DNA of 64,000 nt from a virus (Duplodnaviria; Caudoviricetes): positions 13,111 through 77,110 of IMG/VR virus record IMGVR_UViG_3300029969_000013, one strand, 5' to 3'. The notes beneath the pieces were generated by a model. It was not told the origin of the DNA and ran no database searches. It worked only from the letters and a program-made list of their open reading frames with translations. This document shows positions 1 to 64,000 of this stretch, piece by piece. The first letter of the stretch is position 1; every line of letters starts with the position of its first letter. Made by a program: the position numbers and the translations under genes.

Positions 1-1
1 C

Positions 2-460
2 AAGTTATTATCTTCTATAGGATATGATGCTGTATATCAAATACGATCTAGTGTTGAACCTTTTGTAACTAAATGTTGCAATGCTATATGGGATTCATTA
101 CCTGAAGTAGGACCTATGGAGTACTATATAGATAAAGAGTTTGACACCCGGAGTAGATTATATACTAAGGGCATTGGTCTGAAAGGTATCATCGCATACA
201 TGCCTACGCATGAAGAAGATACAAAAGGAGATCCAATCATACCTGAAGATTGCATATCTGGTAGATTATATTCAGTGATTATTCGTCCACAAGATAAATC
301 ATTATCTACTGGAATTCCTGTCGATTGTGAGGTAGATGGATATATCATTACTTTTGAAAATTCGTATGCTGTCGGAATGTGTGATAATGATGACATTAAT
401 CTGAAAGATGCTGTAAATAAGTTTATACTTAGATACAATGCTCATTTCAGACGTAAATAA
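2..460 (+). CDS. Hypothetical protein, 5'-partial
   Basis: Frame of ORF 116..460 is open back to the window edge (KLLSSIGYDAVYQ...PMEYYIDK). Confidence 0.6.
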   Translation, partial: KLLSSIGYDAVYQIRSSVEPFVTKCCNAIWDSLPEVGPMEYYIDKEFDTRSRLYTKGIGLKGIIAYMPTHEEDTKGDPIIPEDCISGRLYSVIIRPQDKSLSTGIPVDCEVDGYIITFENSYAVGMCDNDDINLKDAVNKFILRYNAHFRRK

Positions 461-480
461 ACATTAAACAATATACATCT

Positions 481-526
481 AAAGGCCTCAATTGTTATCT
501 CTAAGAGTTATACATTTGAGGCTTTT
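481..526 (+). terminator. Probable intrinsic terminator
   Basis: AAAGGCCTCAA / TTGAGGCTTTT inverted repeat ending in a T-run after the ORF stop. Confidence 0.55.
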
Positions 527-556
527 GTTATACATTGGAGAATAAGGAGTGATATT

Positions 557-904
557 ATGAAACGAAAAATCTTAGCAGCTAGGGGATTCAAACGAGCAGC
601 TGAAAAATATGCTGATAGTTTAAATGATAGTATTTTTGAAAATAGTAATATGTATTATGCAACTGTTGATACTAAAAGAAAACTTGTAGTAATATGTGAT
701 AAGCATACTGATAATGTTGTGACTGAAATTCGACTTAAGACTGTCCCTATTGACGTTACAAATTCTGAATATCGTCTTGCAACACCTAAAGAAATTTCAA
801 AAGGTATTGGTTTATATGTACGAGATAAGCACAGCTCTAGTACAGAGAAATATATTCCAGAAGCCGAAGAAACAACTTCAATTGCAAATAGATACAGAAG
901 ATAA
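557..904 (+). CDS. Hypothetical protein with basic N-terminus (candidate head protein)
   Basis: AAGGAG RBS; starts MKRKILAARG. Confidence 0.75.
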   Translation: MKRKILAARGFKRAAEKYADSLNDSIFENSNMYYATVDTKRKLVVICDKHTDNVVTEIRLKTVPIDVTNSEYRLATPKEISKGIGLYVRDKHSSSTEKYIPEAEETTSIANRYRR

Positions 905-907
905 CAG

Positions 908-918
908 AACCTTATATA
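908..918 (+). promoter_or_regulatory. AACCTT-class promoter-like motif (representative copy; probably late)
   Basis: AACCTTATATA; related copies at 5633, 20669, 24623, 25023, 35002, 39500, 49667, 55349, mostly upstream of virion genes. Confidence 0.55.
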
Positions 919-965
919 TAAATGTAATTGAACTCACCTAAAACTTTTAAGGAGTGTGTAAATTT

Positions 966-1781
966 ATGATTTCAGAAAAAATCGAACTGTTAGGTAAAGG
1001 CTTGTACTCTGATATACCAGATGTACTTACACTTACAAATATTCCTACTGCATCTGAACTTGACTGCGTTGGCGGAGAAGATTTTGACAAAGTAATGTTA
1101 GATACAATCTTGCCAGAAGCTGTTGAAGAAAAAATCAATTTTTATGACTTGTTAGAGATTGATTATCAGTGGGTATGTAGATGTTTACGTCTGCTTAACT
1201 TTGGACCGTATTATACTACAAATGCAATATTCTGTAGCAAATGCGGAAAAACTTCATACGGAGAGTATCAAGTTAATTTGAATACTATTGCATGTAATCC
1301 AATTCCAGATGGATTTGTAAATGATATCATAATTACAAAGGATGAATTTTTAGATTTCAATGGTGATATCACACTTAAGCTTCCAACAATTCGTACTATT
1401 AATACTGCCTACAAGGATAAAGCATTCCAGCTTGCAAACGGCAGCACAAATAGAGAGCTTGCAAGAATTTGCTATATGATCAAATCCATCAAAGGTAAGT
1501 CTAATCTTACTCCTATTGATATAAAGCTGATGATTCAGCAGCAGTTATCAGCAGCGGATTATATTATCCTCAAGAATAAAGTAACTGAAATGACTGATTT
1601 TGGTCTGCGAGCTGGTGGTGTAGCACAGTGTCCTTCATGTGGACATGATCACGCTGCATTCATTGCACTTCCAGATGATCGTTTCTTTCGTCCGACCATG
1701 GGAAATCTCAAACAGTGGCAGCTCGATAAACGTTCAGGGAAAAATGAAGACGTTTCAAGAAATACGTCAACAAATGTATGA
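966..1781 (+). CDS. Baseplate hub / tail assembly chaperone (T4 gp26-like position) with CxxC motifs
   Basis: AAGGAG RBS before ATG 966; CSKC and CPSC motifs; ends DDRFFRP; directly upstream of tape measure gene. Confidence 0.6.
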   Translation: MISEKIELLGKGLYSDIPDVLTLTNIPTASELDCVGGEDFDKVMLDTILPEAVEEKINFYDLLEIDYQWVCRCLRLLNFGPYYTTNAIFCSKCGKTSYGEYQVNLNTIACNPIPDGFVNDIIITKDEFLDFNGDITLKLPTIRTINTAYKDKAFQLANGSTNRELARICYMIKSIKGKSNLTPIDIKLMIQQQLSAADYIILKNKVTEMTDFGLRAGGVAQCPSCGHDHAAFIALPDDRFFRPTMGNLKQWQLDKRSGKNEDVSRNTSTNV

Positions 1782-1950
1782 GAACATAATCGATGAAACT
1801 TTATTCATTGCACGAGCTTCTGAGGGTGCAGTTTCTGCTGAATGGATAATGGAACAGCCAATATTCATACGAAAGAAATATGTTGATTCATTTACTAAAG
1901 AGTTAAAAGAACGTGAACGTGCATTGAAAAATAATGGTAAGAAGCGTTAA
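1744..1950 (+). CDS. Small tail assembly chaperone partner (gp51/GT-like)
   Basis: Overlaps the end of the previous ORF; MEQPIFIRKKYVD resembles the short chaperone that follows gp26-like genes; start uncertain (1744 or 1777). Confidence 0.5.
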   Translation: MKTFQEIRQQMYENIIDETLFIARASEGAVSAEWIMEQPIFIRKKYVDSFTKELKERERALKNNGKKR

Positions 1951-1956
1951 GCATCA

Positions 1957-1992
1957 ATGAGGGATGGGATTGAATAGTCCCATCCTCATTTT
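1957..1992 (+). terminator. Intrinsic terminator
   Basis: ATGAGG(G)ATGGGA / TCCCATCCTCAT stem followed by TTTT. Confidence 0.7.
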
Positions 1993-2026
1993 AATATGTT
2001 GTGTGTAAAATGGAGGTGTATGCAAT

Positions 2027-5000
2027 ATGCCAGATAACAACAATGGAAACAATCCTTCAAATGCAGGCTCTGGTAGCAACCCTGATATATTATCTTCTTT
2101 ACAAGGATATATCAATAATACTAATACTAGTAGAAATAATGCTATAGCATTGTTGAAGTCTATTGACCAAACTACTAAACAAATATTGCAGTCTGGTGGT
2201 GGAATGTCTGCATCTAATGCACAGAACATGATGCCAGGCGCACGTGGTAGCAATACTTATTTTCAAAGTCGTACAAACTACAGTAGTCGTGGATTAGGTG
2301 GAGGGGGTTCTTTCAGACAGTTTACAGATAATCTGCAAAAAACTATGATGGAAGAACTCATCGGAAATGAATTCAAAAACAGCTTACGTGATATACGAGA
2401 TAAGTTAGCTCGAGATTTAGGTGTAAATGTAGAACAAGTTCCTGCTGAGCTTGGAAAAATGCTTGGTGGTAAATTAGCAGGTGCTATCAAAAATTTAAAG
2501 CCTGTAGATGAAGCAATTGGATCATTTAAGGATATTGTATCCGGTAAATTCAATGACATTAAGAATGCTTATGTACGAGGTCGTAATAATAATTATGCAA
2601 GCACACATGATGGTGCTGCATATAATCCACAACGGTCAAGTGCAGCTACTATACGTGATGCTATTAGAACACCTTCAGGAACATCTATGTTCGGAGGAGG
2701 ATCTACACCTGGTAGTAATAATAGAGCTGCTTATAATATACAAGCTCAAACCGTTATTATACGTGCGAACAGTATAATACAAGAGTCTGAAAGACCTGAA
2801 GGGTTACAAGGTAATTTATCGGATGATGCACTCTCTAGCATATTAGATTTGCTAGGAGGTGGTAGCAGTGTTGATGACATGGTAAATGGTATTTCATCAA
2901 TACTGAAAGGTAGTGCATCTTCAGCCGGTGCTGCTGGTGCTGGAGCCGCAGGTGCTGGAGCTGCAGGTGCTGGAGCTGCAGGTGCTGGAGCTGGAGCTGC
3001 CGGAGCTGCCGGTGCTGGAGCAGGAGCTGTCGGTGCGGGTATTACTGAAGCATTAGGTGCATTATCTGCAGTTGCTCCTGAAATATTACTTATCATAGGT
3101 GCAGTAGTTGCTGCTACTATGGTCTTTGACGCATTAGTAGATGCAGTCAAGCCAATGATAGAAGGTTCTAAGAAGCTGTTTAAATCGTTGTCAGATGCTG
3201 CAAATCGTTATGAAAAGAGTAGAGAAGAAGGCTTAAAAGCAGCAGAGGCTCGAATGAAAGCTGATTTTGAGACAGTAATTCGTGAGCCATTCAAGATACT
3301 AGAAGACGCAGCTCAAAATTTATATGATGCATGGGATCAAAATGTAAGAATTATTAATGGTACACAAGGTTATAATAAAGATCAGCTATATGACTTGATA
3401 GGAGGTTTTGCTGATCGTTTAAGAGCAGAGGGTCTTGAACGTGTTGTTAGTACTGATACAGTTACTACTAATCTTGCAAAAGTATTAGAATCTGGATTAA
3501 GTGGTTCAGTTGCAGAAGAATTTGCATATTTAGCTACAAAACTGAATGCCGCTATTCCTACTGAAGACTTTTTCAACTATGCTAGTACATACAGTTCTAT
3601 TGCTGCTAATGCAATTCAACAAGGTAAGTCTCAATCCGAAGCTATTTCATATGCTAATAGTCAACTGGAGTCATTTGCAAGTAACTTGTTATATGCAAGC
3701 CGAGAAATATCAGGTGGCTTTACAACTGGTCTTAAAGATGCAAATACATTGTTCCAACAGTCTGTTCAGATTGCACAAGCAAGTAAGACTAATAATGCTA
3801 CTCAGATTTCAGGTGTAATGACTGCAGTATCTGCAATAGTCGGTGCAGTTGCTCCAGATCTTGCAACGTCTATGACAGATGCTATCTATAAAGCTGCAAC
3901 AGGTGGTAACAGTTCTGAAATTGTAGCGTTACGTTCGCTTGCAGGTATCAATGCATCTAATACTGAATTCTTGAAAAAGCTTTCTGAAGACCCACAAGGC
4001 GTGTTTACTAATTTATTTGATAACTTGGGCAATATGCAGAAAATGTCCCAAGATTCATATATGGAAGTTGCAGAAGGTTTATCTAGTGTATTTGGTGTAT
4101 CTATGGATGCATTTGCTCGTGTGGATTTCAATTATCTAGCACAAGCAATATCTTCTATGAATACTTCTAATGGTTTATTAGAAGAGAATTTAGAATTACT
4201 TGCATCAGGTGAAACTACTACTAATGCTGAGCAACTTAGAATGCAGCAAATAAATGAGTACATGTGGAATGAAGGTCTTGCATATGTAATGGATAACGCT
4301 GCTGCTAGAGAGATTCAAAAGCATATGTGGGACGAGCAAATTGCTCGTGAGCTTATGGAGTCCGAATATAGTGTAAACATTAAAGGTGCTGCACTTGAAT
4401 TTTTAGAAGGTATCAGAAAAACCATTGATAACATTCTTGGTTTTTTGAATCCTTTCAAAATGTTCAGCAAACTTTCTAATTTAGTAGGTAGTATAGAAGA
4501 AGCTGGAGCACAAGATGTAGATGTTAAGCAACTACTTGAATTAGGTAAACTGGGCGGTGGCAATGCTACAGCATTATATCAGCTTACTACTAGAAACGCA
4601 GATCTAAATCTAACTGAGAATTTAGTAAATATGATGGGTGGTGTATCTGCATACAACATTGCATCTACTAAACGAAAAGTTACTAGCGATTTATTGTATA
4701 CTGGTTGGAACAACTTATTTGATGCTACATATGGTGGACAAGGTATGAATGCATTATATGCATTAGTGTCTACTGGAGCTGGTAAAGCTGGTCAAGGTAT
4801 TTCATCATTGTTCAATGGTAAGTCTGCATACAGCTGGGGAACTATAGGTAAGAGTACAGCAAGTGCATTATCATCAACTGCTAGTTTATCTGCATCTTCT
4901 ACATCAACAGGGTTAGCTGCAATTTCATCTGAACAAAAGGAAGCATCAGCAACTGCACAAGCTCAAAAAGTAGCAACACAGAATTTAACCAATATGTTGA

Positions 5001-5629
5001 ATTCTATGCAAACTTATGTAGATGAGGCAACTGCTAAAGGTGAGACTGCTGATTATGATGAATGGGTAAAATCGGCATCATCTGCAAATAGCATAGATGA
5101 TTTTGCTGCTGCTTTGCAAGAAGCAGGTATGACAGAAGAAGCTGTTAAATCTCAATTTGATTCAGCTACTACTCAAGCAGCACAAACAGCTGAAAAAGAG
5201 CGTAAGCTTAGAGAAGAAAAATTCTGGACAGATACCGTAGATTTATTGACAGTTAACAATACAATGCTTCAATCTATATTTGATAAACAAACAGAGTTCT
5301 TCCAAGCGATCGTAGATTACTTCATAGATCACTTAGTATATTCATCTTCTTATAGTCATACAGATGTATCTACAGTGCAAAAGAAGGAGAAAAACAAATC
5401 AGAAACTGCTATATATGAATTAGCACGAGCACTTACTCAAAATACAACCGATCTATTAGATCCAACAGTACAGACAAATGCAATACTTGCACAGATATTA
5501 AAATTAGTCAATGTGTTGGTACAACAAGGTACATTGAATACAGAATCTGGAGCTATGTCTAACATACTTGCAAATATGGCAACAGGTAACTGGGAGTTAA
5601 AGGTACCTACATCGTCATCATCTGAATAA
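2027..5629 (+). CDS. Tape measure protein
   Basis: 1200 aa, Ala/Gly/Ser-rich and helical, hydrophobic segment near aa 345-370, located between chaperones and baseplate genes. Confidence 0.8.
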   Translation: MPDNNNGNNPSNAGSGSNPDILSSLQGYINNTNTSRNNAIALLKSIDQTTKQILQSGGGMSASNAQNMMPGARGSNTYFQSRTNYSSRGLGGGGSFRQFTDNLQKTMMEELIGNEFKNSLRDIRDKLARDLGVNVEQVPAELGKMLGGKLAGAIKNLKPVDEAIGSFKDIVSGKFNDIKNAYVRGRNNNYASTHDGAAYNPQRSSAATIRDAIRTPSGTSMFGGGSTPGSNNRAAYNIQAQTVIIRANSIIQESERPEGLQGNLSDDALSSILDLLGGGSSVDDMVNGISSILKGSASSAGAAGAGAAGAGAAGAGAAGAGAGAAGAAGAGAGAVGAGITEALGALSAVAPEILLIIGAVVAATMVFDALVDAVKPMIEGSKKLFKSLSDAANRYEKSREEGLKAAEARMKADFETVIREPFKILEDAAQNLYDAWDQNVRIINGTQGYNKDQLYDLIGGFADRLRAEGLERVVSTDTVTTNLAKVLESGLSGSVAEEFAYLATKLNAAIPTEDFFNYASTYSSIAANAIQQGKSQSEAISYANSQLESFASNLLYASREISGGFTTGLKDANTLFQQSVQIAQASKTNNATQISGVMTAVSAIVGAVAPDLATSMTDAIYKAATGGNSSEIVALRSLAGINASNTEFLKKLSEDPQGVFTNLFDNLGNMQKMSQDSYMEVAEGLSSVFGVSMDAFARVDFNYLAQAISSMNTSNGLLEENLELLASGETTTNAEQLRMQQINEYMWNEGLAYVMDNAAAREIQKHMWDEQIARELMESEYSVNIKGAALEFLEGIRKTIDNILGFLNPFKMFSKLSNLVGSIEEAGAQDVDVKQLLELGKLGGGNATALYQLTTRNADLNLTENLVNMMGGVSAYNIASTKRKVTSDLLYTGWNNLFDATYGGQGMNALYALVSTGAGKAGQGISSLFNGKSAYSWGTIGKSTASALSSTASLSASSTSTGLAAISSEQKEASATAQAQKVATQNLTNMLNSMQTYVDEATAKGETADYDEWVKSASSANSIDDFAAALQEAGMTEEAVKSQFDSATTQAAQTAEKERKLREEKFWTDTVDLLTVNNTMLQSIFDKQTEFFQAIVDYFIDHLVYSSSYSHTDVSTVQKKEKNKSETAIYELARALTQNTTDLLDPTVQTNAILAQILKLVNVLVQQGTLNTESGAMSNILANMATGNWELKVPTSSSSE
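2924..3040 (+). repeat. Gly-Ala low-complexity tandem repeat in tape measure gene
   Basis: Imperfect GCAGGTGCTGGAGCT units encoding (AGAGA)n. Confidence 0.85.
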
Positions 5630-5682
5630 TATAACCTTCTATATTTATACACATCTAAATATAGAGAATTGGAGGTAAATAT

Positions 5683-8505
5683 ATGAATTTTGTCAAGTTT
5701 CCAGTAAACGCTACAAATATATTTCCTATTGCTAATACTAAGAAGGGTGGACAGTTAGTAACTGAATTCAATCTTAGAACTATAGATAGCGTAAGTACTG
5801 ATGAATCTATTCAATATATGACTGGGCCTTCTTATGTACATGCTTCAACTGATTTTGAAGTTAAAAGCCAAGGTTCAAATGATGCATTCTTTGCAGATCA
5901 AGATATATCTGGATCAAGTTCAGTATTAACTATCATGCCAGGTAGAGGTGTTATCAATGGTCACTTTGTAGAGTTACTTTCACCTATTGAAATTGATATG
6001 ACAGAGGCATATGCATTAGCTACTAAAGCAGGTGAAACTTTAAATGGTGCATTAGCTATTGGACTTAAAGCAATGTACAGTAGTGAAACTACTATGGCAG
6101 GTGCATTGTTACCTGAGTCTGTATCAGAGATTAATGTAGAAAATCCTGAAGATAGCATAAGCTCGTTGTATGAGGGTATTCAAATTGTAATTTTACCTGT
6201 AGAAGAATTTATATTACCTATAGATTCACCTACAGATGCATCATTAGTAACTGCTCATATAAAGCTGGCTCAATTTACTTATATAAATGGTGCAATCAAA
6301 GGGTTAACTAACAACTATCCTGATAAGTGTATAATGTTACCAGCAAGTAGAGTAGGTACTATGGGTGGAAATGGCAATAGTAGTGGTGCGTCTAGTGAAT
6401 TTATCAGCAAAAAAGGTCTAGATCCTAAGAAGCTATATACATACGCAGGATACAGTACTAAGAAAACACCTGAGGGTGAAACTGTAGTAGCTGATACTTG
6501 GTGCGATTCTATGGATGCACTGATGGTGTGGGATGCAGATCCACAACTGATACCTGCTAGTTCTGAAGATGCAATTCAACCTTATAGTGAAGCTACATTT
6601 GCAGTGCATGGAAATGAAGTTCGTCTGTATCTTCCTCACAAACAGCCTGATATTAATGGTAAAGAATTCATAACTGACCAAACAGGTGCACCTCAACGTT
6701 ATAAAGCTAAATCATATCCATTACCTGTTGCAAGCTTTGTAAATGGTACACCTGGAACAGTTGATGCTGCTTATACAAATAATGTCAAGAAGATTAAAAA
6801 CATGATAAACAACATATATCAACTTATGTTGGCTAAAGGCACTCAACGAGGTTATATTGATATATTATCTTTCAACGATGACGGTGGTAAAGATCTACCT
6901 GATATCAATACAAACTGGGCAGTAGGGGATTACATACTTGTAGGTACAGATAATACAGTAAATGAAACCACCGAAACTGTTACTACATGGATAAGAAATC
7001 CATCTACTTTATATGTAGTGTTACCTGGTGTTGTTAATACTATTTCTAGTCCAGCAAAACCAGCAAGGCCTGATGGAATGGAACTTGCATCTGTTACATT
7101 GTCTGGTGAGCAGATGGAAGAATTAGGTATAAACAGTGGTGGTATGTTAGTTCTAGATACTGATAAATTCAATAAAATAATTGATTTGAAGGCTACTGAA
7201 TATAGAGGTATACCAAATCATGATTATTTTACCATAACTTACGATACTGGAGCATTAACACAGAATACAATTTATTATACTGTAGCAAGCATTTTACCAG
7301 GTTCTAGAATATATACTGACCCTCCTATAATGCTTACTGGTCAAATTCCGCTTGCAAGTACAGAACAAATTGGTGGATTTATAGATGTAGAAGAGACTGC
7401 ACTTGACCAGGGTTTTGTTCATCTAGATAGCAACGGTAATCTTGTTTTACTTGATTATGCATTACTAAGATCAGGTGTACTTGCTTATCAGTTAGGAGAA
7501 GATTTTACAACACCTGCAGGTTCAAGTTATGAAGAAATACAATCCTTGCTCAATGAGTATGTAAACGAACGTGTTGCATTTCCAAATGCATCTCATCTAG
7601 AAACATCTGAACATCCACATGTTATCTATATCAATTTGAATTTAAGTGCAGCTGAATCACCTACAGTTTTAAATATTGGTGACATTGATTCTAGATTTGG
7701 AACTTCTATATGTTTAAACATATTCGGAGAGATTGATTCAAATACTATAATAAATATCAGTAACTGCGAGAAGATACGAATCGGAAATATACCAATCTCT
7801 ACAAATGGTGGTCCACAGATTAATCTATATAGATGTAATTTGTATTATGATGCGGGTGTACTCAACTGGGTAAGAAATATTGACAATTTGCAACTATGGT
7901 ATGAGAAGTATGCTGTAAATGGTGAAGATCTTTCGACTTTACCAGATCTAATGGTAGATGGGCTTACTGTTACAGAAGTAGGATATCCACCAGCTGGACA
8001 AGATATAGGATACTGGACAGAGGATACTCCTAATGATAATCATTTTAGATATGCACTGAAAAGTGTAACACTCGACACGCATGGTATGGTAACAGGTTGT
8101 GCTGTATTAGTTAAAAATGAAAGTACTGCAAACGTAGAAACTGGTAAGTTAATCATTTCTGGTAAATGTGATTTCCCTTCTGGTAATGGCCTAGATATGC
8201 CACTTGCTAGAATTGATAAGCCTGTTAAGATTACAGGAGAATTCATAGTAGCTTATTCAACTACGTACGACAATACATCAAAACGCATGTTAGTACAAGA
8301 TACTAAATTCACAATGATTACTCCTTACTATGATGGTCTTGATATTACAAATAATAAGGCTGGAACATTAGTACCTGGAAAGATACACTTCTTATGCGAT
8401 GTATTCTATGTATCTCGAACAGAGGGATTAGATCCACCTCCGCAGTCATTAGATGGATGGGACACATCAACATATCATATGTTTGAAGGCTACACGCTTT
8501 CATAA
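5683..8505 (+). CDS. Large virion structural protein (baseplate/tail)
   Basis: 940 aa, beta-rich, GGAGG RBS, follows the tape measure gene and an AACCTT motif. Confidence 0.55.
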   Translation: MNFVKFPVNATNIFPIANTKKGGQLVTEFNLRTIDSVSTDESIQYMTGPSYVHASTDFEVKSQGSNDAFFADQDISGSSSVLTIMPGRGVINGHFVELLSPIEIDMTEAYALATKAGETLNGALAIGLKAMYSSETTMAGALLPESVSEINVENPEDSISSLYEGIQIVILPVEEFILPIDSPTDASLVTAHIKLAQFTYINGAIKGLTNNYPDKCIMLPASRVGTMGGNGNSSGASSEFISKKGLDPKKLYTYAGYSTKKTPEGETVVADTWCDSMDALMVWDADPQLIPASSEDAIQPYSEATFAVHGNEVRLYLPHKQPDINGKEFITDQTGAPQRYKAKSYPLPVASFVNGTPGTVDAAYTNNVKKIKNMINNIYQLMLAKGTQRGYIDILSFNDDGGKDLPDINTNWAVGDYILVGTDNTVNETTETVTTWIRNPSTLYVVLPGVVNTISSPAKPARPDGMELASVTLSGEQMEELGINSGGMLVLDTDKFNKIIDLKATEYRGIPNHDYFTITYDTGALTQNTIYYTVASILPGSRIYTDPPIMLTGQIPLASTEQIGGFIDVEETALDQGFVHLDSNGNLVLLDYALLRSGVLAYQLGEDFTTPAGSSYEEIQSLLNEYVNERVAFPNASHLETSEHPHVIYINLNLSAAESPTVLNIGDIDSRFGTSICLNIFGEIDSNTIINISNCEKIRIGNIPISTNGGPQINLYRCNLYYDAGVLNWVRNIDNLQLWYEKYAVNGEDLSTLPDLMVDGLTVTEVGYPPAGQDIGYWTEDTPNDNHFRYALKSVTLDTHGMVTGCAVLVKNESTANVETGKLIISGKCDFPSGNGLDMPLARIDKPVKITGEFIVAYSTTYDNTSKRMLVQDTKFTMITPYYDGLDITNNKAGTLVPGKIHFLCDVFYVSRTEGLDPPPQSLDGWDTSTYHMFEGYTLS

Positions 8506-8522
8506 TTGGGGGTGCTTATATC

Positions 8523-9158
8523 GTGTTTATACATGATCTTATCAAGATACATTTAGTTAGGGAGGGTTACCTTCCTAACTATCCATATCATCTAATATCT
8601 GATGTTGAAATGTGCGATGCATTTTTCAACAAAGATGATGAATCTAAAAGCTACTTCCATGTAACATATCCAAGAAGTGTTGCTGAAAATGTAGGACCTG
8701 CTTATACATTAAGAGACTGCAAAGGTGAACCTATATTAGATGAAAACGGAAATGAAATAATTGAAACTCCATATGAGGGTCTTGAACGTGTAATCGGATA
8801 TTATATGAACAAACTGAAAACTACACATGACGACACATGTGTACTTCCAGATTGGGTGTATTCTTATATGTTAGGTGAAGTCATAAGTGTGCATAGTGAA
8901 ATAATAGATATACACGATCTGATAAAACCTTTAGGTGTAGATAACATAGATGATATATTTACTCCTGTAGCTGCAAAAGCTTGCTACGATACTAGTAGAA
9001 AGTGGATAAAACAACATTTGATAGATGTATGGGGGCATAATGAGTCTGGATTAGATTCTACAGAATGTCCAGGGTGTCAAAATGTAAGACCTCCTACAAT
9101 GTTTGGTGAGCCGCATGTAATAAAAAGCATTCGACTTGATAGTGTATCTCCTATATAA
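8523..9158 (+). CDS. Hypothetical protein (tail module)
   Basis: 211-aa ORF in structural operon, GTG start. Confidence 0.65.
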   Translation: MFIHDLIKIHLVREGYLPNYPYHLISDVEMCDAFFNKDDESKSYFHVTYPRSVAENVGPAYTLRDCKGEPILDENGNEIIETPYEGLERVIGYYMNKLKTTHDDTCVLPDWVYSYMLGEVISVHSEIIDIHDLIKPLGVDNIDDIFTPVAAKACYDTSRKWIKQHLIDVWGHNESGLDSTECPGCQNVRPPTMFGEPHVIKSIRLDSVSPI

Positions 9159-9172
9159 GGTGGTGATAATAA

Positions 9173-10168
9173 ATGCAATTCTTAAAGATAACACCTTCAA
9201 CTACATTGTCTGATTTATCTTCACAGGTAGGTGTACGCAATGTAGATGCTATATTGTCATTAAACATGATAGATCGTGTTCCTAATATTGGTCAAGCTTA
9301 TCAAAATAACTACGAGAAGGCTCAATCGCGTGATGCAGTACAAGCTCAGACTAAAATAACACGCTTGAATACAATGACATCTGATTCAGATGTATTTGAA
9401 ACAGCCGCATTATTAAATGAGCTAGATTGGAGATATCTAGAAACATATGGTAGTTTGCCTAATGCATTACACATACCAGAGACTATTACATTACCAAGTT
9501 CTGTATCTATTGTAGGAAACGGTGAACCTGTATCTAGAACAATATATGATAACGTTATAGCCCAGCTGAATAAGTCATATACTATAGACCCGTCAGTATT
9601 CAGTGAATATAGTACTAGAAAAGGATCAACAATTTCAGATACCTCATCGTCTGAGGGCGTTATGCAATGGTTCAAACTTCCATGGGGTTTAATTACATTA
9701 CATTCGTCTCTAAGTGGAAATTCTGTAGACTTCCCGGTGTATCCTGAGGATTTTGATGATAGTATTTCAGCTAACTATGAACAAATGCCTGAAACACTGT
9801 ATCAGTATGAACCTTGGCAAGTGTATAAGAGCTCTGGACCCCGAACTAACACATATACATTCAAGATGCATCGTGATATGTGGACAGGGGATCATAGAGA
9901 TGGTAAATGTGCAGAACTTGTTAGATTTTGTCAAGCAAACTGTTATCCATTGTTTAAAGGAGCTGCTGTTCAAACTTCAATAGTTACATTATACATTGCA
10001 GGCAAACCTCTCATTTCAGGTATAATGACCAATGTCAAAACTAAATTTGAAGGTCCTATTGGTCTTGATGATTTTCCGTTAGTATGTACATTAGACATAA
10101 CTATCACAGAAGTATCACAAGAAGCACTCAACTATACTAAAGTATCTGAGAAAGGGTTGATTGGATAA
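9173..10168 (+). CDS. Baseplate tube-initiator-like protein (gp48/CIS tube-type C-terminus)
   Basis: N-terminal LysM-like segment; C-terminal FPVYPE...SSGPR.NTYTF...LYIAG...GIMTNV pattern typical of tail-tube initiators. Confidence 0.5.
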   Translation: MQFLKITPSTTLSDLSSQVGVRNVDAILSLNMIDRVPNIGQAYQNNYEKAQSRDAVQAQTKITRLNTMTSDSDVFETAALLNELDWRYLETYGSLPNALHIPETITLPSSVSIVGNGEPVSRTIYDNVIAQLNKSYTIDPSVFSEYSTRKGSTISDTSSSEGVMQWFKLPWGLITLHSSLSGNSVDFPVYPEDFDDSISANYEQMPETLYQYEPWQVYKSSGPRTNTYTFKMHRDMWTGDHRDGKCAELVRFCQANCYPLFKGAAVQTSIVTLYIAGKPLISGIMTNVKTKFEGPIGLDDFPLVCTLDITITEVSQEALNYTKVSEKGLIG

Positions 10169-10674
10169 TGCGAACAAGTTCAGATTTAATATATGATGAG
10201 GGCAAAGCATTAGAACAATATTTAGAGAAGAAAGATATACCATTCTATAAGCCTATATATTATGACACGCTTGTACCTTATCAGGTGTTAGAACACAAAG
10301 GTATACAATATAATGTATGTTATGATTATAATCATATAAGTCGATACAAAGGATTAAGACAGCTTACTCATAGTCCTGCTGAATCTGATAGATTCATAAC
10401 ATTGGAAACTCCTAATCCTATATTGAGTAATGCTAATTTCATATATTATGATGTACCATTGACAGAAGAAAACAGATTAGATCTGATAGCTAATAGATTT
10501 TATGGTTCAGCTCAGTATAGCTGGATAATTGCATATTTCAATGGCATTGAAGATGGATTTACAGTAAGTGAAGGTCAGAGATTACGTATTCTTGAAAACT
10601 TTACAGATCTATTCAGCAATGGTGAATTGCTTGCTCCAATTCCAGCATTGCAGTTGAATTTAGGTTCAGAATGA
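10168..10674 (+). CDS. Baseplate wedge protein, gp53/LysM-like
   Basis: RLDLIANRFYGSAQYSWIIAYFNGI motif. Confidence 0.65.
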   Translation: MRTSSDLIYDEGKALEQYLEKKDIPFYKPIYYDTLVPYQVLEHKGIQYNVCYDYNHISRYKGLRQLTHSPAESDRFITLETPNPILSNANFIYYDVPLTEENRLDLIANRFYGSAQYSWIIAYFNGIEDGFTVSEGQRLRILENFTDLFSNGELLAPIPALQLNLGSE

Positions 10675-10698
10675 TAATTTATGAAATGAGGTGGTACA

Positions 10699-12156
10699 GT
10701 GAAAAAACAACCATTTGTAAACTTTACATTAGCAGGCGTTAATCTTACTGAATTTGGAATGACTATTCCAAGTCCTGTATCTTCTCTAGAGATCGCAAAT
10801 AGTGAAATAGCTAGTATGACATCATGGACACTTACATGCGTAGTAGGGGGAGATTCAAATAAGAAAATGAATGTAGCTGCATTTGAAGCTCTACTATATA
10901 GTGCTGCACAATCAGCAAGTCAATATGCTAATTCGAGTGGTATACCTGTAGCATTTATATTTGGTTGGCTTGATGATGCTGGTAATGTAGCTGAATATAC
11001 ATCTTATCAAGGATTCACACTTAAATTTACTGTATCAACAAATGGTCTGTATATGCAATATAAATTAACTGGGTATGCTACATTATCTATGCAAAGTAGT
11101 ATGCCGGTTCTCAGGATACCTGCTATATCTGGTATAGTACAACCATCTGCTATTGTAACAGCTTTAGCAAAATCTGTCAAAGCTACTTCTTATTATGAGT
11201 TAGATATTGATAGAAATGATGCTCCTACTCTAGTAAACCATGGTCCATTGACTACTAGCTTTAACAAGTATGTAAGAGGGGAATTTACAGGTGATGATGA
11301 TTACGACGATTTTCCTGGATTACTTCCCCTATCTAAATCATATAGTGCATCTAGAGATTCTGCAGGTATAAAGTATCCATATAAAAAGTTAAGTCAGATA
11401 CTAAATAATGTGTCAGTCTCGCCTATAGGTGATTTTCTTAAAACTAGTAATGTAGATACTACACCACAATGTTCGTCGTTCAGCTATTGGGTAGACGAAC
11501 CTACTATGACACGACCTGGTGTCATACATTATAAGAGTAATGCCGGTTTGACATCAGCACAGAATAAAGATATACTTGAATTTGGTACATCTAATACAAA
11601 TGTATTAGCATTAACTGGTACATATGATGGTGTAGCTTATAATATGTCAAATATGAATTTCACACAACTTGGATTTTCAGTAGACGGTAGTGGTAATACA
11701 ATTATGCAAGGTGCAGAAGTTGTAAATAGCTGGAGCAGCTCATTGGGACAGGTATTTCAAACTGCTAATATCATCAATGACATAAATGCGCTTGCTACAC
11801 AGTTTAGCGGAGACTTTTCTGTTACTATTGCAGGTAGTGTAAAGCAATATTCATTAGCACAGCCGGTATCATTATTAGTTATGATGGGTGGTACTTTGTC
11901 TCCTATATCTGGTATATACAACATAACATCCGTTAGTCATGTATTGAGTACTACATTTTTAACTACATTGAAACTACAACGACTTGTAATGAGTAGTGCA
12001 AATCAAGTTGCTACAACACAAGGAATATTTATTGGTGGCAGTGGTAAATATGGATCATCTTCATATACAACTACAAATAATATAATTACACCATATAAAG
12101 TAGAATTAGGGGACATGTATCCTAATTTTGAACACATGTCTTCTAATATACTTTGA
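10699..12156 (+). CDS. Baseplate hub-like protein
   Basis: 485 aa after the LysM protein; C-terminal GIYNITSVSHVL...LTTLKL typical of gp27/GPD hubs. Confidence 0.5.
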   Translation: MKKQPFVNFTLAGVNLTEFGMTIPSPVSSLEIANSEIASMTSWTLTCVVGGDSNKKMNVAAFEALLYSAAQSASQYANSSGIPVAFIFGWLDDAGNVAEYTSYQGFTLKFTVSTNGLYMQYKLTGYATLSMQSSMPVLRIPAISGIVQPSAIVTALAKSVKATSYYELDIDRNDAPTLVNHGPLTTSFNKYVRGEFTGDDDYDDFPGLLPLSKSYSASRDSAGIKYPYKKLSQILNNVSVSPIGDFLKTSNVDTTPQCSSFSYWVDEPTMTRPGVIHYKSNAGLTSAQNKDILEFGTSNTNVLALTGTYDGVAYNMSNMNFTQLGFSVDGSGNTIMQGAEVVNSWSSSLGQVFQTANIINDINALATQFSGDFSVTIAGSVKQYSLAQPVSLLVMMGGTLSPISGIYNITSVSHVLSTTFLTTLKLQRLVMSSANQVATTQGIFIGGSGKYGSSSYTTTNNIITPYKVELGDMYPNFEHMSSNIL

Positions 12157-12170
12157 TGCATGGAGGTGCA

Positions 12171-12734
12171 ATGTCAATGGCAGCTGTGTATAAGAAACTT
12201 TCTAATTCACCGCTTACAAAATCAGATACTAATATACTAGTACCATATATAGATAGTCAATCTCATAGTTGGTATAAGAAATATGGCGGATATCATACTG
12301 GTGTAGATGTTGAAGGTTCAGAAATATATGCATATCAATCAGGTGTTGTGATTCAGATTGGGGATTTAGATGACGGCCTAAAAGCAGTCGTTATACAATA
12401 TACAGCCAATATATCTTTACGATATGCAAATATGTCAAGTTTACTTATAAAGATGGGCGATGTTATTAAACCTGGTGAATTATTAGGAATAGCCAAGAAA
12501 TTCGTACATTTTGAATATTTATCTAAAACTAAAGAAGATTCAATATGGCCTGTTCGTGTCGGTACTATGACATACTTCAAACATAATCCTGAATTGATAT
12601 TTGACGGTGTTGTAAAGCTAAATGCTAATGATTGGTCACAAATAAAGACAGCTGATACTACAAGTCGACCTTATGTATTGAGAGAATCTCAATATTCTGA
12701 ATTTGATACAGATGGTAGCGGAGGTGATAGATAG
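12171..12734 (+). CDS. Peptidase M23-like protein, degenerate
   Basis: GYHTGVD (HxxxD) present; YAH replaced by YAN, HxH reduced to FVHFE. Confidence 0.6.
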   Translation: MSMAAVYKKLSNSPLTKSDTNILVPYIDSQSHSWYKKYGGYHTGVDVEGSEIYAYQSGVVIQIGDLDDGLKAVVIQYTANISLRYANMSSLLIKMGDVIKPGELLGIAKKFVHFEYLSKTKEDSIWPVRVGTMTYFKHNPELIFDGVVKLNANDWSQIKTADTTSRPYVLRESQYSEFDTDGSGGDR

Positions 12735-14449
12735 TGTCAAATTCTAACCTTGTAAGTTATATAGATTCTGGTTCTAAAAATTATAATGCACGTACTGGGT
12801 CTATCACAAAGATAACTGTACATCATGCAGCTGGAAAATGTACATTATCCCAATTTACAAACATAATGCATTCTGGGCGTGAAGTTAGTTGGAATTATGC
12901 AATTGCATATGATGGCTCTATTGGATTATATATACCTGAAAAGTATAGAGCATGGACTACAGCTAATAGAGAAAATGACAATGTTGCAATTACAATTGAA
13001 GTATCTAATTCATCAAATGGAGAGCCATGGCCTATATCAGATGCAGCTTATAAATCATTGTTGAATTTATGTGAAGATATATGTAGAAGAAATAATATAC
13101 AAGCTATACAATATACAGGTAATAAGTCAGGAAACTTAACAATGCATAAATGGTTTGCATCTACAGGATGTCCAGGACCTACATTATCAACTAAATTCTC
13201 AGACATAATGCAGAAAGTCAATACACGATTAGGTCAACCAAGTACATTACCATATATAACAGATCCTACTACTGGTGAAGTTACAGCTGCTGGTTTAGTA
13301 TATAATGCAGTTACTATAGATATTGCATCTTTAGTTGATTATTCACAATTTACTCCATATGTAGCAACTATTGATAGAACTGTTAAGTCTATAGATTTCA
13401 AAAAACTAAAAGAACATAGTGTATCAGCTGTTATGATTGAAGCTGGTGGTCTATATAATCGTTCACATTCTGTAGTAGAAAACTATGCTAATCCATTACT
13501 AGATGAGCAAGTAAGAGGTGCAGGTGAAGCTTCTATTGATTATGGATTGATTGCAGATGTACGTTCTAGAAATGTAGAAGAAGCTAATGCTGAATTGAAA
13601 GAGCTTACAAGAATAATACAGAAGTATACACCACCATACGGCGTTTGGTTGAATTTGAATTTATCCGCTGATAAATCTACCAACAATAAGATAATAGATA
13701 GATATGAATTTGTATTACAAGCTTTAGGTTTGAAAGATAAAATAGGATTCTATGCTACTAGAGAACAGATGTCAAAAATTGATTGGAATGAAGATCGTCA
13801 AAACATTTGGTATCTATGGCTCAATAACCATGTAAAAGAAGAAGAGCATTTAGCACAGCTGCTGTCTCCTGAATTTTTCATGTTTGATAAAGATAAAGCA
13901 AGCGATGTACCTGTTATCAATACTACAATTTATACTGGATATAGTGATACTGGAATAGAATCTGGAATACTTACAGAATACAGCGATTGGGTGTTTGTAG
14001 GTGATTCTAGGACTGTAGGCATGGGCAATAGTGTTTCAGGTATAACAACTATGGCGAAGGTTGGCGGAAATTATAAGTACTTCTCGTCTTTGATATCTAA
14101 TATCAAGAAGCTTCATAATAAGAATATTGTACTTTGGTTTGGTGTCAATGATTTGAATAATGTAAGTAAATATGTGATGGCCTATAACGATTTATGTTTC
14201 ACCATGACAGATTGTAAAATAATTGTAGCAACTGTAGGTCCTACAAGAGGTTCATATGCTAAATTGATGCCAGACATACAAGATTTCAACGCTGCATTGA
14301 AAGATAGATTGAATCATAATATTACAATTGTCGATGTATGTTCTAAAATGATAAGTGGTACGTATACATCACCTGATGGGTTGCATTATAATTCAAAAAC
14401 TTATAAATGTGTATATAACTACATTACAAATGGAGTATATACAGAATAG
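12734..14449 (+). CDS. Tail-associated lysin: Amidase_2 + GH25-like + SGNH/GDSL esterase
   Basis: ITVHHAAG...AWT...ITIEV...HKWFASTGCPG amidase motifs; central TIM-barrel-like region; FVGDSR, GVND, DGLHY SGNH blocks. Confidence 0.75.
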   Translation: MSNSNLVSYIDSGSKNYNARTGSITKITVHHAAGKCTLSQFTNIMHSGREVSWNYAIAYDGSIGLYIPEKYRAWTTANRENDNVAITIEVSNSSNGEPWPISDAAYKSLLNLCEDICRRNNIQAIQYTGNKSGNLTMHKWFASTGCPGPTLSTKFSDIMQKVNTRLGQPSTLPYITDPTTGEVTAAGLVYNAVTIDIASLVDYSQFTPYVATIDRTVKSIDFKKLKEHSVSAVMIEAGGLYNRSHSVVENYANPLLDEQVRGAGEASIDYGLIADVRSRNVEEANAELKELTRIIQKYTPPYGVWLNLNLSADKSTNNKIIDRYEFVLQALGLKDKIGFYATREQMSKIDWNEDRQNIWYLWLNNHVKEEEHLAQLLSPEFFMFDKDKASDVPVINTTIYTGYSDTGIESGILTEYSDWVFVGDSRTVGMGNSVSGITTMAKVGGNYKYFSSLISNIKKLHNKNIVLWFGVNDLNNVSKYVMAYNDLCFTMTDCKIIVATVGPTRGSYAKLMPDIQDFNAALKDRLNHNITIVDVCSKMISGTYTSPDGLHYNSKTYKCVYNYITNGVYTE

Positions 14450-14464
14450 TAAAGGTGTGGTAAT

Positions 14465-16627
14465 ATGAGTTTTGTTCCTAGATTAGAAGCTCCTTCAAGC
14501 TCTAGTCCGTATTGGAGGACTACCGGCTCAGGTGGCTATAACAAATGTATAAATATATCAGGTGGTTCTACTATACCGAACTGTGTAGGATATGCTTATG
14601 GTAGATTCATGGAAATAATGCAAGCTACATCATGTAACTTGTCAACAAACAATGCAGGAAAGTGGTATGGTAACACAAGTGATGGATATGCTCGTAGCGA
14701 TAAACCACAATTAGGTGCTGTAATTTGTTGGGACCACCCTGGGCAAGCTGGACATGTAGCTATTGTAGAAAAAATAAATTCTGATGGTTCAATAGTTACA
14801 TCAAATAGTGCATACAATGGTAAACTATTCTATACGCAAACACTTAATCCACCTAATTATACATGGAGTAGTAACTATAAGCTGCAAGGATTCATATGTA
14901 ACCCTTCAGTATCTGGAAACAATACAATTGGACAAGCAAGTAAGTTATCATTATTTTTACAAACTGCTAAATCACAAATAGGAAAGAAGCAGGATTGGGT
15001 CAGATCTGTCATAAATTGTGGTGATATTGAATGGTGTGCTGCATTTGTATGTGCATGTGCAAAAATTGCAGGTGTGTTAGATGTCATAATTCCTAATAGT
15101 TATGGCTGCGGAACATTATTGAGTACTGGAGTAAGCAAAGGATGGGGCACATTTCTTAAAGGACCTTGGTTCAACTGTAATGTAATACCGCAGGCTGGTG
15201 ATTTAATAACATTTAGACGCAATCGTGGTTATACAGATGAATACTCTTGTAGTCATATAGGAATAGTTACAGGGTGTGACGGATCTACTGTATATACTGT
15301 AGAGGGTAATACTGTTACATATGATAGACATACAAGTTCTATAAAGGATAAAAGTTATGGTGTATCTTATGAATGTATTCATGGATATTATAGACCTAAT
15401 TGGTCTGTAGTAGGTGCAAGTGCTGGAGATTGGATGCTTGGCGGTGGTGCAGCATTTTCGTTATACAATACACAGAATACCCGTGAAGATGCTATGATAC
15501 GTGAAATTGGATACTTAGATAACGATTATAAACCTTCTATATCTACATCCAAGATAAAATTGTCCGTTATTAATTATACATCGAAACTGGCTGAAGTATT
15601 TTCTCAAATAACTGTTGCGTATGGTGGATTTGGTGATGTAATGGTAGATGGTATAGATGATCCAAACGCTCGCACAATCATAGCTTATTTAGTTGGGAAA
15701 GGTCTGAATGCAGCAGCTGCTTGTGGAGTATGCGGAAATGTGAAACATGAGTCTGGATATAAAACAGATGCAGTTGGTGACTATGGCACATCATTTGGAA
15801 TATGTCAATGGCATAATGAACGTGGTACTAACATGAAGAGCTTTGTAGGTAGTGATTGGGCAACTAATCTAACAGGTCAACTTGATTTCTTATGGAATGA
15901 TCTGACATCATTGTTACCATCGACTCTTAAGAAATTACAAGCAGTTCCGAATACTGTAGAAGGCGCTAAACGTGCTGCTGATGTATTTGTTCGTGAGTTT
16001 GAACGTCCTGCACAAGTAGATACACAGTCGGCGTTACGTCAAGCAACTGCTGCTGGGTTATTCAGTAGTTGTGTTATACAACAATCAACTGCTGCTGGTG
16101 GAGGTGTAGCGAGTCAGGTAACTACACAATCTGGGGGTACACCGTCTAATCCTAAGACAATAACAATACCTGCAAATGTCAATCAGTCTGGTATTACAGC
16201 AAATTATACTAACTACACATATTTTTATACTAGATGGGCTAGAAGTTCTATACAGCGAAAACTTGCAGATATATGGAATCAACAAGGTAGGCCTAGTGAT
16301 AGGAACATTGCTACTATAAACGGATATTATTTATGTGCTGTAACTTTGACTATAGGAACAACTGGGGATCTAATAACTGTTGTATTGCAAGACGGTACTT
16401 CATTCAATTGTATAATAGCTGATTCTAAAGGTGCAAATCCTGGATTGACTGGAGAATCGGGCAATCAATTTGGACATTCATTCGGAAATGGAACTATTGA
16501 TGTCATTGAATGGGAGAAGAAAGGATCGGCAGCTTCTGGGACTGACAATCATACACAGATTGACTTAAAAGGGTGGAAAGGTAAGAAAGTAGCCAAAATT
16601 CTTAATTATGGAACATTTCTTAAGTAA
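14465..16627 (+). CDS. Tail-associated lysin: two CHAP-like domains + phage tail lysozyme + C-terminal 3D-like domain
   Basis: NCVGYA...GHVAIVE; WCAAFV...HIGIV; CGNVKHES...GICQW...QLDF...FERP (Phage_lysozyme2). Confidence 0.8.
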   Translation: MSFVPRLEAPSSSSPYWRTTGSGGYNKCINISGGSTIPNCVGYAYGRFMEIMQATSCNLSTNNAGKWYGNTSDGYARSDKPQLGAVICWDHPGQAGHVAIVEKINSDGSIVTSNSAYNGKLFYTQTLNPPNYTWSSNYKLQGFICNPSVSGNNTIGQASKLSLFLQTAKSQIGKKQDWVRSVINCGDIEWCAAFVCACAKIAGVLDVIIPNSYGCGTLLSTGVSKGWGTFLKGPWFNCNVIPQAGDLITFRRNRGYTDEYSCSHIGIVTGCDGSTVYTVEGNTVTYDRHTSSIKDKSYGVSYECIHGYYRPNWSVVGASAGDWMLGGGAAFSLYNTQNTREDAMIREIGYLDNDYKPSISTSKIKLSVINYTSKLAEVFSQITVAYGGFGDVMVDGIDDPNARTIIAYLVGKGLNAAAACGVCGNVKHESGYKTDAVGDYGTSFGICQWHNERGTNMKSFVGSDWATNLTGQLDFLWNDLTSLLPSTLKKLQAVPNTVEGAKRAADVFVREFERPAQVDTQSALRQATAAGLFSSCVIQQSTAAGGGVASQVTTQSGGTPSNPKTITIPANVNQSGITANYTNYTYFYTRWARSSIQRKLADIWNQQGRPSDRNIATINGYYLCAVTLTIGTTGDLITVVLQDGTSFNCIIADSKGANPGLTGESGNQFGHSFGNGTIDVIEWEKKGSAASGTDNHTQIDLKGWKGKKVAKILNYGTFLK

Positions 16628-16636
16628 GGTGATATC

Positions 16637-16936
16637 ATGATTACATATGGATTTGCAAAAGGATATAAGTATGCAGGTGACGGTACACTTTTGATACGTG
16701 TGCGAATTCCGTCAGTTCATGGGCCATATATGCAGTCTGACTCTAATGGTAAGAAACTTAGAAATTATGTTATGGATAATGATCTACCTTGGTACACATC
16801 AGTATTGTTACCACATATGCCGCATGAAGGTGAAGTAGTAGCTGTATCATCACTTAACAAAGGGAATAGTGATTTTATCGTCATTGGTCTAACAGGTGGT
16901 AGTTATAGTGCTGGTGCTACAAATTTAGGAGGGTGA
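16637..16936 (+). CDS. Baseplate spike OB-fold-like protein
   Basis: RVRIPSVHG...LPW...P..GEVV pattern of gp5/gpV N-terminal domains. Confidence 0.55.
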   Translation: MITYGFAKGYKYAGDGTLLIRVRIPSVHGPYMQSDSNGKKLRNYVMDNDLPWYTSVLLPHMPHEGEVVAVSSLNKGNSDFIVIGLTGGSYSAGATNLGG

Positions 16937-16941
16937 TATCA

Positions 16942-17391
16942 ATGACAAATTCATTATCGTTTCCAAATATGTTTGATGTAGCTCGTAATAAGGTAGGTGT
17001 TATATCAGATAATGAATCTATTGTAAACAGATCTAGATTACTGATACTTACAGAGCCAACAGAGTTATATCATAATCCAGATTTTGGTGTAGGTTTAAAA
17101 CGACATCTATGGCATTACAACACTGAAAATGAAAAAGCTATAATGAAAGATCGTATAGTTGATCAGCTACGATTGCATGAACCTTGCTGTGTTCCTGATA
17201 AAACATCTTTTGCAGATGGTCTATTATTCACAGGTGTAGAAGATGACAATACATATCAGAAATATAATCGTATTACTATGACAGTAGGTATAAAGACTAT
17301 ATTTGGTGATGATGTAACAGTAGAGCTTCAAGATTTACAGTCTATAATAGATGCCGGTCAGCTTCGGTACAAGGATATGCTATCCGATTAA
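16942..17391 (+). CDS. Baseplate wedge protein gp25-like
   Basis: LILTEPTELYHNPDFGVGLKRHL motif. Confidence 0.75.
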   Translation: MTNSLSFPNMFDVARNKVGVISDNESIVNRSRLLILTEPTELYHNPDFGVGLKRHLWHYNTENEKAIMKDRIVDQLRLHEPCCVPDKTSFADGLLFTGVEDDNTYQKYNRITMTVGIKTIFGDDVTVELQDLQSIIDAGQLRYKDMLSD

Positions 17392-17411
17392 GAAAGGAAG
17401 GTCGATTTTGA

Positions 17412-19394
17412 ATGTCAGATAGATCTAAAGGGCTAATAAAATACACAAGCCGAGATTATAATTCTATTGTTGAAGAGTTTTGGAATTTAGTACCTAAACT
17501 CACTGAATTATGGAAACCTGAAGCTGATGCTGATCCTGGTGTAGTACTTGGAAAATATCTTGCAAGTATTGCAGATATGCTCGGTGTAAACCTAGATTGG
17601 CTTGCAAATGAAATATTTGGTCCATCTGTTACTCAAAGGAAAAATGCAGAAAAGATATTTGGATTAGTAGGTTATACTCTTGGTTGGTATACAGCTGCAA
17701 GAACAGAGGTTACGTTTGTGAATAATCTTGAAAATCCAATAACCCTTGATTTTGGATTCAATGGAGAAAATTTCTGCACATTGAATGCTTATACAGATAT
17801 AACACAGCAACCACGTGTTATAACATATAACATTCTACCTCGTACAAGTGAATATGGTGCACAAGAGACACGTAGTAAGCGTGAGATAATTGCATCAGCT
17901 GTCGATACTTTTGAAGAGTATGATCAGGTTACATTGCAACCTGGCGAAAAAGTAACACGTGTAGCGATAGAGGGTGAGCTTAGACAAGTATCTTATAAAG
18001 TATCAGAAGTTAAAGATAACAATTACATCATAAAATTACCTTCTCAGCACATAGACACTACAGCTGTTTGGATGAAAGCTCGAACTTCATTGAATTTTTC
18101 TGATGGCTATGAACGTACTAACTGGAAGCAAGTAGCGTCTGCATCTGAATTTGTAACACCTGAACCAAGATTCGCTGTTACATATGATAACTACAGCAAT
18201 GCTCAAATACAAGTATCTAACTATTTAAATCAGCTTGAAAATTACAATGACAATTACTTAACAGTATATTGGATTGAGTGTTCAGGTGCAATTGGTTCTG
18301 TAAGTGAAAATGTACTTGGTAACTTTCAACCAGCTAAACCCGCTGGATATGGTGGAAGTGAAAATCCTACAAGTATGGATGGCATCTTAATATCTAATCT
18401 ATCAAATACTACAGAAATACCACATACACATACAGTAACAGGTAAGAGCCCTGAAACTGCTAAGGAAGCTTATGTGAATAGTAGAAACTATGTAAACACT
18501 TGGGATAGTTTAATTACTATTCCAGATTATAATAGATTCATAAAACGTGAGCCTGGAATTGACTGCGGTACAGTTATAGATTGTCAGAAAGCATTGGAAA
18601 TTAATCTTGCTATATATAAGAACAAGTCTTTGACTGATGCACAAAAATCTAAAATGTACATCACATATCATGACTTTCCTGAGAATGAAACTGATATGTT
18701 TGATTGGGAGAATATCCTTAAGTTAGGATTTGACCCAGAAGACCCTAATAAGTTTGTATTTTCGACAAATTTCAAAACATATACTGCAATGTGTTTTGCA
18801 ATTTATAATGATTTTGAATCAGTATCATATGGACAAAATACTATTGCAACTATCAATAAACCTAATCCAACTTGGGAGACACCTGTAACAGAGTCTGCAC
18901 TATTTAAACGATATAAGTTACCAGGTGAGGTTATAACTGGAATCTTACGTGATTATGCTCCTATAGGTGCAATGTCAGTTGAATTGCAATTTGGATATGC
19001 TAGAATATTCCCTTGGTATATAGTTGGAGAAATTTATCCAAAGAATCCAGTTTCATCAGATGTGGCATCTAATATTATCGCTCGAGTAAAGGAAGCATTA
19101 GCATTGTATTTTTCACCTGCTAATCGTGAATTTGGTCAGAAGCCTACAATCATGGAAGTAGTAGATGTTATTGAAAACGCAGATAGCAGAATCAAGTACT
19201 TTGATGCAGGTAGTTTAAATAATCCAGTAATTGTATACAAAGAATTTGTTAAGAATCAATATGGAAATACTATGCATATCGCATATGATATTGAATATTT
19301 CAATCCTATTTCATTCGCACAGTATAAAGATCCAGGAGCATTAGCAACTAATCCTAACTTACGAATTGCACCTGATTGGGTACTTTCTAAATAA
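17412..19394 (+). CDS. Baseplate wedge protein (gp6/J-like)
   Basis: YTSRDYNSI...DPG N-terminus; ET...LITIPDY core motif. Confidence 0.75.
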   Translation: MSDRSKGLIKYTSRDYNSIVEEFWNLVPKLTELWKPEADADPGVVLGKYLASIADMLGVNLDWLANEIFGPSVTQRKNAEKIFGLVGYTLGWYTAARTEVTFVNNLENPITLDFGFNGENFCTLNAYTDITQQPRVITYNILPRTSEYGAQETRSKREIIASAVDTFEEYDQVTLQPGEKVTRVAIEGELRQVSYKVSEVKDNNYIIKLPSQHIDTTAVWMKARTSLNFSDGYERTNWKQVASASEFVTPEPRFAVTYDNYSNAQIQVSNYLNQLENYNDNYLTVYWIECSGAIGSVSENVLGNFQPAKPAGYGGSENPTSMDGILISNLSNTTEIPHTHTVTGKSPETAKEAYVNSRNYVNTWDSLITIPDYNRFIKREPGIDCGTVIDCQKALEINLAIYKNKSLTDAQKSKMYITYHDFPENETDMFDWENILKLGFDPEDPNKFVFSTNFKTYTAMCFAIYNDFESVSYGQNTIATINKPNPTWETPVTESALFKRYKLPGEVITGILRDYAPIGAMSVELQFGYARIFPWYIVGEIYPKNPVSSDVASNIIARVKEALALYFSPANREFGQKPTIMEVVDVIENADSRIKYFDAGSLNNPVIVYKEFVKNQYGNTMHIAYDIEYFNPISFAQYKDPGALATNPNLRIAPDWVLSK

Positions 19395-19405
19395 GGAGGC
19401 TAACA

Positions 19406-20665
19406 ATGGATATCAAAAATATATCATTACCTGAGATATATAAAGAGAGTGAAGATTTCAGATTTTTCTGTAAATGGTTTAGAACAGCTCTTGATAAAAT
19501 AAAATATGACACAGAAAATTTTTTCGACTTATATGACCCATTACGTTGCCCAGAGGAGTTACTCTGGGCTCTTGCTGATACAATGGGGTACAAATATGAT
19601 GATCGTCTTCCAACATCTTTCAATCGATTAGTGTTACTATATTTTATGTCTATGATACGAAATCGTGGAAGTAAAGATGGTGTAACTCTTGCAGCTGAAA
19701 CTAATTTAGCTCAATTTACTATATTGATGAGAGCTCAGGGTTATACAGACGAGTATGGAGATAAACATGACGGTAAAGAGATTCTATATAATCGACTTGA
19801 GGATACATCTATACCTGTAAATTCTGTATATGTAACACCGCATACAGAGGCTGGGTATATTGATGTAGTTTACTTTTCTACAAAAGTTCCTTTAGACGCT
19901 TGTATTGAATATGTTAGGCCTTTAGGAATGTTCTTGTTCCAGACAGCTGGTGTTCGTTTTGATGCACGTACTAAGATCACAGTAGATGCTCGACTTACGC
20001 ATACAGCAGAGCTTGGAATCTCTATTGGTCCTACACACGTTGGACATTATCGTAGAGAAGATTATGCACGTTTACAGAAGACTATAGACAATGCTCCTAA
20101 TATGCCTGTAAATGATAAATCACATGTTAGAAAACCTGTATGGTATAGAAATAGTGATTATGAAGATACTAAATTTGGAGATGCTTCATATGGTAGTGGT
20201 GCTGGTAAGTATCCTGATGGAGATGGTCCTGGTTGTGATCCTGGATATCGTTCTTTATTCTCACTACAGATGTCTAATAATGAAGAAATTGTAAAATCCT
20301 TGATTGATCCAATTTTCAGCTTAGGATATGAACCTCAGTCTATATCTACACAAATTCCTCTAGATTATCTGAATCCTCCATATAGAAATACTGATAGGCC
20401 TAGAGTTAATCTACGTTATGATAAACACATGGACGAGCTGTCTACACCTGGTATTAAGTTGGGTGAATATGATGTTGTAACTGTTGATAATACACGTAGT
20501 AAGAATGTATTGAATCCAAGACCAGCAGTTAATCCAGTTATGTCATCATTAGGAGATTCTATAGCTATAAATGATACAAACACTAAGTATACAAAAGCAG
20601 ATTCCGATGGTAATATAACTACTGAGAGTGTATTAGATGGTGATCTTGTTCCTGATAATTCTTGA
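19406..20665 (+). CDS. Baseplate wedge protein (gp7/P2 gpI-like)
   Basis: DPLRCPEELLWALADTMGY...RNRGSKDGV motif. Confidence 0.65.
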   Translation: MDIKNISLPEIYKESEDFRFFCKWFRTALDKIKYDTENFFDLYDPLRCPEELLWALADTMGYKYDDRLPTSFNRLVLLYFMSMIRNRGSKDGVTLAAETNLAQFTILMRAQGYTDEYGDKHDGKEILYNRLEDTSIPVNSVYVTPHTEAGYIDVVYFSTKVPLDACIEYVRPLGMFLFQTAGVRFDARTKITVDARLTHTAELGISIGPTHVGHYRREDYARLQKTIDNAPNMPVNDKSHVRKPVWYRNSDYEDTKFGDASYGSGAGKYPDGDGPGCDPGYRSLFSLQMSNNEEIVKSLIDPIFSLGYEPQSISTQIPLDYLNPPYRNTDRPRVNLRYDKHMDELSTPGIKLGEYDVVTVDNTRSKNVLNPRPAVNPVMSSLGDSIAINDTNTKYTKADSDGNITTESVLDGDLVPDNS

Positions 20666-20698
20666 TATAACCTTTAATAATTGTATAGAGGTGATAAT

Positions 20699-20968
20699 AT
20701 GCCTACAGCTATATTCAAAGAAAAATTTCCAAAAGTAGGACAAGGTCCAGCTATTAAGGTGAGTGAAGATTCTAATGTAGTAGATGCTAAAGCAAAGGCA
20801 AAAGATGATGTAGGATTTACACATCCAAACTTGCATCGAAGAATAAATACACCACCAGACGGCACGTTACATCATAAATATGAATTAGGTATTCAGAGTG
20901 TTGATTCGTTTAGGACTACAGAAACTATAACGCATGATGAAGAATCGACTACATCTGAAATACCTTGA
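20699..20968 (+). CDS. Hypothetical protein
   Basis: GAGGTG RBS; AACCTT motif upstream. Confidence 0.6.
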   Translation: MPTAIFKEKFPKVGQGPAIKVSEDSNVVDAKAKAKDDVGFTHPNLHRRINTPPDGTLHHKYELGIQSVDSFRTTETITHDEESTTSEIP

Positions 20969-20986
20969 TATGAAAGTAGGTGATTA

Positions 20987-23311
20987 TTGTTGAAACTTGA
21001 TGCTGTTCAATGTTCGAAAAATCTAGGAGTTAAATACAACGTAACATTTAGAATATTAGATGAAGCAACAGGTCAGTTAGTTTCTGAACATATCGGTCAT
21101 AATCAAGCTACAAATTCAATGTTAACTGGTATTGCACATTATCTTAAAGGTGATGGTGTTCTCAATCAAGCAAAATATATGTTATCTAGACATATTCCTA
21201 GATACATATCTCTTGGTACTATGGGGCTATTCTCTCAAGATGAGGAAGTTGTTGCTGTGCCTACCGATCAGGGTAAAATTGAATATGTAAACACTGGACT
21301 ACCTGCAGGTATAGGTGACAAGTTATATGAAGATGATGGTGTTACAGTACGAAGTGAAGTAGATCGATTCAAATCATATATAGCTACTATGCCAGGATAT
21401 GGTGCAGATGGTTATGATAGCAATCGCAATAACAATAGAAAGTATATGGGATTAGGTCCTGTATTTGCAAACAGAGCTTCTGCAAATACTGAGAATCCTA
21501 AAACTGTAGATTGTGAATTAATATCTGATACGTTTCCAAGAGCTGCTATTTCATATAGAGAAATTGTACCTGAAACCCATTCTGAAATTTCAGAAACTAT
21601 TGATATTATATATAGTGCTATGATATCAACTGGTGCACTTGCACAATTCAGAGAGCCTGATAAGGATTATGTATTCATAACAGAATCAGGTTTATGGTCT
21701 TCTGATGTATGGACAAGTGGTGCAAGTAACGGCTTATTAGCTGGATATAGAATTGTTCCGCCTGATGAGAAAAATTGGGATATGACTAAGGAAGCTAATC
21801 GTGAGCTTCTCAAACGTAATATCTTGAAAGTTCGTAAGAATCAAGTTGTTCAAGTAATATGGAAAATTCAGTTAGGTTCACATCGTCAGCTGATTGGTAA
21901 AGATATGCATTGTGATTGTACATGTCCATCTCCTGATTGTCCTTGTCATGGTGGTCAAGATCCAAAGCCTGAATATCCAAAGATCTCTTTGAATATTGTA
22001 CAAACTAATGTTATGTTGAATCCTGGTGAATCTGCTACATTAGATTTAGATATAACTACTACTGCTGCTGAAGGAAGCACACCTATTACAGAACGTTGGA
22101 CACCTACATCTTTTACTAAAGTTATATGGTCTTCAAGTAATCCTTCAATTATATCAGTTGATACTGCTGGTAAAGTTACAGCATTAGCATCTGGTGAAGT
22201 TTCAATTGTAGCTAAACTTTCATCTGATAATGCTATATACGATACGTGTACTGCAATAAGTAAAGTTGATTTGCCGATTGATGAGGAATCTATTGCATAT
22301 GCTATGTTTTCTACTGGTAGTATGTATTTAGGTGCTCGTGTTCAAGTTACAGCTAATCAGCTTGCAGTTAAAGAGCAGCTCATATGGGAAGCATCTGGTA
22401 ATCCTGATGGCGTTATAACTGGAGTTGGATCAAATGCTGGTATGTATCTATTATGTGATAATACATCAGAGTCTAGGCCATCAGTAGTGTCTAATGGTTG
22501 GAACTATTTTGATATAAATGTATTTGCACCTGATACTATAACATATTCTTTGTCTAATTATACAACACCTGATGGTATATATCGTGGAGGTTCATTACAT
22601 AAGCTTCCTAATGATTATGTTATGCCTTCTATTCGACTCATAAATGTTGCATATAACTTACAAACGTTAGAACATATTGATGCTACACTTGGATATACAG
22701 TTGTTATAACTGAAGAGCTTGCAACAATTTTATCCCCTACACAGCCAAGTAGCTCTAGCATATTCACGCAAGTGTCATTGTCAGACGGAAGGAAGATTTC
22801 AGGCTATTTAGTAGGTACAATTAATTCCACAAATGTAACTGCTACTTACACAGAAAATGGATCTACAGCTTCTAAAATATTACATGGCTACGGATCTATA
22901 CACATGAATTCATCTGAAAATTCACAAGTTCATATATACATAGAACCTGGAAACTACGCGATATATCAACTTCTGCATAGTGGAAATTTTGGATATTTTG
23001 AGTTTGTAAGTGCTACACCTACTACTCCAGTTCTCTTATATGTACAAGAACGTGTTCAATTATCAGATGATGGATACATTATAAATAACGGAAATAGTCG
23101 GTCAGGGTTGATATATTGTAATGGTGGAAATCTTATAGAGTCGGATGGTAATTCATATCCATCATTTATTTGTGGTACACATAGTGATATCAGATTGTAT
23201 GTAGAGGCACCTAATGGAACAATTAACATACGTAATGATTCAGTTGTTAGAGGATGCTTGTATGCTGATAACATTGTATTAGGTAACGATGTACAAGTTA
23301 TCATTGAATAG
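20987..23311 (+). CDS. Tail fibre / receptor-binding-like protein with Ig-like (Big_2) domain
   Basis: TTG start; VIWSSSNPSIISVDTAGKVTALASGEVSI Big_2 motif; Cys-rich linker HCDCTCPSPDCPCH; beta-rich C-terminus. Confidence 0.6.
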   Translation: MLKLDAVQCSKNLGVKYNVTFRILDEATGQLVSEHIGHNQATNSMLTGIAHYLKGDGVLNQAKYMLSRHIPRYISLGTMGLFSQDEEVVAVPTDQGKIEYVNTGLPAGIGDKLYEDDGVTVRSEVDRFKSYIATMPGYGADGYDSNRNNNRKYMGLGPVFANRASANTENPKTVDCELISDTFPRAAISYREIVPETHSEISETIDIIYSAMISTGALAQFREPDKDYVFITESGLWSSDVWTSGASNGLLAGYRIVPPDEKNWDMTKEANRELLKRNILKVRKNQVVQVIWKIQLGSHRQLIGKDMHCDCTCPSPDCPCHGGQDPKPEYPKISLNIVQTNVMLNPGESATLDLDITTTAAEGSTPITERWTPTSFTKVIWSSSNPSIISVDTAGKVTALASGEVSIVAKLSSDNAIYDTCTAISKVDLPIDEESIAYAMFSTGSMYLGARVQVTANQLAVKEQLIWEASGNPDGVITGVGSNAGMYLLCDNTSESRPSVVSNGWNYFDINVFAPDTITYSLSNYTTPDGIYRGGSLHKLPNDYVMPSIRLINVAYNLQTLEHIDATLGYTVVITEELATILSPTQPSSSSIFTQVSLSDGRKISGYLVGTINSTNVTATYTENGSTASKILHGYGSIHMNSSENSQVHIYIEPGNYAIYQLLHSGNFGYFEFVSATPTTPVLLYVQERVQLSDDGYIINNGNSRSGLIYCNGGNLIESDGNSYPSFICGTHSDIRLYVEAPNGTINIRNDSVVRGCLYADNIVLGNDVQVIIE

Positions 23312-23322
23312 AGGTGAGATAT

Positions 23323-23661
23323 ATGGATGAAATTATGTTTACACCTGCAGCTGTATTGGATCTTCTGACCCAAATTGAAGAGTTACGTGGGTATGATATT
23401 GGTATAGATGATTCTTCTAATATGCTACGAGTTACAATTGGAGATTCAATTTACAACATAAATACTCGTAATACAACTGACATATCTGTAGATGAATCTG
23501 TCGTAGATGATGTTGAACTTGTAAATCAATCAGCTTATGATAATTTATCAGATTCTGGTGAAGTTGAACTTGAGCCAATTAATTCTGGGTTGATAAAACA
23601 AGTAGCAAAAACTCTATTAGTTGGCGGTCTTGTCAGACTAACTGCAAAGCTTTTGAAGTAA
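23323..23661 (+). CDS. Hypothetical protein (head module)
   Basis: GAGGTG RBS; acidic 112-aa ORF. Confidence 0.65.
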   Translation: MDEIMFTPAAVLDLLTQIEELRGYDIGIDDSSNMLRVTIGDSIYNINTRNTTDISVDESVVDDVELVNQSAYDNLSDSGEVELEPINSGLIKQVAKTLLVGGLVRLTAKLLK

Positions 23662-23674
23662 GGAGTGATTTTAT

Positions 23675-25015
23675 ATGAGGGCACGTGTAAAAGATAAGCC
23701 TATAATTGATGCATCAGATACACCCATATTAGGTACATATGAAGGTGAAGCATTAGATACTAATATTACAAACAACAATGGTTTGGATATTACTGCAGAG
23801 GTAATTAAACAAGTTTTAGCATCTGACGAATATGCACAAGGTCTTGAAAACGGTTGGTTCATCGGATTCCTAGGTCATCCAGAAGATCCAAACTGTATGG
23901 ATTTTAAAGATGGATGTATTGTATTAACTGATATGTCAATAGATGATAACGGCAAAGTTTATGCTAAATTTAATCTTATTGATACACCAGTAGGTAGAAT
24001 TGTAAAGACTCTTCAAGATGCTGGAGTAGTATTTGGAATTTCTATAAGAGGGGCTGGAGATATTGTAGGTAACTCTGTAGACCCAGATACTTTTGTATTT
24101 AGGGGATATGACCTTGTTTCATTTCCAGCATATCCAGACTCTATTCCTACATTTACAGCAATTGCAGCTTCTACTAATCTAGAAGACAGAAAGAAGTATC
24201 AAGCTGTATGTGCAGCTGTTAAAAATAATCTGTCTACTATAACAAGTGCATCTACTATAGATGTATTGAAATCTCAATTTGCACCTCAGTCAAATGAATA
24301 TAAGTTGCTAGAATCTAGACAGACTGAGCTAGATGTTGACATTGTAGATGATGTAAATGCACAGAAGATAGAAGCAATGACTCAGCTGTATTTAGATGCA
24401 ATGCAAAATGTAACTTCGTTGGCGAAACAGCTTGAATCTGAAAAGAGACAAAATGCTTCTATATCATCTGCAACTCGTCGTAAATTAGCAGCTGTTGAAA
24501 GAATAACTGCAAGTCAGCTGCACGATGCTCTTTCTGAATTAGATTCTATAAAGGCATCTTATAGGGATATGAAGCATAAGAATGCTATATTAGGTGCTAA
24601 ATTATCTGAAGTAAAAAAGACTAACCTTATATATAAACAGAAGGTAGAATCAAGTACATCCGAACTCAGAAAGAAGAGTAGAATTATTGCAAGTCTTCAA
24701 AGGGAGCTTAGTGAAACCGTCACAGCAAGTTCTAAGATCAAGGCAAGCGCATCTAACCTAGGTGTAAGTAATGAACGTCTTCAAGATGAGGTGAACATTT
24801 ATAAAAATCAGCTTGATTCTTATCAACAAGCTTATGCAAGTATGTATGCTGCTGCAGTTGGTGTAGATCCAGGACATCTTCCTATCACATCTTCTACGTC
24901 TATAGAAGATTTACAAGATATGATTGAAAATGCAACAAATACAGCAGGAATGTCTTCGATGATAGAACCTGTATATATCGAAGATGAAGATGATACAGAT
25001 ATTGCAACCTTGTAA
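23675..25015 (+). CDS. Prohead protease (T4 gp21-like) fused to coiled-coil scaffold
   Basis: GFLGHPE (His), GISIRGAG (Ser), YDLVSFPAY (Asp); long coiled-coil C-terminus; directly upstream of capsid gene. Confidence 0.8.
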   Translation: MRARVKDKPIIDASDTPILGTYEGEALDTNITNNNGLDITAEVIKQVLASDEYAQGLENGWFIGFLGHPEDPNCMDFKDGCIVLTDMSIDDNGKVYAKFNLIDTPVGRIVKTLQDAGVVFGISIRGAGDIVGNSVDPDTFVFRGYDLVSFPAYPDSIPTFTAIAASTNLEDRKKYQAVCAAVKNNLSTITSASTIDVLKSQFAPQSNEYKLLESRQTELDVDIVDDVNAQKIEAMTQLYLDAMQNVTSLAKQLESEKRQNASISSATRRKLAAVERITASQLHDALSELDSIKASYRDMKHKNAILGAKLSEVKKTNLIYKQKVESSTSELRKKSRIIASLQRELSETVTASSKIKASASNLGVSNERLQDEVNIYKNQLDSYQQAYASMYAAAVGVDPGHLPITSSTSIEDLQDMIENATNTAGMSSMIEPVYIEDEDDTDIATL

Positions 25016-25063
25016 TAACTATAACCTTATATGTAATTAAATAAATATTAGGAGTGATTCTAT

Positions 25064-26539
25064 ATGGCAATTAAGAGATCGTCTCGTAGACCTATTGCGT
25101 CTAGCGTAAATAGACGTAGACCTATTACAGCTGGTACAAGCATTACTTCTGGTGCTAGAAGTAAGAAAGCTCCAAATTCTAAGATAATGGCAAGCTTCAA
25201 TGCATTGAATCCAGCACAGAGAGCATTTGTTCGTCAGCTGCAGTCAACATGTCGTAAGCATTCATCTATCATGGGTGCAACTAATACATCTAATATTGCT
25301 GCAAGACCTGAATTCATGGAACTCCTTCCATTATTCGTTCAGAAGCTGCTTATTCTTGATGTATTCGGATCTGTTGCAATGAAGTCCAGACAGCAGATGA
25401 TTCCGTATTTCAAGTTTATAGCTGAAAACACTAAAGGTGAAACTGCTAAGGGTACAATCTTGTCAAGCCCAATGGTTCAGAGACAGGGTCTTGATCCAAA
25501 CTTCACAGGACGTGTTGTTAAGAATGAAGTTATCGGTTCGGGTGTGCTTACAGCAGCTGCTGATACAGTTATTGCATCGTTTGCATATCTTCCTGTACTT
25601 CCTGGTTCTGTTACAATCGAAACAAATAAGAGCGGTACTACTACATCTTATGTAGATAATGGCCTTGGTGAAATTCTTGACAGCACACAGACTACAATTG
25701 CTAATATCAACTACAGCACAGGCGAAATTACACCTGTTACAGCTGGTGTTACACCTCTTACACTCGCAAGCGGCGATACAATGAAGGCTACATATCAGTA
25801 TGACAATGAGACTGTAGGCCCAAATGCCGAAGGTAATTACGGTGCTCAGATGGGTAAGGGTTATCTACAGCTTGATGAATTCAATCTTATTGCTGAAGCA
25901 CATCAGCTTGCTTGCTACTGGTCAATCTATTCTGCATTTGCAGCTCAGACAGAATACGGCAGCAACATTGCAGATGTTGCCAAGGAAGCAGCATTCTCTG
26001 AACTTACAGCTGAGATTAACACAAAAGGCTTCCAGGAACTTGAAAAGGCTGCAAGCTTCAAGCCGCAGTATAACTGGGATGCATCTCCAGTTCTTACAGG
26101 TTCTGTTGTGCCTTCTGATTATCTCAACATGTTCAAGCTCAAGCTGAACCAGGCATCTTCTGCTATTTATCAGGCAACTAATCTGTCACGTGGTAACAGA
26201 CTTGTAGTCGGTTCTAACGTAGCTGCTTATGTTGCAATGATTGATAACTTCGTTGCAGACAGCACAGAAGATACAGTAGGTCCATATAAGCTTGGTCGTC
26301 TTGATCAGTTTGAAATTTATGTAGATCCTGCTTACGATCCTAATAAGTGGGTAATGTGCTGCAAGTCTAACGACATTAGACGTAACTCTGCACTGTTTGG
26401 TGAGTACATGCCATTCACAGATACACAGGCAATTGGTCTTGCTAACTCTAGCGTTCAGCAGGGCTACGCTACAATGTATGCTATGAAGGTTGTAAACCCA
26501 GCAACAGTTGTCAGTGGTAAGATTACAGGCGTATTTTAA
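25064..26539 (+). CDS. Major capsid protein (T4 gp23-like)
   Basis: FNLIAEAHQLACYWS...ELTAEIN and C-terminal GYATMYAMKVVNP gp23-family motifs; Arg-rich propeptide; beta insertion domain. Confidence 0.85.
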   Translation: MAIKRSSRRPIASSVNRRRPITAGTSITSGARSKKAPNSKIMASFNALNPAQRAFVRQLQSTCRKHSSIMGATNTSNIAARPEFMELLPLFVQKLLILDVFGSVAMKSRQQMIPYFKFIAENTKGETAKGTILSSPMVQRQGLDPNFTGRVVKNEVIGSGVLTAAADTVIASFAYLPVLPGSVTIETNKSGTTTSYVDNGLGEILDSTQTTIANINYSTGEITPVTAGVTPLTLASGDTMKATYQYDNETVGPNAEGNYGAQMGKGYLQLDEFNLIAEAHQLACYWSIYSAFAAQTEYGSNIADVAKEAAFSELTAEINTKGFQELEKAASFKPQYNWDASPVLTGSVVPSDYLNMFKLKLNQASSAIYQATNLSRGNRLVVGSNVAAYVAMIDNFVADSTEDTVGPYKLGRLDQFEIYVDPAYDPNKWVMCCKSNDIRRNSALFGEYMPFTDTQAIGLANSSVQQGYATMYAMKVVNPATVVSGKITGVF

Positions 26540-26584
26540 TTAATACGCCTACCAATACAATTATAATGACGGAGGTTATGCAAT

Positions 26585-26992
26585 ATGGCAACTTATAAGA
26601 TTAAGATCACCTATAATGGTCCTGCAAAGCCTGAAAGTATTCGCTTTGTAGCTCCAATTTGTCCTATTTACTGCCCTTGCAATAGTTATACAGATACCGC
26701 AGGATATGACGGCACTGTATATGATACTAATGTTAAAGGCTTCGGCGAAATTGATGTTATGGAGCCTTATGCTTCTACATCATTCCCATTCCCAGTACCG
26801 CTTGCACAGTTCAAGGTAGCTGTTATTGGTACACCTGTTACTGCATCTGATCCGGACGGTCCTAAGTATGTTGAATTTGATGTTGACACATACATGGAAG
26901 CATTCTGGTACAAGCAGGCCGGCGTTGCTCTTGCCGATCAAGGCTTCGTAGTAGAAGTTACAGAAAATAAACCGGCAGCTGGTAATTCCTAA
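26585..26992 (+). CDS. Putative capsid decoration protein
   Basis: 135 aa immediately after capsid gene, GGAGG RBS. Confidence 0.45.
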   Translation: MATYKIKITYNGPAKPESIRFVAPICPIYCPCNSYTDTAGYDGTVYDTNVKGFGEIDVMEPYASTSFPFPVPLAQFKVAVIGTPVTASDPDGPKYVEFDVDTYMEAFWYKQAGVALADQGFVVEVTENKPAAGNS

Positions 26993-27026
26993 TCAATTCA
27001 ATCTTGTTTGTAAGGAGGTCTAACAT

Positions 27027-27737
27027 ATGACAATGAATGAAATCGTTGAACAGGTAGCATTTATGTTAGGCCTACCTGCAAACGAAAATGTAGAAGGTAT
27101 GCAAATCGAACAAGCTGTTAACATTGCATTCAGAGAGCTGAAGCGATACATGAAAACTCCTGTAGATAAAACAGTACCATATGCTCCTAGATTAGATCTA
27201 GTGAAATTAGGTATCAACACCAAAAGAGTTTTATACGTACAAGCAGCTCATCCGAAGCTAGGTCTTACCTTAGGTTCTATTGAAAGCGGTAATGTCTTTC
27301 AAGTAGCAGCGTCTGTAAATACATCAAGTACAGGTAATTCCGGTACATCGATAAATATAGACCCTATAATGAATGAATTAGCATTATCGCAAGTTCGTAA
27401 TTGTCTTGCAACAGATTTTCAATGGAAACATGATACACTTAACAATGTAGTCTATTGTGCGCACAGAGCTCCTGTACCCGCCGCAGTTACAATTCGTTAT
27501 GTACCTATATACAACGATGTATCTGAAATAGTAGGAGACACCTGGATAGATTACTTAATACGAATGAGTGAAGCCAACATGAAAAAGTCATTAGGCAGAT
27601 CACGTTCTAAATATAAAATCGACGGGTCTAATGTTTCACTTGACGGGGATACACTTTTATCTGAAGCTAATGCGGAGCTGGAAGCTATTCGCAATGAGCT
27701 GAAAGAAAAAGGCAGTAAACTTGTTATTCTTAATTAA
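27027..27737 (+). CDS. Head completion / neck protein
   Basis: EQAVNIAFREL N-terminus; GRSRSKY...SLDGDTLLSEANAELEAIRNEL typical of gp13-like neck proteins. Confidence 0.65.
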   Translation: MTMNEIVEQVAFMLGLPANENVEGMQIEQAVNIAFRELKRYMKTPVDKTVPYAPRLDLVKLGINTKRVLYVQAAHPKLGLTLGSIESGNVFQVAASVNTSSTGNSGTSINIDPIMNELALSQVRNCLATDFQWKHDTLNNVVYCAHRAPVPAAVTIRYVPIYNDVSEIVGDTWIDYLIRMSEANMKKSLGRSRSKYKIDGSNVSLDGDTLLSEANAELEAIRNELKEKGSKLVILN

Positions 27738-27773
27738 TAAAAATTCAATGTACAATACAAGGAGGAATTGCAT

Positions 27774-28109
27774 ATGTTCATTCAGAAGAAAGGCATTAGA
27801 AGAAGAGTTATGGCGGAGACTGATGTAGCACCTGATGCTGCAGAGCTGTTATTCCAGGCTGAAGATGTTGCTGAGCTTGTTGCTGAGGTTACCGGTGAAG
27901 TTGTTGAAGTTGAAGCTGACGACGCAGGTGAGTCTGTTACATTCAATGTCGGCGAAGAGGCATTTACAGTTGAAGCTGAAGGTACAGAAGAGACTGTTGA
28001 ATCTTCTACACGTCTTGCTCGTTCTAAGAGACCTGTATCTGCATCTACTAAGCGTGGTACTGTTGGAAGAAATAGCAGAACTGTACGTAAGGCACCTCGC
28101 AGAAGATAA
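27774..28109 (+). CDS. Small acidic protein with basic termini (candidate internal head protein)
   Basis: GGAGG RBS; RRRVMAET N-terminus, Glu-rich core, Arg-rich C-terminus. Confidence 0.7.
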   Translation: MFIQKKGIRRRVMAETDVAPDAAELLFQAEDVAELVAEVTGEVVEVEADDAGESVTFNVGEEAFTVEAEGTEETVESSTRLARSKRPVSASTKRGTVGRNSRTVRKAPRRR

Positions 28110-28118
28110 TCGTTATAT
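28108..28118 (+). promoter_or_regulatory. TCGTTA-class promoter-like motif (representative copy; probably middle)
   Basis: AATCGTTATAT; TCGTTA recurs at 28110, 29705, 32405, 33536, 37703, 38385, 38494, 42501, 46355, 48991, 49686, 50241, 53244, 53809, 57930, 60839, nearly all intergenic. Confidence 0.65.
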
Positions 28119-28134
28119 AATATGTAAATACGAC

Positions 28135-28172
28135 ATAAGGCTTCTAAGTAATATCGCTTGGGAGCCTTATTT
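28135..28172 (+). terminator. Probable intrinsic terminator
   Basis: ATAAGGCTTCTAAG / CTTGGGAGCCTTAT stem plus T-run. Confidence 0.6.
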
Positions 28173-28193
28173 ACTACATTTGAGGTGATAATT

Positions 28194-29201
28194 ATGAATG
28201 TTAAACGTACTAAGAGACAACCTGTATTAGCAGGAGAAACATTGAAGAAGCTTACAAGTTTCTTAAAAGGTGTATCTGAGAAGCTGTTTAATCTATTTGA
28301 TACGTTAGGTGATGAAGGCTTGAAGATTATAGATCAGAAAGATACGCAAGACGGTGGTCAATGGTTAAAGTTAGAATATAACGGTAATAATGCTGAAATA
28401 ACAATTACACCTGCAGACGATAAAGGTGTATTCAATATTATCTTGAAATCTCCAATGGGTGGTACAACTAAGTTTGACAAGATAAGCGAAGCGGATATTG
28501 ATACTAAAGTTAAGTCAGCGTTGAAAGATATATTCAGTAGCACACAGCTGAGTTTTTCTAATCCTAATAAGCTTAAAGTTACATTACAGAGTGTAACATC
28601 GGCAACAGGTGTAGACATTAATTTAACTGCAATCAAAGCTAATTATGATACATCGGCAGCTATTCAAGATTTGGAAGCTATACTAGGTGACGATGATTTT
28701 GTATCGCAAGTTACAGCTGAACCTATTTCATTTGAAATCACAGATAATGGTGAATGCTTTGATATTGAAGAAACATGCAGCTTTGACACTTCGGATACAA
28801 TTGTACAGCTTATTCAAGCAGCAATGCAGTTATGGGCTAACTTAAAAGTTATCCATTGGGCTGCTAGAGGCTTAAATAGTTTTGAGCTGCATTCAAAATC
28901 AGATAACTTAGCATTCTGGGTGATGAATGATGTAGACTGCTTTGGAGAGTATCTTGTTGAATTTAAATGCCCTGCAGTTAATCCATTACTAAATCAATGT
29001 AATTTATCGTTGATATCAGACCAGCAAGGATTTAATGCCGAAGAAGGATATTGTATAATGAAGTCAGAAATTTCTAAATATGTAAACATATTAGAAACAT
29101 TATATGTTAACTTTCCGCATGATTTCCAAAGTGTTCTTGATAACATGATAAGAACTTGGAAGAAAGAATCTGAATATTTCCTCACAAGAGCTACAATGTA
29201 G
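28194..29201 (+). CDS. Hypothetical protein with ferritin/Dps-like C-terminal domain
   Basis: GAGGTG RBS; C-terminal NLKVIHWAARGLNSFELH...E..VE resembles the Dps/ferritin-like helix 1-2 pattern. Confidence 0.55.
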   Translation: MNVKRTKRQPVLAGETLKKLTSFLKGVSEKLFNLFDTLGDEGLKIIDQKDTQDGGQWLKLEYNGNNAEITITPADDKGVFNIILKSPMGGTTKFDKISEADIDTKVKSALKDIFSSTQLSFSNPNKLKVTLQSVTSATGVDINLTAIKANYDTSAAIQDLEAILGDDDFVSQVTAEPISFEITDNGECFDIEETCSFDTSDTIVQLIQAAMQLWANLKVIHWAARGLNSFELHSKSDNLAFWVMNDVDCFGEYLVEFKCPAVNPLLNQCNLSLISDQQGFNAEEGYCIMKSEISKYVNILETLYVNFPHDFQSVLDNMIRTWKKESEYFLTRATM

Positions 29202-29211
29202 GAGTGTCTAT

Positions 29212-29697
29212 ATGCTTAAACGTGTACGCAATATAGTATATGCACACTGTTCTAATTTTGATGAATGGTATAATCATTGTATTCAAATAAGTTCAAAATC
29301 TGAAGTTGATGAATTGTATGAATCTGCATATGTTCAATATATGGATATGATTGGTGAATCACATTATGTGCTCAAATATAATGAAGTCAAAAATATGGTT
29401 TCTATCATAAGTAGCCCAGACTGGGACACTCGTCAAGAGCCTACAGTAGGAGATAGTATATGTGCTTCTTATGATGAGTATGGTGAAGTAAAGTGCAAGC
29501 TAATCAAATCTACAGGACAAATATATCATAATAAATGGATGTTTGTTCAACCATCATATACAGGATTCAACATTACAGCTTCCAAGTTACGAACAGTGTT
29601 ATGGAATCGTATTCTTAACATCAAAGAGCTTAAATGTAAAATATCATATCGCAAGTATTGGAATCAATTATTGAAAGAAAACGGATTGTCTCTATAA
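29212..29697 (+). CDS. Hypothetical protein resembling the accessory domain of phosphorothioation-associated methyltransferases
   Basis: VSIISSPDWDTRQEPTVGDS...QIYHNKWMFV motif (recognised from memory, not searched). Confidence 0.45.
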   Translation: MLKRVRNIVYAHCSNFDEWYNHCIQISSKSEVDELYESAYVQYMDMIGESHYVLKYNEVKNMVSIISSPDWDTRQEPTVGDSICASYDEYGEVKCKLIKSTGQIYHNKWMFVQPSYTGFNITASKLRTVLWNRILNIKELKCKISYRKYWNQLLKENGLSL

Positions 29698-29753
29698 TGT
29701 AGATTCGTTATATACATTACAGTCTGCTACATACTATGTAGAGGAGGATAGTA

Positions 29754-30152
29754 ATGTCACTAGAAAAAGATTCCAAATTCAGACGACATCTAGAACATTG
29801 TGATAATATATATGTAGAAGTAAGAAATGTGATGAAATCTGCTAGAAGATTATCAGAACATTATAACAATCAACTGCTGCATTCTAATGCAATATCTCAT
29901 GTTGTACGAGGTGATGAATTGGAAACACATCCAAGTTTAGCTGATAGTAAGAATGAATATGAAGCACGTCATATAAGAAATCTATTTTGCACAATTGATG
30001 ATAAAGAAGTATGTGATGCTGTGTATGATTCGTTTTATGATAGTAAATCTGCTAATCACCTTATATATGTGTATAACAATGTCGAAGATGAACCTCGTAA
30101 GGCTCGTGTACGTGTTCTGACTCGCATGTTATGGCATACATTGATTAAGTGA
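29754..30152 (+). CDS. Hypothetical protein
   Basis: GAGGAGG RBS, TCGTTA motif upstream. Confidence 0.7.
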   Translation: MSLEKDSKFRRHLEHCDNIYVEVRNVMKSARRLSEHYNNQLLHSNAISHVVRGDELETHPSLADSKNEYEARHIRNLFCTIDDKEVCDAVYDSFYDSKSANHLIYVYNNVEDEPRKARVRVLTRMLWHTLIK

Positions 30153-30166
30153 ATGGAGGATTAATT

Positions 30167-30646
30167 ATGAGTGAAAATAAAAATACTGTAGAGGATATCT
30201 TAACTCCACCAACAGATTCGGATGTAGATGTTAAAAAGGAATCGGCTGATAAGAAAACAACTGATACAAAATCTACTGCAAAGAAAACAGAATCTGCGAA
30301 AAAGACAGAAACTGCAAAGAAATCTGATTCTGAGAAAACTGCATCTAAAGAAGATACAAAAGTTACAGAGAAACAAGTTGAAACTTCAACAGGTACAGAG
30401 TTAGTAACAGACAAATCAAATAAGTTGACAGCTGGTACAGAATTTACAGCGAATCGCTTAGTACGAATCTACCCTACATCTAATATGTATATGTATACAA
30501 ATACACGTTCAGGCAAGATGTATATATATGCAGATGGTGTAGTAAACGGCCGTATTCGTCTAACTGATGATATAGAAAAAGTTGGTCAGCCCTTCGGTTG
30601 TATCGGCTGGGCATCTGTAGATGCTGTAATGCTATGTATTGAATAA
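30167..30646 (+). CDS. Hypothetical protein, Lys/Thr/Ser-rich N-terminus and SH3-like C-terminus
   Basis: GGAGG RBS; C-terminal NGRIRLT...GWAS resembles cell-wall-binding SH3-like modules. Confidence 0.55.
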   Translation: MSENKNTVEDILTPPTDSDVDVKKESADKKTTDTKSTAKKTESAKKTETAKKSDSEKTASKEDTKVTEKQVETSTGTELVTDKSNKLTAGTEFTANRLVRIYPTSNMYMYTNTRSGKMYIYADGVVNGRIRLTDDIEKVGQPFGCIGWASVDAVMLCIE

Positions 30647-30658
30647 GGAGGTATTCAT

Positions 30659-30787
30659 ATGAGTGATGTAAAGAAGCTTACTACTGATAATGGTTTGATC
30701 GAATCTATCGAATGTGACCTCACATACGAAGATTTACCCGAAGATATGAAAGCAGAGTTTGCTGATGGTAAAGGAGGCGAAGACTAA
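30659..30787 (+). CDS. 42-aa acidic peptide upstream of endolysin
   Basis: AAGGAGG RBS; MSDVKKLTTDNGL...EFADGKGGED; stop overlaps endolysin ATG. Confidence 0.55.
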   Translation: MSDVKKLTTDNGLIESIECDLTYEDLPEDMKAEFADGKGGED

Positions 30788-31839
30788 TGGCTTATACAAA
30801 CAGTCCGTTAGTTACTAAAACACAAAGATCTTCTAAACATAATGACAGAAGATATCCAATCACTAAAATTACTATACATCATGCTGCCGGCGTTATGAGT
30901 TTCGACACACTTCTGAATTATGTTGCAACTTGTCCTAGAGATATGTCTGCTAACTATGTACTGCGTCAGGGCAAGCTTGGACTTGTTGTCGATGAAAAAT
31001 ACAGAGCTTGGACATCTTCTAATGCAGAAAATGATCATAGAGCTGTAACCATTGAAGTCGGCAACTCATCTTCAGGTGGACAGTGGCCTATTGCAGATGT
31101 CGATCTTGAATTGCTTATCAAATGGTGTGCAGACGTATGTAAGAGAAACAATATTCCGAAGTTGTATTATGATGGAACTCCTAATGGATCTCTTACACTC
31201 CATGAGATGTTCGCTGCAACTGGCTGCCCTGGACCTTATATCAAGTCGAAAATCAATTATATTTGCACAGAAGTAAACAAGCTTATTAATTCTACCAGCA
31301 CTGGTAATACAACGTCATCTGCGCCAAATGCGACTGGTAATTCAACCTATAAAGTTGTGACAAACGTGTACGGTTATATGACAGCAGCTGATGCTGTAGC
31401 TGACAAAAACCGCAGGCGTACAGTTACTCCTGGTACTTATTATATATATAATGAGACATCTACAGCGGTGAATGTGACATTGAATAAAGCTGTTCCAGGT
31501 GCTTGGATTTGTAAAGCTAAAAACATCACAGCGTCTACATCTACTCCATCTACTAAGAAGTCTGTGGAAGCTATTGCCAAAGAAGTTATTGCTGGTAAAT
31601 GGGGCAACGGTTCAGATAGAGTAAATAAACTTACAGCAGCTGGTTACAATGCTACAGAAGTACAGTCTAAAGTAAATGAATTGTTATCCGGCAAGAAATC
31701 TACAAAGAAGTCTGTTACAGAAGTTGCTAAAGAAGTAATTCTAGGTCAATGGGGCAACGGTTCAGAACGTAAGAAGAAGCTTGAAGCTGCTGGGTACAAT
31801 TATGCTGAAGTACAAGCTGCTGTAAATAAATTACTGTAA
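30787..31839 (+). CDS. Endolysin: N-acetylmuramoyl-L-alanine amidase with two Cpl-7 (CW_7) repeats
   Basis: ITIHHAAG, RAWTS...TIEV, HEMFAATGCPG; two AKEVI.G.WGNG.ER...L.AAGYN..EVQ repeats. Confidence 0.9.
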   Translation: MAYTNSPLVTKTQRSSKHNDRRYPITKITIHHAAGVMSFDTLLNYVATCPRDMSANYVLRQGKLGLVVDEKYRAWTSSNAENDHRAVTIEVGNSSSGGQWPIADVDLELLIKWCADVCKRNNIPKLYYDGTPNGSLTLHEMFAATGCPGPYIKSKINYICTEVNKLINSTSTGNTTSSAPNATGNSTYKVVTNVYGYMTAADAVADKNRRRTVTPGTYYIYNETSTAVNVTLNKAVPGAWICKAKNITASTSTPSTKKSVEAIAKEVIAGKWGNGSDRVNKLTAAGYNATEVQSKVNELLSGKKSTKKSVTEVAKEVILGQWGNGSERKKKLEAAGYNYAEVQAAVNKLL

Positions 31840-31852
31840 TCTAGGTGGTAAT

Positions 31853-32359
31853 ATGAATCTTAGAATAGCAGGAACTGTCAACGATTCAATCGTTGATGGT
31901 CCTGGTATACGTTTTACTATCTTCACTCAAGGATGTCCTCATCGCTGTAAAGGGTGTCACAATCCACAAACTCATGATCTATATGGTGGTAAGATAGTTA
32001 CTATAGACAGCTTGATATTACAGATACAATCTAACCCATTATTAGACGGAGTAACATTCAGTGGAGGAGAACCTTTTCTACAAGCTGAATCATTAGCTGA
32101 ATTAGGTAAATATATTCATGCTCATACATCTCTCAACATAGTGACATATACAGGCTATACATTTGAAGAACTGCTTTCAGCATCAAATGTTGATAAAGCT
32201 TGTATGAGGTTACTTGAAGAAAGTGATATCTTGATTGATGGGTTATTTATAGAGTCTGAGAAAAGTTATGAACTCCGATTCAAAGGTAGCTCTAATCAAA
32301 GATGTATAAATGTTAAAGATAGCCTATTGCAGAACAAAATAGTATTAGCTAACATATAA
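31853..32359 (+). CDS. nrdG: Anaerobic ribonucleotide reductase activating protein
   Basis: SIVDGPGIR, CPHRCKGCHNP radical-SAM motif, TFSGGEPF, FKGSSNQR. Confidence 0.95.
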   Translation: MNLRIAGTVNDSIVDGPGIRFTIFTQGCPHRCKGCHNPQTHDLYGGKIVTIDSLILQIQSNPLLDGVTFSGGEPFLQAESLAELGKYIHAHTSLNIVTYTGYTFEELLSASNVDKACMRLLEESDILIDGLFIESEKSYELRFKGSSNQRCINVKDSLLQNKIVLANI

Positions 32360-32360
32360 G

Positions 32361-32399
32361 ATAGGAGTGCAGGTCACATAGATCTGCACTTCTTATTTT
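32361..32399 (+). terminator. Intrinsic terminator
   Basis: ATAGGAGTGCAG / CTGCACTTCTTAT stem plus TTTT. Confidence 0.65.
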
Positions 32400-32475
32400 A
32401 TGAATCGTTATGTATTGTATAGTAAATAAAAATATAATTTACTATATGAACAAAACGTAAAAATACTAAGGAGTT

Positions 32476-33156
32476 ATGACAATGGACAAATTTACAAGAA
32501 GACGTGCAATTGCAACTTGTGCGTTATTAGCAGTTGTAGGTGTAAGCGGTTTTGGTATTGTTAAAAACAAATGCGAATCTCAGTGTAGTGCAATTCCTAC
32601 TACATATGAATATACAGATGAAGTAACAACAATGCCTTATATGGTTACAAATACATCTACAAAAATTGAAACAACAACTGAAGCTGCTACAACATCTGTT
32701 ACTACTACAACTACAACGACAGAAGCAGCACATCTATATACAACAGTATGCGAAACTTGTGGAAGTAATATTACTGGTGTATATCTTACAGATACAGAAG
32801 TACAGATCTTAGGTACACTTGTATATCTTGAAGGTGGGGTAGAATCTTATGACTGCCAGAAAGCGATTGCAAGTACTGTTATAAATAGAATGATTACCTC
32901 TGGAGATACACTTATTGAAACTATCTATGCAGATAATCAATATTCAGTAGCATGTATGCTCGATGATTCATCACCTTCAGATGAATCGTTAAATGCGGTG
33001 ATGGAAGTATTAAACAACGGAACTACAGTACCGGAATACGTTACATTCTTCAGATCTGGTTACTATCATGATTGGGGAGATCAAGTACCATATTGCAGGA
33101 TTGACGATACATATTTTACATATAGTCAATCGTTGTTAGACGCTTATGAAAATTAA
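32476..33156 (+). CDS. Cell wall hydrolase, SleB/Hydrolase_2 family
   Basis: N-terminal TM/signal, Thr-rich linker, LVYLEG..ES...AIASTVINR...QYS, C-terminal IDDTYF. Confidence 0.8.
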   Translation: MTMDKFTRRRAIATCALLAVVGVSGFGIVKNKCESQCSAIPTTYEYTDEVTTMPYMVTNTSTKIETTTEAATTSVTTTTTTTEAAHLYTTVCETCGSNITGVYLTDTEVQILGTLVYLEGGVESYDCQKAIASTVINRMITSGDTLIETIYADNQYSVACMLDDSSPSDESLNAVMEVLNNGTTVPEYVTFFRSGYYHDWGDQVPYCRIDDTYFTYSQSLLDAYEN

Positions 33157-33175
33157 ACTATAAAGGAGTAATAAC

Positions 33176-33535
33176 ATGAAATTTGAAGTAATCAATAGTG
33201 ACGGACAAGTTGTTATGCAGACTACATCAAATGAATGTGTACCTACTCTTGATGAATTAGAATCAATGTCTTCCGCAGGCTATCGTTACAAGGTAGATGG
33301 TAAGATAATTGGTAAAACACGTGTTATGAAAGCAGTAGGCGGAAGCAAGCTTACTGCTTCTTCTATTAACACAGCATCAAAGAAGTCAGGTAAACAGGTT
33401 AGATGTATAGAAACTGGTGACATATATTCAAGTAAAGTAGAAGCTGGTAAGGCTTTTGGAATTTCAGATTCTTCTGTATATGATTCAATTAGACTCAATA
33501 AGAAAGTTAAAGGTTACAGCTTTGAATTAGTATAA
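33176..33535 (+). CDS. Protein with NUMOD1-like DNA-binding domain
   Basis: KQVRCIETGDIYSSKVEAGKAFGIS. Confidence 0.55.
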   Translation: MKFEVINSDGQVVMQTTSNECVPTLDELESMSSAGYRYKVDGKIIGKTRVMKAVGGSKLTASSINTASKKSGKQVRCIETGDIYSSKVEAGKAFGISDSSVYDSIRLNKKVKGYSFELV

Positions 33536-33604
33536 TCGTTATTGTACATGTAAATATGTTATGAACATGTATTTGACTATTTTATTAATTCATAGGAGGT
33601 AAAC

Positions 33605-35425
33605 ATGATACATGTAATTCAAAACAATGATGTATATGAACTTACATTTAAATATGATGAGCTGCTTATATCATATGTAAAAAATGTACCAGGTCGTACT
33701 TGGTTACCAGATAAAAAGAAATGGACTATTCCAAAGGAGCATCTAGGATGGTTCCTCAATGAGATAAAGGGCACAGTATATGAAAATTGTGTTAATATCA
33801 TATCAGATGAACACTTGAATGAAAATGCTACGCTTGATTCAACATCTGAATCCCAAATTCCTAATATAGATATTTCTGATATAGATCAATATGTTATGGA
33901 AGGAGGTTCATTATATAAACATCAGATTGATTTCTTGAAATATGCTAAATCTAGAAATTCAGCAGGGTTCATACTTGCAGATGAAATGGGATTAGGTAAA
34001 ACTTTGGAAGTAATAAACTATGCACTTTATCAAAAGAAAGTACATGGATACAAACATTGTTTAATCATATGCTGTGTGAATTCTGCAAAATATAGTTGGA
34101 AAGAAGATATAGAGAAGCACACTAAAGGTGCAGAGTCGGCATATATTTTAGGAACACGAAAGAAACGTAATGGTGGTATTAGATATGGTACATCTGGAGC
34201 TGATAAAACTCAAGATTTGATATCTGGGCATATGTATAGTGATCCAAGTGAACCTGAACTTCCATTCTTTCTTATTACTAACATTGAATCATTGAGGACA
34301 AGATCTGGTAAACAATATACACTAGTTGCTGAAATTGTCAAGATGACCTGGAAGAAAGAAATGCCATTGATAGCTTTAGACGAAATACACAAGAATATGT
34401 CACCTAAATCTACTCAAGGTAAGATGGTTCTTAAAATCAAACAAATGACTGGAAGTGCTATAGAGTGGATTCCAATGACAGGTACTCCAATTGTAAATAA
34501 GCCTACTGATGTATTTACACCATTGAAATTGATAGGTGTGCATAGTGTCAAAAGTTACTGGGAATGGTGTAAATTGTTTGTTATATATGGAGGATATGGT
34601 GACCATGAAATAATGGGATATAAAAATATACCTCAGCTGAAACAGATGTTACAAAATAATATGCTTCGTAGATTGAAGAAAGATGTACTAGATTTACCAG
34701 ATAAAATACATCATAATATATATGTGGAAAACACACCTACACAAGCACAGTTGTATGCATCATTACAAACTGAAATATATGAAAATAAAGAATCTATATT
34801 AGGATCTATGAATCCATTAGCATCATTCCTTCGTTTACGACAGGTCAATGGAAGTCCAGAACTTGTTGATAAATCTATTGTAGTAGATGATAAGTATTTA
34901 TCAAAGAATGCTAAGCTGGCTGAACTTATGAGGTTGCTTGAAGATATAATTGAACGAGATGAAAAAGTAGTAATATTTTCAAACTGGGTAGAACCGCTCA
35001 AAACCTTATATAGATTTGTAGCAGCAAAATATAAAACTACATGTTTTACTGGTACAATGTCTGAAGAAGATCGACAGAAGCATAAACGTGTATTCTTGAA
35101 TAATCCTGACTATAAGATTATGCTTGGCACTATTGGCGCACTTGGTGTTAATCATACTCTTACTGTTGCAACAAATGTTATTTTCTATGATGAACCTTGG
35201 ACACCTGGTGATAAGATTCAAGCTGAAGATCGTTGTCATCGTATTGGTTCTAAATATCCGCTTAATATTTACACATTGTTGACAGTTAATACTGTTGATG
35301 ATACTGTCCACAAAATAATAGGTGATAAAGCGGATATCTCAGGATACATTGTAGATGGTAAGCTGGATTTGAGAAATAATCCAGAATTGTTTGAAAAGCT
35401 TCTAGGAGATGTACATCGAATTTAA
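33605..35425 (+). CDS. SNF2-family helicase/translocase
   Basis: DEMGLGKT, DEIH, MTGTPIVN, QAEDRCHRIG. Confidence 0.92.
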   Translation: MIHVIQNNDVYELTFKYDELLISYVKNVPGRTWLPDKKKWTIPKEHLGWFLNEIKGTVYENCVNIISDEHLNENATLDSTSESQIPNIDISDIDQYVMEGGSLYKHQIDFLKYAKSRNSAGFILADEMGLGKTLEVINYALYQKKVHGYKHCLIICCVNSAKYSWKEDIEKHTKGAESAYILGTRKKRNGGIRYGTSGADKTQDLISGHMYSDPSEPELPFFLITNIESLRTRSGKQYTLVAEIVKMTWKKEMPLIALDEIHKNMSPKSTQGKMVLKIKQMTGSAIEWIPMTGTPIVNKPTDVFTPLKLIGVHSVKSYWEWCKLFVIYGGYGDHEIMGYKNIPQLKQMLQNNMLRRLKKDVLDLPDKIHHNIYVENTPTQAQLYASLQTEIYENKESILGSMNPLASFLRLRQVNGSPELVDKSIVVDDKYLSKNAKLAELMRLLEDIIERDEKVVIFSNWVEPLKTLYRFVAAKYKTTCFTGTMSEEDRQKHKRVFLNNPDYKIMLGTIGALGVNHTLTVATNVIFYDEPWTPGDKIQAEDRCHRIGSKYPLNIYTLLTVNTVDDTVHKIIGDKADISGYIVDGKLDLRNNPELFEKLLGDVHRI

Positions 35426-35439
35426 ACGGAGGTGTATAA

Positions 35440-35670
35440 ATGAAACGCAGAGTAATATCAGCTCAAGCTATAACAGCTGCTGAAAATGATTCAGCATTTG
35501 ATGATATCATTGGTAATATCAAAGCTGATTTTGAATATATTATAGACGGACTTGAAACTCTTAATCGTAGAGGTGCAGATTCTGTAAAGCAAGCGATGTC
35601 TATTGCTACTAGCATAAGTGCTGACCTTGAACAGCACATTGCTGCAGTAGCTGATTCTATTACAAAGTAA
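35440..35670 (+). CDS. Small hypothetical protein (candidate internal head protein)
   Basis: GGAGG RBS; MKRRVISAQAITAAE. Confidence 0.7.
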   Translation: MKRRVISAQAITAAENDSAFDDIIGNIKADFEYIIDGLETLNRRGADSVKQAMSIATSISADLEQHIAAVADSITK

Positions 35671-35685
35671 TTGAGGTGTATTTAT

Positions 35686-36669
35686 ATGAAAAAGTTTAAG
35701 AAGTATCCATCAAGTATTAAAGCATCGACAGGAGGTCGTAATAGGAAGAAATATGTTCAAGCTGCAGAAAGCGATTACATCAAAATCGGTAACATGATGA
35801 TTCCAAAGAATGCTGCGTCTTATGGATATGATAGCTACGAAAATATTGCACGAGATGCAAAGCAGCGTTTGGACATTGAAAGAGAAACTAAACGTAAGGC
35901 AGACGAAGCTGCTGCAAAGGCTGCAAAAGCTAATGATATAAAAGCCAAAGGTGCAGCGTTGTATCAAGAATGTAAAGAAGCTATATCTGATGCATCTTCT
36001 GATAAAGATAAGGTAAATGCTTTGTTCGATATCTTAGTACCAGATTCTGGAAAATCTGATACGCTTGCAGGTGAGATCATAAGAGCTGTTACTCGAATCG
36101 GTTATAGATGGTACAATGACGGAGATTATTTCTATACAGGATATGGTCTTGAAACATGCGGCTCAGATGCTGCATTCCTTGCAGATATTATCGGTGGTGA
36201 TACGTTCGATTTAATTGTAGATGCTACAGATAATATGGGAGATGAACAAAGATATGATATGTTCATAGAAGATCTTACACACGATGTATTAGATTATGTT
36301 ATGGACAATCCCGATATATTTGGAGTTGAATCTACGTATGACTCTCGTAACTATACAAGTAATACTTTAGACGAAATAAAAGAAAATTCTAAAAATATGG
36401 AATTTGAGCCTGATGTATATGGTTTTGCAGAGTTTGTAGATAGCGGTATTATATCCTGGAGCGATGTTGAATATTGGTTACAAGAACTAACTAGTTACTA
36501 TGGTGGTACTGTTAATGCGTGGGCAAGAGATGGATTCACTATAGTTGATATAGATATGGATCAATATGACGAATGGGAAAATATGTACGAAAAAGAGTTG
36601 GATTCTTACATGTCTGAGCTTGAATCTGAGCTTGAAAACGACGAAAATTACGATGAAGATGAGGAGTAA
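35686..36669 (+). CDS. Acidic hypothetical protein (candidate internal head protein)
   Basis: GAGGTG RBS; basic N-terminus IKAST...VQAAE; LVPDSGKSDTLAGEIIRA...YRWYNDGD core. Confidence 0.7.
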   Translation: MKKFKKYPSSIKASTGGRNRKKYVQAAESDYIKIGNMMIPKNAASYGYDSYENIARDAKQRLDIERETKRKADEAAAKAAKANDIKAKGAALYQECKEAISDASSDKDKVNALFDILVPDSGKSDTLAGEIIRAVTRIGYRWYNDGDYFYTGYGLETCGSDAAFLADIIGGDTFDLIVDATDNMGDEQRYDMFIEDLTHDVLDYVMDNPDIFGVESTYDSRNYTSNTLDEIKENSKNMEFEPDVYGFAEFVDSGIISWSDVEYWLQELTSYYGGTVNAWARDGFTIVDIDMDQYDEWENMYEKELDSYMSELESELENDENYDEDEE

Positions 36670-36675
36670 TGTTAT

Positions 36676-36939
36676 ATGAAGAGAATTTATTCAGCTCTTA
36701 ATAAATATACAGAATACAGCATTTCTGATGTAGAAAGGGAGCTTCTCAATCGTATTGGATCTAGAGTCGGGGCTGAGTCTGCTATTATCGTGAATCTCGG
36801 TACAGGTGAAGCGGGTGTAATCTCTGAAACTGCTGATGGTGATATTGTACTTGATAACTTAGATACTGGAAAGCGTACATGGGATGCACAAAATGTAATT
36901 GAAGAGGTGCTAACATCATGGGACAAATCTATTAAGTGA
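36676..36939 (+). CDS. Small hypothetical protein
   Basis: GAGGAG RBS; MKRIYSAL. Confidence 0.65.
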   Translation: MKRIYSALNKYTEYSISDVERELLNRIGSRVGAESAIIVNLGTGEAGVISETADGDIVLDNLDTGKRTWDAQNVIEEVLTSWDKSIK

Positions 36940-36947
36940 GGTGCTGT

Positions 36948-37187
36948 ATGAAACGATTTATCAAATGCTCTGCTAATACGTGTAAAGCTACAGGTCGTAC
37001 TTGGTCTGAATTTATCCGAAATATAAAATCTGCTTTAGGATATGAAGTAGATTCTGCATATCGTAGATCACCTGATCAGTTCATATTGATGTATTTAGAT
37101 GGTGCAGAATATGAAGGTGAAGTAACTAGATATTCAGACGGCACATATGAATTGGTATGTGATAACATATATCCAGCTAGGATGTAA
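36948..37187 (+). CDS. Small hypothetical protein
   Basis: GAGGTG RBS; MKRFIKCSA. Confidence 0.65.
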   Translation: MKRFIKCSANTCKATGRTWSEFIRNIKSALGYEVDSAYRRSPDQFILMYLDGAEYEGEVTRYSDGTYELVCDNIYPARM

Positions 37188-37202
37188 CTAAAGGAGATAG
37201 GC

Positions 37203-37694
37203 ATGAAGTTCAATGTTGATACTAGTATAGGTAAGAAAGCAGAGGCTAAAATAAAGGAATGGTTAGATAAGCCTGAAGAAGGATATTGCTTCGACAGAAT
37301 ACCTGACCAGATGACTGGATTTTATGGTTCTAAAAACATATGTGATTTCACATTATTCAAGTCACCTAACATGTACTACATTGAATCTAAAGCTACATGG
37401 GAAGATAGATTCGACTTCTCTATGCTAACGCCTACTCAACATGATGGGTTGCTAAAGAAGTCGAAAATTCCTAATGTATATGGAGTAGTGATTGTGTTAT
37501 TTGCACATCATCAACGTGCATTTATAATTGATATAAATGAAATCAAGCGTCTTGAAGATTCAGGGAATAAGTCTATCAATATCAAGAAGATTGACAATTG
37601 GGGCATTACATATACAGAGGTTCAGACAATACCAAATAGTCGTAAAACATTTCTTGATTATACTGGAGAGTTTGCTGTAAAACCAAGTCCTTAA
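37203..37694 (+). CDS. Holliday junction resolvase, RecU-like
   Basis: PD-(D/E)xK pattern CDFTLF...YIESKAT; PTQHDGL. Confidence 0.75.
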   Translation: MKFNVDTSIGKKAEAKIKEWLDKPEEGYCFDRIPDQMTGFYGSKNICDFTLFKSPNMYYIESKATWEDRFDFSMLTPTQHDGLLKKSKIPNVYGVVIVLFAHHQRAFIIDINEIKRLEDSGNKSINIKKIDNWGITYTEVQTIPNSRKTFLDYTGEFAVKPSP

Positions 37695-37763
37695 ATTGCG
37701 AATCGTTATATAATGTAACATCATAACAATCAAATATATGTTATGAAGACTGGAGGTTACATT

Positions 37764-38369
37764 ATGAAAGAGAACAAATTACACTATGCAGCATTTGGAG
37801 AGCTTGAGAATGCATTCTACAATGAGCACTATAATCTTGAAATAAGCGAAAATGGTGATCTTGAAGCAACAGCTTTTGAAGATGCAGATATGATGCCTAA
37901 AATCGCTATTCATAAATCTGAAGTTGATGGTAATTATTACTACTCAGCTGCACTATCGTTTCCTTTACTCGATAGCACAGAAATGGAATTCTATGACAGT
38001 ATTGCGTACTGGATGAAGCGTTGGAGTGATATTGGTCATATCATAACTATGCTGGATCAGTTTGTATATAATCCATCTTTGTATGAAGACGAAGAAGAAA
38101 ATGCAGAAGATTCGGCAGATGATTGTGGTATTCAATCTGTAATAGAGTTTATCAATTCTGATAACTTTGACATTGGTTGGTTCGTATGTGATATGTACAA
38201 TGGTAATGCTAGCTCAACTGGAGATGCATTTAGACAGCTTATAGTAGAATCGGCTATCAAATATCTCAATGATGCTTGCAGCGGAAATAATGGACTATGT
38301 CATGATGCTATAAATAGTACAGAAGTTCATAAGACGCTTTGGGACATGACCGAAGGTTATAAAGTATAA
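37764..38369 (+). CDS. Acidic hypothetical protein
   Basis: GGAGG RBS; acidic linker between two apparent domains. Confidence 0.65.
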   Translation: MKENKLHYAAFGELENAFYNEHYNLEISENGDLEATAFEDADMMPKIAIHKSEVDGNYYYSAALSFPLLDSTEMEFYDSIAYWMKRWSDIGHIITMLDQFVYNPSLYEDEEENAEDSADDCGIQSVIEFINSDNFDIGWFVCDMYNGNASSTGDAFRQLIVESAIKYLNDACSGNNGLCHDAINSTEVHKTLWDMTEGYKV

Positions 38370-38535
38370 ATTTTATACAAACAATCGTTAAATAGTATGC
38401 ACGTCTATCTGATGTGCATACTTTATTTTTAAGAGGTTTGATGCTATGAAGAACTATATAGTTGGTGCAGTTGTAGCGACTGTAAAATGTGATTCGTTAT
38501 ATAATATGTAACAAATTACAACGGAGGTATTTAAT

Positions 38536-39441
38536 ATGTATAATCTTGATGTTATATCAAAAGGAGAATTTCGTTTCTGGTTCAAGCGAAGAGGTATATC
38601 CTGCGTATGGGATGTTTTTGAAATGACTAAAAATATCAATGATGCAGATGCTGTACCGCTTACAACATACTATGAAGAGAGTGATCTAATTGATCTAATT
38701 GATGATTTTGAAACTGAAGATTCTAACATCTTTGATGAAATTCGTAAAGAGTTCAATATGTTCCGAGAACAGAGACCTGAATATGGTGTCGGCATTCCTA
38801 TTGATGTTCGTCTTATTTCTGATTGCGAATGTTCTGATGAGCTGCTTGAAGAACGACAGTATGTTTTTGAAAAGTTGCTTACTGCGGTAATTGCTATGCA
38901 AGAAACAGGCGACCGTGGTATTGATTATGCACGTAGATGTATTAATTGGCTGAGAAATGGAGATTTTTATACAGCTCCTGCGTCTACAAGATTCCATGAA
39001 GCTGAACCTGGCGGTCTTCTTAAACATACACTTAAAGTTGTAAATGCTATTTATCAGATCAGCGTTGTAGACTCTTTCAGCGAAGTGAAGTTACATGAAG
39101 CAGTACTGGTAGCTCTTGCACATGATTGGTGTAAGATTGGAACATACGAAATGTACATGAGAAATGTTAAAGATGATGCTACTGGAGTGTGGAACAAAGT
39201 CCCTTCATACAGGAAAGTTGAGTCCCCTATTCCATTTGGTCATGGTACATCATCTATGTATACTGTACAGAAATTCGTTCATCTGACCATGGAACAAGCG
39301 TTAGCAATCAGATGGCATATGGGTAGGTGGTATGTATCTGATTCTGAAATTAATGAACTTCAGCATTCAAATGAAATCTATCCACTTGTCCATATGATTC
39401 AGTTTGCCGATCAGCTTGCAATCACATCTTATTTTCACTAA
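38536..39441 (+). CDS. HD-domain phosphohydrolase with N-terminal extension
   Basis: FYTAPASTRFH...GGLLKHT...HDWCKIG...IRWHMG...FADQ. Confidence 0.85.
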   Translation: MYNLDVISKGEFRFWFKRRGISCVWDVFEMTKNINDADAVPLTTYYEESDLIDLIDDFETEDSNIFDEIRKEFNMFREQRPEYGVGIPIDVRLISDCECSDELLEERQYVFEKLLTAVIAMQETGDRGIDYARRCINWLRNGDFYTAPASTRFHEAEPGGLLKHTLKVVNAIYQISVVDSFSEVKLHEAVLVALAHDWCKIGTYEMYMRNVKDDATGVWNKVPSYRKVESPIPFGHGTSSMYTVQKFVHLTMEQALAIRWHMGRWYVSDSEINELQHSNEIYPLVHMIQFADQLAITSYFH

Positions 39442-39468
39442 AATATTAAACATATTATGATAATACAG

Positions 39469-39495
39469 TAGGCGTTCAAACTGGACGCCTATTTT
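39469..39495 (+). terminator. Intrinsic terminator
   Basis: TAGGCGTTC / GGACGCCTA plus TTTT. Confidence 0.7.
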
Positions 39496-39538
39496 GTATA
39501 ACCTTTAATATCATAGAACATATATTAGGAGGTATACT

Positions 39539-40192
39539 ATGGGTTACATTCCGACTACTATAAAACAGTATGCAAACGAAGACATAAATGCTGCACTGAA
39601 AGCAGTATCAAACAACATGAAGTTATCATCAATGTCATTTGATAAGGACGGCGTAGATAAAAATAGCGATGAATATACTGTGTATGCAACAGCTATTATT
39701 GCATGTCCAGATCTCAAATTACAATTTGAGTTCATAATGGAATATGTAGTAACATCAGACGGTTCTGTATATGCAAGTGGTACAGTTGATGAGTTTGCTG
39801 ATTCACTTGAAGATAGATATGCTGCTTGCGAATCTGGTGAAGATGGTGAACCTATCACCGCATCTACTAGAGTCAAGCGACAACCTATCATGGCAGCAGA
39901 AGACGAAGATGAATTCATAGACACTGTAGATGATCTTTCAGATAGTGTAGATGATATACAAGATACGCTTGATGAGATTGACGGAACAGAAATCGAAGAA
40001 GATGAAGTTGATATTGAGGTTGATAACAATATCGCCAATCATTACATTGCAGAATGTGATACGTGTCATGGGCTTTTCATTTCAGCGTTGATTGAATCAG
40101 ATCAAGAAGTTGAAAAGGTATCTGGTGTCTGCCCACTCTGTAATAAAGATACAGATCAATATCTAAAATTTATCGTGCGTCCTATTGAGTAG
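39539..40192 (+). CDS. Acidic protein with C-terminal zinc ribbon
   Basis: CDTC...CPLC; internal PITASTRVKRQPIMAAE; AACCTT motif upstream. Confidence 0.65.
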   Translation: MGYIPTTIKQYANEDINAALKAVSNNMKLSSMSFDKDGVDKNSDEYTVYATAIIACPDLKLQFEFIMEYVVTSDGSVYASGTVDEFADSLEDRYAACESGEDGEPITASTRVKRQPIMAAEDEDEFIDTVDDLSDSVDDIQDTLDEIDGTEIEEDEVDIEVDNNIANHYIAECDTCHGLFISALIESDQEVEKVSGVCPLCNKDTDQYLKFIVRPIE

Positions 40193-40207
40193 AGGGAGGT
40201 GTGGTAA

Positions 40208-40675
40208 ATGGATTGGAGTTCTATATTTGTTGCGAGTTTACCAGTAATATCGGCTGTGCTCGTAGCAGTTCTAAATAATTGGGAAAAGATCAACCCAAGT
40301 AAACGTAAAATAAATGAAATGTATAAACTTGTATCCGATCTTAAATCGGAATTACAGTCGAACAGTCAACAGTTTGATGAGTTATCTAAACAAGTAAGAT
40401 CTGTATCGTCTGCACAACGTATAAGTTTGCAAACTAGAATCCTTGAATACTGTAAAAAGATTCAAAATTCTATAGATGACGGAGAGATAGATTACCGTGA
40501 AGATTTGAAGCAGCTTATCATATTATATAGGGAATATTATCTATGTGGGTACAACAGCCAAGGTAGATTATACTTCAATGATACTATTCAAAAAGCAACA
40601 GACGATAACAATACGCTTGTTCATGAGCTTATGACTACATATTTTTCAGAATACGACCCAGATGCACATATTTAA
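40208..40675 (+). CDS. Membrane-anchored coiled-coil protein (holin-associated)
   Basis: One N-terminal TM helix then coiled coil; precedes holin-like gene. Confidence 0.55.
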   Translation: MDWSSIFVASLPVISAVLVAVLNNWEKINPSKRKINEMYKLVSDLKSELQSNSQQFDELSKQVRSVSSAQRISLQTRILEYCKKIQNSIDDGEIDYREDLKQLIILYREYYLCGYNSQGRLYFNDTIQKATDDNNTLVHELMTTYFSEYDPDAHI

Positions 40676-40687
40676 GGAGGAGTAATT

Positions 40688-41071
40688 ATGTGGAATCAAA
40701 TATTATCAGCAGTGTTAGGTATCGCAATAACAGCACTTGGTACAGTAATTACTACAGTGTTGTTACCGGCATCATGTAATTGGCTGAAAGCTAAAACACA
40801 TAGCCAGCATTTACAATCCGTTATTGATGATATAACATTTACAGTTCAGTCTAGTGTAGATATGCTGGAACAGACAGTTGTAAAGCAGCTTAAGGAAGAA
40901 AAATCCTGGAATGCAACATCTCAAGCACAAGTTCTAGAAACAGCTGTAACTGAAATAGTGACGAATTTATCAAATCAGACATTTGACATATTGAAAGCAG
41001 AAGGTTATAATATTGAAACTTTGGTAAAGCGTCACATTGAAGCATATATTCAATCTAAGAAAATAATTTAG
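40688..41071 (+). CDS. Holin-like protein (LL-H type)
   Basis: N-terminal TM segment then VQSSVDMLEQT...K pattern. Confidence 0.55.
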   Translation: MWNQILSAVLGIAITALGTVITTVLLPASCNWLKAKTHSQHLQSVIDDITFTVQSSVDMLEQTVVKQLKEEKSWNATSQAQVLETAVTEIVTNLSNQTFDILKAEGYNIETLVKRHIEAYIQSKKII

Positions 41072-41081
41072 AGGTGATTTC

Positions 41082-42479
41082 ATGCGAATAATCAGATCGA
41101 ATCGCAATATTAATGCTGCATCTATGCCGCCTACTCCTTATGATATTGGACCTGAAGATCCTAAGGAGTATAGCAAGCTCGATGAGTTTGATTCTGAATT
41201 AGAGCTGTACTTTGATGAGCCTATAACTATTGATGAGGATGGTTATGTTGAGCTTACAGGTACAGAGTATATGCTCAATCCTGCACCAGACCGAATGGGC
41301 ATGTATCTTGACTATGATTACAATGTTGAGATAGCAGATGCCGATGACATATATGATCGACTTGGCGATGAATTAAATGCTATAGGCATAGGTTCTAAAT
41401 ATGCACCTGGAACATACAAAGTGACTGGTATTATCAATCTAGTTTCTTCTGTTAGCGGCATAGAATATGATGACGAATATTCTGGTGTTGATGAAGACGG
41501 TGATCCAATTGTAGATAGGTCTTATTATAAAGATGATTCAGACTACACTATCAAATCATTTATAGTATCTGATGTAAAAGTATCTGGTGCTACTATAAAC
41601 AGCTCTACAACTGTAGTAGGATACGATGGCATTGATGAAGATAGCTGGAAGTATCTCCGTAGTAAGCAGGTAATAGACTCAGACGGTATGCTGACTGATT
41701 ACACATTGTACAAAAATGCAGATGGTACACAGTTTATATGCATGTTTGGTGATAATGATTTGTATGAACCTGATCCTGATTATGCAGACTGGGAAGGTAG
41801 CTCCGAGGAGGAAGCTATTGAATGGTTTGACAATTACAGCAGCGGTTATGATGAATACGATGATATCTATGGTGCAGAGTCTGCAGATGAATCTGATGCA
41901 TATGATGAAATCAAAGAAATAGGCCAGGAGTTTACATCTGAAAATACATCCATTAACAGCGGTAGACTTCCAGCAGTGTTCAACATGGTAAATTTTGAAC
42001 CTAGTACAGTCAACCTCGACTACGGCGGTGGTAAGTTTGACAATGTTGCAGAGTATCTTACACAGTATGATGTTATCAATCTTGTATATGATCCGTACAA
42101 CAGAACTGCAGAGCATAACAAAGAAGTCATTGGACTTATTCGTGAACATGGTGGAGCAGATACAGCTACATGTTCTAATGTGCTGAATGTTATCAAAGAA
42201 CCGGAAGTTCGTTTGAATGTTCTTCAGAATATCAAGAAGCTTGTAAGACCTGGTGGTACTGTTTACATTACAGTATATGAGGGTAAAGGTAATGCAGCTG
42301 AAGGTCCTACAAAGTCTGGCTATCAACTTAACAGAAAGACAGCCGATTACATGGAAGAAATCCAGCAAGTATTTCCTGATGCAAGACGTAAGGGTAAACT
42401 TATCATTGCTACTAACAGTGGTGCTGTTACAAGCTCTACAGATTATGAGGATGATGACATCGAACTTATCACGCTGTAA
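41082..42479 (+). CDS. Multidomain acidic protein with C-terminal class I SAM-dependent methyltransferase
   Basis: NLDYGGGKFD (motif I), VYDPYNR, SNVLNVI; two Asp/Glu-rich N-terminal modules. Confidence 0.75.
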   Translation: MRIIRSNRNINAASMPPTPYDIGPEDPKEYSKLDEFDSELELYFDEPITIDEDGYVELTGTEYMLNPAPDRMGMYLDYDYNVEIADADDIYDRLGDELNAIGIGSKYAPGTYKVTGIINLVSSVSGIEYDDEYSGVDEDGDPIVDRSYYKDDSDYTIKSFIVSDVKVSGATINSSTTVVGYDGIDEDSWKYLRSKQVIDSDGMLTDYTLYKNADGTQFICMFGDNDLYEPDPDYADWEGSSEEEAIEWFDNYSSGYDEYDDIYGAESADESDAYDEIKEIGQEFTSENTSINSGRLPAVFNMVNFEPSTVNLDYGGGKFDNVAEYLTQYDVINLVYDPYNRTAEHNKEVIGLIREHGGADTATCSNVLNVIKEPEVRLNVLQNIKKLVRPGGTVYITVYEGKGNAAEGPTKSGYQLNRKTADYMEEIQQVFPDARRKGKLIIATNSGAVTSSTDYEDDDIELITL

Positions 42480-42580
42480 CATCGGTTGATAATTTATGAA
42501 TCGTTATAGACTACATAGTCAAACATACTTGGCTATGTAGTCTATTTTATTATTCAAGTTAAATATTGGAGGTTATGATA

Positions 42581-42778
42581 ATGGCAAAGAATCCTGCTCA
42601 AGAGAGAATCACACATAATTTCATATCAGATGGTAGCCCTTATGATAAGTGCAAGAAATGTATACATTTCACAAGAGAGGGAGGTTATCAGCATTGTAAA
42701 AAGTTCGACAGATTTGTTCCGACAATTGGGTTCACGTGTTATAAGTTCAACCCTAATCAGACAGGAGGAGATATTTAA
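42581..42778 (+). CDS. Small Cys-rich protein
   Basis: CKKCIH...HCKKF...TC; GGAGG RBS. Confidence 0.6.
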   Translation: MAKNPAQERITHNFISDGSPYDKCKKCIHFTREGGYQHCKKFDRFVPTIGFTCYKFNPNQTGGDI

Positions 42779-44406
42779 TGGCACTTAATCCGGAACAGCA
42801 ACTGGCAGTGGATTCTAATGCTAATAAAATATTAGTATTAGCTGGCGCAGGTACAGGTAAGACACATACTATGATTGCTAGAATATCTAGATTAGTTGAA
42901 GATGGTGTAGATGTATCTAATATATTAGTGTTGACATTTACCAATGCAGCTGCACGAGAAATGAAAGAGCGTTATACAAAATTACACCCAGGTGAGATAT
43001 CTCCTAAGTTTTGCACATTCCATGCATTTTGCTATTCTCTTATAGTAAGAGATACTATAGTTAGATCTATGATTGGATACACAACTGTTCCAAGTATTCC
43101 ATCTGATTCTGATATCCGTAGATTAGAAACTATGTGCAAGAAACAATGCGGCGTAAAGCTTTCAGATGATAAACTTAAAGGGAAATGCCCACTCACTAAA
43201 AATGAGAAATTTGTATACGATATATACTGGAAGCAATATAATAAGTTGATGAAGATGGAAGGGTACATAACATTTGACATTATGTGCGAGAGTATTTGTA
43301 AGCTGTTTTATGATAATGCACCTTGTATACAGCTGTATAAACATTTATACAAATATATCTTTGTTGATGAGTTTCAAGATACTGACCCTCGTCAGTGGAA
43401 ATTTGTAAAATCGTTCACAGATTCTAATCTGTTTGTAGTAGGTGATGCTAAACAAGCTATATATTCGTTCAGAGGTGCTGATAGCGAAATAATTAAATCA
43501 CTTGCTGAAGACGATGACTGGAATACAATTAGGTTATCTCACAATTATAGGTCTGCTAAGTGTATATGTGATTATGCTAATACTATTCACAGAAGCTGGC
43601 AAGGTGCTGCATATAACTTGCAAATAGAATCGGATAAACAAGATGGTGATGTGTCGATTGTAGGTGAATTTTGCTTTACAGGTAAGGATGCAGTTTCGCA
43701 GATATTCTCTATTCTTGAAAATCAGAATGCTACAGACACATATGCAATACTCTGTAGATCTAACAATGAAGTTTCACAAGTTAAAGAATTGCTGAAAAGT
43801 ATAAATATGCCGTTTCGCACTAACAAACGCGAAAAAGATGCAGAAGGTATACTGAAATGTGCAGCAGATAGTGCATATATGGTTAGCTGGTTAGCTGATA
43901 AGTTATCTTCTACTGAATACAATAACTATATTCGCTTATGTGCAGTTGATCCTTATTATGAAACAGAGGAAGGTTTCTTATCTGAATATGAATCACGTGT
44001 AGCTAAATATACATCTGATATATTTACAGTAAGAGCTATGTTACTTTCAGATGTATTAGCTCAACAGAAATGTATAGACATCGGTAAAGTATTACATGTG
44101 CCTATGGCGGTTGTAAATCTTAGAGATGATTCAAATGAAGCTGTAATTGAATACTTATTAGCTGCTATTGAATCGTCTAAGGTTGAAACAAACTTATACG
44201 TAGGTACTATCCATTCTGTAAAAGGTTTGGAGTTTGATATTGTACACCTCTTAGGTGTTAATGGAAGATGGTTTCCTGTGAATAAAAATGATGAACAGCG
44301 AAATGTATACTATGTAGGATGCACACGTGCAAAAAGCAAGTTAGTAATCTGGGAATCTGAACCGGCATTCGATGACAGCTATTCATATGAAACGGAGGGC
44401 TTCTAA
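42778..44406 (+). CDS. UvrD/PcrA-family SF1 helicase
   Basis: AGAGTGKT, VDEFQD, GDAKQAIYSFRG, HSVKGLEF, YVGCTRAK. Confidence 0.93.
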   Translation: MALNPEQQLAVDSNANKILVLAGAGTGKTHTMIARISRLVEDGVDVSNILVLTFTNAAAREMKERYTKLHPGEISPKFCTFHAFCYSLIVRDTIVRSMIGYTTVPSIPSDSDIRRLETMCKKQCGVKLSDDKLKGKCPLTKNEKFVYDIYWKQYNKLMKMEGYITFDIMCESICKLFYDNAPCIQLYKHLYKYIFVDEFQDTDPRQWKFVKSFTDSNLFVVGDAKQAIYSFRGADSEIIKSLAEDDDWNTIRLSHNYRSAKCICDYANTIHRSWQGAAYNLQIESDKQDGDVSIVGEFCFTGKDAVSQIFSILENQNATDTYAILCRSNNEVSQVKELLKSINMPFRTNKREKDAEGILKCAADSAYMVSWLADKLSSTEYNNYIRLCAVDPYYETEEGFLSEYESRVAKYTSDIFTVRAMLLSDVLAQQKCIDIGKVLHVPMAVVNLRDDSNEAVIEYLLAAIESSKVETNLYVGTIHSVKGLEFDIVHLLGVNGRWFPVNKNDEQRNVYYVGCTRAKSKLVIWESEPAFDDSYSYETEGF

Positions 44407-44407
44407 G

Positions 44408-44767
44408 ATGTTGTTTGACGTGCCTAATTGTTCAGCTGCTATGATAAATAATACAGAACAGTTGTTGAAATCTATAGCATGGCATTTATCAGCTAAACGC
44501 GGTTGTAGAGGAAAAGTCTACACTGTTATCATTGATGACGATAAAGTCATATTCAACATTGATATTGAATTACAATCACATTCATCTAAGGTTCAAAAAA
44601 CACCTGTAATACAGCATATATTCTTATATCATTTTCCGTTGATAATGGCGTATACACAGGACATTAACAATACCTGTAATATTAAACCAGACGTTTTAAT
44701 ACCTGGTAAATACGAATATAGACCCTTTGCATCTGGTAAGTATCGTAGATGGTTTAGAATTAATTAG
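44408..44767 (+). CDS. Hypothetical protein
   Basis: ATG 2 nt after helicase stop, GGAGG upstream. Confidence 0.55.
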   Translation: MLFDVPNCSAAMINNTEQLLKSIAWHLSAKRGCRGKVYTVIIDDDKVIFNIDIELQSHSSKVQKTPVIQHIFLYHFPLIMAYTQDINNTCNIKPDVLIPGKYEYRPFASGKYRRWFRIN

Positions 44768-44781
44768 ATAAGGAGATCAAT

Positions 44782-45102
44782 ATGATATTAATTGGTACTG
44801 TTAAATGCTTGTCAGATGATGCAATCATGTGGTTCCGTTATTCACCTAAATGTGATGATACTTCGGAATACTTTTCAGCGATAGTTTATCCTAAACTATA
44901 TCCAACATACGAATCAGCTGTTAGCGGTAATGAAGATTACTTGTATGGATTCAACACATGTAAACATAATTTAGAGGATGTAGTGTTATATCCATGCTGC
45001 ACACCTGAACTTCAAGCATATGAATTTATTCCTACATCTAGAGATGTCAAAGCTTGCAGATGTCCTGAATGTATGATGATACAGCTTGGATATTACTCAT
45101 AA
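44782..45102 (+). CDS. Cys-rich hypothetical protein
   Basis: AAGGAG RBS; CRCPEC motif. Confidence 0.6.
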   Translation: MILIGTVKCLSDDAIMWFRYSPKCDDTSEYFSAIVYPKLYPTYESAVSGNEDYLYGFNTCKHNLEDVVLYPCCTPELQAYEFIPTSRDVKACRCPECMMIQLGYYS

Positions 45103-45114
45103 GGAGGTAACATA

Positions 45115-45777
45115 ATGAGCAAAGTAAAAGTAGGAGGCATCTATAAACATTTCAAAGGAAATTTTTATAGAGTGCTGTCAATTGCAAAACATTCTGAAAC
45201 AGGAGAAGACGTTGTAGTATATAAGCCATTACTTGGTTATGTAACTTATGTGCGACCTTTGAGTATGTTTATGTCTAACGTAGATTCGTCTAAATATCCT
45301 GAAGCTATACAAAGATCACGATTTCAATATTGCCGTTGTTCTTATGAAGATTATATGGATATACTGTATGATTCGCTTTCTGAATCTGACCTCAATAAGT
45401 ATAAGATAGGTGAGCAGATAAATTATAAATATGTAGAATGCGATGAGCCTGTGTGCGACTTAAAATACAAATACAGTATAGATGATAAAGAATTTATTGA
45501 ATTTGCAATGTTCTATAGTGAATATAATTATTCATGGTTGTGCACATCACACAATCCGCTAAGTTTATATCAAGTTCCACTGTCTATTCGCGTAATTGAT
45601 TGTCTTAAACGCCGAAATATCAATACACTTCATGATTTGTTAGATGCTGGGTTAGATAAGATAGCTGGATTGAAAGGTGTAGGTATTTCAACACTTCGAG
45701 AAATAAAACAAGTTATAGAATTGTGTGGAGATAATGCAAATATAATATTGGAAAGGAAGCTACACAATAAAGAATGA
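45115..45777 (+). CDS. DUF1653 domain fused to RNA polymerase alpha-CTD-like HhH domain
   Basis: GIYKHFKGNFYRV...HSETGE..VVY...YVRPLSMF; LSIRVIDCLKRRNINTLHDL...LKGVG. Confidence 0.7.
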   Translation: MSKVKVGGIYKHFKGNFYRVLSIAKHSETGEDVVVYKPLLGYVTYVRPLSMFMSNVDSSKYPEAIQRSRFQYCRCSYEDYMDILYDSLSESDLNKYKIGEQINYKYVECDEPVCDLKYKYSIDDKEFIEFAMFYSEYNYSWLCTSHNPLSLYQVPLSIRVIDCLKRRNINTLHDLLDAGLDKIAGLKGVGISTLREIKQVIELCGDNANIILERKLHNKE

Positions 45778-46343
45778 GCAAACAGAGTTGTAAAATAGAT
45801 GGTATGCTTCTTGCTACATTGCTCACAACATTGTTCTACTCTGCTACATATCCATATATTCATAAAGAGATAGTATCAAATGTATCTGATTCTATCATAG
45901 CACTTAATCAAATAATCAATTGCATCTCTATTATAGTATATGGGCGTGTATGGAACAAAAAATCGGATAGATTATTCAAATTCTATCCGATGTTTTGCAT
46001 ACTCGAAACTATACTTAGTATAGGATCAGCAATATGGGCAATAATGTCAGGTGATATTGTAGCATATTACATTGTAGATACATTGATATTCGCTATTGTT
46101 ACTCGTAACATATGTTGTGGAGGGGTTAAGTTAAGAGCAATTCGTTATAGAACAGAGAAGGAAAGAGAGCATTTTGATAACAATAATAATTCAATGTCTG
46201 CTATAGCTACTATCATAGGTTCGTTCATAGCAATGATACTTGAATTAGATTTCAATATGATGCTCATCCTAGCAACTATTGGAAACTCAATAGATAATAT
46301 ATTTTACATATGTATATTCTATAATCAGAAGAAATGGAGCTAG
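45774..46343 (+). CDS. Multi-pass membrane protein
   Basis: About six hydrophobic segments. Confidence 0.7.
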   Translation: MSKQSCKIDGMLLATLLTTLFYSATYPYIHKEIVSNVSDSIIALNQIINCISIIVYGRVWNKKSDRLFKFYPMFCILETILSIGSAIWAIMSGDIVAYYIVDTLIFAIVTRNICCGGVKLRAIRYRTEKEREHFDNNNNSMSAIATIIGSFIAMILELDFNMMLILATIGNSIDNIFYICIFYNQKKWS

Positions 46344-46405
46344 TAATACATGAATCGTTATTATATACATACATCAATAAGTATAAATAATATCAGGAGG
46401 TATAC

Positions 46406-48223
46406 ATGATGAAACTTTCATCTATCCACATTCAAGGTATGCATAACGTTGAAGACAAAACCTACTCCCTTAGTAATATGAATTACTTTGTAGGTCCTAA
46501 CGGTGCAGGAAAATCAACAGCTATGCAGGCAATTCAGCTTGCACTTCTCGGATACATTCCAGGTACAGACAAGAAGAAATCAGCTATCTTCCAACATTCA
46601 AATGGACAATTCATGTCAGTATCTTTGGTACTCGAAGATGGTAACAAGCAAATAACTATCAACCGTACTTGGAATCGTAAAGGTAAGGATGTTGTAGCAG
46701 CTGTTAACACAGTACCAGATGATATAGATGTCGAATCTATCATTGGAGAAATCTCGCTCCCAATCCTTAACTTCAATGAATTCATCTCGATGACATCTAA
46801 CAAGTTGAAGGACTGGTTTATCAACTTCCTTCCAAACAGTGATTCTTCTATTGATTGGGACAAGAAGCTTCGCCAGGAGATTGCTGATTATGGTAAATTA
46901 CTCAGTCCAGAGTATGTAACTGAAATAATTACTTATGTTACTAATCTCAAGAGTAAAGGTCTCGATCAGATAAGAGAATTCAATGCGTTTTTAAAACAGC
47001 AGCAGTCTTTCAAGAAAACTGAACTTACAAGAGTACAAGGCACCATTCAGAGTCTCATTTTCTATGATGACTGTGACAATTCAGTAGATGTATGTACTCT
47101 CAAGGAACAGAATCGAGTAGATTCACTTATCAAAGATAACATCAATCATCAGCTTTTAAGGATTTCTAACAATAAGAAGATTGATGCTCAACTTAGTTTG
47201 CTTACAGAAGTAGTAAGTGATTCACTTGAATCTGATAATAGATATCAGGAAAATCTCAGCAACATTGCAGCTGCTGATAAAGTAATTGCCGAATGTAATA
47301 ATACAATTAGTGATTATTCAAATTCACTTGCAGCTCTCAAACAGAAGCGTGCAGATAAAGTTGAAGTAATCAACGGTGCAGGTGTATGTCCTTACAGCGG
47401 ATCAGTTTGTGAATCCATTCGTAAATTATTAGATGTGTTCAAATCCGATGTTGAAAATATTGACGCTGATATTATCAGATTCAATGACGAACGTTCAGCT
47501 AAAGAAAAAGAACGAGTTGCTGCAGATACTCAGAAGCGTATGTGTGAAAATCATAACGCTAAGATAACAACACAGTACAGCCAGTATGCATCTCTTAAGA
47601 AGCAGTATGACTTTAGTGTTGTTGATCTTGAAGAGTCTATGCTCCAGAAAAATCTAAAGAAAACAACATCTGATATAGAAGCTAGAAATGATCTTATTAT
47701 TAAACTAGAAGCTAATAAGCAATACAACGAGCTTACACATACATTGACTGCTCAGAAGTTTCAGATTGAACAGGAGCTTGAGATTCTGAAAGCTTGGATA
47801 AAGCTTACAGATGTAAATGGTATGCAGTCTACAATCATGGAAGCTCCGTTCAATAATCTTGCTGGTAAAATGTCTGAGTATTTGAACAAATTCTTCAACA
47901 GAGATGATCTGACAGCTGCATTTCATCTTACACAAGAAGCTAATAGTTTCAGTTTTGGAATCCGTAAAACTGATAACACATATCTGGAATTCGACTTACT
48001 GTCTAGTGGTGAAAAATGTTTGTACACATTGTCGCTTATGCTTGGTCTGATTGAAACATCTGCTACACAGCTGCCAATTATTCTCATTGATGACTTGCTT
48101 GACCATCTTGACCAGGAACGAATTGCATCTTGCTTTGAAACCTTGTATGATATTGATAATGTACAGGTACTTCTTGCAGGTGTACAAAACTCACCTATCG
48201 CTGAAGGTATTATTGAGGTGTAA
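46406..48223 (+). CDS. SMC/Rad50/SbcC-like ABC ATPase
   Basis: GPNGAGKST, coiled coils with CPYSGSVC hook, LSSGEK signature, IILIDD Walker B. Confidence 0.85.
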   Translation: MMKLSSIHIQGMHNVEDKTYSLSNMNYFVGPNGAGKSTAMQAIQLALLGYIPGTDKKKSAIFQHSNGQFMSVSLVLEDGNKQITINRTWNRKGKDVVAAVNTVPDDIDVESIIGEISLPILNFNEFISMTSNKLKDWFINFLPNSDSSIDWDKKLRQEIADYGKLLSPEYVTEIITYVTNLKSKGLDQIREFNAFLKQQQSFKKTELTRVQGTIQSLIFYDDCDNSVDVCTLKEQNRVDSLIKDNINHQLLRISNNKKIDAQLSLLTEVVSDSLESDNRYQENLSNIAAADKVIAECNNTISDYSNSLAALKQKRADKVEVINGAGVCPYSGSVCESIRKLLDVFKSDVENIDADIIRFNDERSAKEKERVAADTQKRMCENHNAKITTQYSQYASLKKQYDFSVVDLEESMLQKNLKKTTSDIEARNDLIIKLEANKQYNELTHTLTAQKFQIEQELEILKAWIKLTDVNGMQSTIMEAPFNNLAGKMSEYLNKFFNRDDLTAAFHLTQEANSFSFGIRKTDNTYLEFDLLSSGEKCLYTLSLMLGLIETSATQLPIILIDDLLDHLDQERIASCFETLYDIDNVQVLLAGVQNSPIAEGIIEV

Positions 48224-48226
48224 ATT

Positions 48227-48754
48227 ATGAAAGATGTTTACAGCAAAATTGTATATGACACATTTGATATCGCAGATGCGATATCTGAACTTAATGACAC
48301 AATTAACAATACTGTCAACTTCAATGAAAAACACCCGCCTGTTTATATTTGCATAATGGATGGCGCAGTGCAATTCTTTGCAGATATAACACGTAAATTA
48401 CCTTCTGGACAATGCGTATATGTGAAGGCAAGTAGCTATGGACATACTCAACAATCTGGAGAACTTACAGTTTCTGAGATACCTAGTGATTTGAATTCTA
48501 ATCAAATCTTCATATTTGACGATATATGCGATACAGGTTCTACACTAAAAGCTGTTAGTGACATTGTACAGCTCAAATATCCAAATGCTGATGTATATAC
48601 TGTAGCTCTTGTTGACCGTGCAAGCGATGGAAAAGGAGTACCTTACTGGTCTGCTATCACTACATCTAAATCTACATTCTTTGCAGGATATGGTATGGAT
48701 GATAAGGGGCAAGGCAGAAATTTACCATTTATCTACGATTGTACGGAGGAATAA
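48227..48754 (+). CDS. Hypoxanthine phosphoribosyltransferase-like protein
   Basis: FIFDDICDTGSTL PRPP-binding loop; FAGYGMD...RNLP. Confidence 0.85.
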   Translation: MKDVYSKIVYDTFDIADAISELNDTINNTVNFNEKHPPVYICIMDGAVQFFADITRKLPSGQCVYVKASSYGHTQQSGELTVSEIPSDLNSNQIFIFDDICDTGSTLKAVSDIVQLKYPNADVYTVALVDRASDGKGVPYWSAITTSKSTFFAGYGMDDKGQGRNLPFIYDCTEE

Positions 48755-48756
48755 GT

Positions 48757-49152
48757 ATGAAAATTCAAGAGGGTCAAATGTATGAAATCACTGTAGTTAA
48801 GATTCTGCCTAAGGGAATAATTGTGCAGATTAAAGGAACATCTGACACAGAGTTTATACATATATCCAAACTGTCTACAAAATTTGTATCAGACATATCT
48901 AAATTGGTACAAGTAGGTGACTGTTTTGAAGCTATATGTGTGAAAGGTTCTACTAGATTAGAATTATCTTTGAAGCACCTAAATTTAGAATCGTTATATA
49001 AAAATGTAGATCGCAAGTGTCTTGAGAAACACAATCAGCCAAAATCTTCATTAGACGAGATGATTGCATCGGCTGAGGCTATTTTCAAAGACAAAAGGCG
49101 AGATGCAGATGCTAGATTGAAACGTAGACGTAAGTCAGGTTTCAAAAGATGA
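48757..49152 (+). CDS. S1 RNA-binding domain protein (YugI-like)
   Basis: EGQ..E..V..I...G..V......FIHISKL..FV.DI...VQVGD...LSLK. Confidence 0.85.
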   Translation: MKIQEGQMYEITVVKILPKGIIVQIKGTSDTEFIHISKLSTKFVSDISKLVQVGDCFEAICVKGSTRLELSLKHLNLESLYKNVDRKCLEKHNQPKSSLDEMIASAEAIFKDKRRDADARLKRRRKSGFKR

Positions 49153-49171
49153 ATAATACGGAGGATAAATT

Positions 49172-49645
49172 ATGATTAAAGAAGTTAAAAAATGTATGTA
49201 TCATTCTACATTACTCAATGAGGATTTCGATACACTATTCCATGCAAAGGATGCAGAGCTCAATATACGTATACATATTCGTAAGAATATTGAATCGTTG
49301 ATAAACATAATCGACTACTACAATGAATTATGTGATGAATATAAGTCTGCAGTACATCAGGGTGATTCTGAAAGTGTCGAAAAATATGAACAACTGCTCG
49401 ACGAGACATTCAATAAGTTCTATGAATTAGGTGTCCATAAATTGCTGTTCCCTGAGAATGAAGATTCAGCAGAGGTAGAATTTGAAAAGGCAATGCGTGC
49501 ATATTGTGGTGAATCAGATACCGATGATACAGCTGAATGTATGGAAGATGTTGATGTAGAACGTGCACCGTCCAGTGGCATTTTAGTTAAAGTGCATAAG
49601 GTAAGAAGGTCACATTGCGGCAATTGTAACAGATGCAAACAGTAA
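49172..49645 (+). CDS. Hypothetical protein
   Basis: GGAGG RBS; Cys-rich C-terminus. Confidence 0.65.
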   Translation: MIKEVKKCMYHSTLLNEDFDTLFHAKDAELNIRIHIRKNIESLINIIDYYNELCDEYKSAVHQGDSESVEKYEQLLDETFNKFYELGVHKLLFPENEDSAEVEFEKAMRAYCGESDTDDTAECMEDVDVERAPSSGILVKVHKVRRSHCGNCNRCKQ

Positions 49646-49742
49646 ATGATTCAACATTATACATTTAACCTTGTATAATTAGCGATCGTTATTATAAGTG
49701 GCCAAGATGATGCTTGGCAGGGAATCTGCAATGAGCAGAGTA

Positions 49743-49770
49743 CTACCGTCTGTGGGTTGACGGTAGACCA
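49743..49770 (+). ncRNA. CCA-terminated microhelix
   Basis: CTACCGTC / GACGGTAG 8-bp stem, 8-nt loop, ACCA; 1 nt before next element. Confidence 0.55.
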
Positions 49771-49771
49771 A

Positions 49772-49861
49772 GCCGGAGTAGCCCAAAATCAGTCAGAGGT
49801 ACTTGTCAGTCCTAGGCAACGTCAAGAAACAGTGTTGGTTCAAATCCAGCCTCCGGTACCA
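49772..49861 (+). ncRNA. tRNA-like RNA with abnormal anticodon region
   Basis: GCCGGAG/CTCCGGT acceptor, GTTGG-TTCAAAT-CCAGC T arm, ACCA; no canonical 7-nt YU-NNN-R loop. Confidence 0.75.
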
Positions 49862-49986
49862 GACTCGCTTTCTTAAGATAGCTTCTTGTTCCGAGTCTGA
49901 AATAGAAAGAAGCTATAGTGTAGTAATATGCAACTATATAGCATATACGTCTTTGACAGTTGAACGGATATAATCAACTGTAATGA

Positions 49987-50063
49987 GGGCCTTTAGCTTA
50001 GTCGGTTAGAGCAGCTGACTCATAATCAGCAGGTCGCCAGTTCGAGACTGGCAAGGCTCACCA
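49987..50063 (+). tRNA. tRNA with CAT anticodon (Ile2-type likely, Met possible)
   Basis: Canonical cloverleaf, GCTGA-CTCATAA-TCAGC, G1-C72, encoded ACCA. Confidence 0.9.
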
Positions 50064-50157
50064 GCCCGAAAGGGCAAAATTTCAATTGTTGTCATAAAGT
50101 TACTTGTTTTTAGTTCATTTTGTCTTAGAAACTTATCATGTATCTAAGACATTTTCT

Positions 50158-50224
50158 CCTTCAATAGCTTAATTAGTAAAGCAAATGTTTATTGATGCTG
50201 GTGCAAATCCAACTTGAAGGTCCA
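50158..50224 (+). ncRNA. tRNA-like RNA lacking a normal anticodon arm
   Basis: CCTTCAA/TTGAAGG, D arm GCTT/AAGC, 3-bp stub AAT-GTTT-ATT, T arm loop TGCAAAT, TCCA end. Confidence 0.75.
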
Positions 50225-50273
50225 GTCCTAAATAGGACAATCGTTATTAATAACAGAAAGCAACATAAAATGT

Positions 50274-50349
50274 TGGGGTATAGCCAAGTGGTAAGGCAAC
50301 AGACTTTGACTCTGTCATCTCGCTGGTTCGAATCCAGCTACTCCAACCA
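50274..50349 (+). tRNA. tRNA-Gln(TTG)
   Basis: Canonical cloverleaf, ACAGA-CTTTGAC-TCTGT, encoded CCA. Confidence 0.93.
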
Positions 50350-50412
50350 GCAGTACGAGTTGCTGCCAATGTAGGTTTTAGAGCAAATGTTGTTCCTACA
50401 TAAAAATAAAAC

Positions 50413-50448
50413 AGGTATGTGCGGCGAGACGGACCTAAACGCCGACCA
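50413..50448 (+). ncRNA. Small CCA-terminated hairpin/pseudoknot
   Basis: CGGCG/CGCCG then ACCA; AGGT/ACCT could cross-pair; 1 nt before next element. Confidence 0.45.
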
Positions 50449-50449
50449 T

Positions 50450-50551
50450 GTAGTGTCAGCGTAGCGAGATGATATGCATTCAACCATATGGGAATAGGTG
50501 GTTTACTCATATGGTAACCACCAGCAGGGGCAGGACCTGCACACTGCACCA
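50450..50551 (+). ncRNA. tRNA-like RNA with two alternative helices replacing the anticodon arm
   Basis: GTAGTGT/ACACTGC acceptor, GCGT/ATGC D stem, GCAGG-GGCAGGA-CCTGC T-like arm, ACCA. Confidence 0.7.
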
Positions 50552-50587
50552 GCGTCAAAAGACGCACTTTCATAATTCTTTTCTTTT
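50552..50587 (+). terminator. Possible terminator/processing hairpin
   Basis: GCGTC-AAAA-GACGC followed by T-rich tract. Confidence 0.45.
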
Positions 50588-50662
50588 AGGCGAGCAGATG
50601 ACCTCCAAATCAAATATCTGCAAAGTAGCTCCTTAACTGATGGCCTGAAATTCAGGCCTTAA

Positions 50663-50697
50663 CAAGAACAAGAGGTAACGACTTATGTTCTTGACCA
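50663..50697 (+). ncRNA. CCA-terminated minihelix
   Basis: CAAGAACA / TGTTCTTG 8-bp stem then ACCA. Confidence 0.5.
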
Positions 50698-50859
50698 GTC
50701 GGTTTGTCTTTTCTATTTCTTCGTTCCGACAACAAAAACCAGTAAATAGAACGTTTAGTACATACGGTAGGATATCTCATGTATTTGATAGTATTTAAAG
50801 AGGTGCACATTTTTAAATACGTCGGTACAATTAGATAGAATGAAAATGTACTTACATAT

Positions 50860-50936
50860 CTAGATGTAGCTCAGTTTGGTAGAGTGCTTGGTTTGGGACC
50901 AAGATGCCGCAGGTTCGAATCCTGTCATCTAGACCA
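50860..50936 (+). tRNA. tRNA-Pro(TGG)
   Basis: Canonical cloverleaf, CTTGG-TTTGGGA-CCAAG, encoded ACCA. Confidence 0.95.
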
Positions 50937-51012
50937 GCTGTTATGATAATGTATAAAGTTGAAAACTTTTTCAAACATCACATTTCAAACGAATTCAAAA
51001 TGAATAAAGGAT

Positions 51013-51822
51013 GTGGTAAGTATTAAAGTATATATAAAAGCAAGCACCGGATCGACAGCAACTATGCTTGCAAAGGATGTAGCTAATACATTAAGTAAAG
51101 GTTGCGATGTACCAGTAAGTTATAAAGTTTCAACAATCAGTAGAGATGTTTATAAGATTACATGGTTCTATTATGATCTTCCAGGTGTATCTCAATTTGT
51201 AAATACAGTACGTAGAGAGTTAGCAATTGCAGAAGATGACTTTGAGTATGATGTTAATGGACTCCCTATATTACCTACTAATAATGCTGATACAATTAAT
51301 CCGGAAGTTGTTATCAAAAATTGGGTTGATTCTGGTAAATTCGACCTTATGGCTAAAATGTATTATGGATTGACCACAGAAAGCAAACTGTATATAAAAT
51401 CTATGAAGAAAGAATCTACTGGGCGCAATGCACGAGATTATGAAAGGATATTTGGTAAACCTGTTGAGAACAACGATAAGGTTATCACCATGACTATTCG
51501 TGTTAAACAGCTAGCTGACATCAATAAAACATCTGATACTGATTGGAATGTCAAATGTATTGATGAGTTATTTAGATACTATAAGGTATATGATGGAAGC
51601 AAAAAGGTTAAATTACCTGAAGACGAACTCCATCAGTTATACGACATATTGACATACAATTCTGTAACTAAGCGAAGAAATACTATCAATATCATTCCAA
51701 AGGCCAACAGAAATGTTGATGATGTTGTATCAACAATTGATGCATTTATAGATAAATATTATCCAGATATACAATATGATTTATCAATTTCAGGTGATAA
51801 AATAGTTATTACAGTTGAATAG
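51013..51822 (+). CDS. Hypothetical protein inside the RNA island
   Basis: 269-aa ORF, GTG start after AAAGGA. Confidence 0.65.
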   Translation: MVSIKVYIKASTGSTATMLAKDVANTLSKGCDVPVSYKVSTISRDVYKITWFYYDLPGVSQFVNTVRRELAIAEDDFEYDVNGLPILPTNNADTINPEVVIKNWVDSGKFDLMAKMYYGLTTESKLYIKSMKKESTGRNARDYERIFGKPVENNDKVITMTIRVKQLADINKTSDTDWNVKCIDELFRYYKVYDGSKKVKLPEDELHQLYDILTYNSVTKRRNTINIIPKANRNVDDVVSTIDAFIDKYYPDIQYDLSISGDKIVITVE

Positions 51823-51914
51823 CTATTTAACTTATATTATCATAGGTATAGTTGAAAGTACCTTGTTTACACGTTATTAGGGATAGTAACTAAACGGCAG
51901 AAAGCTTTCCGTTG

Positions 51915-51946
51915 TGACTATGGGTGTGCGAAACGGTAGTCAACCA
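51915..51946 (+). ncRNA. CCA-terminated minihelix
   Basis: TGACTAT/GTAGTCA 7-bp stem, ACCA, 1 nt before tRNA-Gly. Confidence 0.5.
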
Positions 51947-51947
51947 T

Positions 51948-52022
51948 GCAGATATAGTATAATGGTTATTACATCAGATTTCCAATCTGGTTATGTGGGT
52001 TCAATTCCCACTATCTGCTCCA
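51948..52022 (+). tRNA. tRNA-Gly(TCC)
   Basis: Canonical cloverleaf, TCAGA-TTTCCAA-TCTGG, U73, CCA. Confidence 0.93.
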
Positions 52023-52120
52023 GGGGCGCAGGTTTGAGATCATGCCACACTAACTAAAATCCTTGTATCTATGGGTATTCCTGCACAACCATAGAATAGG
52101 TAGGGAATTCTATTCAATAT

Positions 52121-52146
52121 GCAGATGTAGTTCAATATCTGCTCCA
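52121..52146 (+). ncRNA. tRNA-Gly microhelix
   Basis: GCAGATG-TAGTTCAA-TATCTGC-TCCA; last 11 nt identical to tRNA-Gly at 51948. Confidence 0.65.
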
Positions 52147-52360
52147 ATAATCCCACTGCCCCAGCTATTCTATTAGCAAGTAGGGTTCGTTGCATGCAAG
52201 GGCAGCATCTGTAACGGTCAAGCGTACACGATTTATAGTGCTCGATATAAACTGTATGATGAGCAAGCAGTACGTTAAGTAGTACAGTGACATTCGGAGA
52301 GACGAAGGTACTCATTTTACAATCTGAGGTTTCCAACTGTTCTTAAGGTGGAAACCCGAT

Positions 52361-52508
52361 GTCAGAATCATCTAATGTAAGATAATTAGAATTGAAGACT
52401 AATGTTATTTATCATACGTTCAAGATCAGGTCTTTCCGATGTAGTTCCTGAGATGCCATCGTCAATTCATTCTAATCAATGGTGGTGCAATTCCACCTTC
52501 TGACACCA
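52361..52508 (+). ncRNA. tRNA-like RNA with anticodon stem extended to about 14 bp and a 60-nt apical insert
   Basis: GTCAGAA/TTCTGAC, ATCT/AGAT D stem, ATTAGAA/TTCTAAT, GGTGG-TGCAATT-CCACC, ACCA. Confidence 0.75.
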
Positions 52509-52769
52509 GACCCGCTATTTCATACATCTTAATTGGTCACTGAATAGAATGAAACCTTGCCAATTTGGTCGGCAGTCAGTACGGTAGAAAAGCGTACAGT
52601 ATGATGATAATGCCTTTCTAGAAAGACTTACCGGATACCTATTCCGCAACAGGTGCAAAATCGTAACCCGAACCTATATGCGATAACAACAAAGTGTCAG
52701 GGTGACAACTTGGAACAGGACAAGTACCTTCAGTTTAAAGGGCTGTTGGGTTTACTCAGCAGCTCGTAT

Positions 52770-52831
52770 GCAGTCGGTGGCCACTATCAACGTACACGAT
52801 AGCGTAGGTTTGATTCCTACGGACTGCACCA
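52770..52831 (+). ncRNA. D-armless tRNA-like RNA
   Basis: GCAGTC/GACTGC, CTATC-AACGTACAC-GATAG, CGTAGG-TTTGATT-CCTACG, ACCA. Confidence 0.7.
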
Positions 52832-53089
52832 GCCGACTTGTCAATGTCGTAAAACTTGATGGGTGATACTTGCCCGAACGTTAAGCTATAAGGTCAGTAC
52901 TTAAGAGTTATAGTCTTGAAGAAATGGATCTTCTTCTGATACGCTTGATGTAAAGGATTCTCCAGCGGTCTGAGGTGCAACAGATGGCTGAGCTGAAATG
53001 TATCAAAAAGTTTTACTGCACTAACGGATGATACAAGTACCGTGGAGATTGCCGGTACGCTTGCCCTATATGCAAAATAGGGCATAAAT

Positions 53090-53174
53090 GCGGATATGGT
53101 GAAATAGGCATACACGATAGATTTAGGTTCTATTGCCGTAAGGCGTGCAGGTTCGACTCCTGTTATCCGCACCA
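53090..53174 (+). tRNA. tRNA-Leu(TAG)
   Basis: Class II cloverleaf, ATAGA-TTTAGGT-TCTAT, long variable arm, ACCA. Confidence 0.95.
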
Positions 53175-53204
53175 ATAACTTCTTATAAAAACTTCCACAA
53201 TGGT

Positions 53205-53233
53205 AAAAGATGTCGAGTAATTCGGCATCTTTT
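53205..53233 (+). terminator. Intrinsic terminator closing the RNA island
   Basis: AAAAGATGTCGA / TCGGCATCTTTT. Confidence 0.7.
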
Positions 53234-53286
53234 GCTTTATAAATCGTTATATAATATACAAGTATTAAAATATGGAGGACTTACAT

Positions 53287-53808
53287 ATGAAACATCAACA
53301 GATAATTATCATCAACGGAAATGGAGGTGTAGGTAAAGATACATTCATTAGGGTATTATCAAGTGTATTCAGAGATGTAGACATATGGAGTTATTCTACT
53401 ATCGACAAGGTTAAAGAGATTGCTAAGATGATAGGATGGGATGGCGTCAAGGATGAAAAAGGTCGAAAACTTCTAGCTGATCTGAAATCTCTCTGCGACA
53501 GCTACAATGATATGACTTTCAAAGATATGAAGCAAGCTGTGTCAGAATTTAAGAACAGCTATGGTACGCTGCTATTCATTCACATTAGAGAACCTCATAA
53601 CATTGATAGAGCAAAAAATGAGTTTGATGCTATTACAATGTTAGTAACTAGAGATTCTGTTGAAAATATAACATCTAATGACGCTGATAAACATGTTGCA
53701 GAATATGACTATGATTATGTTGTAAACAACAATGGTAATCTTGTACAGCTTGAATTAGAGGCAAAGAAATTTTTACAATACATAAATAACATCATGCGAA
53801 ACAGCTAA
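53287..53808 (+). CDS. P-loop nucleotide kinase-like protein
   Basis: IIIINGNGGVGKDTF; FIHIREP; NNG.L..L lid pattern. Confidence 0.7.
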   Translation: MKHQQIIIINGNGGVGKDTFIRVLSSVFRDVDIWSYSTIDKVKEIAKMIGWDGVKDEKGRKLLADLKSLCDSYNDMTFKDMKQAVSEFKNSYGTLLFIHIREPHNIDRAKNEFDAITMLVTRDSVENITSNDADKHVAEYDYDYVVNNNGNLVQLELEAKKFLQYINNIMRNS

Positions 53809-53844
53809 TCGTTATATAATACATAACTTGAAAGGAGTATTCTA

Positions 53845-54735
53845 ATGAATAAGGTATACAGTGAGTTTCGCAGAGGTGATGTATGATATGTTCGGCTTAA
53901 TGATGAAATAGGAGATGGTAATGACAAATCGTCTGTTCAAAAGAAAAGTCGACCTTATCTCATTGTTTCATGTGAGGAAAACAACAATTGTGCACCTACT
54001 ATTAATGCTATACCTATTACTACACGCCCAGCTGATCATTTACCAATGCATGTTTACTTCAATTACAACAATAGAGACCAGCTTGTATTATGCGAACAAA
54101 TTGCTACGTTATCTGTATTAGATTTTAAGCGTTCAGGTTCTCATTTCATGTATTGTTTCAATCTTGAATTCATGACAAAGATTGACGACGCACTTGCTGC
54201 ACAGTTAGGACTCAGACCAAGAGTTGCTGATATGAAAGTATTAGAAAATTTAATTGATAAGATTTCATCTGAAAGAGAAGCAGAGCTGAAACGCAAATAT
54301 GAAGACAGCTTACAGATGAGAGTTGAATCAATTGCTGCAAAGTTAGCAAAACAATTCAATATCGACTTAAATGCACAAGATATGCTTACAGGTGCAACGT
54401 ATAGACCGGAAGAATTGACATATGCATCTAAAGAAACTAAAGCAAATATTGCTGAAACTGCTAAATCTAGAATGACACCGCCAGTTGAACCGCAGCCATC
54501 ACCTGAAAATTCAAAACCTGCACCTGAAACATCCGACAAATCAACAAATAAATCAAGAAAAAAATCCTCCAAAACACAATGGACAGAAGCAGCAATGAAG
54601 GCATACTTATCAGACTACGAACATCTATCTGTATCAGCAATGTCTTCTAAATATAGTATAGCTAAAAAGTCTGTTGCACAATATCGGTACTTATTCAGAA
54701 AGAAGCTAGATGAACAAGGAGACGATAATGAGTGA
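53845..54735 (+). pseudogene. MazF/PemK-family endoribonuclease with C-terminal extension, interrupted by in-frame TGA at codon 14
   Basis: AAAGGAG RBS; RRGDV*YV...Q..SRPYLIVS...PITT...HV...CEQI...IDDALAAQLGL continues in frame into ORF 54046..54735. Confidence 0.8.
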
Positions 54736-55331
54736 CACCGAAGGAACTATTTGACAAAAATCAAAAGTTAGTAGGATATTGCTTCAAGAAATATGTAGGT
54801 AACTATTCTTTACCAGACCATGAAGATATCATTCAAGAAGGTATGTTAGGTCTTTGGCAAGCTGCTGTAAAATTCGATGAAACTAAAGGTGTCAAATTCA
54901 ATACATTTGCAGTGAAATACATATATGGAACTATGCTGAGATATATTAGAGATAGACGAAATACGACCCGTGTTCCTAGAGCAGTAAGAGATGCAAGCGA
55001 TTCAGATACTATAAACAAAATATTAAATGTATATTCATTAGATGCTGAAAAACAAGTAGATGACAATAAATCAACATCGTTAATAGATACTATAGCAGAC
55101 TCGCCTGATGAATACGAATATCTAACAGAAGATATCATAGATAAATTTTTAGATACCATTAAAAATCCAATTCACAGAGACATAATGGAGGAATATTATT
55201 ATACAATTGTATGGTATGGTAAAATTACACAGCGTGATTTGTATGAAAAGTATGGTATATCTCAACCTAATTTATCTAGAATATTAAAAAGATACAATGA
55301 TGAATTTGCAGCATACATAAACAACAATTAA
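54732..55331 (+). CDS. Sigma-70 family sigma factor (SigF/SigG/SigB-like)
   Basis: EDIIQEGMLGLWQAAVKFD..KG.KFNTFA..YI.G...RYIRD...RVPR region 2; TQRDL..KYGISQPNLSR region 4 HTH. Confidence 0.88.
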   Translation: MTPKELFDKNQKLVGYCFKKYVGNYSLPDHEDIIQEGMLGLWQAAVKFDETKGVKFNTFAVKYIYGTMLRYIRDRRNTTRVPRAVRDASDSDTINKILNVYSLDAEKQVDDNKSTSLIDTIADSPDEYEYLTEDIIDKFLDTIKNPIHRDIMEEYYYTIVWYGKITQRDLYEKYGISQPNLSRILKRYNDEFAAYINNN

Positions 55332-55337
55332 ATATCT

Positions 55338-55380
55338 ATACATCAATTACCTTATATAAATATACAGGTAATTGATGTAT
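55338..55380 (+). repeat. Perfect 15-bp inverted repeat overlapping an ACCTT motif
   Basis: ATACATCAATTACCT / AGGTAATTGATGTAT with 13-nt loop. Confidence 0.85.
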
Positions 55381-55388
55381 AGTTTTAT

Positions 55389-55475
55389 GCCGATATGTCG
55401 GAATTGGCAGACGAGGCAGACTCAAAATCTGTTGTCAGTAATGACGTAAGGGTTCAAGTCCCTTTATCGGCACCA
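55389..55475 (+). tRNA. tRNA-Leu(CAA)
   Basis: Class II cloverleaf, GCAGA-CTCAAAA-TCTGT, ACCA. Confidence 0.95.
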
Positions 55476-55527
55476 TTATTGTGATGATATATCACAATAT
55501 AATCATACTATATGGAGGTATTAGGAT

Positions 55528-57840
55528 ATGATAACACACATCATAAAAAGAGATGGTCGTAAAGTACCATTTGACATCGAGAAAATAGTAAATGCTGTAT
55601 TCAGAGCTGCTAACTCAGTAGGTGGTACAGATGCGGAGACGGCTAAAGACATCGCCATAAAAACATGTGACTACTATGAAAAAACATATATAGATCAGAC
55701 TCCTACGGTTGAGCTTATTCAAGACATTGTTGAGAAGATGCTTATAGAAGGTGGACATGCAAGAACTGCTAAAGCTTATATATTGTATCGGCAAGAGCGT
55801 ACACGTGACAGAGAAATGAAATCTGGTCTGATGCAAACAATGAAAGAGCTTACGTTTGAATCGGCTAAAAACAGTGATAATAAGCGTGAAAATGCAAACA
55901 TAAATGGTGACACGGCAATGGGTACAATGCTCAAGTATGGATCATCAGCTGCTAAAGCCTTTTATGAATTGAGTATATTGAATCCAGAACATGCAAAAGC
56001 TCACCGTGAAGGTGATATCCATATTCATGATCTTGATTTCTATACGCTTACAACAACATGCACTCAGATTGATTTGGTCAGATTGCTTAAAGATGGATTT
56101 TCTACAGGACATGGTCATTTGAGAGAACCAAATGATATTGCAAGCTATTCTGCACTTGCTTGTATTGCTATACAATCTAATCAAAACGACCAGCATGGTG
56201 GTCAAAGTGTACCAAATTTTGAATATGCAATGGCTGTAGGTGTACGGAAAACGTTTGCACATAAATATGTTCAGAATCTTGCTAAAGCAATTCTGTTAAT
56301 TGGTCAGCTTGATGATGCTGAAAGATTTGCAGATCGTATATCTAATGACATCAAGAACAAATTCAACTTAATTCCTACACTTGCAAACGAAGATGATTAT
56401 CAGAAAATTGAGAATTCATACCTGTGTGAATATCTAGGTGCAGAGCATGCCAAAGCTATTCAGTCATTTGCACGAAAGTATGCCATCAAAGAAACAGAAC
56501 GTGCTACTTACCAAGCGATGGAAGCACTTATTCATAATTTGAATACAATGCATTCAAGAGCTGGTGCACAAGTACCATTCAGCTCTATAAACTATGGTAC
56601 AGATACGTCTCCTGAAGGTAGAATGGTTATCAAAAATATTCTACTTGCTGAGGAAGCCGGTCTGGGAAATGGAGAAACACCTATCTTCCCGATTCATATT
56701 TTCAAAGTCAAAGAGGGTGTGAACTATAACAAAGAAGATCCAAACTACGACTTGTTTGAGCTGGCGTGCAAGGTGTCTGCTAAGCGTTTGTTCCCTAACT
56801 TCTCATTTATCGACGCTCCATTTAACCTTCAGTATTACCGCCAAGGGCACCCTGAGACCGAGGTTGCGTATATGGGCTGTCGTACAAGAGTCATTGGTAA
56901 TGTACATGACCCGTCAAAAGAGATTGTAAATGGAAGGGGTAATTTAAGTTTTACGTCTATTAATTTACCTCGACTTGCAATTGAAGCTAATCATGATATA
57001 GACAAGTTCTACGAAATGTTGCACGAAAAAATGAATTTAGTAATAGATCAGCTTATGCATCGTTTCAGAATTCAATCTAAGAAACTTGTACGTAACTACC
57101 CATTCCTTATGGAACAAGGTGTATGGATTGATTCAGGTAAACTTAATTTAGATGACGAAGTCGGAGAAGTATTAAAACACGGTACTCTTTCCGTTGGATT
57201 CATCGGACTTGCTGAATGTCTTAAAGCTCTCATTGGAGTTCATCACGGCGAAAGTGAAGAAGCACGTAAGTTAGGTTATGAAATTATTAAAACAATGCGT
57301 CAACGTGTAGATGAGGAATCTAAAAGAACTGGACTTAATTTCTCTCTTCTTGCAACGCCTGCTGAGGGACTTTCAGGACGTTTTGTACGTATGGACGCTA
57401 AGAAATATGGAATCATTGAGGGTGTAACTGACAGAGATTACTATACAAACTCTTTCCATGTGCCTGTTTACTATCCGATAAGCGCATTTGAGAAAATAAA
57501 AATAGAAGCTCCTTACCATGAGCTTACAAATGCAGGTCATATCAGCTATATTGAGATGGATGGTGACCCTGTTCAGAATGTAGAAGCATTTGAAAAAGTT
57601 GTACGTTGTATGAAAGAATCAGGTATCGGTTATGGTTCAATCAACCATCCAGTAGATAGAGATCCAGTTTGTGGATTCACAGGAATCATTGGAGATACTT
57701 GTCCACAGTGTGGACGTACTGAAGGTGATATCCCATTTGAAAGAATTCGTCGCATTACAGGATACCTTGTAGGTACACTTGACAGATTCAACAATGCTAA
57801 ACGTGCAGAAGAAAGTCAAAGAGTAAAACATAATATTTGA
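55528..57840 (+). CDS. nrdD: Anaerobic ribonucleoside-triphosphate reductase with ATP-cone
   Basis: IIKRDGRKVPFD ATP-cone; IHIHDLD; YMGCRT; RGNLSFTSINL; ATPAEG; RITGYL glycyl-radical motif. Confidence 0.97.
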   Translation: MITHIIKRDGRKVPFDIEKIVNAVFRAANSVGGTDAETAKDIAIKTCDYYEKTYIDQTPTVELIQDIVEKMLIEGGHARTAKAYILYRQERTRDREMKSGLMQTMKELTFESAKNSDNKRENANINGDTAMGTMLKYGSSAAKAFYELSILNPEHAKAHREGDIHIHDLDFYTLTTTCTQIDLVRLLKDGFSTGHGHLREPNDIASYSALACIAIQSNQNDQHGGQSVPNFEYAMAVGVRKTFAHKYVQNLAKAILLIGQLDDAERFADRISNDIKNKFNLIPTLANEDDYQKIENSYLCEYLGAEHAKAIQSFARKYAIKETERATYQAMEALIHNLNTMHSRAGAQVPFSSINYGTDTSPEGRMVIKNILLAEEAGLGNGETPIFPIHIFKVKEGVNYNKEDPNYDLFELACKVSAKRLFPNFSFIDAPFNLQYYRQGHPETEVAYMGCRTRVIGNVHDPSKEIVNGRGNLSFTSINLPRLAIEANHDIDKFYEMLHEKMNLVIDQLMHRFRIQSKKLVRNYPFLMEQGVWIDSGKLNLDDEVGEVLKHGTLSVGFIGLAECLKALIGVHHGESEEARKLGYEIIKTMRQRVDEESKRTGLNFSLLATPAEGLSGRFVRMDAKKYGIIEGVTDRDYYTNSFHVPVYYPISAFEKIKIEAPYHELTNAGHISYIEMDGDPVQNVEAFEKVVRCMKESGIGYGSINHPVDRDPVCGFTGIIGDTCPQCGRTEGDIPFERIRRITGYLVGTLDRFNNAKRAEESQRVKHNI

Positions 57841-57873
57841 TGTATATCGGCAATAGTCGGTGTATATAAATAC

Positions 57874-57911
57874 AACAGCGGACATTTGTAAATCAAGTGC
57901 CCGCTGTTTTT
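57874..57911 (+). terminator. Intrinsic terminator
   Basis: AACAGCGG / CCGCTGTT stem plus TTTTT. Confidence 0.7.
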
Positions 57912-57977
57912 GTGTGTAAAATTACAGAATCGTTATGTATATTGTAGAAAATAAATAACATAAAAGGAGATAATATT

Positions 57978-58136
57978 ATGGTAAAAACAATTATCATTAT
58001 TGTTGCTATGACGGCTTGTCTTTTGAGTTTATGGAAGGCGATGTTTAAACATGCTGCTAATTTTGATAAGGTATTTTTCAGTGTGCTATCTGTAGTTTTC
58101 ATACTCATCGGAATTGTCATCAGCAATACATTATAA
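57978..58136 (+). CDS. 52-aa membrane peptide (not in ORF track)
   Basis: AAAAGGAG RBS; MVKTIIIIVAMTACLLSLW...VFILIGIVISNTL, two hydrophobic segments. Confidence 0.65.
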   Translation: MVKTIIIIVAMTACLLSLWKAMFKHAANFDKVFFSVLSVVFILIGIVISNTL

Positions 58137-58148
58137 CTATATAGGAGG

Positions 58149-58625
58149 ATGTTAAATATGACCTTACTTGAACGTGTTCATCAAGACTATCAGAAACGCA
58201 TCGACATGATAAATCAGATGATGAATTTGCCTAATTCGGCAGCTGGATTAGCTGCAGGTGCTACTATGTTGTATGCATATGCTAGAATGAAGACCGCTGA
58301 CTATGCTGAACTCAAAGCAGATTATGAATTCGCGATTGCTAACAAACTGTTATGTAACCACACAAGCGGATATACTAATTATAAGAACTATGTCAACTAT
58401 AACATAGCATCTACTACGTATATAGTGTGGAGGCATGGTAGAAATAGATATGGTGTAGAGGAGCTGTTGCTTGAAAAGGACGGAGATATAACAACAGTTT
58501 GGTATATACCATATCATAATAAACTTGTATTGCCGCATCTTGACGATCGTCTAGAATATTTGAATGTAGATTCCGTCAAAGATATGGAATGGTTCTTCGC
58601 ATGTTTGTATGACGTTAAATTATAA
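58149..58625 (+). CDS. Hypothetical protein
   Basis: AGGAGG RBS. Confidence 0.65.
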   Translation: MLNMTLLERVHQDYQKRIDMINQMMNLPNSAAGLAAGATMLYAYARMKTADYAELKADYEFAIANKLLCNHTSGYTNYKNYVNYNIASTTYIVWRHGRNRYGVEELLLEKDGDITTVWYIPYHNKLVLPHLDDRLEYLNVDSVKDMEWFFACLYDVKL

Positions 58626-60599
<1,974 letters not shown>

Positions 60600-60610
60600 G
60601 GTGTAACTTT

Positions 60611-60823
60611 ATGGTAAGATTCATACTATATGTTGTATTGCAGATAATTGGCTTATCTATGGTTCTAATACCTGGCAAATCTTACAATAGAACAGAGAGG
60701 GATAAACAATATCATGAACGTAGAGATTTAACTGTATATGAATTATGTATATTCACAATAGGTATCATAGTATTCTCGTTTGCATTTCTATTTATGATGT
60801 TTTCAATACCTGCATACATGTAA
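60611..60823 (+). CDS. Small two-TM membrane protein
   Basis: GAGGTG RBS; two hydrophobic segments. Confidence 0.6.
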   Translation: MVRFILYVVLQIIGLSMVLIPGKSYNRTERDKQYHERRDLTVYELCIFTIGIIVFSFAFLFMMFSIPAYM

Positions 60824-60907
60824 GCTTCAAATATCAAATCGTTATAGACTATGTGATAGAAAATATTTCCATCACATAGTCTTAATGTTTATAGGAGGTT
60901 ATACGAT

Positions 60908-61111
60908 GTGAAAGCTAAGAAATTAAGCAGAGGTGTTTATGAATACAGAGGATATCGCATATCCAATTGTGGATACCATCATCCTGATCATTGTATTTGG
61001 TGGGAAGCTGTAAATATAATAACAGGTTGTGCTGATTATCATGCTACAACCAAGAAACATCTAATTGAAATTATAGATGATGCAGAATCTAATGGAAGAG
61101 GAGATATATAA
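60908..61111 (+). CDS. Hypothetical protein
   Basis: AGGAGG RBS, GTG start, TCGTTA motif upstream. Confidence 0.6.
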   Translation: MKAKKLSRGVYEYRGYRISNCGYHHPDHCIWWEAVNIITGCADYHATTKKHLIEIIDDAESNGRGDI

Positions 61112-61113
61112 TT

Positions 61114-61558
61114 ATGGTGCTATCTAAAAGTGTGCTGGATGAAGTAATCGCAAGCATTGCAAAAGGTCAAGCTAATTATCAGAAGTTCGTTATTATTATA
61201 ACAACAGATTTTAAATGTAAATTCAAATGTGATCACATGGTTGGTACAACTGATGCTGCTGCAATTGATATTATCAGTGATACAATCATACAGTATTGCA
61301 GTCAGCATTACATTTTGAGTTATACAGCTCAATATATTGACAAAACTGCTAAATGTATTGAACTCCATATTCGAAGAGATATTGATCCGGATTCATTTGT
61401 TAAACATGGATATTGGTCACAAGTAAACACAGGTGATCGTATAGGTGATTATTATTTTGTATGTAGTCACTGTCACAAAAAATACACCAGATAAAGCATT
61501 TATAATTGCTCCGGATTACTGTCCTTGGTGCGGTGCAAAAATGAGATCGGAGGTATAA
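61114..61558 (+). pseudogene. Zinc-finger protein frameshifted at an A6 run
   Basis: VKHGYW...CSHC in frame 1; second half APDYCPWCGAKM lies +1 after A6 at 61477-61482. Confidence 0.7.
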
Positions 61559-61562
61559 ATCA

Positions 61563-62204
61563 ATGATAGAGATAGCAAAGCTACTTAATATTGCACAGAA
61601 AACATATGACGATTGTTACAATAATATGGAATCTGCTAAAGAAGGAAAATGTCCTGGTCAAGCTGGAGGTGCAAAAGCAACTGAATATTTGAATGAAGTA
61701 TGTATAGATTGTCCTTATTTCTGTTTAGATAAGAAAGACATCGGTCTTGGATTATTCAGCAAAATTAATGATTCATTGAAAGGTAGTGATGATATGGATA
61801 AAATCACAGTTGATTCGGATGATTTAGCTGCACCTAAGGATACATTCATATGTCTATTCGGTGACTTTGCATATTTTGAAGACGGGTCATTCAAATTGAA
61901 TGAAGAAGGTATAAAAATACTTCATGATGAATCAAAATTGATTACATCATATTCTGGTGTGCATTATTGGTGTAATCATTTCATATGTGAATTGCTTGAT
62001 TTATACTCTGGTACAAGTGAGTACAATTACTCATTAGGTACTATACAGCATCAAAAAGAAATTGCCCAAGGTTGGAATAATAACAAGGATTCAATCATCC
62101 AATGGTTTTACACAAATTCTGATAAATTATGGTTCCAATTAGCTGAGAAGATGTTTGACATCTTCATGATAAATATCAGAGACAATGCAGATATATTTAA
62201 ATAA
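61563..62204 (+). CDS. Hypothetical protein
   Basis: GGAGG RBS; N-terminal Cys cluster. Confidence 0.65.
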   Translation: MIEIAKLLNIAQKTYDDCYNNMESAKEGKCPGQAGGAKATEYLNEVCIDCPYFCLDKKDIGLGLFSKINDSLKGSDDMDKITVDSDDLAAPKDTFICLFGDFAYFEDGSFKLNEEGIKILHDESKLITSYSGVHYWCNHFICELLDLYSGTSEYNYSLGTIQHQKEIAQGWNNNKDSIIQWFYTNSDKLWFQLAEKMFDIFMINIRDNADIFK

Positions 62205-62216
62205 AGGAGTAACATT

Positions 62217-62735
62217 ATGATCAAATATTATGACCCAAACATGTGTAATGCAATACACACTGTTAGAATAACTCTCATGCAAGAAGATTATGTTGGACAC
62301 ATCTCTCGGAAGATAAAAGGTGATTGCAAAGGTGCAGATTTACTTGAAGCTGATTGTTTTGAATATGATGATCAGGACGATATTGACAGATATGTCGAAA
62401 ATGACTGCAAACTTTCGTATGACGAGGATTATTGCATATATACAGCAGTATTGACTAATTCTGACGGCGATCAACTTGAAGTTGAAGGCGATACGTATGA
62501 AATGAAAAATATGGTTGTATCTATAGAGTTTGCTGAAGTTGAGGAATTGATTACTAATGAGACATTAAAATCATGCCCGTTTTGTGGAAGGAGTGCGGTG
62601 TTGAAAACAAAAGTTTCTGAATCTGAAACAAGATACTATGTTATGTGTGGCAAATGTGAATCTAAATCACGTACATTTGTTTTAGCAGAAGAAGCTGTTA
62701 AATCTTGGAATACACGTCATGAAATTGATAAGTAG
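62217..62735 (+). CDS. Hypothetical domain fused to Lar-like (restriction alleviation) zinc ribbon
   Basis: C-terminal LKSCPFCG...MCGKC...EEAVKSWNTR. Confidence 0.7.
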   Translation: MIKYYDPNMCNAIHTVRITLMQEDYVGHISRKIKGDCKGADLLEADCFEYDDQDDIDRYVENDCKLSYDEDYCIYTAVLTNSDGDQLEVEGDTYEMKNMVVSIEFAEVEELITNETLKSCPFCGRSAVLKTKVSESETRYYVMCGKCESKSRTFVLAEEAVKSWNTRHEIDK

Positions 62736-62749
62736 AAAGGAAGAAAATT

Positions 62750-63181
62750 ATGAATGAAATAAAATTAAATCCTTGCCCGTTTTGTGGAAGCACAAAATTG
62801 AAAATTGATAAGAAAAGCAAATTAGTGAATTATAGACATGTAGCTATATTCACAGTTTCGGTAAGATGTTCTTGTTGCCATGCAAGAGGTGGCACAGTAA
62901 GCGGTGAAGTAGGAAGCGGAATAGCTGATCCTATATCAGACAAGCTTACAACTTATGAAGAGTTAAAAACAAAAGCTGCCGAATCTTGGAATACACGCCA
63001 TAGCAATGTATATACAATTGTTCATGGAAGATGGATTGATATTGAACCTGAATACAACTATGAAAAGCATCAAACTGCCCATTATCAGTGTTCAGTATGT
63101 GGAAGAAGAACAGGGTATAAACAGACAAAGACTTACAAGTATTGTCCTAAATGTGGTGCTAAAATGGGAGGTGATGTCTAA
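62750..63181 (+). CDS. Lar-like zinc ribbon fused to a second C4 zinc finger
   Basis: LNPCPFCG...CSCCH...AAESWNTR then HGRW...CSVC...YCPKCGAKM. Confidence 0.75.
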   Translation: MNEIKLNPCPFCGSTKLKIDKKSKLVNYRHVAIFTVSVRCSCCHARGGTVSGEVGSGIADPISDKLTTYEELKTKAAESWNTRHSNVYTIVHGRWIDIEPEYNYEKHQTAHYQCSVCGRRTGYKQTKTYKYCPKCGAKMGGDV

Positions 63182-63600
63182 TGTCACGCTGCTGTACATG
63201 TATACATTATCCAGTATGTGAGCATTATTTAGTTAAATCTGGTTTAGATGCTACATCTGTTGTATTAGCATCTAGAATTGAAGATTCTACACGAAGCTGT
63301 CCACAATATAAATCTACTACATCTTGTATAGATGTGCCTTGTAACATAGGTGATACTGTATATTATGTCCCAGATGGTCGTCAAGGAATAATCATCAAAT
63401 ACGTTGTAACTGCTATTCATATTTCAGACGAAGGAACTATACGACATAAGTTGCATAAATCTCATATTATTGCTTTTCATGAACAGAATAAATTGAGTAA
63501 TAGATTTAACTTTGATGAATTTGGAAGTCGAGTATTTACTACATATGAAGCTGCAATTGATGTAGTACTTTGTACTAAGGAGTGTGATGTAGATGAATAA
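63181..63600 (+). CDS. Hypothetical protein
   Basis: CCTCIHYPVC N-terminus; VPCNIGDTVY...VFTTYEAA pattern common in Firmicutes phages. Confidence 0.65.
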   Translation: MSRCCTCIHYPVCEHYLVKSGLDATSVVLASRIEDSTRSCPQYKSTTSCIDVPCNIGDTVYYVPDGRQGIIIKYVVTAIHISDEGTIRHKLHKSHIIAFHEQNKLSNRFNFDEFGSRVFTTYEAAIDVVLCTKECDVDE

Positions 63601-64000
63601 AGCTGTTTTACTAAGCATCAAACCGCAGTATTGTGAATTGATTGCTAATGGTGAGAAAACTATTGAGGTTCGCAAGACACGACCTACAATTGAAACTCCG
63701 TTCAAGTGTTACATCTATTGTACTGGTAAGCCAAATCTTTGGAAATCAAAACATGGTATAATCTCTGATTGTAAGTATAATCGAATTATTGATGATATAC
63801 CAGGTACCTTGCTCAATAAGAAAGTTATTGGTGAGTTTATCTGTGATCATATTTATCAATATTCTACCGGCAACGTTGATGGCATAGACATCTCAGATGA
63901 AGATATTACTGCAAGTTCATGTCTATCTAAACAGGAAATTGGAGACTATGAATTTTCTGCACCTCAAAGAGATTTTTGTATATATCGTGTAGGTGTTTAT
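63593..64000 (+). CDS. ASCH/PUA-like domain protein, 3'-partial (not in ORF track)
   Basis: MNKAVLLSIKPQYCELIANGEKTIEVRK...YIYCT...VIGEF. Confidence 0.8.
   Translation, partial: MNKAVLLSIKPQYCELIANGEKTIEVRKTRPTIETPFKCYIYCTGKPNLWKSKHGIISDCKYNRIIDDIPGTLLNKKVIGEFICDHIYQYSTGNVDGIDISDEDITASSCLSKQEIGDYEFSAPQRDFCIYRVGVY

Follow-up and report, generated by a model that had tools for sequence, protein, structure and literature searches.

What kind of RNA is made from a gene that has the ends and arms of a tRNA, and that has a long helix plus a further domain at the position of the anticodon loop? A 148-nt locus in a phage tRNA cluster raises this question. To our knowledge, the small stable tRNA-like RNAs of the T4 and T5 tRNA clusters have themselves gone unexplained for about fifty years.

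The locus lies in a stretch of 64,000 nt (the window) that forms part of a 77-kb IMG/VR entry, IMGVR_UViG_3300029969_000013, which is about 51% complete. The window has a G+C content of 35%, and 100% of its genes are on the + strand. Among the phage genes are those for a helicase, an SbcC-like ATPase, a dNMP kinase, a sigma factor, NrdD, and NAD ligase, a set that appears typical of a large virulent phage. The nearest cultured phages are distant, with best helicase matches below 30% identity (Listeria, Bacillus, Moorella, and Clostridium phages), and the best similarity of the phage NrdD, 76%, is to Ruminococcus and other Oscillospiraceae genomes; taken together, these matches suggest that the host is probably one of the Ruminococcus-type Clostridia of the gut or rumen.

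A tRNA frame with a long irregular arm

The gene extends on the + strand from G1 at 52361 to A148 at 52508, with a U at position -1 (52360), and its parts are listed in Table 1. All 16 frame pairs (7-bp acceptor stem, 4-bp D stem, 5-bp T stem) are Watson-Crick, U8 and C9 lie between the acceptor and the D stem, and the core positions U8, A14, A21, A15/U48, U54, A58, C56, and G53-C61 are present. When the locus was compared with the canonical elbow (G18-psi55, G19-C56), the arms, the core residues and C56 were found, with G at position 55 and a D loop that holds one G in place of G18G19. This D loop resembles that of a paralogue-like unit at 50158 (Table 1) in the alignment to our covariance model, R1.

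The sequence-only reading of this DNA had described a 148-nt tRNA-like RNA in which a long helix and a domain of about 60 nt take the place of the anticodon loop, and the exact coordinates, the fold and the chance test given below all agree with that description. It had called the acceptor, D and T arms normal, which is right for the acceptor stem (7/7 paired) and for the intact T arm and not entirely so for the D arm, where the loop has 6 nt and one G and where A10 replaces G10. It had also noted that the T loop is TGCAATT, of the G55 type common to the unit at 50158, and the loop of that unit does read UGCAAAU. The extension of the anticodon stem by about 14 bp was likewise recovered: nt 25-32 pair with 109-116 (8 bp), and after a bulged U33 nt 34-36 pair with 106-108 and, beyond an AA bulge, nt 37-39 pair with 101-103, a total of 14 bp (8+3+3) that opens into an interior of 61 nt. 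The TCAGG/CCTGA pairing which had been remarked upon in a 60-nt insert exists as well (UCAGG at nt 66-70, CCUGA at nt 87-91), although the hairpin of the minimum-energy fold is in competition with it. The long helix and the interior are weak and rich in AU, and in the centroid structure nothing is retained beyond the acceptor stem, the T arm and some of the long helix. Relative to shuffled sequences the folding z was -2.4 for the whole RNA, -0.85 for the 92-nt arm and +0.64 for the inner 61 nt; the interior is thus no more stably folded than its shuffled versions. As a separate observation, the strand at 52461..52476 can alternatively pair, at 11 of 12 positions, with 52542-52553 downstream.

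Table 1. Features of the 148-nt gene, its tRNA cluster and related units; positions are those of the window except in the last two rows, which refer to records L011 and L013.
Feature	Position	Strand	Detail
Promoter-like site TCAACA-17-TATAAT	49651..49679	+	ahead of whole RNA cluster; consensus match only
NCCA minihelices	49743, 50663, 51915, 52121		
NCCA-ended non-decoding unit, 90 nt	49772		
tRNA look-alike, 67 nt	50158..50224	+	T loop UGCAAAU, D loop AAUUAGUA, anticodon arm truncated
Acceptor stem, 5' strand GUCAGAA	52361..52367	+	7/7 Watson-Crick with 52498-52504
D arm, stem AUCU/AGAU, loop AAUGUA (6 nt)	52370..52383	+	A14 and A21 kept; single G
Extended anticodon-arm helix, 5' strand AUUAGAAU-U-GAA-GAC	52385..52399	+	minimum-energy and two-sequence consensus folds
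Insert interior, 61 nt (nt 40-100)	52400..52460	+	weak irregular hairpin UACGUU/GAUGUA, AAGAU/GUCUU
Extended helix, 3' strand GUC-AA-UUC-AUUCUAAU	52461..52476	+	minimum-energy fold
Variable region CAAU, 4 nt	52477..52480	+	U48 could pair with A15; read from sequence
T arm GGUGG-UGCAAUU-CCACC	52481..52497	+	U54, C56, A57, A58, G53-C61 kept; position 55 is G
Acceptor 3' strand UUCUGAC, discriminator A (A73), encoded CCA	52498..52508	+	
NCCA-ended non-decoding unit, 62 nt	52770		
tRNA-Leu-CAA, sixth tRNA of the window	55389-55475		beyond the cluster
Look-alike units in L011	4569-4629, 5854-5940		
Look-alike units in L013	6394-6451, 6732-6835		

Whether such a frame could arise by chance was addressed with a script that required four elements together: a T stem of 5 bp, a loop of the form T[G/T]C[A/G]A, an acceptor paired 7/7 within 260 nt, and CCA. 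On the + strand its matches were confined to the tRNA cluster; the - strand gave none, and neither did 100 simulated sequences of 128 kb. Since the simulations gave no match, the tRNA-shaped frame at 52361-52508 is genuine and far beyond chance.

Setting in the tRNA cluster

The tRNA cluster of about 49.65-53.2 kb (3.5 kb) is nearly ORF-free, lies entirely on the + strand, and holds five of the six tRNAs that ARAGORN called in the window (Met, Gln, Pro, Gly, and Leu-UAG); CCA is encoded in all six. Units made of a 7-bp stem and NCCA are concentrated here, with 14 per 3.5 kb in 49650-53200 vs. about 0.6 per kb elsewhere. The promoter-like site ahead of the cluster is the likely start of an operon transcript that contains the 148-nt RNA. 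A terminator-like hairpin was spotted by eye near 53207-53238 and was not called by a tool.

The nearest relative of the 148-nt RNA under model R1 was the 67-nt look-alike at 50158-50224 (28.2 bits, E = 0.0018), which has the same type of D loop and T loop and scored 37.4 bits against the Rfam tRNA model. Two of the minihelices stop 1 nt ahead of the unit that follows (49743-49770 ahead of 49772, and 51915-51946 ahead of tRNA-Gly at 51948), and another, 52121-52146, is a deletion derivative (a stump) of tRNA-Gly. The neighbouring tRNA-Gly(UCC) is also the tRNA body nearest to that of the 148-nt RNA, their T loops differing only by the change of U55 to G. About 2 kb of the cluster is accounted for neither by tRNAs nor by a credible ORF, and the ORF at 51013-51822 inside the cluster matched nothing in Pfam or PHROG and gave no usable match in the Atlas. 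In the sister phage described below, an extra tRNA-Gly is present and a tRNA-Arg stands at the place of a doubtful ORF of the window. The tRNA-Gly stump and the gain or loss of tRNAs between the sister phages indicate that the cluster is in flux.

The G55 T loop in the phage clade

Across four related phage records, 4 of the 7 groups formed by non-decoding look-alikes have G55 vs. 0 of about 11 canonical tRNA groups, a split with a p of about 0.01 by our own count. All G55 elements keep U54, C56, R57, A58, and G53-C61, and their acceptor sequences are entirely different, yet still paired. Because random decay is not expected to change one T-loop position repeatedly and to spare the others, this pattern fits a maintained T-loop fold better than random decay. 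If the split holds more widely, G55 would provide a simple sequence mark that separates decoding from non-decoding phage "tRNAs."

An 87-nt G55 element of the sister clade offers a view of how the interiors of such frames change. Between records L011 and L013 it shows 11 differences, of which a 36-nt part of the interior accounts for 9, compared with 1 in the 160 nt upstream, and one U-A pair has become C-G. On the strength of these counts and of the U-A to C-G change, inserts in G55 frames evolve fast with at least one helix kept.

A bacterial parallel to the altered elbow is known. The non-proteogenic tRNAGly genes of Staphylococcus aureus have TGC or TGT replacing TTC in the T loop, and their products bind poorly to EF-Tu and the ribosome, with determinants in the D and T arms, and supply cell-wall synthesis rather than translation (PMC7826273). 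The staphylococcal NP1-NP3 tRNAGly are like the phage RNA in having UGC for UUC in the T loop, which with G at position 55 leaves no pseudouridine 55, and in an altered D loop without the usual GG. They are, however, genuine tRNAs of 75 nt that have UCC as anticodon and U73 and are charged by GlyRS and used by FemXAB, whereas the 148-nt RNA has A73, no anticodon loop, and not the glycine identity (U73, C35 C36). No FemAB/Fem-type transferase was found in the four phage records, which are incomplete.

Distribution and divergence

Homologues were sought by blastn against 50,697 GenBank phage records, by four exact-pattern scans of IMG/VR, and by scanning with covariance model R1 80 viral and 80 metagenome loci around NrdD relatives together with the four whole records of the clade. 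In all of these searches the 148-nt RNA was found in only two sister phages, at 98% identity, the second copy being in IMGVR_UViG_3300045988_108123 with 3 differences in 148 nt. The flanks differ at 32 of 1449 nt between the two phages, a divergence that equals that of the 148-nt RNA and thus gives no sign of extra constraint on the gene. All 3 differences fall in the insert (nt 46, 95, and 96) and none in the frame. In the register 42-46/92-96 they turn A.C, U.G, and U.G into A-U, U-A, and C-G, and so the three changes would be compatible with a helix there while being far too thin for proof. The 148-nt RNA was absent from two further relatives (NrdD 87-88% identical), which share only true tRNAs and one minihelix with the window, all DNA between the tRNAs having been replaced.

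Several further searches of the phage sequences were negative. In the 77-kb record the insert had no antisense target of at least 13 nt, with a single 12-nt match at about chance level, and as a candidate repeated mobile element it had no second copy in the record, where direct matches were at most 11 nt. Among possible partner enzymes, no CCA-adding enzyme, TROVE, RtcB, tRNA splicing endonuclease (tRNA_int_endo) or RNA ligase (RNA_ligase) was found in the four incomplete phage records.

Known RNA families

ARAGORN made no call at 52361-52508 with default settings, with introns, or in tmRNA mode. Rfam 15 gave no match at gathering score, and none for the 148-nt RNA at E up to 10 in the 7 kb of 49500-56500; a search of 271 nt with lax filters returned nothing relevant among tRNA, tmRNA, group I introns, YrlA, ROOL, and GOLLD. 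Ribozymes likewise had no Rfam support for the 148-nt RNA. A canonical decoding tRNA (RF00005) was rejected, since the helix runs on after the 5-bp stem without a 7-nt loop (U33, anticodon, purine 37) and no RF00005 match was obtained at E up to 10, the 271-nt search included. YrlA/Y RNA was rejected on the grounds that the ends form an acceptor stem with ACCA, not a Ro-binding stem, and that there was no Rfam YrlA/Y_RNA match and no TROVE domain in the four incomplete records. For ROOL and GOLLD (RF03087, RF01998), the window gave nothing at gathering score, and 49500-56500 gave nothing with E up to 10. For a tRNA with a self-splicing group I intron, there was no Rfam Intron_gpI match at E up to 10 and the insert has 73-76 nt; known group I cores are far larger than this, and 73 nt is too small for a group II intron also. 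The absence of a group I core had been remarked upon from the letters alone and held even in the lax 271-nt search.

The likeness to tmRNA and to an intron-containing tRNA, which the earlier reading had put forward, is one of topology only. For a reduced, tmRNA-like ribosome-rescue RNA, consisting of a tRNA-like domain and a P2-like helix, the topology stands: an acceptor stem, a T arm and an ACCA end are joined by a long helix to an internal domain. This is the sole support, and the defining features of tmRNA fail. The third acceptor pair is C3-G70, in line with the statement of the earlier reading that there is no G3-U70, and alanine identity is thereby ruled out. The 148-nt RNA has a full D stem, whereas tmRNAs are without one. 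There is no resume codon with a short tag and pseudoknots, and the interior has no more than 61 nt; the one frame that is open, from an AUG at nt 42, continues through the T arm, which leaves no tag-like ORF, as had been stated, and all 3 of the sister-phage differences alter its amino acids. ARAGORN -m was nil even at -ps80 and no Rfam tmRNA model matched at E up to 10. We regard the tmRNA reading as next to impossible. With the Rfam intron models negative as well, no match to a known tmRNA or intron-tRNA family was obtained, and the likeness to an intron tRNA comes down to one lax ARAGORN call, which is weighed below.

A proposed role and its alternatives

Judging from its sequence, the 148-nt RNA is unable to read codons as transcribed, because it has no 7-nt anticodon loop and has instead an irregular arm of about 92 nt. 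The reading that we put forward, and to which we give about an even chance, is that it is a non-decoding, tRNA-framed stable RNA with a function, cut from the tRNA operon and following a design like that of the T5 and T4 RNAs. It would be transcribed as part of the operon of about 49.65-53.2 kb, host RNase P would cut before G52361 (U at -1), and trimming of the 3' end would stop at the encoded ACCA (52508). An L-shaped body would then be formed by the acceptor stem, T arm and D arm with their predicted contacts (U8-A14-A21, A15-U48, U54-A58, G53-C61, and C56 with the single D-loop G). The long arm would exceed what fits the ribosomal decoding site by about 14 bp or more, and the G55 elbow without G18 may, by staphylococcal analogy only, exclude the RNA from EF-Tu and the ribosome, while the same elbow would not keep it from tRNA end-processing or from proteins that bind the top half of tRNA.

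The working part of such an RNA could be either of two. The tRNA top half could act as a decoy or ligand for a tRNA-binding protein of the host or the phage, an option favoured by the arm-deleted units that also occur in the operon. Alternatively, the fast-changing insert could be a cargo that is carried and stabilised by the frame, which the fast and partly compensated change of inserts favours. If it holds more widely, the G55 clue would direct attention to proteins that bind the tRNA top half. A more specific and improbable proposal would be that Clostridia phages keep tRNA look-alikes with this alternative elbow (G55, no G18), barred from EF-Tu and the ribosome, whose top half or insert disarms a host protein that recognises tRNA (e.g., a tRNA-directed defence nuclease or an acceptor-end toxin); the 148-nt RNA would be a rapidly evolving member, with the long arm as bait or shield.

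A functional RNA must be weighed against a decaying tRNA gene, i.e., a class I tRNA, closest to tRNA-Gly(UCC), with an insertion or rearrangement of about 75 nt in the anticodon loop, which would be transcribed and trimmed but idle, and so young that it has kept its stems. Presence in only two near-identical phages (98%) and absence from the relatives with 87-88% NrdD identity, divergence that matches the flanks, an unremarkable insert fold at the level of shuffled sequence, tRNA debris nearby, and the absence of a partner enzyme from the four incomplete records and of an antisense target of at least 13 nt from the 77-kb record all speak against a function of the 148-nt gene. Decay is further supported by the neighbouring tRNA-Gly, the nearest body, whose T loop differs only by U55 to G, by the tRNA-Gly deletion stump in the cluster, and by the tRNA-Gly copy that only the sister phage has; a recent, inactive descendant of tRNA-Gly would have much the same appearance as the 148-nt gene. 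However, four look-alikes that are otherwise unrelated all have the U55-to-G change in a T loop that is otherwise intact, and no true tRNA has it; the 16 frame pairs are all Watson-Crick and NCCA is kept; the helix gains 9 further pairs rather than being disrupted; and T5 and T4 have stable RNAs with oversized frames of a comparable kind. We consider decay rather unlikely, albeit a serious contender. It is also conceivable, if doubtful, that the frame is a processing mark only, which recruits RNase P and 3' trimming to cut the operon transcript, the useful products being the flanking spacers or tRNAs. Consistent with this are the density of NCCA-ended units of 26 to 148 nt in the operon, the minihelices placed 1 nt before the next unit, and the roughly 2 kb of the cluster that is neither tRNA nor credible ORF; yet a 26-nt minihelix would suffice for such a mark, which would need neither a complete D arm nor a special elbow nor an arm of 92 nt, and the restriction of G55 to look-alikes would be left unexplained.

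The remaining alternative is that a 73-nt intervening sequence (52398-52470) is removed by protein splicing enzymes to give a 75-nt class I tRNA with the loop AUUGAAG and the anticodon UGA. At lax settings ARAGORN returns a tRNA(UGA) that spans precisely 52361-52508, with a 73-nt intron at 37/38 and with U33 and A37 where they belong; tRNA-Ser(UGA), of which the sister clade has one or two, is missing from the window; and "enigmatic" introns have been predicted in the tRNAs of Lak megaphages (PMC6784885). With introns allowed at the default threshold, however, the call disappears, and the lax run adds two overlapping, mutually incompatible and presumably false calls within 348 nt. The model requires 2 nt between the D and anticodon stems, and a UGA anticodon on an A73 frame without a long variable arm is not a bacterial tRNA-Ser. 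The splice borders of the call lie inside a paired helix with no bulge-helix-bulge, the fold there being a 1-nt bulge, 3 bp and a 2-nt bulge vs. the 3-nt bulges and 4-bp helix of the bulge-helix-bulge rule. No group I or group II match was found for a sequence too small to be either, and the splicing endonuclease, RtcB and RNA ligase were all missing from the four incomplete records. Exact-match scans of IMG/VR with either half of the frame found only the sister copy, insert included, and hence no insert-free copy of identical sequence in IMG/VR; moreover, G55 occurs in no decoding tRNA of the clade. This makes the intron reading very improbable, and it carries a warning for annotation, in that tRNA finders miss such genes and lax settings mislabel them as intron-bearing tRNAs.

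Relation to other tRNA-like RNAs

Closer precedents than tmRNA or intron tRNAs, the analogies that the sequence alone had called to mind, are RNA1 of T5 (144 nt) and the species 1 RNA of T4. T5 RNA1 and RNA2 (GenBank AY543070, misc_RNA 30501-30644 and 32959-33083) are annotated as "tRNA-like stable RNA with unknown functions." Like the 148-nt RNA, they lie inside a phage tRNA cluster, are of similar size (144 and 125 nt), and have a tRNA frame of paired ends, D arm and T arm with an enlarged domain at the place of the anticodon loop. T5 RNA1 has, however, a leucine-type D loop, a long variable arm (class II), a canonical UUC T loop and no encoded CCA, whereas the 148-nt RNA has a class I frame, a G55 T loop, a 6-nt D loop and encoded ACCA; the host clades also differ, being Escherichia for T5 and probably Clostridia here. 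T4 species 1 (rnaC, 139 nt) and species 2 (rnaD), in AF158101, are small stable RNAs that end the phage tRNA cluster, and according to the older literature T4 matures both with tRNA enzymes. Species 1 is alike in its canonical T arm beside paired 5' and 3' ends and its long internal hairpins, and unlike in having no evident D arm or cloverleaf, a UUCGAAU T loop, and no sequence similarity. The T5 RNAs, too, are without similarity in sequence to the 148-nt RNA, and model R1 gave no indication of homology to the T5 and T4 RNAs, with scores of about 11 bits for T5 RNA1 and RNA2 and 7.6 bits for T4 rnaC, below those of true tRNAs.

tmRNA shares acceptor and T-arm ends linked by a long helix to an internal domain, but its G3-U70 pair, tag frame, pseudoknots and missing D stem have no counterpart in the 148-nt RNA. 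The same design as that of the phage RNA is seen in the "tRNA scaffold" of Ponchon and Dardel from 2007, a laboratory construct in which the anticodon arm of a tRNA receives a foreign RNA that is then reportedly processed and stabilised like a tRNA. By analogy, the scaffold might bear on how the 148-nt RNA could work, and not on its family membership. Location in a tRNA cluster, a tRNA-type T arm, paired ends and a non-tRNA interior, the marks of the loose phage "tRNA-like stable RNA" kind, are all found at this locus. We thus place the 148-nt RNA, as far as its predicted architecture goes, in the loose and non-homologous design class of T5 RNA1/RNA2 and T4 species 1 RNA, to which it would add a clean further example from an uncultured phage, probably of Clostridia.

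Additional tRNA-like units in the RNA cluster

The closest relative of the 148-nt RNA, the tRNA-framed element in which a long helix and a 61-nt interior replace the anticodon loop, was the 67-nt tRNA look-alike at 50158-50224 (28 bits with the covariance model of the 148-nt RNA, R1). Only ~15 nt stand in place of its anticodon arm and variable loop, and its T loop, UGCAAAU, carries G for U at position 55 (G55). Two further units ending in NCCA, 49772-49861 and 52770-52831, received no call from ARAGORN. Position 55 varies among orthologous units, since the T loop at 49772 reads UUCAAAU and its positional counterpart in L011 and L013, two more distant relatives of this phage (NrdD 87-88%), is a 61-nt unit with G55.

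Features in and around the RNA cluster (window coordinates unless stated)
Feature	Position	Remarks
Phosphoribosyltransferase gene	48227-48754	Precedes the S1-domain protein gene
137-aa protein with S1 RNA-binding domain	48739-49152	Gene immediately upstream of the RNA operon
Minihelices (short hairpin, then NCCA)	49743-49770, 50663-50697, 51915-51946, 52121-52146	
NCCA-ended tRNA-like unit, 90 nt	49772-49861	T loop UUCAAAU
tRNA look-alike, 67 nt	50158-50224	Perfect acceptor stem, D arm and T arm
ORF, 269 aa	51013-51822	GTG start; sole long ORF within the cluster
NCCA-ended tRNA-like unit, 62 nt	52770-52831	T loop UUUGAUU; one internal hairpin
tRNA look-alike with G55, 87 nt	L011 5854-5940 / L013 5796-5882	

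The cluster also holds four minihelices, two of which stop 1 nt short of the next tRNA-type unit. That at 52121-52146 (GCAGAU..GUUCAAU..AUCUGC-U-CCA) looks like a stump of the tRNA-Gly at 51948 left by internal deletion. Between 49861 and 52831, a G directly follows CCA in eight tRNA-type units (49772, Met, 50158, Gln, Pro, Gly, the 148-nt RNA and 52770), a possible 3'-processing signal. The ORF within the cluster gave no Pfam or PHROG matches and no usable Atlas match.

In the long helix of the 148-nt RNA, the 3' strand (52466-52477) has an alternative partner downstream, 52542-52553 (GAAUAGAAUGAA), with which it can pair at 11 of 12 positions and which is similar to the 5' strand of that helix. 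This match could be an alternative precursor pairing or the trace of a duplication.

Comparison with related phages

Divergence from the sister phage IMGVR_UViG_3300045988_108123 peaks in the 144 noncoding nt at 52565-52708, which separate the 148-nt RNA from the tRNA-like unit that follows it: this hot spot holds 16 of the 32 differences over the 1.45 kb compared. The sister phage has tRNA-Arg(CCU) where the body of the 269-aa ORF would fall, and a second tRNA-Gly(UCC) directly ahead of tRNA-Leu(UAG), a copy that the window lacks (53086-53095).

The 87-nt G55 look-alike shows 11 differences between L011 and L013, nine of them inside 36 nt of its interior; the 160 nt upstream show one. In L013 the sole perfect partner of its 3' acceptor strand is GGUGAAU, ~150 nt farther upstream; the unit may therefore be 234 nt long, perhaps starting at ~5708 in L011 and 5649 in L013.
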